Assembly: GCF_003018255.1 (NCBI RefSeq)
Contig: NZ_CP027440.1
Direction: 5' to 3' (one strand)
Source: Escherichia coli
GTDB taxonomy: Bacteria > Pseudomonadota > Gammaproteobacteria > Enterobacterales > Enterobacteriaceae
Length of the DNA: 64,000 bases
Shown here: positions 1-64,000 of the stretch, piece after piece
Layout of the letters: the number at the start of each line of letters is the position of its first letter
Numbering within the stretch: position 1 is the stretch's first letter
Translations under genes and position numbers: made by a program
Notes under the pieces: generated by a model
Database searches by the model: none
What the model was told of the DNA's origin: nothing
What the model saw: only the letters and a program-made list of their open reading frames with translations

Positions 1-503
1 ATTTGCACCAGTACAAACAAGGTATTGAAGTTAGCGACCAGGTTGACGCTCTTCAGATTCGCGGCGGTTAAAATGGCAACGAAGGTTACCACCCACACCC
101 ACGGCGGCACTTCCGGGAAGAGGGCGGAGAGATAGATTTTCGCCAACAAAACGTTGATCATCGGCAAAAAGAGATAATCCAGCAGCGATGACCAGCCGAC
201 CATAAATCCGACGTGCGGGTTAATCGACTTTTGCGCGTAGGTATAGGCCGAACCGGCCTCCGGAAACTGGCGAACCAGTTTGCCGTAGCTGATAGCGGTA
301 AACAGCACGCCCGCCAGCGCCAGCAAATAGGACGCCGGAACGTGACCGTCGCTAATGCCGGAGACAATACCAAAAGTATCAAATACGGTCATCGGCGTGA
401 GATAGGCCAGACCCATCATCACCACCTGCCACAATTTCAGTGATTTTCGCAGACGGGTTTTGCCAGGTTGCGCAGCAATATTCAGTGGTGAATTAATAGC
501 CAT
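1..503 (-). CDS. puuP: Putrescine importer PuuP, N-terminal part only (about 167 codons); the 3' end lies beyond the window start
   Basis: Minus-strand frame open from the window edge to ATG at 503 (rc of cat 501-503); translation begins [41 protein letters not shown], matching recalled PuuP N-terminus; RBS-like ggagg upstream on minus strand. Confidence 0.85.
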
Positions 504-805
504 AATTGCTGCCTCCCCTGCGTAATAAGGTTTGCGGTCGTGTCGACCTGAAATCAAACCTGTTTAGCAAGGGAAGCAGAGGGGGCGGAGTCCAGTCAGT
601 CGCAGGAGGGGCGCATACGCAGCCTCCCTCGCCATGCGGGGATTTAATCATCGGCATCATCTCATTTCCTCGTCACAGTCTTAATCGTTAACGGAAGCCC
701 GTTGCCGCCTGCGCTCCATAACGCGACATCCGGGAAATGTCTGGATTACCAGCAAATGTCAGGCCTGGCTCCGCTCAGGCCGATGAAACAACCCCGCAAG
801 GGGTA

Positions 806-2224
806 TTACGCGTTTTTCAACATCCACTCAATTTCTGTTTCTGTGATGAGGCGCTCAAACTGCAACAGCTCATCATTTTTACAGGCGTGATAGACATGGC
901 AGAAGCGTTCGCCTAAATAGCGGCGCAGGTGATCATTCTCGATAAACTCACCCAGGGCATCGCTCTGGCGAATCGGGAAGGGTAAGCCTTCCTGTTCCAG
1001 CCCGTTACCTTCGACTTCTTCCTGTAATGGCAGTTCGTTATCAAGGCCATGCAAAATACCGGCAAAAATCGCCGCCATCACCAGATACGGGTTGGCATCG
1101 GCACCCGCCACGCGATATTCCACGCGGTGATTATGGCGATCGCCGCAGGGAATACGCAGGGCGACGGTGCGGTTGTTATGGCCCCACGACGCCTGCGTCG
1201 GTACATACATCCCCGGCTGGAAGCGGCGATACGAGTTCACGTTTGGTGCCAGCAACGCCATTGATGACGGCATCAGGTCAATCATCCCGGCGAGCATCTT
1301 TTTCAGCAGCGGCGAATCTTCGCCTTCCGCGTCAGAAAGCACGTTCTCGCCACGATTATTTTGCATACTGATATGGATATGCATCCCGCTGCCCGCGTGC
1401 TCTTCATACGGCTTCGCCATAAAAGTGGCGTGCATCTTATGCTTTTCTGCCATCAGACGCACCAGGCGTTTTAGTGCCAGCGCATCATCGCAAGCTTCCA
1501 GCACGTTATCGGTATGGTAAAGATTGATTTCAAACTGACCTGGCGAGGCCTCGGCGACCGCGCCATCTGCCGGAATCAGCTGTAACTGCGCCAGCTCATC
1601 AATATCATTGAGCACGTCGGCGAAGTGGTTGAGGTTATCAACGGAGTAAACCTGGCTTTGTGTATTGCGGTCATCGGTGCCGGGCGCGCAGGGCGGTTGC
1701 AGATATCCTTCAGCGTCGCGCTGGCGATCCAGTAAATAGAACTCCAGCTCTACCGCTACGACCGGGAACAATCCGCGCTGGCGCAGCTGCTGCCACAGGC
1801 GGTTAAGAACGTTCCGCGGCTCAACGTCAAAGGGAGCGCCATCTTCATCGACCATGGTCAGGAGCATCTGACCTATAAACTCTGGATCGGCGGCAGAAGG
1901 GGTTAAGGAACCGAGAACAGGAACACAGGTACGATCCGGCTCGCCCATTTCCTGACCCAGGCCCGCTTCTTCTACTACGTTGCCCAGAATATCCATTGCA
2001 AACACCGAGGCCGGGAAATAACACCCTTTCTCGAGCTTCTTCAGGCTTGAAACAGGAATACGTTTTCCACGGAAGCAACCATTCAAATCGGTAAGTAAAA
2101 CATCAACATATTGCGTATTCGGGTAGCGCTCCAGGTAGCGTTTCACTTCCTGCGTAAAGGCGCTACCCCGCCTCTCTTCTGACTGCTGAACAAAGTTCTC
2201 TACTTCAACGATATTGGTTTCCAT
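806..2224 (-). CDS. puuA: Gamma-glutamylputrescine synthetase (glutamine synthetase family)
   Basis: ORF track 806..2302(-); canonical start taken at internal METNIVEVENF (ATG at 2224), giving 472 aa as in K-12 PuuA. Confidence 0.9.
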   Translation of the reverse strand: METNIVEVENFVQQSEERRGSAFTQEVKRYLERYPNTQYVDVLLTDLNGCFRGKRIPVSSLKKLEKGCYFPASVFAMDILGNVVEEAGLGQEMGEPDRTCVPVLGSLTPSAADPEFIGQMLLTMVDEDGAPFDVEPRNVLNRLWQQLRQRGLFPVVAVELEFYLLDRQRDAEGYLQPPCAPGTDDRNTQSQVYSVDNLNHFADVLNDIDELAQLQLIPADGAVAEASPGQFEINLYHTDNVLEACDDALALKRLVRLMAEKHKMHATFMAKPYEEHAGSGMHIHISMQNNRGENVLSDAEGEDSPLLKKMLAGMIDLMPSSMALLAPNVNSYRRFQPGMYVPTQASWGHNNRTVALRIPCGDRHNHRVEYRVAGADANPYLVMAAIFAGILHGLDNELPLQEEVEGNGLEQEGLPFPIRQSDALGEFIENDHLRRYLGERFCHVYHACKNDELLQFERLITETEIEWMLKNA

Positions 2225-2435
2225 GATTCTTCGCCTTTGGTTTGTTTTCCGCTCGTTATCAAAGCGTAAAATATAATGACCACCATTCGAATCTGTATGC
2301 AAACTAAATGTTTGTCAAATGTTAAATTGAGTTTGCAAAAATGAAAATCCACTGCTAGATTGAAAAAATATTGAACATAAAGGTCATTTAAAGCGCAGTA
2401 ATGGCGATAATTTAGTCCACTTTGTGAGATTGAGC
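2225..2435. promoter_or_regulatory. Divergent puuA/puuP - puuD control region; AT-rich, expected to carry PuuR operators and divergent promoters
   Basis: 210-bp AT-rich intergenic space between divergent puuA and puuD; PuuR regulation is established for K-12; individual operator sites not resolved by eye. Confidence 0.45.
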
Positions 2436-3200
2436 ATGGAAAATATAATGAACAATCCGGTTATCGGTGTCGTAATGTGCAGGAACAGGCTTAAGGGTCA
2501 TGCGACCCAGACTCTGCAAGAAAAGTACCTGAATGCCATCATCCACGCAGGCGGCTTGCCAATTGCGCTGCCACATGCGCTGGCGGAACCGTCATTACTT
2601 GAACAACTTTTGCCGAAACTCGATGGTATTTATCTTCCTGGTAGTCCCAGCAATGTGCAGCCGCACCTATATGGTGAAAACGGCGATGAGCCTGACGCCG
2701 ATCCCGGGCGTGATCTTCTGAGCATGGCGTTAATTAATGCCGCACTCGAAAGGCGCATCCCCATTTTCGCCATCTGCCGGGGTTTACAGGAACTGGTGGT
2801 GGCAACCGGTGGTTCGTTGCATCGCAAGCTGTGCGAACAGCCTGAATTGCTGGAACATCGGGAAGATCCCGAACTGCCGGTGGAGCAGCAATATGCGCCG
2901 TCGCATGAAGTTCTGGTTGAAGAGGGGGGATTACTGTCTGCGTTGTTACCTGAATGTAGCAACTTTTGGGTAAACTCTCTGCATGGACAAGGGGCGAAGG
3001 TCGTTAGCCCACGGTTGCGTGTTGAAGCTCGCTCGCCGGATGGCTTAGTTGAGGCGGTTAGCGTCATCAATCATCCTTTTGCGCTGGGCGTACAGTGGCA
3101 CCCGGAATGGAACAGTAGCGAGTACGCGCTTTCGCGTATATTGTTCGAGGGCTTTATCACCGCTTGTCAGCACCATATCGCTGAAAAACAGCGACTCTGA
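2436..3200 (+). CDS. puuD: Gamma-glutamyl-gamma-aminobutyrate hydrolase
   Basis: ORF 2424..3200; ATG at 2436 gives MENIMNNPVIGVVMCRNRL, the recalled PuuD N-terminus (254 aa); class I glutamine amidotransferase-like. Confidence 0.9.
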   Translation: MENIMNNPVIGVVMCRNRLKGHATQTLQEKYLNAIIHAGGLPIALPHALAEPSLLEQLLPKLDGIYLPGSPSNVQPHLYGENGDEPDADPGRDLLSMALINAALERRIPIFAICRGLQELVVATGGSLHRKLCEQPELLEHREDPELPVEQQYAPSHEVLVEEGGLLSALLPECSNFWVNSLHGQGAKVVSPRLRVEARSPDGLVEAVSVINHPFALGVQWHPEWNSSEYALSRILFEGFITACQHHIAEKQRL

Positions 3201-3226
3201 CCACTACAGTTTAAGGAAATGCAAAT

Positions 3227-3784
3227 ATGAGTGATGAGGGACTGGCGCCAGGAAAACGCTTGTCGGAAATCCGCCAGCAGCAGGGGCTTTCACAACGTCG
3301 TGCCGCCGAACTCTCCGGGCTGACTCACAGTGCTATCAGTACGATAGAACAAGATAAAGTCAGCCCTGCCATCAGTACGCTGCAAAAGCTGCTGAAGGTG
3401 TATGGTCTGTCACTCTCGGAATTCTTTTCCGAGCCGGAAAAACCTGATGAGCCGCAGGTCGTCATTAATCAGGACGACTTAATTGAGATGGGCAGTCAGG
3501 GTGTGTCAATGAAGCTGGTTCATAACGGTAACCCGAATCGCACGCTGGCGATGATCTTTGAAACGTACCAGCCGGGCACAACCACTGGGGAAAGAATTAA
3601 GCATCAGGGTGAGGAAATAGGCACTGTACTGGAAGGTGAAATTGTTCTGACGATTAATGGTCAGGATTATCATCTCGTCGCGGGGCAAAGTTATGCCATT
3701 AATACCGGCATCCCGCACAGTTTCAGTAATACGTCGGCAGGTATTTGCCGAATTATCAGCGCCCATACGCCCACCACGTTTTAA
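3227..3784 (+). CDS. puuR: HTH-type transcriptional repressor PuuR (XRE HTH + cupin)
   Basis: 185-aa ORF; HTH segment LSQRRAAELSGLTHSAISTIEQ; synteny inside the puu cluster. Confidence 0.9.
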   Translation: MSDEGLAPGKRLSEIRQQQGLSQRRAAELSGLTHSAISTIEQDKVSPAISTLQKLLKVYGLSLSEFFSEPEKPDEPQVVINQDDLIEMGSQGVSMKLVHNGNPNRTLAMIFETYQPGTTTGERIKHQGEEIGTVLEGEIVLTINGQDYHLVAGQSYAINTGIPHSFSNTSAGICRIISAHTPTTF

Positions 3785-3933
3785 TCTTTTTGTTCTGTAA
3801 GCCGGGTAAGCGCAATGTGCCCGGCAATCCATAAAGAATGTCGCCAGAAATAAACGGGCATGCGGCCCGGGGATCTCTGCGCCCTGACGTTCACAAACTG
3901 CATATATCTGATAGACGTGAAACAGGAGTCATA

Positions 3934-5421
3934 ATGAATTTTCATCATCTGGCTTACTGGCAGGATAAAGCGTTAAGTCTCGCCATTGAAACCCGCTTAT
4001 TTATTAACGGTGAATATACTGCTGCGGCGGAAAATGAAACTTTTGAAACCGTTGATCCGGTCACCCAGGCACCGCTGGCGAATATTGCCCGCGGCAAGAG
4101 CGTCGATATTGACCGTGCGGTGAGCGCAGCACGCGGCGTGTTTGAACGTGGCGACTGGTCACTCTCTTCTCCGGCTAAGCGTAAAGCGGTGCTGAATAAA
4201 CTCGCCGATTTAATGGAAGCTAACGCTGAAGAACTGGCGCTGCTGGAAACGCTCGACACCGGCAAACCGATTCGTCACAGCCTGCGTGATGATATTCCCG
4301 GCGCGGCGCGCGCCATTCGCTGGTACGCCGAGGCTATCGACAAAGTGTATGGCGAAGTGGCGACCACCAGTAGCCATGAGCTGGCGATGATCATGCGTGA
4401 ACCGGTCGGCGTGATTGCCGCCATCGTGCCGTGGAACTTCCCGCTGCTGCTGACTTGCTGGAAACTCGGCCCGGCGCTGGCGGCGGGAAACAGCGTGATC
4501 CTAAAACCGTCTGAAAAATCACCGCTCAGTGCGATTCGTCTCGCGGGGCTGGCGAAAGAAGCGGGGCTGCCGGATGGTGTGTTGAACGTGGTGACGGGTT
4601 TTGGTCATGAAGCCGGGCAGGCGCTTTCGCGCCATAACGATATCGATGCCATTGCCTTTACTGGCTCAACCCGCACCGGGAAACAGCTGCTGAAGGACGC
4701 GGGCGACAGCAACATGAAACGCGTCTGGCTGGAAGCGGGCGGCAAAAGCGCCAACATCGTTTTCGCCGACTGCCCGGATTTGCAACAGGCGGCAAGCGCC
4801 ACCGCCGCAGGCATTTTCTACAACCAGGGCCAGGTGTGCATCGCCGGAACGCGTTTGTTGCTAGAAGAGAGCATCGCCGATGAATTCTTAGCCCTGTTAA
4901 AACAGCAGGCGCAAAACTGGCAGCCGGGCCATCCACTTGATCCCGCAACCACCATGGGCACCTTAATCGACTGCGCCCACGCCGACTCGGTCCATAGCTT
5001 TATTCGGGAAGGCGAAAGCAAAGGGCAACTGCTGCTGGATGGCCGTAACGCCGAGCTGGCTGCCGCCATCGGCCCGACGATCTTTGTGGATGTAGACCCG
5101 AATGCGTCCTTAAGCCGCGAAGAGATTTTCGGTCCGGTGCTGGTGGTCACGCGTTTCACATCAGAAGAACAGGCGCTACAGCTTGCCAACGACAGCCAGT
5201 ACGGACTTGGCGCGGCGGTATGGACGCGCGACCTCTCCCGCGCGCACCGCATGAGTCGCCGCCTGAAAGCCGGCTCCGTCTTCGTCAATAACTACAACGA
5301 CGGCGATATGACCGTGCCGTTTGGCGGCTATAAGCAGAGCGGCAACGGGCGCGACAAATCCCTGCATGCCCTTGAAAAATTCACCGAACTGAAAACCATC
5401 TGGATAAGCCTGGAGGCCTGA
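3934..5421 (+). CDS. puuC: Gamma-glutamyl-gamma-aminobutyraldehyde dehydrogenase (aldehyde dehydrogenase family)
   Basis: ORF 3838..5421; start set at ATG 3934 (MNFHHLAYWQDKALSLAIETRLFINGEY), 495 aa; ALDH motifs, catalytic Cys in QGQVCIAG. Confidence 0.9.
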   Translation: MNFHHLAYWQDKALSLAIETRLFINGEYTAAAENETFETVDPVTQAPLANIARGKSVDIDRAVSAARGVFERGDWSLSSPAKRKAVLNKLADLMEANAEELALLETLDTGKPIRHSLRDDIPGAARAIRWYAEAIDKVYGEVATTSSHELAMIMREPVGVIAAIVPWNFPLLLTCWKLGPALAAGNSVILKPSEKSPLSAIRLAGLAKEAGLPDGVLNVVTGFGHEAGQALSRHNDIDAIAFTGSTRTGKQLLKDAGDSNMKRVWLEAGGKSANIVFADCPDLQQAASATAAGIFYNQGQVCIAGTRLLLEESIADEFLALLKQQAQNWQPGHPLDPATTMGTLIDCAHADSVHSFIREGESKGQLLLDGRNAELAAAIGPTIFVDVDPNASLSREEIFGPVLVVTRFTSEEQALQLANDSQYGLGAAVWTRDLSRAHRMSRRLKAGSVFVNNYNDGDMTVPFGGYKQSGNGRDKSLHALEKFTELKTIWISLEA

Positions 5422-5422
5422 A

Positions 5423-6703
5423 ATGACCGAACATACCAGCAGTTACTACGCCGCCAGTGCGAATAAATACGCGCCATTCGACACGCTGAATGAGTCGATT
5501 TCCTGCGACGTTTGCGTGGTCGGTGGCGGCTATACCGGGCTGTCTTCCGCGCTGCATCTGGCGGAAGCGGGCTTTGACGTGGTGGTTCTTGAAGCCTCAC
5601 GCATCGGCTTCGGCGCAAGCGGACGCAACGGCGGGCAGCTTGTGAACTCCTACAGCCGCGACATCGACGTCATTGAAAAAAGCTACGGCATGGACACCGC
5701 CCGTATGCTCGGCAGCATGATGTTCGAAGGCGGCGAGATCATCCGCGAACGTATCAAACGTTATCAGATTGACTGCGACTACCGCCCCGGCGGCCTGTTT
5801 GTGGCGATGAATGATAAACAGCTCGCGACTCTGGAAGAGCAGAAAGAGAACTGGGAACGCTACGGCAATAAACAGCTGGAGCTGCTGGACGCCAACGCTA
5901 TTCGCCGCGAGGTCGCCAGCGATCGCTACACTGGTGCGCTTCTGGATCACAGCGGTGGGCATATTCATCCGCTAAACCTCGCCATTGGCGAAGCGGACGC
6001 CATCCGCCTGAACGGAGGGCGCGTGTATGAGCTTTCTGCCGTGACGCAGATCCAGCACACCACGCCAGCCGTGGTGCGGACTGCCAATGGTCAGGTGACG
6101 GCGAAGTATGTGATTGTCGCCGGGAATGCGTATCTGGGCGATAAAGTAGAGCCGGAACTAGCGAAACGCAGCATGCCGTGCGGCACGCAGGTGATCACCA
6201 CCGAGCGGCTGTCGGAAGATTTAGCTCGTTCGCTGATCCCGAAAAACTACTGTGTGGAAGACTGTAACTATCTTCTTGATTACTACCGTCTTACCGCCGA
6301 TAACCGCCTGTTGTACGGCGGCGGCGTGGTCTACGGCGCACGCGACCCGGACGATGTTGAGCGCCTTGTGGTGCCGAAACTGCTGAAAACCTTCCCGCAA
6401 CTGAAGGGCGTGAAAATTGATTACCGCTGGACGGGCAACTTCCTGCTGACCCTGTCACGCATGCCGCAGTTTGGTCGCCTCGATACCAACATCTACTACA
6501 TACAGGGCTACAGCGGCCACGGCGTCACCTGTACCCACCTCGCCGGGCGTTTGATTGCTGAACTGCTGCGCGGTGACGCCGAGCGTTTCGACGCCTTCGC
6601 CAATCTGCCGCATTACCCGTTCCCCGGCGGGCGCACGCTGCGCGTTCCGTTTACCGCGATGGGCGCGGCTTATTACAGCCTGCGCGATCGTCTGGGCGTT
6701 TAA
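5423..6703 (+). CDS. puuB: Gamma-glutamylputrescine oxidoreductase (FAD-dependent)
   Basis: 426-aa ORF with N-terminal FAD-binding GxGxxG (VCVVGGGYTGLSSAL); starts 1 bp after the puuC stop. Confidence 0.9.
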   Translation: MTEHTSSYYAASANKYAPFDTLNESISCDVCVVGGGYTGLSSALHLAEAGFDVVVLEASRIGFGASGRNGGQLVNSYSRDIDVIEKSYGMDTARMLGSMMFEGGEIIRERIKRYQIDCDYRPGGLFVAMNDKQLATLEEQKENWERYGNKQLELLDANAIRREVASDRYTGALLDHSGGHIHPLNLAIGEADAIRLNGGRVYELSAVTQIQHTTPAVVRTANGQVTAKYVIVAGNAYLGDKVEPELAKRSMPCGTQVITTERLSEDLARSLIPKNYCVEDCNYLLDYYRLTADNRLLYGGGVVYGARDPDDVERLVVPKLLKTFPQLKGVKIDYRWTGNFLLTLSRMPQFGRLDTNIYYIQGYSGHGVTCTHLAGRLIAELLRGDAERFDAFANLPHYPFPGGRTLRVPFTAMGAAYYSLRDRLGV

Positions 6704-6740
6704 TTTCCGATTAACAGTGAAGAGTCAAAAGGTGTGAAAC

Positions 6741-8006
6741 ATGAGCAACAATGAATTCCATCAGCGTCGTCTTTCTGCTACCCCACGCGGGGTTGGCGTG
6801 ATGTGTAACTTCTTCGCCCAGTCGGCAGAAAACGCCACGCTGAAGGATGTAGAGGGCAACGAATATATCGATTTCGCCGCAGGCATTGCGGTACTGAATA
6901 CCGGGCATCGCCACCCTGATCTGGTCGCGGCGGTGGAACAGCAATTGCAACAGTTTACCCACACGGCGTATCAGATTGTGCCGTACGAAAGCTACGTCAC
7001 GCTGGCGGAGAAAATTAACGCCCTTGCCCCGGTGAGCGGGCAGGCTAAAACTGCGTTCTTCACCACCGGTGCGGAAGCGGTGGAGAACGCGGTGAAAATC
7101 GCCCGCGCCCATACCGGACGCCCTGGCGTGATTGCGTTTAGCGGCGGCTTCCACGGTCGTACATATATGACCATGGCGCTGACCGGAAAGGTCGCGCCGT
7201 ACAAAATCGGCTTCGGCCCGTTCCCCGGTTCGGTATATCACGTACCTTATCCGTCAGATTTACACGGCATTTCAACGCAGGACTCCCTCGACGCCATCGA
7301 ACGCTTGTTTAAATCGGACATTGAAGCGAAGCAGGTGGCGGCGATTATTTTCGAACCGGTTCAGGGCGAAGGCGGTTTCAACGTTGCGCCAAAAGAGCTG
7401 GTTGCCGCCATTCGCCGCCTGTGCGACGAGCACGGCATTGTGATGATTGCCGATGAAGTGCAAAGCGGCTTTGCGCGTACCGGTAAAATGTTTGCCATGG
7501 ATCACTACGCCGATAAGCCGGACTTAATGACGATGGCGAAAAGCCTCGCAGGCGGGATGCCGCTTTCGGGCGTGGTCGGTAACGCGAATATTATGGACGC
7601 GCCCGCGCCGGGCGGGTTGGGTGGTACCTACGCCGGGAACCCGCTGGCGGTGGCTGCCGCGCACGCTGTGCTCAACATTATCGACAAAGAATCACTCTGT
7701 GAACGCGCGAATCAACTGGGCCAGCGCCTGACAAACACGTTGATTGATGCCAAAGAAAGCGTTCCGGCCATCGCGGCGGTACGCGGTCTGGGGTCTATGA
7801 TTGCGGCAGAGTTTAACGATCCGCAAACGGGCGAGCCGTCAGCGGCGATTGCACAGAAAATCCAGCAACGCGCGCTGGCGCAGGGGCTGCTTCTGCTGAC
7901 CTGTGGCGCATACGGCAACGTGATTCGTTTCCTGTATCCGCTGACCATCCCGGATGCGCAATTCGATGCGGCAATGAAAATTTTGCAGGATGCGCTGAAC
8001 GATTAA
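6741..8006 (+). CDS. puuE: 4-aminobutyrate aminotransferase (PLP-dependent class III aminotransferase)
   Basis: 421-aa ORF; class III aminotransferase features; synteny. Confidence 0.9.
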   Translation: MSNNEFHQRRLSATPRGVGVMCNFFAQSAENATLKDVEGNEYIDFAAGIAVLNTGHRHPDLVAAVEQQLQQFTHTAYQIVPYESYVTLAEKINALAPVSGQAKTAFFTTGAEAVENAVKIARAHTGRPGVIAFSGGFHGRTYMTMALTGKVAPYKIGFGPFPGSVYHVPYPSDLHGISTQDSLDAIERLFKSDIEAKQVAAIIFEPVQGEGGFNVAPKELVAAIRRLCDEHGIVMIADEVQSGFARTGKMFAMDHYADKPDLMTMAKSLAGGMPLSGVVGNANIMDAPAPGGLGGTYAGNPLAVAAAHAVLNIIDKESLCERANQLGQRLTNTLIDAKESVPAIAAVRGLGSMIAAEFNDPQTGEPSAAIAQKIQQRALAQGLLLLTCGAYGNVIRFLYPLTIPDAQFDAAMKILQDALND

Positions 8007-8017
8007 TAGCCCAACGC

Positions 8018-8112
8018 AATAATGTCTGATGCGCTGCGCTTATCAGGCCTGCAAACAACGTATTGATTATGTATGCCGGATAAGGCGTTCACGCCGCATC
8101 CGGCAAGTTGTA
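8018..8112. repeat. REP/BIME palindromic units between convergent puuE and pspF
   Basis: Two imperfect palindromes of the REP type: tgatgcgctgcgcttatcaggcctgc and atgccggataaggcgttcacgccgcatccggca. Confidence 0.6.
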
Positions 8113-8125
8113 TTGCCCAACTTCG

Positions 8126-9103
8126 CTAAATCTGGTGCTTTTTCAACAACGCGCGGAACTGATGATAGGTTAACCCCAGTAATTCAGCCGCGCGCTTCTG
8201 GTTATATTTCCCTTGTTGCAAACTGAGTTGCAGCAACTCTTTTTCCTGCTGCATCTGAAACTCACGTAAATCCAGCGGCAGTGTTGGAAGCGAGGTGATT
8301 TCTGAAACGGCGATAGCGTCTTCAGGCGGACGCCGTTTAAAGGGATCAATAATAATGTCATCAAGCGGATAATCGCTGGTGCCGTGGCGATATACTGAAC
8401 GTTCCACCACGTTTTTCAATTCACGAATATTTCCCGGCCAGCGATAATTCAGCAATGTTTCTCTGGCGCGCTCCGTAAACCCCGGGAACAGAGGCAGCTT
8501 GATTTCCCGACACATCTGGATGGCAAAGTGTTCTGCCATCAGCATAATGTCGCTTTCGCGCTCGCGCAGGGGTGGCAGTTGCACAACATCAAAAGCCAGC
8601 CGGTCGAGCAGGTCAGCGCGAAAAGTGCCTTCATTGACCATCGCCGGGAGATCGGCATTCGTCGCGCATACCAACCGCACATTCACCTGCAATGGCTGGC
8701 TACCGCCAACGCGCTCCAGTTCACCGTACTCAATCACACGCAATAATTTTTCCTGCACCATCATCGGTGCCGTAGCGAGTTCATCAAGAAATAGCGTACC
8801 GCCATCGGCACGTTCAAATCTCCCAGGATGACGTTTTTGCGCACCGGTAAACGCCCCCGCTTCGTGACCAAACAGTTCGGAATCCAGCAGATTTTCATTT
8901 AACGCCGCGCAGTTAAGGGAAATAAACGGCCCTTGCCAACGGGAGGAGAGATAATGCAGGCGGCTGGCAATCAACTCTTTACCGGTGCCGCGTTCGCCGA
9001 TGATGAGCACCGGTTTATCCAGTGGTGCGAGATGCGAAACCTGTTCCAGCACTTCGAGAAAGCTATTCGCCTCACCAAGTAAATTATCTTTGTATTCTGC
9101 CAT
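8126..9103 (-). CDS. pspF: Sigma-54-dependent transcriptional activator PspF (AAA+ enhancer-binding protein)
   Basis: ORF 8126..9118(-); start at MAEYKDNLLGEANSFLEV (ATG rc at 9101-9103), 325 aa; Walker A GERGTGKE; C-terminal HTH. Confidence 0.9.
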   Translation of the reverse strand: MAEYKDNLLGEANSFLEVLEQVSHLAPLDKPVLIIGERGTGKELIASRLHYLSSRWQGPFISLNCAALNENLLDSELFGHEAGAFTGAQKRHPGRFERADGGTLFLDELATAPMMVQEKLLRVIEYGELERVGGSQPLQVNVRLVCATNADLPAMVNEGTFRADLLDRLAFDVVQLPPLRERESDIMLMAEHFAIQMCREIKLPLFPGFTERARETLLNYRWPGNIRELKNVVERSVYRHGTSDYPLDDIIIDPFKRRPPEDAIAVSEITSLPTLPLDLREFQMQQEKELLQLSLQQGKYNQKRAAELLGLTYHQFRALLKKHQI

Positions 9104-9197
9104 GATGAAATTCGCCACTTGTTAGTGTAATTCGCTAATTCATCCTGGCATGTTGCTGTTGATTCTTCAATCAGATCTTTATAAATCAAAAAGATAA

Positions 9198-9938
<741 letters not shown>

Positions 9939-9991
9939 TAACATCCAGGCGGCGTCCGAACGCGCCGCCGCTCATCGTCTAAGGAGTCCTT

Positions 9992-10216
9992 ATGAGCGCG
10001 CTATTTCTGGCTATTCCGTTAACCATTTTTGTGCTGTTTGTTTTACCGATCTGGTTATGGCTGCATTACAGCAATCGTTCTGGTCGCAGTGAATTGTCGC
10101 AAAGTGAGCAGCAGCGATTAGCGCAACTGGCTGATGAAGCAAAACGGATGCGCGAACGTATTCAGGCGCTGGAATCCATTCTTGATGCAGAACATCCGAA
10201 CTGGAGGGATCGCTAA
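9992..10216 (+). CDS. pspB: Phage shock protein B
   Basis: 74-aa ORF with a single N-terminal TM helix; position after pspA. Confidence 0.9.
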   Translation: MSALFLAIPLTIFVLFVLPIWLWLHYSNRSGRSELSQSEQQRLAQLADEAKRMRERIQALESILDAEHPNWRDR

Positions 10217-10575
10217 TGGCGGGCATTAATCTCAATAAAAAATTATGGCGTATTCCACAGCAGGGCATGGTCCGTGGCGTCTGCGCCGGGATTGCCAACT
10301 ATTTTGATGTACCAGTAAAACTGGTGCGTATCCTGGTGGTGCTGTCGATTTTCTTCGGTCTGGCGCTGTTTACCCTGGTTGCTTACATCATTTTGTCATT
10401 TGCGCTTGATCCAGTGCCGGACAACATGGCCTTTGGTGAGCAGCTACCTTCCAGCAGTGAATTGCTGGATGAAGTCGACCGTGAACTGGCGGCAAGTGAA
10501 ACGCGTTTACGCGAGATGGAACGTTATGTCACTTCCGATACTTTCACGTTACGTAGCCGTTTCCGTCAACTGTGA
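10216..10575 (+). CDS. pspC: Phage shock protein C
   Basis: 119-aa ORF overlapping the pspB stop; TM helix plus leucine-zipper-like C-terminus. Confidence 0.9.
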
Positions 10576-10583
10576 GGAAAGTT

Positions 10584-10805
10584 ATGAATACTCGCTGGCA
10601 ACAGGCCGGGCAAAAGGTGAAGCCTGGTTTCAAATTAGCAGGCAAGCTGGTACTTCTTACCGCGCTGCGCTATGGCCCGGCGGGTGTAGCTGGCTGGGCG
10701 ATAAAATCAGTTGCTCGCCGACCACTGAAAATGTTGCTGGCTGTGGCGCTGGAACCGCTGTTAAGTCGGGCTGCCAATAAACTGGCGCAGCGTTATAAAA
10801 GGTGA
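10584..10805 (+). CDS. pspD: Phage shock protein D
   Basis: ORF 10572..10805; ATG at 10584 gives [22 protein letters not shown] (73 aa). Confidence 0.85.
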
Positions 10806-10879
10806 GGGGAGTTTCGCAAAAATTGTTAAAGCTAAGGCGTATTATGGATGGCAATTTTCATCCATAGAAGGACGCTTAC

Positions 10880-11194
10880 ATGTTTAAAAAAGGCTTACTT
10901 GCTCTGACACTGGTGTTTTCACTGCCCGTTTTCGCCGCTGAACACTGGATCGATGTTCGTGTTCCAGAGCAGTATCAGCAAGAGCACGTTCAGGGAGCCA
11001 TCAATATTCCTCTGAAGGAAGTGAAAGAGCGCATTGCCACCGCCGTTCCGGATAAAAACGACACCGTGAAAGTGTATTGCAATGCCGGACGCCAGTCAGG
11101 GCAGGCAAAAGAGATCCTTAGCGAGATGGGATATACCCACGTTGAGAACGCCGGCGGCCTGAAAGACATCGCAATGCCGAAGGTCAAAGGTTAA
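10880..11194 (+). CDS. pspE: Thiosulfate sulfurtransferase PspE (periplasmic rhodanese)
   Basis: 104-aa ORF with signal peptide and rhodanese active-site Cys (VYCNAGRQS). Confidence 0.9.
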   Translation: MFKKGLLALTLVFSLPVFAAEHWIDVRVPEQYQQEHVQGAINIPLKEVKERIATAVPDKNDTVKVYCNAGRQSGQAKEILSEMGYTHVENAGGLKDIAMPKVKG

Positions 11195-11207
11195 AAGAAT
11201 CCACCCT

Positions 11208-11238
11208 AAGCGGCGCTTATGCGCCGTTTACTTTTTCT
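11208..11238 (+). terminator. Rho-independent terminator after pspE
   Basis: GC hairpin aagcggcgc-ttat-gcgccgttt followed by a T-rich tract (ctttttct). Confidence 0.6.
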
Positions 11239-11407
11239 GTCACACCTTATTTACATCCCCATAGATTATTTGCGTCAGCTCACAAATACGCTTTTTCCCT
11301 GGTAAAAAATGATTTCCTGCGTGACTAAAACCCTTGTGCTCAATTGACAGTTTATTTTCTGCGGAGTAGTCTCTCGCTTCATGGGACCGCTACCACGGAA
11401 AGGCAAC

Positions 11408-13087
11408 ATGAAACAGAAAATTACGGATTACCTGGACGAAATCTACGGTGGAACATTTACCGCAACTCATTTACAGAAACTTGTAACGCGTCTTGAGAGT
11501 GCGAAACGATTAATTACACTGCGACGTAAAAAACACTGGGATGAAAGTGATGTCGTGTTAATCACCTATGCCGATCAATTTCACAGTAATGATTTAAAAC
11601 CACTACCCACATTTAATCAGTTTTACCCTCAATGGCTGCAAAGCATTTTTTCACATGTTCATTTATTACCTTTTTATCCATGGTCATCTGATGATGGCTT
11701 TTCGGTAATTGATTATCATCAGGTCGCCAGTGAAGCAGGGGAGTGGCAGGATATTCAGCAACTCGGTGATTGCAGTCATTTAATGTTTGATTTTGTCTGC
11801 AACCATATGTCGGCAAAAAGTGAATGGTTTAAAAACTATTTACAACAGCAGCCAGGTTTTGAAGATTTTTTTATTGCGGTTGATCCGCAAATCGATCTCA
11901 GCGCCGTCACCCGTCCGCGTGCGTTACCGTTATTAACGCCATTCCAGATGCGCGATAATTCAACGCGTCATTTATGGACCACCTTTAGCGACGATCAAAT
12001 TGACCTCAATTACCGTAGCCCTGAAGTGTTACTGGCGATGGTGGATGTTTTACTGTGTTACCTTGAGAAAGGTGCTGAGTATATCCGTCTGGATGCCGTT
12101 GGCTTTATGTGGAAAGAGCCGGGAACAAGCTGCATCCATCTGGAAAAAACACATCTGATTATCAAACTGTTACGGTCGATTATTGATAACGTTGCGCCAG
12201 GCACAGTGATCATTACCGAGACCAATGTTCCGCATATAGACAACATTGCTTACTTTGGCAACGGTGATGACGAAGCGCATATGGTGTACCAGTTCTCGCT
12301 GCCGCCGCTGGTGCTGCATGCGGTGCAAAAACAGAACGTTGAGGCACTTTGTGCGTGGGCGCAAAACCTGACACTACCTTCCAGCAACACCACCTGGTTT
12401 AACTTCCTTGCCTCTCACGATGGCATCGGGCTTAACCCACTGCGGGGGTTGTTGCCCGAAAACGAAATATTAGCGCTGGTCGAGGTGTTACAGCAGGAAG
12501 GGGCATTAGTAAACTGGAAAAATAATCCCGACGGTACGCGTAGCCCCTATGAAATGAATGTCACCTATATGGATGCGTTGAGCCGCCGTGAGTGTAGCGA
12601 CGAAGAACGGTGTGCCAGGTTTATTCTCGCCCATGCGATTTTGTTAAGTTTCCCCGGTGTGCCAGCGATATATATTCAAAGCATTCTGGGGTCGCGTAAT
12701 GATTACGCAGGTGTCGAAAAACTTGGATATAATCGTGCGATTAACCGTAAAAAATACTCTAGTAAAGAGATAACGACAGAACTGAACAATAAAGCGACAT
12801 TAAGGTATTTGATATATTATAAGTTGTCGCATTTAATTACACTTCGTCGCAGTCATAAAGAGTTTCATCCGGATAATAATTTCACCATTGATGCGATTAA
12901 TTCATTTGTAATGCGAATTCAAAGAAGCAATGCGGATGGCGATTGCCTGACGGGATTGTTTAATGTCAGTGAAAATATTCAGCATATAAATATTACTGAC
13001 CTGCACGGTCGGGATCTGATTAGTGAAGTTGATATATTGGGTAATGAAATAACACTGCATCCCTGGCAGGTTATGTGGATTAAATAA
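11408..13087 (+). CDS. ycjM: Glucosylglycerate phosphorylase (GH13_18 sucrose-phosphorylase-like)
   Basis: ORF 11381..13087; ATG at 11408 gives MKQKITDYLDEIYGG (559 aa); GH13 features. Confidence 0.85.
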   Translation: MKQKITDYLDEIYGGTFTATHLQKLVTRLESAKRLITLRRKKHWDESDVVLITYADQFHSNDLKPLPTFNQFYPQWLQSIFSHVHLLPFYPWSSDDGFSVIDYHQVASEAGEWQDIQQLGDCSHLMFDFVCNHMSAKSEWFKNYLQQQPGFEDFFIAVDPQIDLSAVTRPRALPLLTPFQMRDNSTRHLWTTFSDDQIDLNYRSPEVLLAMVDVLLCYLEKGAEYIRLDAVGFMWKEPGTSCIHLEKTHLIIKLLRSIIDNVAPGTVIITETNVPHIDNIAYFGNGDDEAHMVYQFSLPPLVLHAVQKQNVEALCAWAQNLTLPSSNTTWFNFLASHDGIGLNPLRGLLPENEILALVEVLQQEGALVNWKNNPDGTRSPYEMNVTYMDALSRRECSDEERCARFILAHAILLSFPGVPAIYIQSILGSRNDYAGVEKLGYNRAINRKKYSSKEITTELNNKATLRYLIYYKLSHLITLRRSHKEFHPDNNFTIDAINSFVMRIQRSNADGDCLTGLFNVSENIQHINITDLHGRDLISEVDILGNEITLHPWQVMWIK

Positions 13088-13100
13088 AAAGGAACATTTC

Positions 13101-14393
13101 ATGATTAAATCAAAAATCGTGCTGTTATCAGCACTGGTTTCCTGCGCCCTGATTTCAGGCTGTAAAGAAGAAAATAAAAATAATGTATCCATCGAATTTA
13201 TGCATTCTTCGGTGGAGCAGGAGCGCCAGGCCGTCATCAGCAAATTGATTGCCCGTTTTGAAAAAGAAAACCCAGGTATCACCGTAAAACAAGTGCCCGT
13301 GGAAGAAGACGCCTATAACACCAAAGTCATTACCCTTTCACGTAGCGGTTCGCTGCCGGAAGTGATCGAAACCAGCCATGACTACGCCAAAGTGATGGAC
13401 AAAGAGCAGCTTATCGATCGTAAAGCGGTTGCCACGGTCATCAGCAACGTCGGTGAAGGCGCGTTCTACGATGGCGTACTGCGGATTGTGCGCACCGAAG
13501 ATGGCAGCGCCTGGACCGGTGTTCCTGTCAGCGCATGGATTGGCGGGATCTGGTATCGCAAAGATGTGCTGGCAAAAGCTGGGCTGGAGGAGCCAAAAAA
13601 CTGGCAGCAATTGCTGGACGTTGCACAGAAACTGAATGACCCGGCGAATAAAAAATACGGTATTGCGCTGCCTACAGCAGAAAGCGTGTTGACGGAACAG
13701 TCTTTCTCCCAGTTTGCGTTATCCAATCAGGCTAACGTCTTTAACGCCGAAGGCAAAATCACCCTTGATACACCAGAGATGATGCAGGCGCTGACCTATT
13801 ACCGCAACCTTGCTGCCAACACCATGCCAGGTTCTAACGACATCATGGAAGTGAAAGACGCTTTTATGAACGGCACCGCGCCGATGGCGATTTACTCCAC
13901 CTATATCCTTCCGGCTGTGATTAAAGAAGGCGATCCGAAAAACGTTGGTTTCGTTGTACCCACCGAGAAAAACTCTGCGGTCTACGGCATGTTGACCTCG
14001 CTGACCATTACCGTCGGGCAAAAGGCCGAAGAGACGGAAGCGGCTGAAAAATTTGTCACCTTTATGGAGCAGGCAGACAACATTGCCGACTGGGTGATGA
14101 TGTCGCCAGGCGCGGCGCTGCCGGTGAACAAAGCGGTTGTCACTACCGCCACCTGGAAAGACAACGACGTTATTAAGGCGCTGGGTGAGCTGCCAAATCA
14201 GTTAATCAGCGAACTGCCAAATATTCAGGTCTTTGGCGCAGTAGGGGATAAAAATTTTACCCGCATGGGCGATGTGACGGGTTCTGGCGTGGTGAGCTCC
14301 ATGGTGCATAACGTCACCGTGGGTAAAGCCGACCTCCCTGGCACGCTGCAAACGAGCCAGAAAAAGCTGGATGAGTTGGTTGAACAGCGCTAA
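13101..14393 (+). CDS. ycjN: ABC transporter periplasmic sugar-binding lipoprotein
   Basis: 430-aa ORF with lipoprotein signal (LISGC); synteny. Confidence 0.85.
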   Translation: MIKSKIVLLSALVSCALISGCKEENKNNVSIEFMHSSVEQERQAVISKLIARFEKENPGITVKQVPVEEDAYNTKVITLSRSGSLPEVIETSHDYAKVMDKEQLIDRKAVATVISNVGEGAFYDGVLRIVRTEDGSAWTGVPVSAWIGGIWYRKDVLAKAGLEEPKNWQQLLDVAQKLNDPANKKYGIALPTAESVLTEQSFSQFALSNQANVFNAEGKITLDTPEMMQALTYYRNLAANTMPGSNDIMEVKDAFMNGTAPMAIYSTYILPAVIKEGDPKNVGFVVPTEKNSAVYGMLTSLTITVGQKAEETEAAEKFVTFMEQADNIADWVMMSPGAALPVNKAVVTTATWKDNDVIKALGELPNQLISELPNIQVFGAVGDKNFTRMGDVTGSGVVSSMVHNVTVGKADLPGTLQTSQKKLDELVEQR

Positions 14394-14413
14394 ACCCAGG
14401 ACAGGAATCCGCA

Positions 14414-15295
14414 ATGAACAGGCTTTTTTCAGGTCGTTCCGATATGCCCTTTGCGCTGTTGCTTCTCGCGCCCAGCTTATTACTGCTGGGCGGTCTGGTG
14501 GCGTGGCCGATGGTGTCGAATATCGAAATCAGTTTTTTACGTCTGCCGCTTAATCCCAACATCGAGTCAACGTTTGTTGGGGTGAGCAACTACGTGCGTA
14601 TTCTCTCCGATCCCGGCTTCTGGCACTCGCTGTGGATGACGGTCTGGTATACCGCGCTGGTGGTGGCGGGCAGCACCGTGCTCGGGCTGGCCGTGGCGAT
14701 GTTTTTCAACCGCGAGTTCCGCCTGCGCAAAACCGCGCGTTCGCTGGTGATCCTCTCCTACGTAACGCCGTCTATTTCGCTGGTGTTCGCCTGGAAATAC
14801 ATGTTCAACAACGGTTACGGCATTGTGAACTACCTCGGCGTCGATCTTCTGCATCTCTATGAGCAGGCACCGCTGTGGTTCGATAATCCGGGCAGTAGCT
14901 TTGTGCTGGTGGTGCTGTTCGCCATCTGGCGCTACTTCCCCTATGCCTTTATTTCGTTTCTGGCGATTTTGCAGACCATCGACAAATCGCTGTACGAAGC
15001 GGCAGAGATGGATGGCGCTAATGCCTGGCAACGGTTTCGTATCGTCACGCTGCCCGCGATTATGCCGGTCCTGGCGACGGTGGTGACCCTGCGCACCATC
15101 TGGATGTTCTACATGTTCGCGGATGTTTATCTGCTGACCACCAAGGTCGATATTCTCGGTGTCTATCTCTACAAAACCGCCTTTGCCTTTAATGACTTAG
15201 GGAAAGCGGCGGCGATCTCGGTGGTGCTCTTCATCATTATTTTCGCTGTCATTCTGCTGACCAGAAAACGGGTGAACCTCAATGGCAACAAATAA
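14414..15295 (+). CDS. ycjO: ABC transporter permease (MalF-like)
   Basis: 293-aa polytopic membrane ORF; synteny. Confidence 0.85.
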   Translation: MNRLFSGRSDMPFALLLLAPSLLLLGGLVAWPMVSNIEISFLRLPLNPNIESTFVGVSNYVRILSDPGFWHSLWMTVWYTALVVAGSTVLGLAVAMFFNREFRLRKTARSLVILSYVTPSISLVFAWKYMFNNGYGIVNYLGVDLLHLYEQAPLWFDNPGSSFVLVVLFAIWRYFPYAFISFLAILQTIDKSLYEAAEMDGANAWQRFRIVTLPAIMPVLATVVTLRTIWMFYMFADVYLLTTKVDILGVYLYKTAFAFNDLGKAAAISVVLFIIIFAVILLTRKRVNLNGNK

Positions 15296-16124
15296 ACGCA
15301 CACTCAGTCGCATCGGTTTTTACTGCGGGCTGGCGCTGTTTCTCATCATCACGCTGTTTCCGTTTTTTGTGATGCTGATGACCTCGTTCAAGAGCGCAAA
15401 AGAGGCGATCTCGCTGCATCCTACGCTGCTGCCGCAACAGTGGACGCTGGAGCATTATGTCGACATTTTTAACCCGATGATTTTCCCGTTTGTCGACTAC
15501 TTCCGTAACAGCATGGTGGTGTCGGTGGTTTCATCCGTGGTGGCGGTATTTCTCGGCATTCTCGGAGCTTACGCGCTTTCCCGCCTGCGCTTTAAAGGCC
15601 GGATGACCATCAACGCCAGCTTTTACACGGTGTACATGTTCTCTGGCATTTTGCTGGTGGTGCCGCTGTTCAAAATCATCACCGCGCTTGGTATTTACGA
15701 CACCGAGATGGCGCTGATCATTACCATGGTGACGCAAACCCTGCCCACCGCCGTGTTTATGCTGAAAAGCTACTTCGACACCATCCCTGATGAGATCGAA
15801 GAAGCGGCGATGATGGATGGCCTCAACCGTCTGCAAATCATCTTCCGTATCACCGTGCCCCTGGCGATGTCCGGGCTGATATCCGTGTTCGTCTACTGCT
15901 TTATGGTGGCGTGGAACGACTATCTGTTTGCGTCGATTTTCCTCTCCAGCGCCAGCAATTTCACCTTACCTGTGGGACTGAACGCGCTGTTCAGTACGCC
16001 TGATTACATCTGGGGACGGATGATGGCGGCCTCGCTGGTGACCGCATTGCCGGTGGTGATTATGTACGCGCTTTCGGAACGTTTTATTAAGAGTGGTTTG
16101 ACCGCCGGTGGCGTGAAGGGCTAA
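15282..16124 (+). CDS. ycjP: ABC transporter permease (MalG-like)
   Basis: 280-aa polytopic ORF overlapping the ycjO 3' end; EAA-type loop (EEAAMMDGLNRLQ). Confidence 0.85.
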   Translation: MATNKRTLSRIGFYCGLALFLIITLFPFFVMLMTSFKSAKEAISLHPTLLPQQWTLEHYVDIFNPMIFPFVDYFRNSMVVSVVSSVVAVFLGILGAYALSRLRFKGRMTINASFYTVYMFSGILLVVPLFKIITALGIYDTEMALIITMVTQTLPTAVFMLKSYFDTIPDEIEEAAMMDGLNRLQIIFRITVPLAMSGLISVFVYCFMVAWNDYLFASIFLSSASNFTLPVGLNALFSTPDYIWGRMMAASLVTALPVVIMYALSERFIKSGLTAGGVKG

Positions 16125-16154
16125 AGCGGCGAGTTTCTTGACAAGGAGTTTTAC

Positions 16155-17207
16155 ATGAAAAAGTTAGTAGCCACAGCACCGCGCGTTGCTGCGCTGGTTG
16201 AGTATGAAGATCGGGCGATTTTAGCCAATGAAGTGAAGATCCGCGTGCGCTTCGGCGCACCGAAGCACGGGACGGAAGTGGTCGATTTCCGCGCTGCCAG
16301 TCCGTTTATCGATGAAGACTTTAACGGCGAATGGCAGATGTTCACCCCGCGTCCGGCAGATGCGCCGCGCGGCATTGAGTTTGGCAAATTCCAGCTTGGC
16401 AACATGGTGGTTGGCGACATTATCGAGTGCGGCAGCGACGTTACCGACTACGCGGTGGGCGACAGCGTATGCGGCTACGGCCCGCTCTCCGAGACGGTCA
16501 TCATTAACGCAGTGAATAACTACAAGCTGCGCAAAATGCCGCAAGGCAGTTCGTGGAAAAACGCTGTCTGCTACGACCCGGCGCAGTTTGCCATGAGCGG
16601 CGTGCGCGATGCCAATGTGCGCGTGGGCGATTTTGTGGTGGTGGTAGGGCTTGGCGCGATCGGTCAAATTGCCATTCAACTGGCTAAACGTGCTGGCGCG
16701 TCGGTGGTGATTGGCGTCGATCCTATCGCCCATCGCTGTGAGATTGCCCGTCGCCACGGCGCGGATTTCTGCCTTAACCCCATTGGCACTGACGTAGGCA
16801 AAGAGATCAAAACGCTAACCGGCAAGCAGGGTGCCGATGTGATTATCGAAACCAGCGGCTATGCCGACGCGCTGCAATCGGCGCTACGAGGTCTGGCATA
16901 TGGCGGCACCATCTCGTATGTCGCGTTTGCCAAACCGTTTGCCGAAGGTTTTAACCTCGGACGCGAAGCCCATTTCAATAACGCCAAAATTGTTTTCTCC
17001 CGTGCGTGCAGCGAGCCGAACCCGGATTATCCGCGCTGGAGCCGCAAACGTATCGAAGAAACCTGTTGGGAACTGCTGATGAACGGTTATCTCAATTGTG
17101 AAGATTTAATCGACCCGGTGGTGACCTTTGCCAATAGCCCGGAAAGTTACATGCAGTATGTCGACCAGCATCCGGAACAGAGCATCAAAATGGGCGTTAC
17201 GTTTTAA
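16155..17207 (+). CDS. ycjQ: Zn-dependent alcohol-dehydrogenase-like sugar dehydrogenase
   Basis: 350-aa MDR-family ORF with Rossmann motif (VVGLGAIGQIA). Confidence 0.85.
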   Translation: MKKLVATAPRVAALVEYEDRAILANEVKIRVRFGAPKHGTEVVDFRAASPFIDEDFNGEWQMFTPRPADAPRGIEFGKFQLGNMVVGDIIECGSDVTDYAVGDSVCGYGPLSETVIINAVNNYKLRKMPQGSSWKNAVCYDPAQFAMSGVRDANVRVGDFVVVVGLGAIGQIAIQLAKRAGASVVIGVDPIAHRCEIARRHGADFCLNPIGTDVGKEIKTLTGKQGADVIIETSGYADALQSALRGLAYGGTISYVAFAKPFAEGFNLGREAHFNNAKIVFSRACSEPNPDYPRWSRKRIEETCWELLMNGYLNCEDLIDPVVTFANSPESYMQYVDQHPEQSIKMGVTF

Positions 17208-17224
17208 TTCAAAGGAATGAAAAA

Positions 17225-18013
17225 ATGAAAATCGGCACACAGAATCAGGCGTTCTTTCCGGAAAACATTCTGGAGAAATTTCGTTATATCAAAGAGATGG
17301 GTTTCGATGGTTTTGAGATCGACGGCAAACTGCTGGTCAACAATCTCGAAGAAGTCAAAGCAGCAATCAAAGAAACCGGTTTACCGGTGATCACCGCCTG
17401 CGGTGGCTATGACGGTTGGATTGGCGACTTTATCGAAGAGCGTCGACTTAATGGCTTAAAGCAGATCGAACGCATTCTTGAAGCTCTGGCAGAAGTGGGC
17501 GGTAAAGGTATCGTCGTTCCGGCTGCATGGGGCATGTTTACCTTCCGCTTACCGCCGATGACCTCGCCGCGTAGCCTGGACGGCGACCGCAAAATGGTGA
17601 GTGATTCCCTGCGCGTACTGGAAAAGGTGGCCGCATGTACCGGAACCGTGGTGTACCTCGAACCGTTAAACCGTTATCAGGATCACATGATCAACACCCT
17701 CGCCGATGCCCGCCGTTACATCGTCGAAAACGATCTTAAACATGTACAGATTATCGGCGATTTCTATCACATGAATATCGAAGAAGATAACCTGGCGCAG
17801 GCGCTGCATGACAACCGCGACCTGCTCGGTCATGTGCATATTGCCGATAACCATCGCTACCAGCCGGGCAGCGGCACCCTGGATTTCCACGCGCTGTTTG
17901 AACAGCTGCGCGCGGATAACTATCAGGGCTATGTGGTGTATGAAGGGCGTATCCGGGCAGAAAATCCTGCCCAGGCGTACCGTGATTCGTTGGCCTGGTT
18001 GCGCACCTGCTAA
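17225..18013 (+). CDS. ycjR: Sugar phosphate isomerase/epimerase (xylose-isomerase-like TIM barrel)
   Basis: 262-aa ORF; synteny. Confidence 0.85.
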   Translation: MKIGTQNQAFFPENILEKFRYIKEMGFDGFEIDGKLLVNNLEEVKAAIKETGLPVITACGGYDGWIGDFIEERRLNGLKQIERILEALAEVGGKGIVVPAAWGMFTFRLPPMTSPRSLDGDRKMVSDSLRVLEKVAACTGTVVYLEPLNRYQDHMINTLADARRYIVENDLKHVQIIGDFYHMNIEEDNLAQALHDNRDLLGHVHIADNHRYQPGSGTLDFHALFEQLRADNYQGYVVYEGRIRAENPAQAYRDSLAWLRTC

Positions 18014-18022
18014 GAGGTCTTT

Positions 18023-19078
18023 GTGAAAAGTGCAATGACAAGCTCTCCGCTGCGTGTCGCGATAATCGGCGCAGGCCAGGTGGCGGATAATGTTCATGCT
18101 TCGTACTACTGCACCCGCAACGATCTGGAACTGGTGGCTGTCTGTGACAGCCGCCTTTCCCAGGCGCAGGCGCTGGCAGAAAAATACGGGAATGCATCCG
18201 TGTGGGACGATCCGCAGGCCATGCTGCTGGCGGTGAAACCTGATGTGGTTAGCGTCTGCTCACCTAACCGTTTTCATTACGAACATACCCTGATGGCGCT
18301 GGAAGCGGGCTGCCATGTGATGTGCGAAAAACCGCCCGCCATGACGGCAGAACAGGCGCGGGAAATGTGCGATACCGCGCGCAAACAGGGCAAGGTGCTG
18401 GCCTACGACTTTCATCATCGTTTTGCACTCGATACGCAACAGCTGCGTGAACAGGTGACCAACGGCGTTTTGGGAGAGATTTACGTTACCACCGCCCGCG
18501 CCCTGCGTCGTTGCGGTGTTCCCGGCTGGGGTGTCTTTACTAATAAAGAATTGCAGGGCGGAGGCCCGCTGATCGACATCGGCATTCATATGCTGGATGC
18601 GGCGATGTATGTGCTGGGTTTTCCAGCGGTGAAAAGCGTGACTGCGCATAGCTTTCAAAAGATCGGCACGCAAAAGAGCTGCGGTCAATTTGGCGAGTGG
18701 GACCCGGCAACCTACAGCGTCGAAGATTCGCTGTTTGGCACCATTGAATTTCATAACGGCGGCATTCTGTGGCTTGAGACCTCATTTGCACTCAACATCC
18801 GCGAACAGTCGATTATGAACGTCAGCTTTTGTGGTGATAAAGCCGGGGCGACGCTGTTTCCAGCACATATCTACACCGATAACAACGGTGAGTTAATGAC
18901 GCTGATGCAACGGGAAATGGCAGACGACAACCGTCATCTGCGCAGTATGGAAGCCTTTATCAACCACGTACAAGGTAAGCCCGTGATGATAGCCGACGCC
19001 GAGCAGGGATACATCATCCAGCAACTGGTGGCGGCGCTTTATCAATCCGCAGAAACAGGGACGCGTGTGGAATTATGA
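18023..19078 (+). CDS. ycjS: Gfo/Idh/MocA-family NAD-dependent oxidoreductase
   Basis: 351-aa ORF with N-terminal Rossmann (VAIIGAGQVADN); GTG/ATG start region. Confidence 0.85.
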   Translation: MKSAMTSSPLRVAIIGAGQVADNVHASYYCTRNDLELVAVCDSRLSQAQALAEKYGNASVWDDPQAMLLAVKPDVVSVCSPNRFHYEHTLMALEAGCHVMCEKPPAMTAEQAREMCDTARKQGKVLAYDFHHRFALDTQQLREQVTNGVLGEIYVTTARALRRCGVPGWGVFTNKELQGGGPLIDIGIHMLDAAMYVLGFPAVKSVTAHSFQKIGTQKSCGQFGEWDPATYSVEDSLFGTIEFHNGGILWLETSFALNIREQSIMNVSFCGDKAGATLFPAHIYTDNNGELMTLMQREMADDNRHLRSMEAFINHVQGKPVMIADAEQGYIIQQLVAALYQSAETGTRVEL

Positions 19079-21342
19079 TCAGGCCAGTAACGTTAACGGA
19101 ACCCCATTTCAGCCAGCATACCCTGAACAAGTATGCTTCGCTGATGGCGCAGGGGAACGGCTATCTTGGGCTTCGCGCCAGCCATGAAGAAGATTACACG
19201 CGCCAGACGCGCGGCATGTATCTGGCAGGGCTTTATCATCGGGCGGGTAAAGGTGAAATCAACGAACTGGTGAACCTGCCTGATGTCGTGGGGATGGAGA
19301 TTGCCATAAATGGTGAGATTTTCTCGTTATCCCGCGAAGCATGGCAGCGTGAGCTTAACTTTGCCAGTGGCGAATTACGCCGCAACGTTGTCTGGCGTAC
19401 CAGCAACGGCGCAGGTTACACCATCACCAGCCGTCGCTTTGTTTCGGCAGACCAACTGCCGCTCATTGCGCTGGAAATCACTATTACGCCACTGGACGCC
19501 GACGCGTTAGTGCTGATTTCAACAGGCATTGACGCCACGCAAACCAACCACGGACGACAACATCTCGACGAAACCCAGGTGCGGGTGTTTGGTCAGCATT
19601 TGATGCAGGGGATCTATACCACTCAGGATGGACGCAGTGATGTGGCCATCAGCTGTTGCTGCCAGGTGAGCGGTGACGTGCAGCAATGCTATACCGCCAA
19701 AGAGCGCCGCTTGCTGCAACATACCAGTGCACAACTACCTGCGGGCAAAACGCTGTCGCTGCAAAAACGGGTGTGGATCGACTGGCGGGACGACAGACAC
19801 GTCGCTTTAGACGAGTGGGGTAGTGCATCGCTTCGTCAGCTTGAAATGTGTGCGCAGCAGAGTTACGACCAACTTCTTGCAGCATCCACAGAAAACTGGC
19901 GTCAGTGGTGGCAGAAACGTCGTATCACGGTAAACGGCGGCGATGCGCACGATCAGCAAGCGTTAGATTATGCGCTTTATCACCTACGCATCATGACGCC
20001 TGCTCACGACGAGCGCAGCAGTATTGCGGCAAAAGGTTTGACCGGGGAAGGCTACAAAGGCCACGTTTTCTGGGATACGGAAGTATTTTTACTGCCGTTC
20101 CATCTGTTTAGCGAACCGACGATTGCCAGAAGTTTACTGCGTTATCGCTGGCACAACTTGCCTGGCGCGCAGGAGAAAGCGCGACGCAATGGCTGGCAGG
20201 GTGCGCTATTTCCGTGGGAAAGCGCGCGCAGCGGCGAAGAAGAGACGCCGGAATTTGCCGCCATTAACATCCGCACCGGACTGCGCCAGAAAGTGGCCTC
20301 GGCGCAGGCTGAACACCATTTGGTGGCTGATATCGCCTGGGCGGTTATTCAATACTGGCAGGCAACGGGGGATGAAAGTTTCATTGCCCACGAAGGCATG
20401 GCGTTACTTCTGGGAACCGCAAAATTCTGGATTAGCCGCGCTGTACAGGTAAACGATCGTCTGGAAATTCACAATGTTATTGGGCCAGACGAATATACCG
20501 AACATGTCAATAATAACGCCTTCACCAGCTATATGGCGTATTACAACGTCCAGCAGGCGCTGAATATCGCTCGTAAGTTTGGTTGTAGCGACGACGCGTT
20601 TATTCATCGTGCCGAAATATTCCTCAAAGAACTGCGGCTGCCAGAAATTCAGCCTGACGGCGTTTTGCCGCAGGATGATTCGTTTATGGCGAAACCAGCG
20701 ATTAATCTGGCGAAATACAAAGCGGCGGCGGGGAAGCAAACCATTCTGCTGGATTATTCACGCGCAGAAGTGAACGAGATGCAGATCCTCAAACAAGCTG
20801 ATGTGGTGATGCTCAATTACATGCTGCCGGAGCAGTACTCAGCGGCATCGTGTCTTGCCAATCTGCAATTTTATGAACCGCGCACCATTCACGACTCTTC
20901 ACTGAGTAAAGCGATCCACGGCATTGTTGCCGCACGCTGTGGCCTGTTGGCGCAAAGTTATCAGTTCTGGCGCGAGGGGACTGAAATCGATCTTGGTGCT
21001 GACCCGCATAGCTGTGATGACGGTATCCACGCAGCCGCAACTGGCGCTATTTGGCTGGGGGCGATTCAGGGTTTTGCCGGGGTGAGCGTGCGTAACGGTG
21101 AATTGCATCTCAATCCAGCGTTACCTGAGCAGTGGCAACAGTTGTCTTTCCCTCTGTTCTGGCAGGGCTGCGAATTACAGGTCACTCTCGACGCGCAGCG
21201 TATTGCGATTCGAACTTCTGCGCCCGTTTCACTGCGTTTGAACGGGCAGCTTATATCTGTGGCTGAAGAATCTGTTTTCTGTTTGGGTGATTTTATTTTG
21301 CCCTTCAATGGGACCGCTACCACGCATCAGGAGGATGAATGA
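19075..21342 (+). CDS. ycjT: Kojibiose phosphorylase (GH65)
   Basis: 755-aa ORF overlapping the ycjS stop by 4 nt. Confidence 0.85.
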
Positions 21343-21998
21343 AACTGCAAGGGGTAATTTTCGATCTGGATGGTGTAATCACCGATACCGCGCATCTGCA
21401 TTTCAAGGCGTGGCAGCAGATTGCCGCTGAAATTGGCATCAGCATTGATGCGCAGTTTAACGAATCCCTAAAAGGGATCAGCCGCGATGAGTCTCTGCGG
21501 CGCATTCTGCAACACGGGGGCAAAGAGGGCGACTTTAACCCGCAGGAGAGGGCGCAACTGGCGTATCGCAAAAATCTGCTCTACGTCCACTCACTGCGCG
21601 AACTGACGGTTAATGCTGTGCTGCCCGGCATTCGCAATTTGCTGGCAGATCTCCGTGCACAGCAGATCCCTATAGGGCTGGCTTCTGTCTCCCTGAATGC
21701 GCCGACGATTTTAGCAGCGCTGGAGCTGCGCGAGTTTTTCACCTTCTGCGCGGACGCTTCCCAACTTAAAAACTCGAAACCGGACCCGGAAATCTTTCTC
21801 GCCGCCTGTGCCGGACTGGGCGTGCCGCCGCAGGCATGTATCGGCATTGAAGATGCGCAGGCGGGCATTGACGCCATTAACGCCAGCGGTATGCGCTCGG
21901 TGGGGATCGGCGCGGGCTTAACCGGGGCGCAATTATTGTTGCCCTCAACGGACTCCCTGACCTGGCCGCGGTTATCGGCCTTCTGGCAAAACGTATAG
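21339..21998 (+). CDS. ycjU: Beta-phosphoglucomutase (HAD superfamily)
   Basis: 219-aa ORF with HAD motif I ([13 protein letters not shown]); overlaps the ycjT stop. Confidence 0.88.
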
Positions 21999-22011
21999 CA
22001 AAGGAATCAAC

Positions 22012-23094
22012 ATGGCACAGCTTTCGTTACAACATATTCAAAAGATCTACGATAACCAGGTGCATGTGGTGAAGGACTTCAACCTGGAGATTGCCGATAA
22101 AGAGTTCATCGTGTTTGTCGGTCCGTCGGGCTGCGGTAAATCGACCACCCTGCGTATGATTGCCGGGCTTGAGGAGATCAGCGGCGGTGATCTGTTGATC
22201 GACGGCAAACGAATGAATGACGTTCCAGCCAAAGCACGCAATATCGCGATGGTGTTCCTGAACTACGCGCTGTATCCGCATATGACGGTCTACGACAACA
22301 TGGCGTTTGGCCTGAAGATGCAAAAAATCGCCAGAGAGGTGATTGATGAGCGGGTGAACTGGGCGGCGCAAATTCTCGGCCTGCGTGAGTACCTGAAACG
22401 CAAGCCGGGCGCGCTTTCCGGCGGGCAACGTCAGCGAGTGGCGCTTGGGCGGGCGATTGTGCGCGAAGCGGGCGTGTTTTTAATGGATGAGCCGCTCTCT
22501 AACCTGGATGCCAAGCTGCGCGTGCAAATGCGCGCAGAGATCAGCAAGCTGCATCAGAAACTGAACACCACCATGATCTACGTGACCCACGATCAGACCG
22601 AAGCGATGACCATGGCGACGCGGATTGTGATTATGAAGGATGGGATTGTTCAGCAAGTAGGTGCGCCGAAAACGGTTTATAACCAACCCGCGAATATGTT
22701 TGTTGCCGGATTTATTGGATCACCGGCGATGAATTTTATTCGCGGCACGATCGATGGCGATAAATTCGTTACTGAAACGCTTAAATTAACCATTCCCGAA
22801 GAGAAATTAGCGGTTCTGAAAACACAGGAAAGTTTGCATAAGCCCATCGTGATGGGAATACGCCCGGAAGATATTCATCCGGACGCGCAAGAGGAAAATA
22901 ACATTTCCGCCAAAATTAGCGTGGCAGAATTAACCGGTGCTGAATTTATGCTCTACACCACGGTTGGGGGGCACGAACTGGTGGTCCGTGCTGGTGCGTT
23001 AAATGATTATCATGCAGGAGAAAATATCACTATTCATTTTGATATGACTAAATGTCATTTCTTTGATGCAGAAACGGAAATAGCAATTCGCTAA
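22012..23094 (+). CDS. ycjV: ABC transporter ATP-binding protein (MalK-like, with C-terminal regulatory domain)
   Basis: 360-aa ORF: Walker A GPSGCGKST, signature LSGGQRQRV, Walker B FLMDEPLSNLD; full length. Confidence 0.88.
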   Translation: MAQLSLQHIQKIYDNQVHVVKDFNLEIADKEFIVFVGPSGCGKSTTLRMIAGLEEISGGDLLIDGKRMNDVPAKARNIAMVFLNYALYPHMTVYDNMAFGLKMQKIAREVIDERVNWAAQILGLREYLKRKPGALSGGQRQRVALGRAIVREAGVFLMDEPLSNLDAKLRVQMRAEISKLHQKLNTTMIYVTHDQTEAMTMATRIVIMKDGIVQQVGAPKTVYNQPANMFVAGFIGSPAMNFIRGTIDGDKFVTETLKLTIPEEKLAVLKTQESLHKPIVMGIRPEDIHPDAQEENNISAKISVAELTGAEFMLYTTVGGHELVVRAGALNDYHAGENITIHFDMTKCHFFDAETEIAIR

Positions 23095-23138
23095 ATACAG
23101 GGGGAAGGCATTCCCCCAGGATAATACAAGGAACAATA

Positions 23139-24044
23139 ATGAAAAAGTTATTACCCTGTACCGCACTGGTGATGTGTGCGGGAATGGCCTGCGCACAGGC
23201 CGAGGAAAAGAACGACTGGCACTTTAATATCGGCGCGATGTACGAAATAGAAAACGTCGAGGGTTATGGCGAAGATATGGATGGGCTCGCGGAGCCTTCT
23301 GTCTATTTTAATGCCGCCAACGGGCCGTGGAGAATTTCTCTGGCCTATTATCAGGAAGGGCCGGTAGATTATAGCGCGGGTAAACGTGGAACGTGGTTTG
23401 ATCGCCCGGAGCTGGAGGTGCATTATCAGTTCCTCGAAAGCGATGATTTCAGTTTCGGACTGACCGGCGGTTTCCGTAATTATGGTTATCACTACGTTGA
23501 TGAACCGGGTAAAGACACGGCGAATATGCAGCGCTGGAAAATCGCGCCAGACTGGGATGTGAAACTGACTGACGATTTACGTTTCAACGGTTGGTTATCG
23601 ATGTATAAATTTGCCAACGATCTGAACACGACCGGTTACGCTGATACCCGAGTCGAAACGGAAACAGGTCTGCAATATACCTTCAACGAAACGGTTGCTT
23701 TGCGAGTGAACTATTATCTCGAGCGCGGCTTCAATATGGACGACAGCCGCAATAACGGTGAGTTTTCCACGCAAGAAATTCGTGCCTATTTGCCGCTGAC
23801 GCTCGGCAACCACTCGGTGACGCCGTATACGCGCATTGGGCTGGATCGCTGGAGTAACTGGGACTGGCAGGATGATATTGAACGTGAAGGCCATGATTTT
23901 AACCGTGTGGGGTTATTTTACGGTTATGATTTCCAGAATGGTCTTTCCGTTTCGCTGGAATACGCGTTTGAGTGGCAGGATCACGACGAAGGCGACAGCG
24001 ATAAATTCCATTATGCAGGTGTCGGCGTAAATTACTCGTTCTGA
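23139..24044 (+). CDS. ompG: Outer membrane porin OmpG (monomeric beta-barrel)
   Basis: 301-aa ORF with signal peptide, aromatic-rich beta-strand pattern, C-terminal ...VNYSF. Confidence 0.9.
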   Translation: MKKLLPCTALVMCAGMACAQAEEKNDWHFNIGAMYEIENVEGYGEDMDGLAEPSVYFNAANGPWRISLAYYQEGPVDYSAGKRGTWFDRPELEVHYQFLESDDFSFGLTGGFRNYGYHYVDEPGKDTANMQRWKIAPDWDVKLTDDLRFNGWLSMYKFANDLNTTGYADTRVETETGLQYTFNETVALRVNYYLERGFNMDDSRNNGEFSTQEIRAYLPLTLGNHSVTPYTRIGLDRWSNWDWQDDIEREGHDFNRVGLFYGYDFQNGLSVSLEYAFEWQDHDEGDSDKFHYAGVGVNYSF

Positions 24045-24059
24045 TAATGGGTTAAATTG

Positions 24060-24091
24060 CCGGATGCGGCGCGAGCGCCAAATCCGGCATA
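24060..24091. terminator. REP-like hairpin / bidirectional terminator between convergent ompG and ycjW
   Basis: Imperfect palindrome gccggatgcggcgcgagcgccaaatccggca. Confidence 0.45.
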
Positions 24092-24094
24092 CAT

Positions 24095-25093
24095 TTATTT
24101 CAACGACATATGCGTGGCAACGGTAATATTTTGTGGTGACGGTTTTCCGGCAATTAAGCGGAATAATAACTCGCAGCTTTGTTGCCCTAACTCCTGCGTC
24201 GGAACATCGATGCCGCCCGGTGCAGGCGTTAAAATAAATGACAGCGTTTCATTGCTATAGCCCACCACCGCTAACTGCTGCGGAATAGCAATATTTTTCT
24301 CTGCTGCCGCACGATAAATGCTCATTAATTTCAGGCTGTCAGTGGCAAATACGGCTTCTGGCAACGGCGACTGGCTTAATAATTGCCGTGCGGCTTGCAA
24401 GGCTGTTTCATGGGTATAACCGCCGTCAACAATCCATTCATCACGCACTGCAATATTATGCGCAGCCAGACTTTGCTTATAGCCATTAACGCGGTCAACC
24501 GAGACATGGACATCAAGCGGAGCATGCAGGCAGGCAATATTTTGATGCCCACTTTCAATTAACGCATCGGTCAACGCAATGCTGTCGCCAAAATTATCGG
24601 TATCGACAGAATAAACATGGGCATATTGACCTTCAACTTTGCCAATTACCACCACCGGAATATCATATTTATCGAGTTGGGCAAAAAATGACTCATCCGC
24701 TGGCGAACTTAGCATAATAATGCCTTTAATCATTTTCTGCTTAATTTTGCTTTCGCATTTTTGTAAGTCTTCTGCCAGGTTGTGCGACGTCTGCAATATC
24801 ACGTCGAAACCTTCTTCTTCAGCTTTGGCGGTGATGGCATGTAAAACTTCCGAGAAAAACGGATTACCCGCCGTAGTTTTGGTCGAACGGGTAGAAATCA
24901 CCATAATGGCATCAAAACCCGAAGAGGTCAGCGCGCGTGCCAGCTTGTTTGGTTGATACTGTAATTCTTCAATGGCCCGTAACACTTTTTCGCGCGCTTC
25001 CGGGGAGATATTGGTTTGCTTATTCAGCACGCGTGATACGGTGGATTTTGATACGCCTGCAACCCTGGCAATATCATAAATAGTAGGGGACAT
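24095..25093 (-). CDS. ycjW: LacI-family transcriptional regulator YcjW
   Basis: 332-aa ORF; N-terminal HTH ([20 protein letters not shown]) plus periplasmic-binding-protein-like fold. Confidence 0.88.
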
Positions 25094-25247
25094 AGGTCAG
25101 GAACTCCGTCCGAACGTGAATGTTGCACATCTTATGGAGTTCGCCCGTCGATGACAACACGGGCAGTTGATAATCAATGGCCTGGCCCCCACATTCATAT
25201 CCTTACGAATGATTTTTTTCTGGTCTTCAGAGCAGCACAGGACAGCA

Positions 25248-26645
25248 ATGAAGCGACTTAAAAATGAACTTAATGCGCTGGTGAATCGGGGTGTCGACAG
25301 ACATCTGCGCCTCGCTGTAACCGGACTTAGCCGCAGCGGCAAAACAGCGTTTATCACCGCGATGGTTAATCAGTTGCTCAATATTCATGCCGGAGCACGT
25401 TTGCCGCTATTAAGTGCGGTGCGTGAAGAACGCCTGCTGGGCGTAAAACGCATTCCCCAGCGTGACTTTGGCATTCCGCGCTTCACCTATGATGAAGGAC
25501 TGGCGCAGTTATATGGCGATCCTCCCGCCTGGCCGACGCCAACGCGCGGCGTCAGCGAAATTCGCCTGGCGCTACGCTATAAATCGAACGATTCGCTGCT
25601 GCGCCACTTTAAGGATACCTCCACGCTGTATCTGGAGATTGTGGATTACCCCGGCGAATGGTTGCTCGACCTGCCGATGCTGGCGCAGGACTATTTAAGC
25701 TGGTCGCGCCAGATGACGGGCTTACTCAATGGTCAGCGCGGCGAATGGTCGGCGAAATGGCGAATGATGTGCGAAGGGCTGGACCCGCTAGCGCCTGCCG
25801 ACGAAAACCGGCTGGCAGACATTGCCGCCGCGTGGACCGATTATCTCCACCACTGTAAACAGCAGGGGCTGCACTTTATTCAGCCTGGGCGCTTTGTCTT
25901 GCCGGGAGATATGGCAGGTGCGCCCGCGCTGCAATTCTTCCCATGGCCAGATGTCGATGCCTGGGGCGAGTCTAAACTGGCGCAGGCCGATAAACACACC
26001 AACGCCGGAATGTTGCGCGAGCGTTTTAATTATTACTGCGAGAAGGTGGTGAAAGGATTCTATAAAAATCACTTCCTGCGTTTTGACCGCCAGATTGTGC
26101 TGGTGGACTGCCTGCAACCGCTCAACAGTGGACCACAGGCATTTAATGATATGCGTCTGGCGCTGACGCAGCTGATGCAAAGTTTCCACTACGGGCAGCG
26201 TACCCTGTTCCGGCGTTTGTTTTCGCCGGTTATCGATAAGCTATTGTTTGCTGCCACTAAAGCGGACCATGTGACCATCGATCAGCACGCTAATATGGTT
26301 TCATTACTGCAACAACTGATTCAGGATGCCTGGCAAAATGCGGCGTTCGAAGGGATCAGCATGGACTGCCTGGGGCTGGCGTCAGTTCAGGCGACCACCA
26401 GCGGCATTATTGATGTTAACGGTGAGAAAATCCCGGCGCTGCGCGGTAATCGACTCAGCGATGGCGCACCGCTCACTGTTTATCCTGGCGAAGTTCCCGC
26501 TCGTTTGCCCGGTCAGGCGTTCTGGGATAAGCAAGGCTTCCAGTTTGAGGCGTTTCGTCCGCAGGTGATGGATGTCGACAAACCGCTGCCGCATATTCGC
26601 CTTGATGCTGCGCTGGAATTTTTAATAGGAGATAAATTGCGATGA
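25248..26645 (+). CDS. ycjX: YcjX family P-loop NTPase (stress-induced)
   Basis: ORF 25167..26645; ATG 25248 gives [15 protein letters not shown] (465 aa); P-loop GLSRSGKT. Confidence 0.85.
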
Positions 26646-27703
26646 CCGAACCGTTAAAACCACGTATTGATTTCGACGGTCCACTGGAGGTCGATCAGAA
26701 TCCAAAATTCAGGGCGCAGCAGACCTTTGACGAAAATCAGGCGCAAAATTTTGCCCCGGCCACGCTCGACGAAGCGCAGGAAGAAGAGGGGCAAGTTGAA
26801 GCGGTGATGGACGCAGCGTTACGTCCGAAACGCAGCCTGTGCCGCAAAATGGTGATGGGCGGGTTGGCTCTGTTTGGCGCAAGCGTTGTCGGGCAGGGTG
26901 TACAGTGGACAATGAACGCCTGGCAAACCCAGGACTGGGTGGCGCTGGGTGGATGTGCCGCTGGGGCATTGATTATCGGCGCTGGCGTAGGTTCTGTGGT
27001 AACAGAGTGGCGGCGCTTATGGCGCTTGCGACAGCGCGCCCATGAACGCGACGAAGCGCGTGATTTATTGCATAGTCACGGCACGGGTAAAGGCCGCGCA
27101 TTTTGCGAAAAACTGGCACAGCAGGCGGGCATCGATCAGTCACATCCGGCGCTGCAACGCTGGTATGCCTCAATCCATGAAACGCAAAACGACCGTGAAG
27201 TGGTCAGTTTGTATGCGCATTTGGTCCAGCCAGTTTTAGATGCCCAGGCGCGGCGCGAAATCAGCCGTTCGGCAGCGGAATCAACGTTGATGATTGCGGT
27301 CAGCCCTCTGGCGCTGGTGGATATGGCGTTTATCGCCTGGCGCAATCTGCGTTTGATTAATCGCATCGCCACGCTGTATGGCATTGAACTGGGATATTAC
27401 AGCCGTTTGCGCCTGTTTAAGCTGGTATTGCTGAATATCGCTTTCGCCGGAGCCAGCGAACTGGTGCGCGAAGTGGGGATGGACTGGATGTCGCAAGATC
27501 TCGCTGCGCGTTTGTCTACCCGGGCAGCTCAGGGGATTGGTGCTGGACTTCTGACGGCACGACTGGGGATTAAAGCTATGGAACTTTGCCGCCCGCTGCC
27601 GTGGATTGAAGATGACAAACCTCGCCTCGGGGATTTCCGTCGTCAGCTTATCGGTCAGGTGAAAGAGACGCTGCAAAAAGGCAAAACGCCCAGCGAAAAA
27701 TAA
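26642..27703 (+). CDS. ycjF: Inner membrane protein YcjF (DUF697/UPF0283)
   Basis: 353-aa ORF overlapping the ycjX stop by 4 nt; TM segments. Confidence 0.85.
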
Positions 27704-27762
27704 TGCAATATCGGGTGCTGACCGGATATCTTTACGCCGAAGTGCCCGTTTTTCCGTCTTTG

Positions 27763-27780
27763 TGTCAATCATTGTTGACA
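27763..27780 (+). promoter_or_regulatory. TyrR box (autoregulatory operator) upstream of tyrR
   Basis: Palindrome tgtcaa-tcattg-ttgaca, matching the TyrR-box pattern TGTAAA-N6-TTTACA, about 70 bp upstream of the tyrR ATG. Confidence 0.6.
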
Positions 27781-27850
27781 GAAACCTTCCTGCTATCCAA
27801 ATAGTGTCATATCATCATATTAATTGTTCTTTTTTCAGGTGAAGGTTCCC

Positions 27851-29392
27851 ATGCGTCTGGAAGTCTTTTGTGAAGACCGACTTGGTCTGACCCGCGAATT
27901 ACTCGATCTACTGGTGCTGAGAGGCATTGATTTACGCGGTATTGAGATTGACCCCATTGGGCGAATCTACCTCAATTTTGCCGAACTGGAATTTGAAAGT
28001 TTCAGCAGTCTGATGGCCGAAATACGCCGTATTGCAGGTGTTACCGATGTGCGCACTGTTCCGTGGATGCCTTCCGAACGTGAGCATCTGGCGTTGAGCG
28101 CGTTACTGGAGGCGTTGCCTGAGCCTGTGCTTTCTGTTGATATGAAAAGCAAAGTGGATATGGCGAACCCGGCGAGCTGTCAGCTTTTTGGGCAAAAATT
28201 GGATCGCCTGCGCAACCATACCGCCGCGCAATTAATTAACGGCTTTAATTTTTTACGCTGGCTGGAAAGCGAACCGCAAGACTCGCATAACGAGCATGTT
28301 GTTATTAATGGGCAGAATTTCCTGATGGAGATTACGCCTGTTTATCTTCAGGATGAAAATGATCAACATGTTCTGACCGGTGCGGTGGTGATGTTGCGCT
28401 CGACGATTCGTATGGGCCGTCAGTTGCAGAATGTCGCCGCCCAGGACGTCAGTGCCTTCAGTCAAATTGTCGCCGTCAGCCCGAAAATGAAGCATGTTGT
28501 CGAACAGGCGCAGAAACTGGCGATGCTAAGCGCGCCGTTGCTGATTACGGGTGACACCGGTACAGGTAAAGATCTCTTTGCCTACGCCTGCCATCAGGCA
28601 AGCCCACGAGCGGGCAAACCTTACCTGGCGCTGAACTGCGCGTCTATACCGGAAGATGCGGTCGAGAGTGAACTGTTTGGTCATGCTCCGGAAGGTAAAA
28701 AAGGGTTCTTTGAGCAGGCGAACGGTGGTTCGGTGCTGTTAGATGAGATAGGCGAGATGTCGCCAAGGATGCAGGCGAAATTACTGCGTTTCCTCAATGA
28801 TGGTACTTTCCGTCGAGTTGGTGAAGATCATGAAGTGCATGTCGATGTAAGGGTGATTTGCGCTACGCAGAAGAATTTGGTCGAACTGGTGCAAAAAGGC
28901 GTGTTCCGTGAAGATCTCTATTATCGTCTGAACGTGTTGACGCTCAATCTGCCGCCGCTACGTGACTGTCCGCAGGACATCATGCCGTTAACCGAGCTGT
29001 TCGTCGCCCGCTTTGCCGACGAGCAGGGCGTGCCGCGTCCGAAACTGGCCGCTGACCTGAATACTGTGCTTACACGTTATGCGTGGCCGGGAAATGTGCG
29101 GCAGTTAAAGAACGCTATCTATCGCGCACTGACACAACTGGACGGTTATGAGCTGCGTCCACAGGATATTTTGTTGCCGGATTATGACGCCGCAACGGTA
29201 GCCGTGGGCGAAGATGCGATGGAAGGTTCGCTGGACGAAATCACCAGTCGTTTTGAACGCTCGGTATTAACCCAGCTTTATCGCAATTATCCCAGCACGC
29301 GCAAACTGGCAAAACGTCTCGGCGTTTCACATACCGCGATTGCCAATAAGTTGCGGGAATACGGTCTGAGTCAGAAGAAGAACGAAGAGTAA
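27851..29392 (+). CDS. tyrR: Transcriptional regulator TyrR (ACT-PAS-AAA+-HTH)
   Basis: ORF 27824..29392; ATG at 27851 gives MRLEVFCEDRLGLTRELLDLLVLRGIDLRG (513 aa); Walker A GDTGTGKD. Confidence 0.92.
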   Translation: MRLEVFCEDRLGLTRELLDLLVLRGIDLRGIEIDPIGRIYLNFAELEFESFSSLMAEIRRIAGVTDVRTVPWMPSEREHLALSALLEALPEPVLSVDMKSKVDMANPASCQLFGQKLDRLRNHTAAQLINGFNFLRWLESEPQDSHNEHVVINGQNFLMEITPVYLQDENDQHVLTGAVVMLRSTIRMGRQLQNVAAQDVSAFSQIVAVSPKMKHVVEQAQKLAMLSAPLLITGDTGTGKDLFAYACHQASPRAGKPYLALNCASIPEDAVESELFGHAPEGKKGFFEQANGGSVLLDEIGEMSPRMQAKLLRFLNDGTFRRVGEDHEVHVDVRVICATQKNLVELVQKGVFREDLYYRLNVLTLNLPPLRDCPQDIMPLTELFVARFADEQGVPRPKLAADLNTVLTRYAWPGNVRQLKNAIYRALTQLDGYELRPQDILLPDYDAATVAVGEDAMEGSLDEITSRFERSVLTQLYRNYPSTRKLAKRLGVSHTAIANKLREYGLSQKKNEE

Positions 29393-29400
29393 GCGCGAAT

Positions 29401-29431
29401 ATGCCTGATGGTGCAACACCATCAGGCATAT
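29401..29431. terminator. Bidirectional rho-independent terminator between convergent tyrR and tpx
   Basis: Near-perfect hairpin atgcctgatggtg-caaca-ccatcaggcat. Confidence 0.7.
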
Positions 29432-29435
29432 TAAC

Positions 29436-29942
29436 TTATGCTTTCAGTACAGCCAGAGCTGCTTCGTAATCCGGCTCGGTGGTGATTTCATCCACCAGCT
29501 GGCTGAAAATCACATTGTCATTTTCATCAATAACCACAACGGCACGCGCTGCCAGACCTTTCAGTGGGCCATCAGCAATTGCCACACCGTAGGCTTGCAG
29601 GAATTCAGCGTTACGGAAAGTGGAGAGGGTGATAACGTTGTTCAGACCTTCTGCGCCGCAGAAACGAGACTGGGCGAACGGCAGATCGGCAGAGATACAC
29701 AGCACAACGGTGTTGTCGATCTCTGTTGCCAGTTGGTTAAACTTACGTACTGATGCGGCGCAAACACCGGTATCAATACTCGGGAAAATGTTCAGCACTT
29801 TGCGTTTACCCGCAAACTGACCGAGGGTGACGTCAGACAGATCTTTTGCCACGAGAGTAAAAGTCTGCGCTTTGCTACCCGCCTGCGGGATGGAATTGGC
29901 GACTGTAACCGGGTTGCCCTGGAAATGAACGGTTTGTGACAT
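29436..29942 (-). CDS. tpx: Thiol peroxidase (atypical 2-Cys peroxiredoxin)
   Basis: 168-aa [38 protein letters not shown]. Confidence 0.92.
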
Positions 29943-30050
29943 GATTATCTTTCCTGTTTACATATAGTTAACGTCACACCTAGTTTATGCTAACTGTCAA
30001 TAACACAGCAAACGCTATTTGCGCTTAATCCGCAGACCACCGCGACAACA

Positions 30051-31000
<950 letters not shown>

Positions 31001-31026
<26 letters not shown>

Positions 31027-31729
31027 GATGCCAGCGCAGCAAGTTTGCCATCGCAAAGAGATATTTTTCGCTGGCTTCGTCGGAGGAGATGGGTGGAAAC
31101 TCTGCGGTGATGCAATGCAAGTTGAGATCTGCACACCAACTACCGAAAGAGCCAGGCGTTTCATAACCGACGCTGGTTACCAGAGGCAATTCAAACGCCT
31201 GGGCCAGCCATTCACCTAATTCGCTGTGTCTGGGATCTTCAATACAGGCCAGCGGATCGTGGAATGAGACCACCCAGGCAGGTTGAATGCGGTGTATAAG
31301 CTGGCACAGCGCCTGGGTTTCAGGTTCGGAGCCAGGTTTGTCACCTGTCAGCAATACGACATCACGTTCTTCAGCGGCGCTGTTCCAGCGATAAACGGTT
31401 TCACCTTCCTTCCAGTTCGCCGCCGGAAAGTTTCGGTTTAAATCCACACCATTAGCATTGGCCCGTAACCCTAACTGGCAGCCGTCAGGATTCACACACA
31501 GCACCACATGATGGCGGCGCAAAGACGGTGTCAAAGTCCGCAGAGCACAGGAGAGCGTGACGATCGAAGAGTTTTCATCACCGTGAGTGCCAGCCAGAAT
31601 CAAACCACTTTCGTGACTGGCTGCAGGGGCCGGAAACCAGATTAACGGCGCGCCCAATAATGAACGTCCGTAATGTTCTGTACCGGGCGGAAATGCGCCG
31701 CGTTCGGCGCGTGGGCGAGTTACGGTCAT
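31001..31729 (-). CDS. mpaA: Murein peptide amidase A (gamma-D-Glu-meso-Dap amidase, M14 peptidase family)
   Basis: ORF 31001..31789(-); start at MTVTRPRAERGAFPPGTEHYG (ATG rc 31727-31729), 242 aa; 3' end overlaps the convergent ycjG 3' end. Confidence 0.88.
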
Positions 31730-31824
31730 GATCGTCTCTGGTTCAGGAAGTATTACAGGCAGTGTTGTGCAAATTTTGCGGATTATCAAATCCTTTTCTT
31801 CAACGCTATGTTATCGATCTTGTA

Positions 31825-31856
31825 TCACTTTTTTGCCGGAAGTTGTTTGCATTTTC
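31825..31856. promoter_or_regulatory. Conserved 32-bp element, copy 1 (tcacttttttgccggaagttgtttgcattttc), upstream of mpaA
   Basis: Near-identical (28/30) to a second copy at 34936-34967 upstream of mppA; contains a TTGCAT hexamer; function inferred only. Confidence 0.4.
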
Positions 31857-32019
31857 ATTGATGTGCAGATATTAGAATTGTCGTAATGTTATATACATGG
31901 CGTATTTTATTCTTACTGGTTCTACACATGTTAATCGCATCTGATTGATCAGTTCACCTTAATAAGTTTAATAAATCGTACTGCACATAGTACAGTACGA
32001 TGGTAGCTATATAATTGAT

Positions 32020-32658
32020 TTACATGAAGAATGGCTTATCGCCATCAGTCCCGGGTTGATTGATTCCTATATTCTCACCAATGTGTTTCTCAGGTTTATC
32101 GATGATATCTGTAATTAATGCTGCGACACTCTTACGTGATACGATCGTACCTTTGAATGGTTCATTGCGTGAGGTAAGCTCATAATCAATAATATCTTCA
32201 TCAGTCAGCCAGGCAGGGCGAAGAATTGTATATTCCAGTCCAGAAGCCTCAATTGCATCTGCAGCCCTGCGGAATGGTTTTAGGGGTTCACCAATAACTG
32301 CATTATTCCATTCGCCAAATTTTCCTGGAACTTCATCATAAATACCGAGGGAAAGAACAAAGATCAGACGTTTAACATCACCGACTTTCATCGCAGCGAT
32401 CACTGAATTTGCCTGAATATCTAAATCTTCCCCCGTAAGGTTGGCATACACAACATCCTGTCCCTGCATGGCCTGCTTCAGTGCTGCATGATTCAGTACA
32501 TCCCCCATAATAATCTTGCTATTAGTGGGATAGGGTTTGTGGATTTTTGCTGGCTGACGGGCAAATAAAGTTTGTTTAATGGTTTGTTTATCTGCCAGTT
32601 GATTAATCACATGGCGGGCTATCTGACCGCCAGCACCAAGAATCAGTACATTTTTCAT
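32020..32658 (-). CDS. ymjC: NAD(P)-binding NmrA/SDR-like protein, full length
   Basis: 212-aa ORF with N-terminal Rossmann motif ILGAGGQIARHV; position of the K-12 ymjC locus. Confidence 0.7.
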   Translation of the reverse strand: MKNVLILGAGGQIARHVINQLADKQTIKQTLFARQPAKIHKPYPTNSKIIMGDVLNHAALKQAMQGQDVVYANLTGEDLDIQANSVIAAMKVGDVKRLIFVLSLGIYDEVPGKFGEWNNAVIGEPLKPFRRAADAIEASGLEYTILRPAWLTDEDIIDYELTSRNEPFKGTIVSRKSVAALITDIIDKPEKHIGENIGINQPGTDGDKPFFM

Positions 32659-32729
32659 GAAACTTTTCCCAGATTATTGGCAGCAATATGCCAGGCCATA
32701 TCACTATTACGGATTTGAATATGTTTCAT
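32655..32729 (-). CDS. Small 24-aa ORF (MKHIQIRNSDMAWHIAANNLGKVS), translationally coupled between ycjY and ymjC
   Basis: Its ATG overlaps the ycjY stop (TAATG) and its TGA overlaps the ymjC ATG (ATGA); corresponds positionally to K-12 ymjD, but the name is from memory only. Confidence 0.4.
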   Translation of the reverse strand: MKHIQIRNSDMAWHIAANNLGKVS

Positions 32730-33661
32730 TACAGAGTTTCCTCAAAGAACGGAGCTAATACTGAAATTGCTTCAGCCACATAGACTTTGCCGTCATAAAG
32801 ATCCATATGGTTTGCGCCTTCAACAATGTGATAGCGTTTATCCTGGCTTGATGCTCGATCGTACAGGTCGTCACTCATCCATTTGCTCCCTGCCTGGCTG
32901 CCCGCCACAATCTGTATCGGCTGAGTCAGGTACACTTCCGCCATATGGTAAGCATCATAGGTAATAATCTGGTTAAGGCTGCGCAAAGTAGCGTAACCCG
33001 GTGCTGTTGGATACTGCGCGCGAGGGGTATGGTAATACTCCCAGGCCTGACGCAGTTCTTCGTTCGGCGCATCGGACTCCTTCATTGGTGCCAGTGGCAT
33101 AGTGGCGTATTCTCTGCTGCTAATATCGCTGGTTCGGGCGTTTGAACCCGCGTCAACGTATGGTAGGGCATCTATAGATTTCACATTGTTTTCCCAACCA
33201 TTACGGAACATCGAACCAATATTGACCGCACTAACAGTACCGATGGCCTTGATGCGGCGATCCTGAATTGCAGCATTGGCTGTATATCCTGCACCGGCAC
33301 AAATTCCCATCGCACCAATTCGGCTATTGTCGACATAAGAAAGCGTTGTCAGGTAATCAATCACGGCACTGACGTCTTCAGTACGAATGTATGGGTTTTC
33401 TAACTGACGCGGCTCGCCGCCGCTTTCACCTTGATAAGATGCGTCATAAGCAATAGTGACAAATCCCTTTTCCGCCAGTTTTTCGGCATAGGTTCCAGCC
33501 GTTTGCTCTTTAACGCCCCCACCTGGGTGAGATACCACAATTGCCGGATACTGACGGGTTTCATCAAATTTTGGAGGGAAATAGATCACTGCAGACAAAG
33601 AGATGGTTGGATTATTGCTGTTAGTGAAGCTGACTTTATTATTCATCATTCCGTTCCTCAT
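32729..33661 (-). CDS. ycjY: Alpha/beta hydrolase (S9/dienelactone-hydrolase-like)
   Basis: 310-aa ORF with nucleophile-elbow-like GICAGAG; synteny; true start may lie a few codons inside. Confidence 0.8.
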   Translation of the reverse strand: MRNGMMNNKVSFTNSNNPTISLSAVIYFPPKFDETRQYPAIVVSHPGGGVKEQTAGTYAEKLAEKGFVTIAYDASYQGESGGEPRQLENPYIRTEDVSAVIDYLTTLSYVDNSRIGAMGICAGAGYTANAAIQDRRIKAIGTVSAVNIGSMFRNGWENNVKSIDALPYVDAGSNARTSDISSREYATMPLAPMKESDAPNEELRQAWEYYHTPRAQYPTAPGYATLRSLNQIITYDAYHMAEVYLTQPIQIVAGSQAGSKWMSDDLYDRASSQDKRYHIVEGANHMDLYDGKVYVAEAISVLAPFFEETL

Positions 33662-33786
33662 GGAGTTGTCGGTTCGTTTTGACGGTTGGTGATATCACTA
33701 TAGATATTGATCATTAAGTTGATTAGACCCAAAATCATGATTAGACCTATCATTTAAATGATTAATAGATTGTATGGAGATACTGA

Positions 33787-34686
33787 ATGAAGCGTGAAGA
33801 AATCGCTGATCTGATGGCGTTTGTCGTCGTTGCAGAGGAGCGTAGCTTCACTCGCGCAGCAGCCCGCCTGAGCATGGCGCAGTCAGCTTTAAGCCAGATA
33901 GTGCGCCGTATAGAAGAACGATTGGGATTGCGGCTTCTGACACGAACCACGCGCAGCGTTGTACCCACTGAAGCGGGCGAGCATCTTTTGTCTGTTCTTG
34001 GCCCTATGTTGCATGACATAGATTCTGCCCTGACATCCCTGAGCGATCTGCAGAACCGCCCATCCGGGACAATACGTATTACTACTGTAGAACATGCAGC
34101 AAAAACGATATTGTTACCAGCTATGCGCACATTCCTGAAATCGCATCCTGAAATTGATATCCAGCTTACCATTGATTATGGTTTGACCGATGTCGTTTCT
34201 GAACGTTTTGATGCAGGCGTCCGTCTGGGTGGGGAGATGGATAAAGATATGATCGCCATTCGAATCGGGCCAGATATACCAATGGCTATTGTTGGCTCAC
34301 CGGATTATTTTTCTCGTCGAAGTGCTCCAACCTCAGTGTCACAATTAATAGATCATCAGGCAATTAATTTGTATCTTCCCACATCGGGTACAGCAAATCG
34401 CTGGAGATTAATACGCGGTGGACGTGAAGTTCGTGTTCGCATGGAAGGTCAGCTTTTACTGAATACGATAGACCTGATCATTGATGCTGCAATTGATGGG
34501 CATGGATTGGCGTATCTACCTTATGATCAGGTTGAGCGGGCTATTAAAGAAAAAAAACTGATACGTGTTTTGGATAAATTCACACCAGATTTACCCGGTT
34601 ATCACCTGTACTATCCACACCGTCGACATGCTGGCTCGGCATTCTCATTATTTATAGATAGGCTGAAGTATAAAGGTGCTGTTTAG
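33787..34686 (+). CDS. pgrR: LysR-family transcriptional regulator PgrR (YcjZ), regulator of murein peptide degradation
   Basis: 299-aa ORF with N-terminal LysR HTH (FTRAAARLSMAQSALSQIVRRIEERLG). Confidence 0.85.
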   Translation: MKREEIADLMAFVVVAEERSFTRAAARLSMAQSALSQIVRRIEERLGLRLLTRTTRSVVPTEAGEHLLSVLGPMLHDIDSALTSLSDLQNRPSGTIRITTVEHAAKTILLPAMRTFLKSHPEIDIQLTIDYGLTDVVSERFDAGVRLGGEMDKDMIAIRIGPDIPMAIVGSPDYFSRRSAPTSVSQLIDHQAINLYLPTSGTANRWRLIRGGREVRVRMEGQLLLNTIDLIIDAAIDGHGLAYLPYDQVERAIKEKKLIRVLDKFTPDLPGYHLYYPHRRHAGSAFSLFIDRLKYKGAV

Positions 34687-34935
34687 CACTACTTGCTGAT
34701 ACATTAATTTAATTCTTCTCTTAACGTATTCTCAGTTCCTTTCAACGTTTTGGTTATTTTTTATTCTTCGTACAATGGCGACAGATGCTGATTATGATAC
34801 CGAAAACGGGTTTGAACGTGCGAAGCCCGAACGTAGTGTTCGGAGTTCTATGTGCTTTACCGCATTTTGGAGACTATTATTTACACTAAATCTGATTTGA
34901 TATATTGATACTTAAAACATTTGATGCTTCCTTTG

Positions 34936-34967
34936 TCACTTTTTTGATGGAAGTTGTTTGCATTTCT
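34936..34967. promoter_or_regulatory. Conserved 32-bp element, copy 2 (tcacttttttgatggaagttgtttgcatttct), upstream of mppA
   Basis: Paralogous to 31825-31856; lies about 55 bp upstream of the mppA ATG. Confidence 0.4.
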
Positions 34968-35022
34968 TTAAGGCGAAACAAATAATTACGCATCAATTTT
35001 AATGTCGGTTAGAGGGAAACTT

Positions 35023-36636
35023 ATGAAGCACTCTGTTTCAGTCACGTGTTGTGCGCTGTTGGTCAGCAGCATTTCTCTTTCGTATGCTGCTGAAGTTCCG
35101 AGCGGCACAGTACTGGCAGAGAAGCAGGAGCTGGTGCGCCACATTAAAGATGAGCCTGCGTCGCTGGATCCCGCTAAAGCCGTGGGCCTGCCAGAGATTC
35201 AGGTCATTCGCGATCTGTTTGAAGGACTGGTGAATCAGAACGAGAAAGGGGAGATTGTCCCCGGCGTTGCGACTCAGTGGAAAAGTAATGACAACCGTAT
35301 CTGGACTTTTACCCTGCGCGATAACGCAAAATGGGCGGATGGCACACCGGTAACGGCGCAAGATTTTGTCTACAGCTGGCAACGTCTGGTGGACCCAAAA
35401 ACATTGTCGCCATTTGCATGGTTTGCCGCGCTGGCGGGAATCAACAACGCACAGGCGATTATTGATGGTAAAGCCGCGCCTGACCAGCTTGGCGTCACCG
35501 CAGTTGATGCCCAAACTTTGAAAATCCAGCTTGATAAACCGTTGCCGTGGTTTGTGAATTTAACCGCTAACTTTGCCTTCTTCCCGGTGCAAAAAGCCAA
35601 CGTAGAAAGCAGTAAAGAGTGGACGAAACCCGGAAATCTGATCGGTAATGGCGCTTATGTTCTTAAAGAGCGCGTAGTCAATGAAAAACTGGTCGTGGTA
35701 CCGAATACCCATTATTGGGATAACGCCAAAACGGTGCTGCAAAAAGTGACCTTCCTGCCAATTAATCAGGAATCCGCAGCCACTAAGCGTTATCTCGCGG
35801 GGGATATTGATATCACCGAATCCTTCCCGAAAAATATGTATCAGAAGCTGTTGAAGGATATTCCGGGGCAGGTTTATACGCCGCCACAGCTCGGGACCTA
35901 TTATTATGCGTTTAACACGCAAAAAGGGCCGACGGCCGATCAGCGTGTTCGCCTGGCATTAAGTATGACGATAGATCGCCGCCTGATGACCGAAAAAGTG
36001 TTGGGAACGGGCGAAAAGCCAGCGTGGCATTTTACACCAGATGTTACTGCAGGATTTACGCCGGAACCTTCGCCGTTTGAACAAATGAGTCAGGAAGAAC
36101 TGAATGCGCAGGCAAAAACTTTGTTGAGCGCAGCTGGTTATGGTCCGCAAAAACCGCTGAAGCTGACGCTTTTGTATAACACTTCAGAAAACCATCAAAA
36201 AATTGCGATTGCTGTAGCATCAATGTGGAAAAAGAACCTTGGCGTAGATGTTAAATTGCAAAATCAGGAATGGAAAACCTATATCGATAGCCGTAACACC
36301 GGCAATTTTGATGTTATCCGAGCCTCGTGGGTAGGGGATTATAATGAACCCTCCACTTTCCTGACATTATTAACGTCAACGCATTCAGGAAATATTTCAC
36401 GCTTTAACAATCCGGTATACGACAAAGTACTGGCCCAGGCATCAACGGAAAATACCGTTAAAGCGCGTAATGCCGATTACAATACGGCAGAAAAAATCCT
36501 CATGGAGCAAGCACCGATTGCACCAATTTATCAATATACCAATGGACGATTAATCAAGCCGTGGCTGAAAGGTTATCCCATTAATAACCCGGAAGATGTG
36601 GCGTACAGTCGGACTATGTATATTGTGAAGCATTGA
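35023..36636 (+). CDS. mppA: Murein tripeptide periplasmic binding protein MppA (OppA-like, cluster C SBP)
   Basis: ORF 35002..36636; ATG 35023 with RBS gagggaaa; MKHSVSVTCCALLVSSISLSYAAEV signal peptide; 537 aa. Confidence 0.9.
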   Translation: MKHSVSVTCCALLVSSISLSYAAEVPSGTVLAEKQELVRHIKDEPASLDPAKAVGLPEIQVIRDLFEGLVNQNEKGEIVPGVATQWKSNDNRIWTFTLRDNAKWADGTPVTAQDFVYSWQRLVDPKTLSPFAWFAALAGINNAQAIIDGKAAPDQLGVTAVDAQTLKIQLDKPLPWFVNLTANFAFFPVQKANVESSKEWTKPGNLIGNGAYVLKERVVNEKLVVVPNTHYWDNAKTVLQKVTFLPINQESAATKRYLAGDIDITESFPKNMYQKLLKDIPGQVYTPPQLGTYYYAFNTQKGPTADQRVRLALSMTIDRRLMTEKVLGTGEKPAWHFTPDVTAGFTPEPSPFEQMSQEELNAQAKTLLSAAGYGPQKPLKLTLLYNTSENHQKIAIAVASMWKKNLGVDVKLQNQEWKTYIDSRNTGNFDVIRASWVGDYNEPSTFLTLLTSTHSGNISRFNNPVYDKVLAQASTENTVKARNADYNTAEKILMEQAPIAPIYQYTNGRLIKPWLKGYPINNPEDVAYSRTMYIVKH

Positions 36637-36645
36637 TGTGATGGG

Positions 36646-36678
36646 AACTGGCGTTACCCTTGTGGATAACGCCAGTGA
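36646..36678. terminator. Bidirectional terminator hairpin between convergent mppA and ynaI
   Basis: Inverted repeat ctggcgtta ... taacgccag with a 11-nt loop. Confidence 0.55.
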
Positions 36679-36686
36679 TGTCTGAT

Positions 36687-37718
36687 TTAGCGACCCTGGT
36701 CCGGCGGTGTAATGTTATCCATATACAGCGTCTGGCTGGGGAAGGCAAAGTCCGCGCCGTGTGACTGTACAATATCGATAATCTTCAAATAAACGTCTTG
36801 CTGTGCAGCAAGCCATTCAGCCCATACCGTGGTTTTGGTAAAGCAATAAACCATAATATTCAATGAAGAGTCAGCAAACTGGTTGAAATAAACCAGTAAG
36901 GTTTGTCGCTGGTCGATGGCCGGGTGATTTTTCAGCATCTCACGTACGGCTTCGACAATAACGCCCACTTTTGCCGCATCCTCATAACGTAAACCAATGG
37001 TCGTGGTAATGCGCCGGTTGGTCATTCGTCCTGGGTTTTCTACGCTGATCGACGAAAACAGCGAGTTCGGTACGTACAACGGACGATTATCAAAAGTCGT
37101 AATTTTGGTAATTCGCCAGCCAATTTCCGCTACTGTACCTTCGATATTTCTGTCCGGTGAACGGATCCAGTCGCCAATACTAAAAGGACGGTCGAAATAG
37201 AGCATAATCCCGGAAAAGAAGTTACTCAAAATATCTTTACCGGCCATACCGACAGCCAGACCACCAATACCACCAAAGGTCAACAAGCCAGAAAGGCTCA
37301 TACCGAAATGTTCACCATAAAGCAGAACAAGCACCACAATAATGGTGATTTTGATGATACGCGACATAATCCGCGCACTGGTGATATCGCGACCTTTTTT
37401 AATCTGCTGTTTTTCAAACTGATTTATCAGCAGAAATAGCTTAATCGTCAGAATAACCGCAATCAGGGACGTACAGATAAAATCGATAACGCCTGGGGTG
37501 ATAAATTTGAGTTTATAGTTTTCTATAACATAATTAATGATGCTACCAACAGCACTGATAATTATGGTGTAGATTAAAAATTGCACCGCATGGAATAAAA
37601 ATCCTTTTCTTTTACGATTTCCGCGGCGAAACCAAAAGCTCATCAGAATCAATGCTGCGCAGCTACCGAAAATAATGACCAGATTAAGCGCATTATTTGT
37701 AAACAGTTCAGCGATCAT
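36687..37718 (-). CDS. ynaI: MscS-family mechanosensitive channel YnaI
   Basis: 343-aa ORF with N-terminal TM helices and MscS-like core. Confidence 0.88.
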
Positions 37719-37961
37719 TGTTTTATCAGGCTCCTCCAGATAATTGTCGTCATGCCGGAAACCCCTGGCGGGGCTATTTTACCGCGACAATTCATTCAGA
37801 TCATCAATAGTCAGGGAAGGAAGTAGCAACATTAGCTAACTAATCAATGCGTTGATTGTAAATCCAGCTAAGAGGTGAGGTTTTCAGAGCAGACAACGGT
37901 GAAATGTCATGGTATTGTTACGTTTAGGTAACAAGAAATTTGTCTGCACAAGGATTACATC

Positions 37962-38219
37962 ATGATTATGGCGAAACTGAAGTCAGCGAAAGGGAAGAAA
38001 TTTCTCTTTGGTTTGTTGGCGGTTTTCATTATTGCGGCGTCGGTTGTGACTCGCGCGACCATCGGCGGCGTGATAGAACAGTACAATATTCCGCTGTCTG
38101 AGTGGACGACATCAATGTATGTGATTCAGTCATCGATGATTTTTGTTTATAGCCTGGTCTTTACTGTGTTGCTGGCAATCCCGTTGGGAATTTATTTCCT
38201 TGGCGGCGAAGAGCAGTAA
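37962..38219 (+). CDS. ynaJ: Small inner membrane protein YnaJ (DUF2534)
   Basis: 85-aa ORF MIMAKLKSAKGKKFLFGLLAVFIIAASVV with two TM helices. Confidence 0.85.
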   Translation: MIMAKLKSAKGKKFLFGLLAVFIIAASVVTRATIGGVIEQYNIPLSEWTTSMYVIQSSMIFVYSLVFTVLLAIPLGIYFLGGEEQ

Positions 38220-38228
38220 GTAAAAAAT

Positions 38229-38250
38229 AGGCCCGATAACTCGGGCCTTG
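38229..38250. terminator. Bidirectional terminator between convergent ynaJ and uspE
   Basis: Hairpin aggcccga-taac-tcgggcct. Confidence 0.6.
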
Positions 38251-38268
38251 TCAGTTATTGAAGAGTCG

Positions 38269-39219
38269 TTAATCGTCTTCTTCGTCATCCAGTTCAACGG
38301 GTGTCTGATACTGGTCAGGTTTAATGACCAGCAGGTCGCAGCGAAGATGATCAATCACCTGTTCCGCCGTGTTACCAAGGAATGCTGCTGAAATACCGGT
38401 GCGTCCGACCGTGCCCAGAACCACAATCCCCGCCTGTAAGTGCTCCGCCAAATCAGGAATCACCTCTTCTGGCAGACCTTTTTCTACGTGCGTCATGTTT
38501 TCATTAATGCCGAATTTCTGCCGCAGGGCTTTCATTGCCAGCAAATGTTGCCCACGAATGGCATCGTTATAAACGCTCGGATCAAATTCCGGCAGTTCAA
38601 TCGCGATATTAATTGGCGTTACCGGATAAGCGCCAACCAGATGAACTTCGGTATGGTTGACTTGTTCCGCCAGTTCGATCGTCTCTTTGACCAGTTTTTC
38701 ATTGAGCGCATTATGATACGGCTCTTCACTGGCGAGATTCACCGCCACCAGCGCCTTACCCCCTTCCGGCCACGGCTGGTCTTTCACCATCCACACGGGG
38801 CTTGGGCATTTGCGTAACAGATGCCAGTCCGTTGGCGTAAAAATCACCGCTTCCAGACGGTCATGTTGGTGCGCCATTTTTAGCACCAAATCGTGCCCGC
38901 CGCTGATCACTTCCTGAATGATGGCTTCGAAAGGACGGTTATGCCAGACCACTTTAATTTCAATGGGAACGCCAGCATTGAGATAATATTTTGCCTGCTC
39001 GTGGATCCAGGCTGTACGCTGGCTGATGACGCCCTGACGCATAGCGGTACGTTCGTCCGGGGAGAGCAGGGTGGTCATTTCGTATGAGAAGTCATAGATC
39101 GGCAAAAAGGCTTTAATTTTGCCACCAATCCGTTGATGTAAATAAACAGCTCGCCGCAATGCTGGTTGGTCGTCCTGGTTAGGATCGATAACAACGAGCA
39201 TGTTCTGATACATAGCCAT
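38269..39219 (-). CDS. uspE: Universal stress protein E (tandem Usp domains)
   Basis: ORF 38269..39246(-); start at [17 protein letters not shown] (ATG rc 39217-39219), 316 aa. Confidence 0.9.
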
Positions 39220-39370
39220 ACAGGGTCTCCTTACAACAACTGTCAACGCAGTTTGTAATTAAAAGATTAACCCATATCTGGTGAATGAAACAGTGATGAA
39301 CCTTCTGCCAGATCAATAAATCAGAAAAATTTAATGATATGACAGAAGGATAGTGAGTTATGCGGAAAAA

Positions 39371-40123
39371 TCAGGCAACGTTACGCGTATGACCAGCAAG
39401 CTGGGCCAGCGCATCGTTATTTTCGATGGTGATGTATTTACCTTTGACTGCCAGCATACCGCTTTTCTGGAAGCGACCCAGCAGACGGCTGATGGTTTCT
39501 ACCGTCAGGCCCAGATAGTTACCAATATCGCCACGAGTCATCGTCAGGCGGAATTCACGAGGGGAGAAGCCGCGTTGGGCAAAACGACGGGACAGGTTGT
39601 AGATGAATGCAGCCAGACGTTCCTCGGCATTTTTCTTCGACAACAGCAGGATCATGTCCTGATCGCCTTTGATTTCACCGCTCATCAGACGCATCATCTG
39701 CTGACGCAGATTCGGCATTTTACCGGACAAATCGTCCAGCGTTTCGAACGGGATTTCACATACCATCGAGGTTTCCAGCGCCTGCGCGAAGCTCGGGTGA
39801 TGGCCGCTGCCGATGGCGTCAAATCCCACCAGGTCGCCTGCTAAATGGAAACCAGTGATTTGCTCGTCGCCTTGCTCAGTGATGGTATAACTTTTAATCG
39901 TACCGGAGCGGATGGCATAAAGCGATTTAAGTTCATCACCAGCCTTAAACAGCGTCTGGCCTTTCTGAATAGGCTTCTTCCGCTCAATGATATTATCAAG
40001 CTGATCAAGCTCATGTTCGTTGAGTGTGAACGGGATGCAAAGCTGGCTGATGCTGCAATCCTGGCAATGGATAGCACAACCGCCAGACTGAATGCGCCGT
40101 ATAATTCGCTTTTCCGGGATCAT
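39371..40123 (-). CDS. fnr: Global anaerobic regulator FNR (CRP/FNR family, [4Fe-4S])
   Basis: ORF 39371..40180(-); start at [29 protein letters not shown] (ATG rc 40121-40123), 250 aa; N-terminal Cys cluster. Confidence 0.93.
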
Positions 40124-40142
40124 AGGTCTGCTCAAGCCGTAA

Positions 40143-40156
40143 TTGATATTTGTCAA
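40143..40156. promoter_or_regulatory. FNR box in the fnr promoter (autoregulation)
   Basis: TTGAT-ATTT-GTCAA, one mismatch from the FNR consensus TTGAT-N4-ATCAA, 20 bp upstream of the fnr start codon. Confidence 0.65.
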
Positions 40157-40317
40157 TTTTAACATCTTTTTAGGGAGCAAGTAAGTCTAAGCAAACCTTA
40201 ACAGCAGAGAATTCCGATATTAGATGTAAATATATGTCTATCTATTTGAAAACCCTTAAGTTGTTAAGGGTAACTTTACATAAAAGTGTGAACAAGCTGG
40301 CACAAATTGTTTAATGT

Positions 40318-40833
40318 TTACAGCAAAAGATAACCTTCGTGGCGCAATAACCACTCTTTTCGCTGAACTCCGCCTGCATATCCGGTCATGGTGCCGTTTC
40401 GGCCAATAACCCGATGGCAAGGTACAACAATGCTGATGGGATTCGATCCGTTAGCCGCACCAACGGCACGCGCCGCGCCTGGGCGGCCTAATTGTTCAGC
40501 CAGTTGGCCATAATGCATTACCTGCCCGCAGGGGATAGTGCGCAGTGTTTTCCAGACTTCGCGCTGAAATGGCGTCCCCCCCGTGGCAGTGGGAAGCGTA
40601 TCAATAATGCTAAGATTACCGGCAAAATATTCACGAAGCTTGTCGCTTAAACCACCTGGGTTGGTGGCAGAAATGCGCTCATAGCCTTCTTTGCGATAAT
40701 GGATGTCCAGCAGCTGCACCATGCGTTCGCTGTACTCTTCCCATTCAACCGCCCGCAGGCGAAATTGCTCATCGCAAATCACCCACAGTGGACCCAGTGG
40801 CGTGGCAATTTTTTCTTCAAGTAATCTCAGCAT
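40318..40833 (-). CDS. ogt: Methylated-DNA--protein-cysteine methyltransferase
   Basis: 171-aa ORF with active-site motif VPCHRVIG. Confidence 0.92.
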
Positions 40834-40843
40834 CCGTTCTCTC

Positions 40844-41047
40844 TTAAGACAAACGTGGGTAAATACCCGGACCTATCGGCAGACCGACAAGATACCACGC
40901 CAGCAACATCAGCAGCCATACCACCAAAAAGATAAGCGGATAGGGCAAGACTAACGAATAGTAAGTACCCAGTTTCGCGTCTGGTTTGTCGCAGTCTGAT
41001 AGCATAAAGCGATTTTTTGATTTTTCTGCCTGAAGAAATGAGGGCAA
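40844..41047 (-). pseudogene. abgT: Probable 3' remnant of abgT (p-aminobenzoyl-glutamate transporter), last about 67 codons
   Basis: Hydrophobic TM-like 67-aa ORF ending 10 bp upstream of the ogt start, in the position and orientation of the K-12 abgT 3' end; no room for a full abgT upstream because mcaS follows at 41211. Confidence 0.4.
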
Positions 41048-41210
41048 GCCATCACATGGATCGAGGGTGGGATAATTCCAGTCAGCGAAATTTTACCGTA
41101 GGCTATCTGTTATTTGATTCTGTGGCGTGATAGCCGCCAGACACCACTGATCTCGTCACTCATTCCCCAATCCCGGCGAGAATGTGGTTATTTACAGAGC
41201 TAAAAAATGA

Positions 41211-41306
41211 ATAAAAAAATAGAGCCTGTCGACATCCGCCAGACTCTACAGTACACACAGCAGTGCATCCTCGTCTTAAATCCGGCCTGGGGTCCTGGTG
41301 ACCGGT
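41211..41306 (-). ncRNA. mcaS: McaS (IsrA) small regulatory RNA
   Basis: Minus-strand sequence ACCGGTCACCAGGACCCCAGGCCGGATTTAAGACGAGGATGCACTGCTGTGTGTACTGTAGAGTCTGGCGGATGTCGACAGGCTCTATTTTTTTAT matches recalled McaS, including GGA motifs and a terminator hairpin with U-tract. Confidence 0.8.
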
Positions 41307-41376
41307 GACAGTGTTATAACGGTTTTACCCATCCGTTGCCAATTTTCTTCAGTGACAGATTTCACGAAAATATAAG

Positions 41377-42192
41377 TTAAATCATTTGCCTTGTGATTGC
41401 ATAATCATGCATCGTTAATCGACGAGTAAATTTACCGGGCGAGTAGCCCGTTCGACGCTTAAACATATTGCCGAACGATTCAGCTGAGGCATAGCCCAGA
41501 CGATGGGCAATTTTGGTCAACGAATATCCATCATCAAGAAGCGTCACTGCAGAAATAACGTGCATTTGCTGAACCCAGTGGCGAAATGTTAATCCCGTCT
41601 CTTTAACAAATAAGCGCATGAGTGTACGGCTACTGACGTTAATTTTATCCGCTAGATTATCCAGTGTTGGCAGATACCCTTGGTTGTTTAGCAAATTCTC
41701 ACAAAGCTGCTGTAGCCGCTCATCATTTGGCCAAGGGAGTTCAAGTGACATTTTCACCCCCATTTTTATTTCCTGAAGTATCAGTGTCTCGAGGGCTGAA
41801 AAACGTAACTGTTGTTTATCTGTGGTACTTTGCGACGGTGGAAGTTGGTTAATTGCAATTAGTAATTCTCTTAACAGGGGTGAAATACCCGTCATGAAGC
41901 AAACTTTTCCCAGCGTTTCACTTTCCGCTTCTGAAACCAGTACGGTTTTTAAAAGTACGTTGCCTGTCGCAACAAACTTATGCGGCATTTGTGGGGGCAG
42001 CCAAAGCGCGCTGCTGGCATGCACTAGCCAGACGCTTTCTCCAGCCCATAGACGAACGACTCCTTCAGCCGGGTAAAGCAACTGGGCATAGAGATGTTTA
42101 TGCCAGGGAACTGTGCCTCCATTCAGATGTTCCGAATCCAGTCCGATAATGTGATGCCCTGGTGATGCTTTGGGTTGCAGTGTGATTGTCAT
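41377..42192 (-). CDS. AraC/XylS-family transcriptional regulator (cupin-like N-domain + double HTH)
   Basis: 271-aa ORF; C-terminal AraC HTH region (...SRTLMRLFVKETGLTFRHWVQQMHV...LGYASAESFGNMFKRRTGYSPGKF); divergent from the efflux genes. Confidence 0.8.
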   Translation of the reverse strand: MTITLQPKASPGHHIIGLDSEHLNGGTVPWHKHLYAQLLYPAEGVVRLWAGESVWLVHASSALWLPPQMPHKFVATGNVLLKTVLVSEAESETLGKVCFMTGISPLLRELLIAINQLPPSQSTTDKQQLRFSALETLILQEIKMGVKMSLELPWPNDERLQQLCENLLNNQGYLPTLDNLADKINVSSRTLMRLFVKETGLTFRHWVQQMHVISAVTLLDDGYSLTKIAHRLGYASAESFGNMFKRRTGYSPGKFTRRLTMHDYAITRQMI

Positions 42193-42285
42193 TTACAGTA
42201 GGTATTTTGTCAGAAATCATCAAATAAGCCATGTTAAATTTTAAATATGGCGAATGCAAGTTTCCGGATATATACGGTGTAAAGA

Positions 42286-43317
42286 GTGATGATAATTTCT
42301 AAAAAACAGCTTATTGGGGTAGTAGCGATCGGTATTATTTTGGCTGGCGTTGTCTTTTTTATCTGGTGGGTAAGCAAAGGAAGATTTATACAGACGACGG
42401 ATGATGCTTACATTGGTGGTAATATTACCACGGTGGCAAGTAAAGTTTCTGGTTATATTTCTGCTATAGAGGTGCGTGATAATCAGAGCGTAAAAAAAGG
42501 CGATATTATCCTGCGTCTCGATGATCGGGATTATCGTGCAAATGTCGCCAGGCTTGAGGCAAAAATAAAAAGTAGAAAAGCCAATCTCGAAAGCATTCAA
42601 GCCACTATTACGATGCAGCAGTCGATAATTCAAAGTGCCAGTGAAACATGGCAGGCAGTAAAACATGAGGAGCAAAAGCGCCTGCGAGATACTGAACGTT
42701 ATGAAAAACTCGTACAATCAGCGGCAATATCGCAGCAAATTATTGATAACGCCAGGTTTGACTACCAGCAGGTCGCAGCAAAGGAGCGCAAAGCCGCGAA
42801 CGATTTCCTGGTGGAGAAGCAACGGCTGGCAGTTTTATCTGCTCAGGAAGAAAACGTACGTGCGAGTATCGAAGAAGTTCAGGCCGCTTTGACTCAGGCA
42901 CTACTGGATCTGGAATATACCCTTGTTCGTGCGCCGATTGATGGCATTGTCGCAAACCGCAGCGCCCATACAGGCAGTTGGGTGGAAGGCGGCACATCGT
43001 TAGTTTCACTTGTACCAGTCAGTGAGTTGTGGGTTGATGCAAATTATAAAGAAAACCAAATAGCGGGAATGAAGCCAGGAATGAAGGCTGAGATCCGTGC
43101 TGATATTCTCAAAGGGGAAGTGTTTCACGGTCACATTGAAAGCCTTTCCCCAGCGACAGGAGCCAGTTTCAGCTTGATTCCGATAGAAAATGCCACTGGC
43201 AATTTCACCAAAATTGTTCAGCGTGTCCCGGTACGGATTGCATTTGACGACGCAAAGGAATTAAAGCAACTTCTTCGCCCGGGACTGTCCGTCACCGTCA
43301 GTGTCGATGAGAGATGA
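42286..43317 (+). CDS. HlyD-family membrane fusion protein (EmrA-like periplasmic adaptor)
   Basis: 343-aa ORF with N-terminal TM anchor (VAIGIILAGVVFFIWW), coiled coil, and HlyD motifs (GDIILRLDDRDY ... LEYTLVRAPIDGIV). Confidence 0.8.
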   Translation: MMIISKKQLIGVVAIGIILAGVVFFIWWVSKGRFIQTTDDAYIGGNITTVASKVSGYISAIEVRDNQSVKKGDIILRLDDRDYRANVARLEAKIKSRKANLESIQATITMQQSIIQSASETWQAVKHEEQKRLRDTERYEKLVQSAAISQQIIDNARFDYQQVAAKERKAANDFLVEKQRLAVLSAQEENVRASIEEVQAALTQALLDLEYTLVRAPIDGIVANRSAHTGSWVEGGTSLVSLVPVSELWVDANYKENQIAGMKPGMKAEIRADILKGEVFHGHIESLSPATGASFSLIPIENATGNFTKIVQRVPVRIAFDDAKELKQLLRPGLSVTVSVDER

Positions 43318-44828
43318 TGTCTATGCGTAAACATATTGCTTTCGCCAGTATGTGTATGGGATTATTTATTGCTCAGCTTGATATTCAAATTGTATCGTCA
43401 TCCCTAAATGAAATAGGTGGTGGTCTGTCCGCAGGTAAAGACGAAATGGCCTGGCTTCAGACCAGCTATTTAATTGCTGAGATTATTGTTATTCCGCTCT
43501 CTGGGTGGCTGTCACGGGTATTTTCCACTCGTTGGCTTTTTACTCTATCCGCGGGAATATTTACTTTAATGAGTATCGCGTGTGGACTTGCATGGAATAT
43601 TCAGATCATGATTTTGTTTCGTGCTTTACAGGGAGCGGCTGGCGCATCCATGATCCCTTTAGTTTTCACGACGGCGTTTATTTATTACCAGGGTAAAGAG
43701 TTGGGGTCGGCTGCTGCGGTAGTCAGTGCGCTGGCCTCACTGTCACCGACGCTAGGGCCAACTCTGGGGGGCTGGATCACTGATAACCTCGACTGGCGAT
43801 GGCTATTTTATATCAATATATTACCTGGCATATATTTAGTTTTGAGTATTCCTTTTCTGGTTAATTTTGATAAACCTGATCTCTCTTTACTGAAAGTTGC
43901 TGATTATCCGAGTATTATCCTGTTGGCCATGACACTGGGATGTCTGGAATATACCCTTGAAGAAGGAGCGCGCTGGGGATGGCTGGATGATAATACTATT
44001 TTGCTGACATCAGTTCTGGCATTGGTGAGTTTTATTTTATTTGCTGCGCGTACACTTACAATATCCAATCCGATAATGGATCTTCATGCTTTTAAGGATA
44101 AAAATTTCACGCTGGGATGTTTTTTTTCTTTTTCTGGAGGGGTTGGGATATTCTCTACTGTATATTTAATACTTGTGTTTTTGGGGCAGGTTCGCGGATT
44201 AAATGCCGAAGAGATAGGTTTTGCCGTTTGCACAACAGGTATTTTCCAGTTATTTTCTGTTCCCTTTTACTTCTGGTTAAGTAAAAAAATAAATCTGCGA
44301 TGGCTGTTGATGGCGGGGCTGGGTGGATTTGTGTTTTCAATGTATCTTTTTACCCCTATAACCCACGAATGGGGATGGCAGGAGTTACTGTTTCCACAGG
44401 CAATTAGAGGGATTTCGCAGCAGTTTGCGATGGCCCCCATCGTAACATTAACGCTGGGGGGAATTCCAAAGGAACGGCTGAAGTTAGCCTCTGGTGTATT
44501 TAATTTAACACGTAATCTTGGGGGCGCGATTGGTATTGCCCTGTGTGGCTCTATTCTCAATAATCGAACTAATTTTCATTTTTCGAGAATGGGTGAAAAA
44601 ATGGTTTCTGTTCCCCATACGGTGAATGACTTCATTTCCAGAAGTGCTTTGTTTTTTAATCGCAGTGGAAGTGACCAGACATCGGAAATACTGGCTTCAA
44701 CCAAATTATTGAGTCAGTTGATGCTGAGGGAGGCGCAAACTATGGCATTTTCGGATACCTTTCTGCTAATCAGTGGTCTGTTATTTATCGCATTTTTGTT
44801 GGTTCCTGCTATGAATAAATCATCCTGA
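43314..44828 (+). CDS. MFS transporter, DHA2 (EmrB/QacA-like, about 14 TMS) drug/metabolite exporter
   Basis: 504-aa polytopic ORF overlapping the HlyD stop by 4 nt; MFS signature region (GWLSRVFSTRW ... LFRALQGAAGASMIP). Confidence 0.8.
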   Translation: MMSMRKHIAFASMCMGLFIAQLDIQIVSSSLNEIGGGLSAGKDEMAWLQTSYLIAEIIVIPLSGWLSRVFSTRWLFTLSAGIFTLMSIACGLAWNIQIMILFRALQGAAGASMIPLVFTTAFIYYQGKELGSAAAVVSALASLSPTLGPTLGGWITDNLDWRWLFYINILPGIYLVLSIPFLVNFDKPDLSLLKVADYPSIILLAMTLGCLEYTLEEGARWGWLDDNTILLTSVLALVSFILFAARTLTISNPIMDLHAFKDKNFTLGCFFSFSGGVGIFSTVYLILVFLGQVRGLNAEEIGFAVCTTGIFQLFSVPFYFWLSKKINLRWLLMAGLGGFVFSMYLFTPITHEWGWQELLFPQAIRGISQQFAMAPIVTLTLGGIPKERLKLASGVFNLTRNLGGAIGIALCGSILNNRTNFHFSRMGEKMVSVPHTVNDFISRSALFFNRSGSDQTSEILASTKLLSQLMLREAQTMAFSDTFLLISGLLFIAFLLVPAMNKSS

Positions 44829-45022
44829 TCGGAGCCTGTGCTGAATTAAACTCGGGCTAAACTGTTCGATACTGCTAACAGGCTAGTATAAAATGCCCCG
44901 CCTGCGCAGATACTCACAGGTATGAAGTAGAGTATTGTTTCAATCTGTGAAGGGAACGATGCAGTAAGAATGAACAATTAACCCGTCTGAATCACGACGT
45001 GTGAAGGTGCATAGGAGGTTAC

Positions 45023-45586
45023 ATGAACCTTGACGACAAATCGCTGTTTCTTGACGCCATGGAAGATGTCCAGCCGCTGAAACGTGCTACAGATGTCCAC
45101 TGGCATCCAACGCGTAACCAACGTGCGCCGCAGCGTATCGACACGCTGCAACTTGATAATTTCCTCACCACCGGATTTCTCGACATCATCCCGCTAAGTC
45201 AGCCGCTGGAGTTTCGGCGGGAAGGGTTGCAACATGGGGTGCTGGATAAGCTGCGCAGTGGTAAATATCCGCAACAGGCGAGCCTGAATCTTTTGCGCCA
45301 GCCGGTGGAAGAGTGCCGCAAAATGATGTTCAGTTTCATTCAACAAGCCATGGCGGATGGTTTGCGTAACGTGCTGATTATTCATGGTAAAGGGCGGGAT
45401 GATAAATCGCATGCCAATATTGTCCGCAGCTATGTGGCGCGCTGGCTGACCGAATTTGATGATGTTCAGGCATATTGCACCGCGCTACCGCATCATGGCG
45501 GCAGCGGGGCGTGTTACGTCGCACTACGTAAAACGGCGCAGGCGAAGCAAGAAAACTGGGAGCGCCACGCTAAGCGCAGCCGTTGA
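45023..45586 (+). CDS. smrA: Smr-domain DNA endonuclease SmrA (YdaL)
   Basis: 187-aa ORF MNLDDKSLFLDAMEDVQPLKRATDVHWHPT; Smr domain (LIIHGKG). Confidence 0.88.
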   Translation: MNLDDKSLFLDAMEDVQPLKRATDVHWHPTRNQRAPQRIDTLQLDNFLTTGFLDIIPLSQPLEFRREGLQHGVLDKLRSGKYPQQASLNLLRQPVEECRKMMFSFIQQAMADGLRNVLIIHGKGRDDKSHANIVRSYVARWLTEFDDVQAYCTALPHHGGSGACYVALRKTAQAKQENWERHAKRSR

Positions 45587-45606
45587 TCTCGAGACGCATC
45601 CGCGGC

Positions 45607-46839
45607 TTATGCCGCCAGCACGCGGTTGCGTCCATCATTTTTCGCCCGATACAAAGCATCATCAACGCGTTTAAACAGTTCATCGATGCTTTCATTTCCT
45701 TCGTGATGCGCCACACCAATGCTGACGGTAAAGCGTGGTAAGCCCGAAATACTCACTTTTGCCACGCTTACGCGGATAGTTTCAGCCAGCGAAAGCGCGG
45801 TATCCAGTGGGGTTCTTGGTAGCAATAAGACAAACTCTTCGCCTCCCCAACGAAACACCAAATCGCCTTTGCGAGCGCAACTTTCGAGGGTGCGGGCGAG
45901 GGCGCATAACACCTCATCACCTTTAGAATGCCCATAGAGATCGTTAATGTGTTTAAAACGATCGGTGTCGATGAGCAATAAGCTGTAATCCTGAGCGATG
46001 GCGAGGTGCTGCATTTGGCCTGGCTCGGTAATGTGATAAAACTGTCGCCGATTCAGTAATCCGGTCATCGCGTCATGGTGGGCAGCATGTTCCAGCTGCT
46101 CCTCCAGCCGTTTTTGCTCAGTAATATCATGCACAATACATAACATGAGCTTGTCGCCATAAATTTCAATCGGACCGGCATAGGTCTGCACATGACGAGT
46201 CGAACCATCCGCCAGTTTATGAACAAAATTCAAAGGCTTATGGCCACCGGGTAAATGCGAAATTTCATGCATGATAGGCATGACGCGTCGCCCGAGCATA
46301 TTTATTTCCCAAGTATGTTTCTGGCACATCGTTTCATGGTTATAGCCATAGAAATTGAGCGCGGCGAGGTTAGCATCGACGATTTGGCCATCTCGTGAGG
46401 GGTCAATCAACAACATTGGTGCAGAGTTAGTCAGAAAAAAGCGCGCATAAAAACCTTGTTTTTTGCGCTGATAATTTGCCGAGCGACTGGCTTTTAAACC
46501 CAGCGTTGCCGGTGCTTCGATACCTTCGAAAATAATCACCGGTTCTGCTTCTGTCAGCTTTCGCAAAACAAGCCGACAGCTCAATGCTGTTTCCTCTTCA
46601 TTGCGCTGAACGGTGAGGATTTCGATAATATCGTGTTGGTTTTGCAGATCGGAGAGGTATTCCGGCAGTTCTTTTTGTGAGGAGGCGGAATAGGGACCGG
46701 TTCGTAGCTGACTAAACGTGAGGTCTTGCATCAACAGTCGCGCCGCGCTGTTGGCATAAATTAACTGTTCCTCAAAGGGCGAAACGATCCAGACAGGACT
46801 GGTGAGTAAGTCCAGGGTATTGAAGTTGTGCGTAATCAT
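45607..46839 (-). CDS. dgcM: Diguanylate cyclase DgcM (PAS-PAS-GGDEF)
   Basis: ORF 45607..46899(-); start at MITHNFNTLDLLTSPVWIVSP (ATG rc 46837-46839), 410 aa; GGEEF motif present (RWGGEEFVLLL). Confidence 0.9.
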   Translation of the reverse strand: MITHNFNTLDLLTSPVWIVSPFEEQLIYANSAARLLMQDLTFSQLRTGPYSASSQKELPEYLSDLQNQHDIIEILTVQRNEEETALSCRLVLRKLTEAEPVIIFEGIEAPATLGLKASRSANYQRKKQGFYARFFLTNSAPMLLIDPSRDGQIVDANLAALNFYGYNHETMCQKHTWEINMLGRRVMPIMHEISHLPGGHKPLNFVHKLADGSTRHVQTYAGPIEIYGDKLMLCIVHDITEQKRLEEQLEHAAHHDAMTGLLNRRQFYHITEPGQMQHLAIAQDYSLLLIDTDRFKHINDLYGHSKGDEVLCALARTLESCARKGDLVFRWGGEEFVLLLPRTPLDTALSLAETIRVSVAKVSISGLPRFTVSIGVAHHEGNESIDELFKRVDDALYRAKNDGRNRVLAA

Positions 46840-47072
46840 TGAGATCCCGTTATTTTTATCAATTTTTGTTGCTATCCGATCGCAAAAAAGCCACGTCATA
46901 TGATCAGATAATTCTGATAATGATAGACGCTATTTAACACTTCACACGGTTTGTATATGGAAAAGCATTTTGCTTTTTGTATTCAATTTAGACAGAATTT
47001 TATTAATCATTTCAGGGTAATGGGGTGATGAGATGTTGCGTAACAGGGCCAGAAGGCTAGACTACAAAATAA

Positions 47073-48077
<1,005 letters not shown>

Positions 48078-48351
48078 CAAAAGCAATTTTCCCGGCTGTC
48101 TGTATACAAAAACGCCGCAAAGTTTGAGCGAAGTCAATAAACTCTCTACCCATTCAGGGCAATATCTCTCTTGCAGGTGAATGCAACGTCAAGCGATGGG
48201 CGTTGCGCTCCATATTGTCTTACTTCCTTTTTTGAATTACTGCATAGCACAATTGATTCGTACGACGCCGACTTTGATGAGTCGGCTTTTTTTTGCCTGT
48301 TATTTGTCAGCGTCTACCCTTTAAGAGTCCACCCAATGACCGGAGGGAAAT

Positions 48352-48525
48352 ATGACGACACTTATTTATTTGCAAATTCCTGTCCCTGAACCGATTCCTG
48401 GCGATCCTGTTCCAGTGCCCGATCCGATCCCTCGCCCGCAACCCATGCCTGACCCACCACCCGACGAAGAACCGATTAAATTGTCGCATCGTGAGCGTAG
48501 ATCTGCGAGGATACGCGCCTGCTAA
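48352..48525 (+). CDS. Candidate 57-aa proline-rich small protein (MTTLIYLQIPVPEPIPGDPVPVPDPIPRPQPMPDPPPDEEPIKLSHRERRSARIRAC)
   Basis: ATG at 48352 preceded by RBS ggaggg (48342-48347) at 5-nt spacing; not in the ORF track because under 60 aa; lies in the zntB-dbpA intergenic region. Confidence 0.4.
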   Translation: MTTLIYLQIPVPEPIPGDPVPVPDPIPRPQPMPDPPPDEEPIKLSHRERRSARIRAC

Positions 48526-48554
48526 CTTTGCGTCGATGACCACGAGAATAGATT

Positions 48555-49928
48555 GTGACCGCTTTTTCTACCCTGAATGTTTTGCCTCCCGCCCAACTCA
48601 CGAACCTTGATGAGTTGGGTTATTTAACCATGACGCCGGTGCAGGCCGCCGCGCTTCCGGCGATCCTTGCCGGAAAAGATGTTCGCGTGCAGGCGAAAAC
48701 CGGCAGCGGCAAAACGGCGGCTTTTGGCCTCGGCTTGTTACAGCAAATTGATGCGTCGCTATTTCAAACCCAGGCTTTAGTGCTGTGTCCTACGCGTGAA
48801 CTGGCGGATCAGGTGGCAGGTGAATTGCGTCGGCTGGCGCGTTTTCTGCCAAATACCAAAATTTTGACGTTGTGCGGTGGTCAACCGTTCGGTATGCAGC
48901 GTGATTCGTTGCAACATGCGCCGCATATTATCGTGGCAACGCCGGGCCGTTTGTTGGATCATCTGCAAAAAGGCACGGTATCACTGGATGCGTTGAATAC
49001 GCTGGTGATGGATGAGGCCGACCGCATGCTGGATATGGGATTTAGCGATGCCATTGATGATGTCATCCGTTTTGCGCCAGCATCTCGACAGACGCTTCTG
49101 TTTTCGGCAACCTGGCCGGAAGCCATCGCCGCAATCAGCGGACGAGTGCAACGCGATCCTTTAGCGATTGAAATTGACTCAACAGATGCTCTGCCACCTA
49201 TTGAACAACAATTTTATGAGACATCCAGCAAAGGCAAAATTCCGTTGTTGCAACGGTTATTAAGTTTGCATCAGCCATCCTCTTGCGTGGTGTTTTGCAA
49301 TACCAAAAAAGATTGCCAGTCTGTCTGCGACGCGCTGAATGAAGTAGGGCAAAGTGCATTGTCGTTACACGGCGATCTGGAGCAACGCGATCGCGATCAG
49401 ACCCTGGTACGTTTTGCTAACGGTAGCGCCCGTGTACTGGTCGCGACTGATGTTGCTGCGCGTGGTCTGGATATAAAATCGCTTGAGCTGGTGGTGAACT
49501 TTGAGCTGGCGTGGGACCCTGAAGTTCATGTACATCGCATCGGTCGTACAGCTCGTGCAGGAAATAGCGGTCTGGCGATCAGTTTCTGTGCCCCGGAAGA
49601 AGCACAGCGGGCCAATATCATTTCTGACATGTTGCAGATAAAACTTAACTGGCAAACGCCGCCAGTTAATAGTTCCATTGTGCCGCTGGAAGCAGAAATG
49701 GCAACGTTATGTATCGATGGCGGGAAAAAAGCCAAAATGCGCCCGGGTGATGTATTAGGTGCGCTGACAGGAGATATCGGGCTTGATGGCGCAGATATTG
49801 GCAAAATCGCCGTGCATCCGGCGCATGTCTATGTCGCGGTGCGTCAGGCTGTTGCTCATAAAGCATGGAAACAGTTACAGGGCGGGAAGATTAAAGGAAA
49901 AACGTGCCGGGTGCGGTTATTAAAATAA
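48555..49928 (+). CDS. dbpA: ATP-dependent RNA helicase DbpA (DEAD-box, 23S rRNA hairpin 92 specific)
   Basis: 457-aa ORF with Walker A TGSGKTAAF, DEAD box (VMDEADRML), SAT motif. Confidence 0.92.
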   Translation: MTAFSTLNVLPPAQLTNLDELGYLTMTPVQAAALPAILAGKDVRVQAKTGSGKTAAFGLGLLQQIDASLFQTQALVLCPTRELADQVAGELRRLARFLPNTKILTLCGGQPFGMQRDSLQHAPHIIVATPGRLLDHLQKGTVSLDALNTLVMDEADRMLDMGFSDAIDDVIRFAPASRQTLLFSATWPEAIAAISGRVQRDPLAIEIDSTDALPPIEQQFYETSSKGKIPLLQRLLSLHQPSSCVVFCNTKKDCQSVCDALNEVGQSALSLHGDLEQRDRDQTLVRFANGSARVLVATDVAARGLDIKSLELVVNFELAWDPEVHVHRIGRTARAGNSGLAISFCAPEEAQRANIISDMLQIKLNWQTPPVNSSIVPLEAEMATLCIDGGKKAKMRPGDVLGALTGDIGLDGADIGKIAVHPAHVYVAVRQAVAHKAWKQLQGGKIKGKTCRVRLLK

Positions 49929-49974
49929 TGAAATGTTGAATCGCAGGGTGCAAGAGTAAACATCTTCTTCGGGA

Positions 49975-50050
49975 TTGCCGGATGCGACGCTGGCCGCGTC
50001 TTATCCGGCCTCCATAAGAGTAGCCCGGTAAGCTTGCGCATCGGGCGCTA
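49975..50050. repeat. REP/BIME palindromic units between convergent dbpA and ttcA
   Basis: gccggatgcgacgctggccgcgtcttatccggcc and gcccggtaagcttgcgcatcgggc. Confidence 0.6.
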
Positions 50051-50056
50051 TCCGGG

Positions 50057-50992
50057 TTATTTCACTTCAACCACATTCAGCCGTAACTCATCCAACTGAT
50101 TTTCATCTTCTTCAGGCTGCCAACCCGCCGGTTGTAGAGGGATCTCTTCGCGATCAAACGCCAGATCACCCCCGTTAACCACTTCAGAACCGTGGGTAAT
50201 ACCTTTGAAATCGAACAGGTTGGTATCGCACAGATGCGACGGCACCACATTCTGCATCGCGCTGAACATCGTCTCGATACGCCCTGGATAACGTTTATCC
50301 CAGTCACGCAACATGTCAGCAATCACCTGACGTTGCAGGTTAGGCTGTGAACCGCACAGGTTGCACGGAATAATCGGGAACGCTTTTGCATCGGCAAAGC
50401 GCTGAATATCTTTCTCGCGGCAGTAGGCCAGCGGGCGAATCACGATATGTTTGCCATCATCGCTCATCAGTTTCGGAGGCATACCTTTCATCTTGCCGCC
50501 GTAGAACATATTTAAGAACAACGTTTGCAGGATATCGTCACGATGGTGACCCAGCGCGATCTTCGTCGCTCCCAGTTCCGTTGCGGTACGATAAAGGATA
50601 CCGCGACGAAGACGAGAACACAGTGAGCAAGTGGTTTTGCCCTCCGGAATCTTCTCTTTCACGATACCGTAAGTGTTCTCTTCCACAATCTTGTACTCAA
50701 CGCCCAGCTTTTCAAGATACTCGGGCAGAACGTGTTCCGGAAAGCCCGGTTGCTTTTGATCGAGGTTAACAGCCACCAGCGAAAAATTGATTGGCGCGCT
50801 TTGCTGCAAATTGCGCAGAATTTCCAGCATGGTATAGCTATCTTTACCCCCGGAGAGGCAAACCATGATGCGATCGCCTTCTTCAATCATATTGAAGTCA
50901 GCAATGGCTTCGCCCACGTTACGACGCAGGCGTTTTTGTAATTTGTTCAGGTTGTATATTTCTTTCTTCGTATTCTTTTGATTTTCTTGCAT
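50057..50992 (-). CDS. ttcA: tRNA-cytidine(32) 2-sulfurtransferase TtcA
   Basis: 311-aa ORF with PP-loop SGGKDS and CxxC pairs; Rac-type integrase immediately adjacent to its 5' end. Confidence 0.92.
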
Positions 50993-51043
50993 TATTTCAG
51001 TTCTCTGGTACTAAATGGGGCAAATTGGGGGCAAACTTTGCAA

Positions 51044-52279
51044 CTACGATAACCGCGCATTCAACATGGCTACCTGTTCGTCGTTCATGTCATCAATCCA
51101 CATACCGTAAATTTCATACACCATCTGCGCAGTTTCATGCCCCATCTGGCTGGCTATAAACGCCGGGTTCGCTCCTGCCGTCAACAGCCAGCAGGCAAAA
51201 GTATGCCGCGTATGGTACGGATTACGGCGGCGAATACCAGCACGTTTTACTGCTGCATTCCATCTCGCACCCAAACTGCTTACCGAGTAATAAGGTTTCT
51301 GTTTTCCGTTACACACTCTGGGCATGAAAACAAAATGCAGTTTTTGCTTTTCGGTTCTGCCGTACTCCCGATGATAAAAAGTGATTTCGCTTTTGCGATG
51401 ATGCCCGGTCAGTTTGTATTGCTCCTTCAGTGCTTCAAGAGCAGGCTGCAGTAGTGTTACCGTCCGGATCCCCGCATTTGTTTTTGGGGGACCGAACATA
51501 TCAAGTATCGTCAGGTTTCTTCTGACATTCACAACTCCCTTCTCGAAATCCACATCCTCCCACGCCAGAGCAGCCAGTTCCCCGTGACGAAGCCCGGAGT
51601 ATACGGCAAATTTCCACAAGTTCTGGCTCTGTCCTTTTTCACTTTCCATTAATGCATTGAATTCTGTTTTAGATAACGGGTCAGGCTTTATTCTGTTTCT
51701 CTGTAATTTTTTTACTCCTTCAAATGGTTTGGTTGATATAAATCCCGACTGATACGCAAAACGTAACAACGAACAGAGCAGGGCGATATAATTATCAACT
51801 GTGCGCACGGTTCTTCCTTTTTTGTTGGATCTTGGATTATCTAGGTAAAGCGTTTCTCCATGCAGCAGTTCATTCCGGTAGTTTAAGATATCGCTATAAC
51901 GAATATGCGATATCGGGGTACTCTCACAAATTATTATCCTGAGTGTTTTTAATTGTGATTTCGTTTTCTTCATTGTGTTTGTTGTTAACTCTGTTTCTTT
52001 AATTTTTGTCCAGATATCACAAAGCTCCCCGAACGTTTTTATGACCCTCGTTGTCACCATTTTTGCCCCAGTGCTGGACTGGGGAAAACGTCTTAAATAC
52101 TCAAACTCACCGGAATTGATTTCATGAACTATCAACGCTCTTAAATTCCCGGCTTTTTTAATGTTACTGTTAGTAACCTCCCAGCCTTTCAATGTTTCCC
52201 GACATCGTTTTCCTCGAAACATGAACCAGATGCGAATGTATTTACCTCGAATCTCGACACCTGTTGGTAATTTAGACAT
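51044..52279 (-). CDS. intR: Rac-type prophage integrase (tyrosine recombinase)
   Basis: 411-aa ORF with C-terminal catalytic region (...HTRHTFACWLLTAGANPAFIASQMGHETAQMVYEIYGMW...). Confidence 0.9.
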   Translation of the reverse strand: MSKLPTGVEIRGKYIRIWFMFRGKRCRETLKGWEVTNSNIKKAGNLRALIVHEINSGEFEYLRRFPQSSTGAKMVTTRVIKTFGELCDIWTKIKETELTTNTMKKTKSQLKTLRIIICESTPISHIRYSDILNYRNELLHGETLYLDNPRSNKKGRTVRTVDNYIALLCSLLRFAYQSGFISTKPFEGVKKLQRNRIKPDPLSKTEFNALMESEKGQSQNLWKFAVYSGLRHGELAALAWEDVDFEKGVVNVRRNLTILDMFGPPKTNAGIRTVTLLQPALEALKEQYKLTGHHRKSEITFYHREYGRTEKQKLHFVFMPRVCNGKQKPYYSVSSLGARWNAAVKRAGIRRRNPYHTRHTFACWLLTAGANPAFIASQMGHETAQMVYEIYGMWIDDMNDEQVAMLNARLS

Positions 52280-52280
52280 A

Positions 52281-52496
52281 TCATGAGTCTTTGATAAACT
52301 GATTTATCTTTGGATAGTTGTACCAGATAATTCCTCGCTTACTGTCTGGCTTCCCTAAAGGAGATACTCGTTTGAAGTGGAAGCCTTCCACCCAACAGTT
52401 CTGGCGGTATGCTTCAATTTGTCTGGCCCCCAGACCAGTGCGAAGCATCAGGCCGTATTCAACCATCCACTCTTCATTAAAGATTACTTGTGCCAT
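52281..52496 (-). CDS. xisR: Prophage excisionase (YdaQ/XisR-like)
   Basis: ORF 52281..52520(-); start at [21 protein letters not shown] (71 aa); 1 nt upstream of the int start. Confidence 0.8.
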
Positions 52497-52595
52497 CGCA
52501 TTACCTCTGGCAGGCGCCAATGTTAGACTTAAATTGACGCCCGATGTTGATTATTAATAATCAGCTATGAAGTTTTAATTTGAATACAATGCAAT

Positions 52596-52856
52596 TCACG
52601 AGGACTGAAGTTTCTCGCAATTAAAATTTATCAGTTTTACTTTCTGCTCTCTGGAAACGCCTGCTTCTTTTTTACCTGAGAGCATTTTTTCGCATTCTGA
52701 TTTAGTTAGTTTATATTTTGAATATCTTGTCCAGTTAGTAGGAGTGCCACCTTCCTTTTCAATAGTGGCGGTAATTTTATACATGAACACCTCCATTATT
52801 ATTTCCAGTGGTTCGTTTATTCCATCTTTCGAGTGCTTCTTTTTCACTTCCACCAT
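52596..52856 (-). CDS. ydaC: Rac prophage protein YdaC-like (DUF1187); start codon uncertain
   Basis: ORF containing MYKITATIEKEGGTPTNWTRYSKYKLTKSECEKML; synteny with int/xis/lar. Confidence 0.6.
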   Translation of the reverse strand: MVEVKKKHSKDGINEPLEIIMEVFMYKITATIEKEGGTPTNWTRYSKYKLTKSECEKMLSGKKEAGVSREQKVKLINFNCEKLQSS

Positions 52857-52971
52857 AACCGGTTCGGGATTCGCATCCGTTACACTTCGCTCGGTAATAT
52901 CCTGAAATGGCTTTCACCGTTACTGATGGACAACCACAAAATGGACATGGTTTAACATTGTCATATCTCAT
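52777..52971 (-). CDS. ralR: Restriction alleviation protein Lar (RalR)
   Basis: ORF 52777..53010(-); start at MRYDNVKPCPFCGCPSVTVKAISGYYRAKCNGCESRTG (64 aa, zinc-ribbon-like Cys pairs). Confidence 0.8.
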   Translation of the reverse strand: MRYDNVKPCPFCGCPSVTVKAISGYYRAKCNGCESRTGYGGSEKEALERWNKRTTGNNNGGVHV

Positions 52972-53027
52972 AATTTTTCTCATAAAAAATATTTCAAGTT
53001 GGCGGTGCATTACACCGCCAGGCTGAA

Positions 53028-53843
<816 letters not shown>

Positions 53844-53909
53844 ATTTTATAACCCAGAACGGGCGTCAGAAATGACGCCTTTTTTATTGCAGAAAAGCGA
53901 GAGGTAATT

Positions 53910-54509
53910 ATGCGTAAACTTTATGCCGCCATTTTGTCCGCAGCCATTTGTCTGGCCGTATCCGGTGCGCCTGCATGGGCGTCTGAACATCAGTCCACGC
54001 TGAGCGCGGGGTATCTTCATGCCCGGACGAACGTTCCCGGCAGTGATGATCTGAACGGGATTAACGTGAAATACCGTTATGAGTTTACGGACACACTGGG
54101 GATGGTGACGTCATTCAGCTATGCAGGAGACAAGAATCGTCAGCTGACCCGTTACAGCGATACCCGCTGGCATGAAGATTCCGTTCGTAACCGCTGGTTC
54201 AGCGTAATGGCGGGGCCGTCTGTGCGCGTGAATGAATGGTTCAGCGCGTATGCGATGGCGGGTGTGGCTTACAGCCGTGTGTCGACTTTTTCCGGGGATT
54301 ATATCCGCGTAACTGACAATAAGGGGAAAACGCACGATGTGCTGACCGGAAGTGATGACGGTCGCCACAGCAACACGTCTCTGGCGTGGGGGGCTGGCGT
54401 GCAGTTTAACCCGACCGAATCCGTGGCCATTGATATTGCTTATGAAGGCTCCGGCAGTGGTGACTGGCGCACTGACGGTTTCATCGTGGGTGTCGGTTAT
54501 AAATTCTGA
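53910..54509 (+). CDS. lom: Lom-like outer membrane protein (Ail/Lom/OmpX beta-barrel family)
   Basis: 199-aa ORF with signal peptide (AICLAVSGAPAWA) and C-terminal ...VGVGYKF. Confidence 0.85.
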   Translation: MRKLYAAILSAAICLAVSGAPAWASEHQSTLSAGYLHARTNVPGSDDLNGINVKYRYEFTDTLGMVTSFSYAGDKNRQLTRYSDTRWHEDSVRNRWFSVMAGPSVRVNEWFSAYAMAGVAYSRVSTFSGDYIRVTDNKGKTHDVLTGSDDGRHSNTSLAWGAGVQFNPTESVAIDIAYEGSGSGDWRTDGFIVGVGYKF

Positions 54510-54528
54510 TTAGCCAGGTAACACAGTG

Positions 54529-54557
54529 TTATGACAGCCCGCCGGTTCAGGCGGGCT
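54529..54557 (+). terminator. Rho-independent terminator after lom
   Basis: Hairpin gcccgcc-ggttcag-gcgggc followed by tttttt. Confidence 0.7.
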
Positions 54558-54567
54558 TTTTTGTGGG

Positions 54568-57500
54568 GTGAATATGGCAGTAAAGATTTCAGGTGTACTG
54601 AAAGACGGTGCAGGTAAACCGGTACAGAACTGTACAATCCAGCTGAAAGCAAAACGTAACAGCACCACGGTGGTGGTGAACACGGTGGCCTCAGAAAATC
54701 CGGATGAAGCCGGGCGTTACAGCATGGACGTTGAGTACGGTCAGTACAGCGTTATTCTGTTGGTGGAAGGATTCCCGCCGTCACATGCCGGGACCATCAC
54801 CGTGTATGAAGATTCCCGACCCGGTACGCTGAATGATTTTCTCGGTGCCATGACGGAGGATGATGCCCGTCCGGAGGCTCTGCGCCGTTTTGAACTGATG
54901 GTGGAAGAGGTGGCGCGTAACGCGTCCGCGGTGGCACAGAACACGGCAGCCGCGAAGAAATCAGCCAGCGATGCCAGCACATCAGCCCGTGAGGCGGCAA
55001 CCCATGCGACTGATGCTGCAGATTCAGCACGTGCAGCCAGCACGTCAGCCGGACAGGCCGCTTCGTCGGCTCAGTCAGCGTCTTCCAGCGCAGGAACGGC
55101 ATCAACAAAGGCCACTGAAGCCTCAAAAAGTGCTGCCGCTGCAGAGTCCTCAAAAAGCGCGGCGGCTACCAGTGCCGGTGCGGCGAAAACGTCAGAAACG
55201 AATGCGGCAGCGTCACAACAATCAGCAGCCACTTCTGCATCCACCGCGACCACGAAAGCGTCAGAAGCTGCCACCTCAGCCCGGGATGCGTCGGCCTCAA
55301 AAGAGGCAGCGAAATCATCAGAAACGAACGCATCATCAAGTGCCAGTAGTGCAGCTTCCTCGGCAACGGCGGCAGGAAATTCCGCGAAGGCCGCAAAAAC
55401 GTCTGAGACGAATGCAGATAACAGCGCACAGGCGGCAGCAGACTCACAAACTGCATCAGCAAACTCCGCGACAGCAGCCAAAAAATCAGAAACCAACGCG
55501 AAAAATAGCGAGGCAGCAGCAAAGAGCAGCGAAACCAACGCTAAAGCCAGCGAAACTAATGCTAAATCCAGTGAAACAAACGCGGCGAAATCTGCGGCGG
55601 ACGCACTTAATTATCGCAACCAGGCGCAAGTAATTGTTGGCGATAATATCGGTCTTGGTGAAGTTGCCATGACCTGCACTGATATCTCTGTTGAGCCATC
55701 AGGTTATATTGGATTTGTCAGGATTTACATCTCAGCGAAAGGTTATCCATCAGTAGCGTCTAGTGCCGGTGATAATCTTATTTCTGGTTATATAGTTAGA
55801 TCAGAAGTGTCAACAAAAAGATATTCCGGTCTATTTGTTGGTTCAGATACAAAATCATTGTATTCGTACATTTACAGCCAAAGTTCTGGCCCGCAATGGA
55901 TACGTCATACCCGCAGAGATGAATTAAGCCGCTTTGGTCAAAATGAATCAACAACTCGTATGTATGGTCCAACTGGTGATCGTTTCTTTGAAATCCATAC
56001 TAACGGGAGTTGGGGAGTTTATGATTCTTCTTCTGGACAATGGTCTCCGTTAGGTTTAGCCCAGGGCGGTACTGGTGGAAGAACTATCGAGCAAGCACGT
56101 GCGAACTTGCGGGTAATGTATGAGCAAAAAGCTGGCCTTGCTAATACTGACCTAAACACCCTTACCGGTGAATATTCTGGTTTCTATCAACAACCAACGA
56201 GCGCTTACGCAACAGAAGAATTAAATTACCCAATCGGTCTGGCGGGCGCTTTAATAGTGCTCCAAACGAGAGCCAACACTGCTTCTTCCTGCGTTCAGGT
56301 GTACTACCCTTATAATAATCCGGGAATTACTTATAGACGAATATATGAAGGAGGAAGCGGTACCTGGTCTGAATGGAAGAGAGATGTATCAACAGAAAGG
56401 GTTGAAGAGGGAAAAGAAACAACTTACGTATATTCTACGTATTCTTCAGGCGCACCACGCTTACAGGTTTCCAAATCTGGTTTGTGGGGTTGTCATAATG
56501 GCACTGGCTGGTTGCCATTAGCTGTTGGGCAAGGAGGTACAGGTGCGACAACAGTAGAAGATGCGCGAAACAACTTAAGTCTTGGCGAAAGTAGCGCAGT
56601 TAAATTTAAAAACCTTACTTTAACCGAAGCGCTCGACACGACATTAGGACTGCTTACAAAAACAGGACGAGACTGGAACACGCAGCATACTGATAACATT
56701 AATAAATTTATACCAATTGCAGGCAGTACAAACGGCCCGGCAGGTTCTATGGTTCTTGGCGGCATTCATGTTCAATTTAGTAAAAATTATGCTGTGCAGT
56801 TCGGAGGCCGCAATTCCGGTTTTTGGGGAAGAACAATTGAAAATGGAACGACGCAGGAATGGAAGAAATTACTAACAGTAGACGATCTCAATTCATCTAC
56901 CGATCTTGCTGTCAGGTCATTAACCACATCTAACCCGGTAAAATCTGGCGGAGGGCGAATTGATGTCCTTGGAAGCACGTCAGACTATAGCAAAATGGAT
57001 TGCTTTGTACGTGGGTTTGATAGCACCGGTAATTCTCTCGCGTGGGCGTTGGGTTCATCAGTCGGCGTAAGTAAGATGCTGTCGCTAAAAAATTTCTTTA
57101 GCGGAGCTGAGATACTGTTAAATGGTAATGACGGCGCGGTTCAACTCAAAACAGGTGCTGTTAACGGGGCTAAAGCGCAGGCGCTCACTATCAACAAGGA
57201 TGAGGTTAACTCAACTGTTGATTTAACTCTTACAAAACAAACAGGGACTGGAAATCGTTTTGTTTTACAGAACTTAGGTAATACAGAACTATCATTTGCC
57301 GCAAAAGTATGGGGATCAAGTGATCGACAAAACGTTTTTGAGGTTGGAACGTCTGCTGCGTATCTGTTTTATGCGCAAAAAACGTCAGCAGGCCAGTTGT
57401 TTGATGTAAATGGCGCTATTAATTGCACAACGCTGAATCAGTCATCAGACCGCGACCTTAAAGACGATATTCTCGTTATCAGCGACGCGACGAAAGCAAT

Positions 57501-57879
57501 CCGTAAAATGAACGGATACACCTACACGCTCAGGGAAAACGGGATGCCTTATGCTGGCGTTATTGCACAGGAAGTAATGGAGGCGATACCAGAAGCTGTG
57601 GGATCGTTTACTCATTACGGTGAAGAGTTGCAGGGACCAACGGTTGACGGCAATGAATTACGTGAAGAAACACGTTATCTGAATGTTGACTACGCCGCCG
57701 TGACGGGGTTACTTGTTCAGGTCGCCCGTGAAACAGATGGTCGCGTTACCGCGCTGGAAGAGGAAAACATAACGCTACGTAAAAATCTGGCAACAGCAGG
57801 CACCCGGATCAGCACTCTGGAAAATCAGGTAAGCGAACTGGTTGCACTTGTCGGGCAGTTAACAGGAAGCGAACATTGA
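54568..57879 (+). CDS. stf: Side tail fiber protein (lambda Stf-like N-terminus, Ala/Ser/Thr-rich repeat shaft, C-terminal intramolecular-chaperone/S74-like domain)
   Basis: 1103-aa ORF; N-terminus MAVKISGVLKDGAGKPVQNCTIQLKAK...; SETNA-type repeats across 55050-55620; C-terminus SSDRDLKDDILVISDATKAIRKMNGYTY plus coiled coil. Confidence 0.85.
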   Translation: MNMAVKISGVLKDGAGKPVQNCTIQLKAKRNSTTVVVNTVASENPDEAGRYSMDVEYGQYSVILLVEGFPPSHAGTITVYEDSRPGTLNDFLGAMTEDDARPEALRRFELMVEEVARNASAVAQNTAAAKKSASDASTSAREAATHATDAADSARAASTSAGQAASSAQSASSSAGTASTKATEASKSAAAAESSKSAAATSAGAAKTSETNAAASQQSAATSASTATTKASEAATSARDASASKEAAKSSETNASSSASSAASSATAAGNSAKAAKTSETNADNSAQAAADSQTASANSATAAKKSETNAKNSEAAAKSSETNAKASETNAKSSETNAAKSAADALNYRNQAQVIVGDNIGLGEVAMTCTDISVEPSGYIGFVRIYISAKGYPSVASSAGDNLISGYIVRSEVSTKRYSGLFVGSDTKSLYSYIYSQSSGPQWIRHTRRDELSRFGQNESTTRMYGPTGDRFFEIHTNGSWGVYDSSSGQWSPLGLAQGGTGGRTIEQARANLRVMYEQKAGLANTDLNTLTGEYSGFYQQPTSAYATEELNYPIGLAGALIVLQTRANTASSCVQVYYPYNNPGITYRRIYEGGSGTWSEWKRDVSTERVEEGKETTYVYSTYSSGAPRLQVSKSGLWGCHNGTGWLPLAVGQGGTGATTVEDARNNLSLGESSAVKFKNLTLTEALDTTLGLLTKTGRDWNTQHTDNINKFIPIAGSTNGPAGSMVLGGIHVQFSKNYAVQFGGRNSGFWGRTIENGTTQEWKKLLTVDDLNSSTDLAVRSLTTSNPVKSGGGRIDVLGSTSDYSKMDCFVRGFDSTGNSLAWALGSSVGVSKMLSLKNFFSGAEILLNGNDGAVQLKTGAVNGAKAQALTINKDEVNSTVDLTLTKQTGTGNRFVLQNLGNTELSFAAKVWGSSDRQNVFEVGTSAAYLFYAQKTSAGQLFDVNGAINCTTLNQSSDRDLKDDILVISDATKAIRKMNGYTYTLRENGMPYAGVIAQEVMEAIPEAVGSFTHYGEELQGPTVDGNELREETRYLNVDYAAVTGLLVQVARETDGRVTALEEENITLRKNLATAGTRISTLENQVSELVALVGQLTGSEH

Positions 57880-57930
57880 TATCCTTCAAGCCCTGAAGGA
57901 GGCTGTTCCTGGTACGTTCAGACTGTTGTT

Positions 57931-58086
57931 GAGCTGGAAATCGCAACGGAGGAAGAAACTTCGTTGCTGGAAGTCTGGAAAAAGTATCGGGTGTTGCTGA
58001 ACCGTGTTGATACATCAACTGCACCTGATGTTGATTGGCCAGCAGCACCGAAGTGTAATTCATTAGAACTCATCACCTGTGAATAA
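57931..58086 (+). pseudogene. tfa: tfa (tail fiber assembly protein) 3' remnant, copy 1
   Basis: Frame 57883-58086 translates ...[50 protein letters not shown], matching the last about 40 aa of lambda Tfa; no N-terminal part. Confidence 0.6.
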
Positions 58087-58689
58087 TATCTGTTTTTGAG
58101 TAAGTTAGTAATAATCACTTAAATGTGTTATGAGTTTGTTGAGGCGTGATTTGCAATAGGATAGAGAGTACGATTATGGATTGAGAATAAGAAAGCGCCA
58201 TGAAAGAGTTTCATGGCGAGTACATAAACGTACAAAATATGATGAAAGTAGAGTGGCATAAGCCACTATGTTAACTTATAGCAATAGGGAAGATAAGTAA
58301 ATAATATTTCTTGAGTATAGTGTAAGTCGTTCATTGTAAAGCGTTAATGTTATCTATATTGTTTATCTTAAAATAAGGTGTATAAACCAAACTTTTGAGC
58401 TAAAAGTTTAAAGAGTATTAGTGCAAAAATAATGTTTAATAAGATAATCAATTTGCTTTGTATCTTCATTTCGAAAGATTGCTAAGTAACGTTAATTACC
58501 AAAACGATAGATCAGAATTATCTTAGAGTCAATGACTTTAGGTTTGTTTATAATGTAAATATTTTCTATTTGTTATAAGTTTTCTTAATATAGTCACCCA
58601 TGCAACTTGTTCCGTGTGGAGATTAAAGGTTAAAATTTAATGCGAAGATGGAATTATATTATATTTGTTATAATTAATTTAACCTTAAC

Positions 58690-58785
58690 ATCGTTGCTGG
58701 CGGCATGGAAGAAATATCGGGTCTTGCTGATGTCGTGTTGGCACTTCCTTAGTGCCGGATATCGAGTGGCCAGCTGCACCTATAG
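58690..58785 (+). pseudogene. tfa: tfa 3' remnant, copy 2 (frameshifted)
   Basis: [13 protein letters not shown] and, in another frame, PDIEWPAAP; diverged paralog of the 57931-58086 fragment. Confidence 0.5.
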
Positions 58786-58987
58786 GGTAAAAATATAGTT
58801 CTATATGGGAGCGCTATTTTTACAATATAAATGCTGAACGGAAGAATCTAACCAGTTACAAAAAACATAGTTATGTAATCCAGTTGCCTGGGCATGCGTG
58901 TGATGTTGATAGCTATTACTGTATCTTCCGTTCACTTACCTTATTGTGAACAGTTATATATAATTTGATCTGCTCTTATTCAGCCTG

Positions 58988-60190
58988 CTAGGCTGCTGTA
59001 AATCTTCGATACTTTCTTAACATAAAGATCATGATTAGAATAATTGAAAGTAAGTAAACAATCCAAATGGTGATATTTCGTTCAATTAAAAAGCTACCAA
59101 TTCCGCCGATCACTGAAGGAATCACCAGAGAAGCGGCCCCCATTAACGCAGATGTGGCACCCAGACTGGTACGTTGGCTGGACATAGTTAGGTAAGTATA
59201 AAGTGATTCGAACATACCTCCGGCAAACATCAAAACAATGAAGAATAATATAAAAACATTGACATGATGAACGAATATTATTAGCGGAGTGCACAATACG
59301 ATAAATGAAGCAATGAGCTTCAGCCATAAACTCAAAATTTGTGGTGCAGACCGCTTCTTAAGTAGTTTACCTGATAGTGCTGCTCCCAGCAGAAGGAATC
59401 CTCCAATAATTGATGAGATAACACCAAATTGCGTAGATGAGTATCCATACTTAACCATCAAAATAAATGGGGAAGCTGTGACATAACAATAAATTAGAGA
59501 GAATGAAAGTCCAAGAGAAAGGCAAGGTAGATAAAATCTTGGTTGCTTACTTATCTCTTTGTACGTAAGAAATGATGATTTTAGTGAATATGTAATCCGT
59601 TTTTTATGACTGAGTGTTTCAGGGAAGTTAAAATAGACATACGTTAATGTTACAACAGAATATCCTAATATCATTAGAAAAATTGCACGCCATCCCCATA
59701 CATCATTAATTATTCCTCCCAGCAGTGGAGAAGCAATAGGCACGACACCTTCAATAGTTATGATAATAGCGTACAGTGTAGCAGCCACTGAACCGCGTGT
59801 TACATCACGAACGGCACTAATTGCTGTAACCAGAGTTATTGATATAGAAAGCCCCTGTATGATGCGTATTGTAAGAAACGTACCCAATCCGGTCGAGAGT
59901 GTGAGGCAATATGTTGTCACACAATAAATAATAGCACCTGAAAGCATAATTCTTCGACGACCAATAGAATCAGATAATGGGCCAAAAATTAGCTGTCCAA
60001 AACCTATACAAAGGGTATAAACCATGATAGACAATTGCATGGACGGGATGTTTTGTCTAAATTCTTTTGCGATGTCAGGAATTGAAGGCAAATAAGTGTC
60101 CACACCTAGAATGCCCATAATAGTCAGCAGCGATAGGCCAATAGTAAAGAAAAGTATATTCTTTCTGTGAATAACAACTTGTGATTTCAT
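58988..60190 (-). CDS. MFS transporter, 12-TMS DHA1-like (Bcr/CflA-type) exporter; AT-rich
   Basis: 400-aa polytopic ORF with MFS motif region (GPLSDSIGRRRIMLSG); strongly AT-rich codon usage relative to the core genes. Confidence 0.75.
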   Translation of the reverse strand: MKSQVVIHRKNILFFTIGLSLLTIMGILGVDTYLPSIPDIAKEFRQNIPSMQLSIMVYTLCIGFGQLIFGPLSDSIGRRRIMLSGAIIYCVTTYCLTLSTGLGTFLTIRIIQGLSISITLVTAISAVRDVTRGSVAATLYAIIITIEGVVPIASPLLGGIINDVWGWRAIFLMILGYSVVTLTYVYFNFPETLSHKKRITYSLKSSFLTYKEISKQPRFYLPCLSLGLSFSLIYCYVTASPFILMVKYGYSSTQFGVISSIIGGFLLLGAALSGKLLKKRSAPQILSLWLKLIASFIVLCTPLIIFVHHVNVFILFFIVLMFAGGMFESLYTYLTMSSQRTSLGATSALMGAASLVIPSVIGGIGSFLIERNITIWIVYLLSIILIMIFMLRKYRRFTAA

Positions 60191-60952
60191 TATTTATCAC
60201 CATGAATAAATTAAAAGAATGAAAAAAACTCCATTTAAATGGAAGGAGGTGGATAATTATCGTGTAGGCAATACAACAGAGTTGAAAAGAACTGTCAAAC
60301 TTTTAACTCAAAAAAGTGAGATGTGAATCACAGACATAAAAATCATCTTTTTCAGCCCTATGGTTCAGTTAAATTTGATTGTTATCGTACGAAGGTTTGA
60401 ACGTGTGTGTGCGTATGCGGTATTTTTTCTTGCGAGTGCCGGAGTTATGAGAGCGTTGTATTAACCTTCATAATCTGACCTATTCAATTGATTCCAGTAC
60501 ACCAATGGGTATTTTGGTGTTATGGTATGTGACTCCAAATAAAATGGAGCGTGAACTGATAGTTGTGCGAACAAAAGTCGGACTAGAAACCGCTCGGGTA
60601 CAGTGGCGAATTGGAGTTGGCGACCCAAACTGACCTAGGAACAATCGTTGCAGATCGGACGATTAATTTCATCAGAAATTCCTCGCTAAAAGGTGGCTAT
60701 CACTGTGATGTTAACGTATCTAATTTGTACAAGAAATTTCTGCGGGGGAAAATGAAACCGCAGACTCGTTGTATGCAAAAACGTGCTGCGGCTAACTGGT
60801 GAACTTTCGATAGTGCGGGTATTGAATGATTTCTAGGCGTTATCGATTTTACGTATTTTTTGCATGATAGAATTCGTACCTCCTCCCAACGACCTTCCAT
60901 GGCTTTCCGGACTTCTGTAGGCCGGCGGACGATGCTGTCCTCGGATGTTGTG

Positions 60953-61810
60953 CTAATTGGGTGATAACAGATCCTGTGTATGGGAGTTTCCCTTTGTGCG
61001 TGCGTTGATGCTGGTAACGGTAAACGTCATGATGAACACGACCGCGAATAAGACGACAATCGTCGGAGCTGGTGCGCTGTCGATAAAAAAGGACAACCAG
61101 ACACCAGTCATTGACACTATTACCGATATGCCAGTCGCCAGTAGGAGCGCAATATGAAAGCGTTGTGTCAGGAGTACCGCAATGGCGCCAGGCGCTATGA
61201 GCAGAGAAATGGAGAGAATGATACCTACCGCTTTCAGCGTCGCCACAATGGTCAGAGAGACCATGCACAGCAGCCCATAATGCAGCCATCTCGTATGCAA
61301 ACCGCTTACCTGCGCCTGTTGATAATCAAAGCTGAACAGCAAAAAATCCCGCCATTTTACGCTAATAACAAGTGTAACCAGCCCGGCAATAATCATCGTC
61401 TGGATTATATCGCCGATGGTTATCCCGAGCATGTCGCCGAAAAGAATATGGTCAAGATGTACGTCTGGTTTGACTGCAATATACAAGATCAGACCTGCGG
61501 CAAACATGCCAGAAAAAACAATCCCCATCACTGTATCTTGCTTGATTCGGCTGTTGTCTTTCAGGTATCCCGTCGCCACCGCGCAGAATACTCCGGCGAC
61601 GAATGCCCCTGTAGCTAAAGGTAACCCCAGAATCCAGGCAAGCACGATGCCAGGAAAAACTGCATGACTCATCGCGTCACCCATCAGTGCCCAACCTTTC
61701 AGGACCAGAAAGACCGACAGCAGCGCACAGGGTATGGAAACTACCAGTGAAATCAGCAGTGCGTGACTCATAAAGGTGAACTGCAGTGGCTCCAGTAATA
61801 ATGCCATCAT
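60953..61810 (-). CDS. sitD: Mn/Fe ABC transporter permease SitD
   Basis: 285-aa polytopic ORF, last gene of the sit operon. Confidence 0.85.
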   Translation of the reverse strand: MMALLLEPLQFTFMSHALLISLVVSIPCALLSVFLVLKGWALMGDAMSHAVFPGIVLAWILGLPLATGAFVAGVFCAVATGYLKDNSRIKQDTVMGIVFSGMFAAGLILYIAVKPDVHLDHILFGDMLGITIGDIIQTMIIAGLVTLVISVKWRDFLLFSFDYQQAQVSGLHTRWLHYGLLCMVSLTIVATLKAVGIILSISLLIAPGAIAVLLTQRFHIALLLATGISVIVSMTGVWLSFFIDSAPAPTIVVLFAVVFIMTFTVTSINARTKGNSHTQDLLSPN

Positions 61811-62664
61811 GAGCGATCCTCCAGCGCCTTATGCGCACGCCGACGATTTGCCAAAAGCCCATGGGTGGGCGCAAAGACAAATGCTAAAAGAAACAGCAGT
61901 GTCTGCGCCACCACGATGATTCCACCTGTCGCGCCGTCCAGAAAGTAACTGACCCACGAGCCGAGGAAACTGGTTACACTGCCAATAGTTACAGCAATCA
62001 TGAGCAGGCGGGGAAAACGATCGGTTAACAACCATGCTGTTGCACCGGGAGTCACCACCAGACAGATCACCAGAAAGGCACCAACCGTTTGCAGCGCCGC
62101 AACGGTCGAAACCGACAGCAGGGTGAAGAAGAGGAGTTTTAATCTGCCCGGATGCAATCCAATAGCACGGGCGTGATTCTCGTCGAAAAAGGTCACCATA
62201 AGATCTTTCCATTTGAAAAAAAGCACGATGATCGAGAGAATGCCAATGATAGTGAGTTGCAGGATATCCGCCGGATCGATTGCCAGAATATTGCCCAGGA
62301 CGATGGTCTGAATGTTCACAGATGTCGGGTTCAATGACACCATAAACAGCCCCAGGCCAAAAAAGGATGAGAAGATCAGGCCGATGATGGCATCTTCTTT
62401 TAAGCGGGTGCGTTGGTTAAGAAACAGCATGCTGCCCGCAGCCAGTCCGCCGGAAAAGAAGGCTCCCAGAGAAAACGGAAGCCCCAGCATATATGCTCCC
62501 GCAACACCCGGGACAATAGAGTGCGACAACGCATCGCCAATCAGCGACCAGCCTTTTAGCATCAGATAGCATGACAGGAAAGCGCAGAGACCGCCGACCA
62601 TCGCCGAGACCCACATCGCATTGAGCATATATTCATAGCTGAAGGGTTCCAGTAGCACGTTCAT
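61807..62664 (-). CDS. sitC: Mn/Fe ABC transporter permease SitC
   Basis: 285-aa polytopic ORF overlapping sitD by 4 nt. Confidence 0.85.
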
Positions 62665-63488
62665 CTTTCTTCCCTCTGCACCGCTGACGGTCGATGAGCC
62701 ACAAAAGGGCGTTCATCGTCAGTAATAATGCTTTCTTCCGAGCCGTTAAGTGTGACATGGCGCAGTACGCCGCTAAAAGCCAGCTCCAGGTTCTCGGCTG
62801 TAAAAGTGGTGTCTGTCGGCCCGCTTGCCAGGACGGTGCCTTTGACCATGACCGTATAATCGCAAAATGTCGTGACGGATCCGAGATTGTGTGTTGAGAC
62901 AAGCATCGTTTTGCCTTCCGCGCGTAACTCCCTCAACAGGCTGATGATTTTGGCTTCGGTTTTCACATCAACGCCAGTAAAAGGTTCATCCAGCAGGATC
63001 ACATCACCCTGCTGTGCAATCGCTCTCGCCAGAAAGACGCGTTTCTTTTGTCCACCGGAAAGCTCGCCGATTTGTCGATGGCGAAAATTCACCATATCGA
63101 CACGTTCCAGCGCATCGGTGACAATTTGACGATCCCTCTTTTTGGCGATACGCAACATACCCATATGCCCATAGCGGCCCATCATCACCACATCTTCCAC
63201 CAGTACAGGAAATGACCAGTCAACCTCTTCTGACTGAGGGACGTAGGCAACCAGGTTTTTCTGTAACGCCTGTCGCGTGGGAATACCCAGAACAGATATC
63301 TTTCCGCTGGTCAGACGCACAAATCCCATAATCGCTTTAAACAACGTCGATTTTCCGGAACCGTTTACCCCAACCAGAGCGGCAATAGATCCACTTGGTA
63401 CTGTGAAGGATGCATCGCGCAGTGCTGTGTGCCCGTTACGCCAGGTGACAGTAACATCATTAACGACAATGCCTGCAGATTGCATCAT
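62661..63488 (-). CDS. sitB: Mn/Fe ABC transporter ATP-binding protein SitB
   Basis: 275-aa ORF with Walker [10 protein letters not shown], signature LSGGQKKRV, Walker [12 protein letters not shown]. Confidence 0.88.
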
Positions 63489-64000
63489 TATTTCTCCCTT
63501 TTCCCGGCTTTAATTCCCTGTACCAGCGTACTGGTAGTAACCTTAAGAAGGTCGATATACGTCGGTACCGGGCCGTTTTCTGTGCTCAGGGAATCGACAT
63601 AGAGCACACCGCCGTAGTGTGCGCCGGTTTCACGCGCAACCTGACGCGCTGGTTTATCGGAAATCGTACTCTCGCTAAAGACTGCCGGGATATGATTTTT
63701 CTTAACTATATCAACAACCTTACGTACCTGTTGCGGTGTTCCTTGTTGATCGGCATTAATCGGCCACAGATAAAGCTCTTTTAGCCCCAAATCGCGTGCG
63801 AGATAAGAAAAAGCCCCTTCACTGGTGACCATCCACCGCTGATTCTCAGGGAGTTCCGTAATCTGCTTACGCAGGGGGGCAAGGGTTTGGGTAATCTTGG
63901 CTTTATAAGTATCGGCATTACGTTGGTAGGTTTGTGCATTAGCGGGATCGTATTTTATCAACGCATCACGAATATTATCGACGTAAATCAGAGCATTATC
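63488..64000 (-). CDS. sitA: Mn/Fe ABC transporter periplasmic binding protein SitA, C-terminal part only; 5' end beyond the window end
   Basis: Minus-strand frame open to the window edge; cluster A-I SBP sequence; stop overlaps the sitB ATG (ATGA). Confidence 0.8.

Follow-up and report, generated by a model that had tools for sequence, protein, structure and literature searches.

What occupies the 762 bp between an MFS efflux gene and sitD in the Escherichia coli DNA studied here? The stretch analyzed, called the window throughout, is 64,000 nucleotides long, and an earlier note made from its letters alone had drawn attention to an unannotated spacer of about 760 bp at this place, proposing that it might hold the promoter and regulator sites of the MFS gene, a decayed gene such as an insertion sequence (IS) or regulator remnant, or an sRNA. 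The spacer runs over 60191-60952, from the MFS start codon at 60190 to the sitD stop codon at 60953. It is unannotated, as had been claimed: RefSeq/PGAP places no feature under it in the matching genomes AR436 and GPEC1356 (100% identity) and Br_112_kylling (99.5%). None of its ORFs is conserved. It is bounded by the following two genes.

58988-60190, minus strand: MFS efflux gene of the Bcr/CflA family, an intact ORF of 400 aa on the left flank of the spacer
60953-61810, minus strand: sitD, on the right flank, taken from the ORF list and annotated as the iron/manganese ABC transporter permease SitD in the RefSeq entries for AR436 and SCU-104

The full-length spacer was found at 99% identity or more in 35 of 5426 complete E. 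coli genomes. About 370 additional sit-positive E. coli carry only query positions 568-762, corresponding to 60758-60952 of the window, at 87-94% identity and on the chromosome every time. Because these additional genomes match just this portion, the spacer must be composite, and we consider it highly probable that it is a three-part mosaic produced by successive cargo insertions at the tail-fibre/b-region end of a lambdoid prophage. The gene order in AR436 is J, lom, stf, tfa, a tfa fragment, the MFS gene, the spacer, sitDCBA, uspF and ompN, and the locus forms the right end of a lambdoid prophage adjoining uspF/ompN. In K-12, uspF and ompN are neighbours of the Rac prophage, at the end that carries stfR-tfaR-pinR in this order. 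In SCU-104, which represents the common sit-positive type, about 14 bp separate a tfa fragment from the final ~198 bp of the spacer, to which sitD is joined. As a separate observation, the sit-proximal part of the spacer had 407 matches, and no plasmid of the collection was among them. Sit operons are also plasmid-borne, for example on ColV-type plasmids, and the matches suggest that such operons are without this 3' flank.

The middle part of the spacer is a pseudogene that aligns with the invertase PinE in three pieces.

60383-60755, plus strand: pseudogene of a serine DNA invertase of the Pin/Gin/Hin family, comprising the 3' two-thirds of the gene (about aa 57-182 of 184)
60415-60630, plus strand: first piece of the remnant, PinE aa 70-142
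60621-60701, plus strand: second piece of the remnant, PinE aa 140-166
60707-60748, plus strand: third piece of the remnant, PinE aa 169-182

By blastn, window positions 60413-60760 match genes annotated as pinE or 'site-specific DNA recombinase' at 71-73% identity in more than 1200 E. coli genomes, and plasmids are matched as well. The e14 match takes in the final 350 nt of pinE (555 nt in all) up to the stop codon, with which the TGA at 60753-60755 of the window aligns. A tblastn search of the whole window with PinE gave E = 3e-19 over 60415-60701, which contradicts the earlier impression that the small ORFs of the spacer contain no recognisable domains. The three pieces show 55-67% amino acid identity, and no two of them share a frame; the remnant contains at least three frameshifts and three in-frame stops. 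A nucleotide alignment suggests that weak homology continues up to about aa 57 (near 60378) in a further frame. The longest ORFs over the remnant encode 42 and 63 aa in different frames, compared with about 180-190 codons in an intact gene. Both of the small ORFs that had been picked out earlier are fragments of this pseudogene: the position given for 60611-60802 was exact, while the other ORF spans 60505-60633 and has its internal ATG at 60544, not 60543. The GT-rich tract gtgtgtgtgcgtatgcg is present too and represents decayed LGRSMRH codons of pin, but it is located at 60403-60419 rather than 60405-60421. The idea of a decayed gene was therefore correct in kind but not in identity, since the gene is a pin/gin invertase and neither an IS nor a regulator. 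The earlier note had agreed to give way to clear homology with a known intact gene; the homology is clear, but the gene is not intact here.

DNA invertases such as PinE, PinR and PinQ (of e14, Rac and Qin), Gin of Mu, Cin of P1 and Hin of Salmonella flip tail-fibre or flagellin segments. The remnant is like the E. coli pin genes in sequence and in place, being downstream of stf/tfa in a lambdoid prophage by uspF/ompN. Unlike Pin, Gin, Cin and Hin, it has lost the first ~56 codons, a single reading frame, a detectable Resolvase domain and the inverted crossover sites. About 170 nt are deleted from the 5' end of the gene; the Fis-dependent recombinational enhancer lies in the 5' part of hin and gin. 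The catalytic N-terminus, with its serine nucleophile near residue 9-10, is absent throughout the 64-kb window, and there is no second copy of pin in it. A pattern search allowing up to three mismatches detected no crossover sites of the 26-bp gix/hix/pix type (core AAACC-NN-GGTTT) near the spacer; there are two matches in the entire window, at 36.8 and 37.4 kb, where 3.85 are expected by chance. The frame-repaired translation of the remnant has no Pfam match to Resolvase (PF00239), and its score for HTH_7 (PF02796) is 22.5 bits (E = 1.2e-4) against a cut-off of 23.8, with the three frames joined by hand and stops masked. This remnant cannot be a working invertase. In a three-way alignment we counted 70 window-specific substitutions, 44 of them GC to AT vs 15 AT to GC, and the GC content is 42% in the window remnant, 50% in pinE and 54% in the corresponding remnant of Salmonella phage FSL SP-016. 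The remnant is probably without function, and its AT-biased decay looks neutral.

The left part of the spacer belongs to a cassette that consists of the MFS gene and its upstream region and spans approximately 58996-60382.

60191-60382, minus strand: upstream region of the MFS cassette, with a predicted promoter and a predicted 5' UTR of about 73 nt; homology ends at 60382

The MFS protein matches Pfam MFS_1 (1.5e-39) and the NCBIfam Bcr/CflA family TIGR00710 (204.5 bits, cut-off 200.9). In the IMG/VR contigs L008 and L009, which have an integrase gene upstream of the MFS relative, homology to the spacer is limited to 60191-60382. In Citrobacter sp. On2M (L016) the match is confined to window positions 58996-60382, and the neighbours are a (GGTGTT)n repeat and ybjL/ybjM. 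Because these three pin-less contexts stop matching there, we place the cassette boundary at 60382, the start of the pin homology. Invariant columns in an alignment of five loci (A3) amount to 19% beyond 60382 vs 54-91% inside. The GC content of the cassette is about 32-44% vs about 50% in its neighbours. The cassette resembles phage 'morons', independent cargo genes inserted between phage genes and each equipped with a promoter and a terminator, in its low GC, in its own conserved promoter region and in its presence at prophage ends in several unrelated contexts. It was absent from the plasmids searched, where the sole matches were pin homologues. Between the window and AR436 there are four SNPs in the 1203-nt MFS gene and none in the spacer; codon 66 (window 59995) is intact in the window and is a nonsense codon (Q66*) in AR436, where RefSeq splits the gene into two CDS. 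In the Citrobacter locus the long (GGTGTT)n tandem repeat, at 1860-1960 of L016, is just past the cassette boundary and is followed by hairpin-like sequence and then by ybjL and ybjM. A 103-aa ORF in this locus, considered as a divergent regulator, is an artefact of the repeat.

The junction between cassette and remnant also occurs in Salmonella phage FSL SP-016 (KC139516), which matches window positions 58931-60839 at 81% identity and is annotated with a 'bicyclomycin efflux system' plus 'Gin'. This phage has the same MFS cassette, the same junction with a 5'-truncated invertase and the same hairpin downstream, but its gin is followed by msgA/dinI and int, and the window has sitDCBA instead. 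Moreno Switt et al. 2013 (PMC3728262) list the bcr homologue of FSL SP-016 as a putative resistance gene, with no expression evidence, and the word 'invertase' does not occur in their paper. The junction sequence TTAAATTTGATTGTTATCGTA is common to the window and FSL SP-016, and three IMG/VR contigs have the junction too. Because FSL SP-016 shares it, the truncation that joined the MFS cassette to pin would have occurred once, before the lineages split. An MFS gene beside an intact pin was not found in IMG/VR, searched by protein and by junction, or in GTDB genomes, searched by promoter core; the IMG/VR and GTDB searches for MFS relatives gave the same truncated junction or pin-less contexts.

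Identity between FSL SP-016 and the window is uneven along this region. It is 87% (nucleotide) and 88% (amino acid) for the MFS coding sequence, 83% for the upstream region with one 100-bp stretch at 93%, and 78% for the hairpin segment, yet the pin remnants are only 61% identical, vs 78-93% in the flanks. Given this low value, a single ancestral truncation requires a later homologous exchange of the 3' part of pin. We infer that such an exchange took place in the FSL SP-016 lineage, which would be plausible for mosaic phages. The truncated gin of FSL SP-016 is one open frame of about 116 codons with 88% amino acid identity to PinE, its lineage-specific changes are mostly AT to GC, and it looks like a different allele that was functional until recently.

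This allele raises another possibility, namely that a truncated invertase serves as a short DNA-binding protein or as a partner of another invertase. The gene is open in contig L010 as well as in FSL SP-016, again at 88% identity to PinE, and the fragment exceeds the Pfam thresholds for both Resolvase (78.9 bits in FSL SP-016) and HTH_7; the GenBank entry at this place in the phage is an 84-aa 'Gin'. For the window the explanation is refuted by the frameshifts and stops: homology is spread over at least three frames with three stops, so that only the ORFs of 42 and 63 aa remain, HTH_7 is under its cut-off in spite of manual frame repair, and neither the catalytic N-terminus nor crossover sites are present. 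Its probability at this locus is close to negligible.

The upstream region of the MFS gene shows a different conservation pattern, with the following elements.

60251-60325, minus strand: predicted promoter core of 75 bp, with 69 of 76 columns invariant in five loci
60317-60332, minus strand: dyad TGTGA-N6-TCTCA, with both half-sites in five of five loci and 13 of 16 columns invariant
60231-60242, no strand assigned: CCATTTAAATGG, a perfect palindrome of 12 bp within the predicted 5' UTR, followed by a T7 run on the minus strand

The core is 91% invariant although the MFS proteins of the five loci are only 84-88% identical, and the parts of the upstream region that flank it have 54% (distal) and 76% (proximal) invariant columns. 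On the minus strand we find a perfect -35 hexamer TTGACA at 60298-60293, a 17-bp spacer, a TG at 60278-60277 and a -10 hexamer TGTATT at 60275-60270. Transcription is predicted to start near 60263, and a GGTGA Shine-Dalgarno sequence is located 6 nt ahead of the MFS ATG. Promoter prediction on the minus strand, which had been recommended as a check, depended on stringency: a stricter consensus scan missed this predicted promoter since position 2 of the -10 hexamer is not A, but in a relaxed scan TTGACA-17-TGtTGTATT was the best hexamer pair (10/12 plus the TG motif). The hexamers, a spacing within 16-18 bp and conservation among relatives are what would be expected of a sigma-70 promoter at 60298-60270. 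Taken together, the footprint in five loci and the strong consensus match support 60191-60382 as the predicted MFS promoter region, in agreement with the earlier suggestion that the spacer could contain it.

The two symmetrical elements may be regulatory. The TGTGA-N6-TCTCA dyad is centred about 29 bp upstream of the middle of the -35 hexamer and about 61 bp ahead of the predicted start. The CRP consensus is TGTGA-N6-TCACA, and judged by consensus alone the dyad resembles a CRP site with class-I spacing. The palindrome CCATTTAAATGG reads CTATTTAAATAG in L008, L009 and L016, a double change that is symmetric and leaves the dyad intact; the hairpin that the palindrome forms as RNA is weak (-4.4 kcal/mol, z = -0.83). 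Some regulator may use this sequence as an operator.

Efflux genes often have divergent regulators, and the conservation of both dyads (60317-60332 and 60231-60242) upstream of the MFS gene could be taken as a trace of one, so that the spacer would be what is left of such a regulator or of an insertion sequence. The homology searches speak otherwise. In 5426 E. coli genomes, plasmids and phages, the only sequences matched by sensitive blastn were invertase/recombinase genes and phage non-coding DNA, with no transposase and no regulator under any match, and the pin-less cassettes end at 60382 and are followed by an integrase or by the (GGTGTT)n repeat and ybjL, not by a regulator. We give this explanation almost no weight beside that of a promoter region joined to an invertase pseudogene.

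Several other candidates in the upstream region were rejected. A riboswitch or attenuator in the MFS leader is not indicated by folding, as the single-sequence fold has z = +0.58 and the alignment fold is without compensatory pairs. Translational attenuation of the cmlA type would need a conserved leader peptide, and the candidates MEFFSFF (window) and MLLIYSW (relatives) are each missing in the other group, as judged by eye in the five-locus alignment. The plus-strand ORF 60219-60326 stops after six codons in FSL SP-016 and was discarded as a gene.

The right part of the spacer is related to phage lambda and ends with sequence of the sit cassette.

60756-60793, no strand assigned: CCGCAG...CTGCGG, an imperfect hairpin that immediately follows the pin stop codon
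60758-60904, no strand assigned: non-coding segment like the lambda b region, with 85.7% identity to lambda 24162-24308 and relatives
60905-60952, minus strand: terminal 48 bp of the sit cassette, adjoining sitD on its 3' side and common only to sit loci

In lambda the segment 24162-24308 is located between ea47 and ea31, whereas its counterpart in the window is between the pin remnant and sitD; the CCGCAG...CTGCGG hairpin is found in both. The segment 60758-60904 is non-coding, since ORFs occupy different frames in HK629 and in the window; the minus-strand ORF 60700-60900 and HK629 gp27 were rejected as genes for this reason. Lambda homology ends at 60904, and the match of Salmonella phage SPF_0923 extends to a sit permease gene.

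The hairpin is kept in HK629/lambda, phi458, FSL SP-016 and the sit-positive SCU-104, and in FSL SP-016 and phi458 it lies between convergent genes. On the minus strand, which is the sit strand, it is followed by UUUCAUUUU, a tail that is U-rich but interrupted. The minus-strand structure (centroid, stem alone) has -14.3 kcal/mol; the stem is interrupted by an internal bulge, the loop measures 9 nt, and the z of -1.6 is unexceptional compared with shuffled sequences. In SCU-104 the stem is stronger and the tail is not U-rich. A simple consensus terminator scan did not list the hairpin. The earlier note's statement that sitD has no obvious terminator is only half right, as a conserved hairpin with UUUCAUUUU behind it on the sit strand makes a possible one. 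It is a candidate for a bidirectional or sit terminator about 160 nt past sitD.

Conservation of this hairpin across lambda-like phages could also point to an RNA, either an sRNA or a cis-acting element derived from the pin remnant or the hairpin and possibly antisense to sit read-through. The hairpin partly matches the 3' end of CssrB, an sRNA family of Shigella, and there is one weak promoter-like site on the plus strand at 60447-60474. With E = 0.47, the CssrB match scores 20.2 bits where the gathering score is 76, and it is restricted to the hairpin (model positions 1-5 and 137-180); no other family was found in the spacer when 57800-61400 was scanned with Rfam 15 at E <= 1. In the consensus scan for promoters and terminators the hits did not outnumber those expected from shuffling; promoter-like sites number 10, with 13 expected in shuffled sequence, and the z-scores of the folds are unremarkable. 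Neutral AT-biased decay of the pin part and its 61% identity to FSL SP-016 are the opposite of what a conserved RNA would show. An sRNA in the spacer, as had been suggested, is very unlikely in our view.

A somewhat less remote, still doubtful proposal combines several of these elements. The promoter core and both dyads could form a regulated MFS promoter with the pump expressed conditionally, and the b-region hairpin may be a shared terminator or processing element for sit in the window and msgA in the phage. If true, the prophage pump would be a lysogenic-conversion gene under host catabolite control or under another host regulator.

The three parts of the spacer suggest the following order of events. 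The ancestral phage would have had tail fibre genes followed by a pin-type DNA invertase, the hairpin and b-region DNA. A low-GC MFS cassette that included roughly 190 bp of upstream promoter sequence may then have replaced the sequence from the end of tfa through about codon 57 of pin, and this insertion would have removed the catalytic serine, the enhancer-bearing part of the gene and the crossover sites. The orphaned 3' part of pin (about 60383-60755, plus strand) would have decayed neutrally from then on through frameshifts, stops and AT-biased substitutions. Today 60191-60382 probably still serves as promoter and leader of the MFS gene, while 60756-60952 is lambda-like non-coding DNA abutted by the sit operon, where the conserved hairpin may end transcription arriving from sitD, as it formerly may have done for transcription from pin.

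The spacer is ordinary prophage debris of a well-known kind, and the homologous 'Gin' fragment of FSL SP-016 is already annotated. Proper annotation of the 762 bp would comprise a pseudogene of a pin/gin-family invertase and a predicted MFS promoter region, and past annotation the locus is of little importance. It does show the chromosomal sit island of E. coli to be seated in the b region of a lambdoid prophage by uspF/ompN. In the lineage represented by 35 of 5426 genomes there is a second cargo, a Bcr/CflA-type pump that is also found in FSL SP-016, whose insertion would have destroyed a tail-fibre inversion system. The cassette 58996-60382 with its conserved predicted promoter may prove useful as a clean starting point for work on expression and substrate of the pump.

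Left of the MFS gene, two C-terminal remnants of tfa are present in direct orientation at about 57964-58063 and 58690-58790. Rfam IS009 has matches at these remnants, outside the spacer, at 57819-58019 (91.7 bits) and 58675-58750 (32 bits), with a gathering score of 117. The window departs from the otherwise near-identical AR436 left of about 57982, over 54568-57982. Its tail fibre has 1103 aa and a C-terminal Peptidase_S74 intramolecular chaperone domain, with no intact tfa, while AR436 has stfR and an intact tfa. This looks like a swap of the tail-fibre module relative to AR436 with a breakpoint inside the first tfa remnant. The remnants flank a very AT-rich segment (24-30% GC) that was detected in 813 E. 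coli genomes, with identities of 60-90% in about 800. Within it there are terminator-like hairpins at 58218-58196 (minus strand) and 58522-58542 (plus strand) and an ORF for a hydrophobic peptide of 33 aa at 58368-58469 (minus strand).
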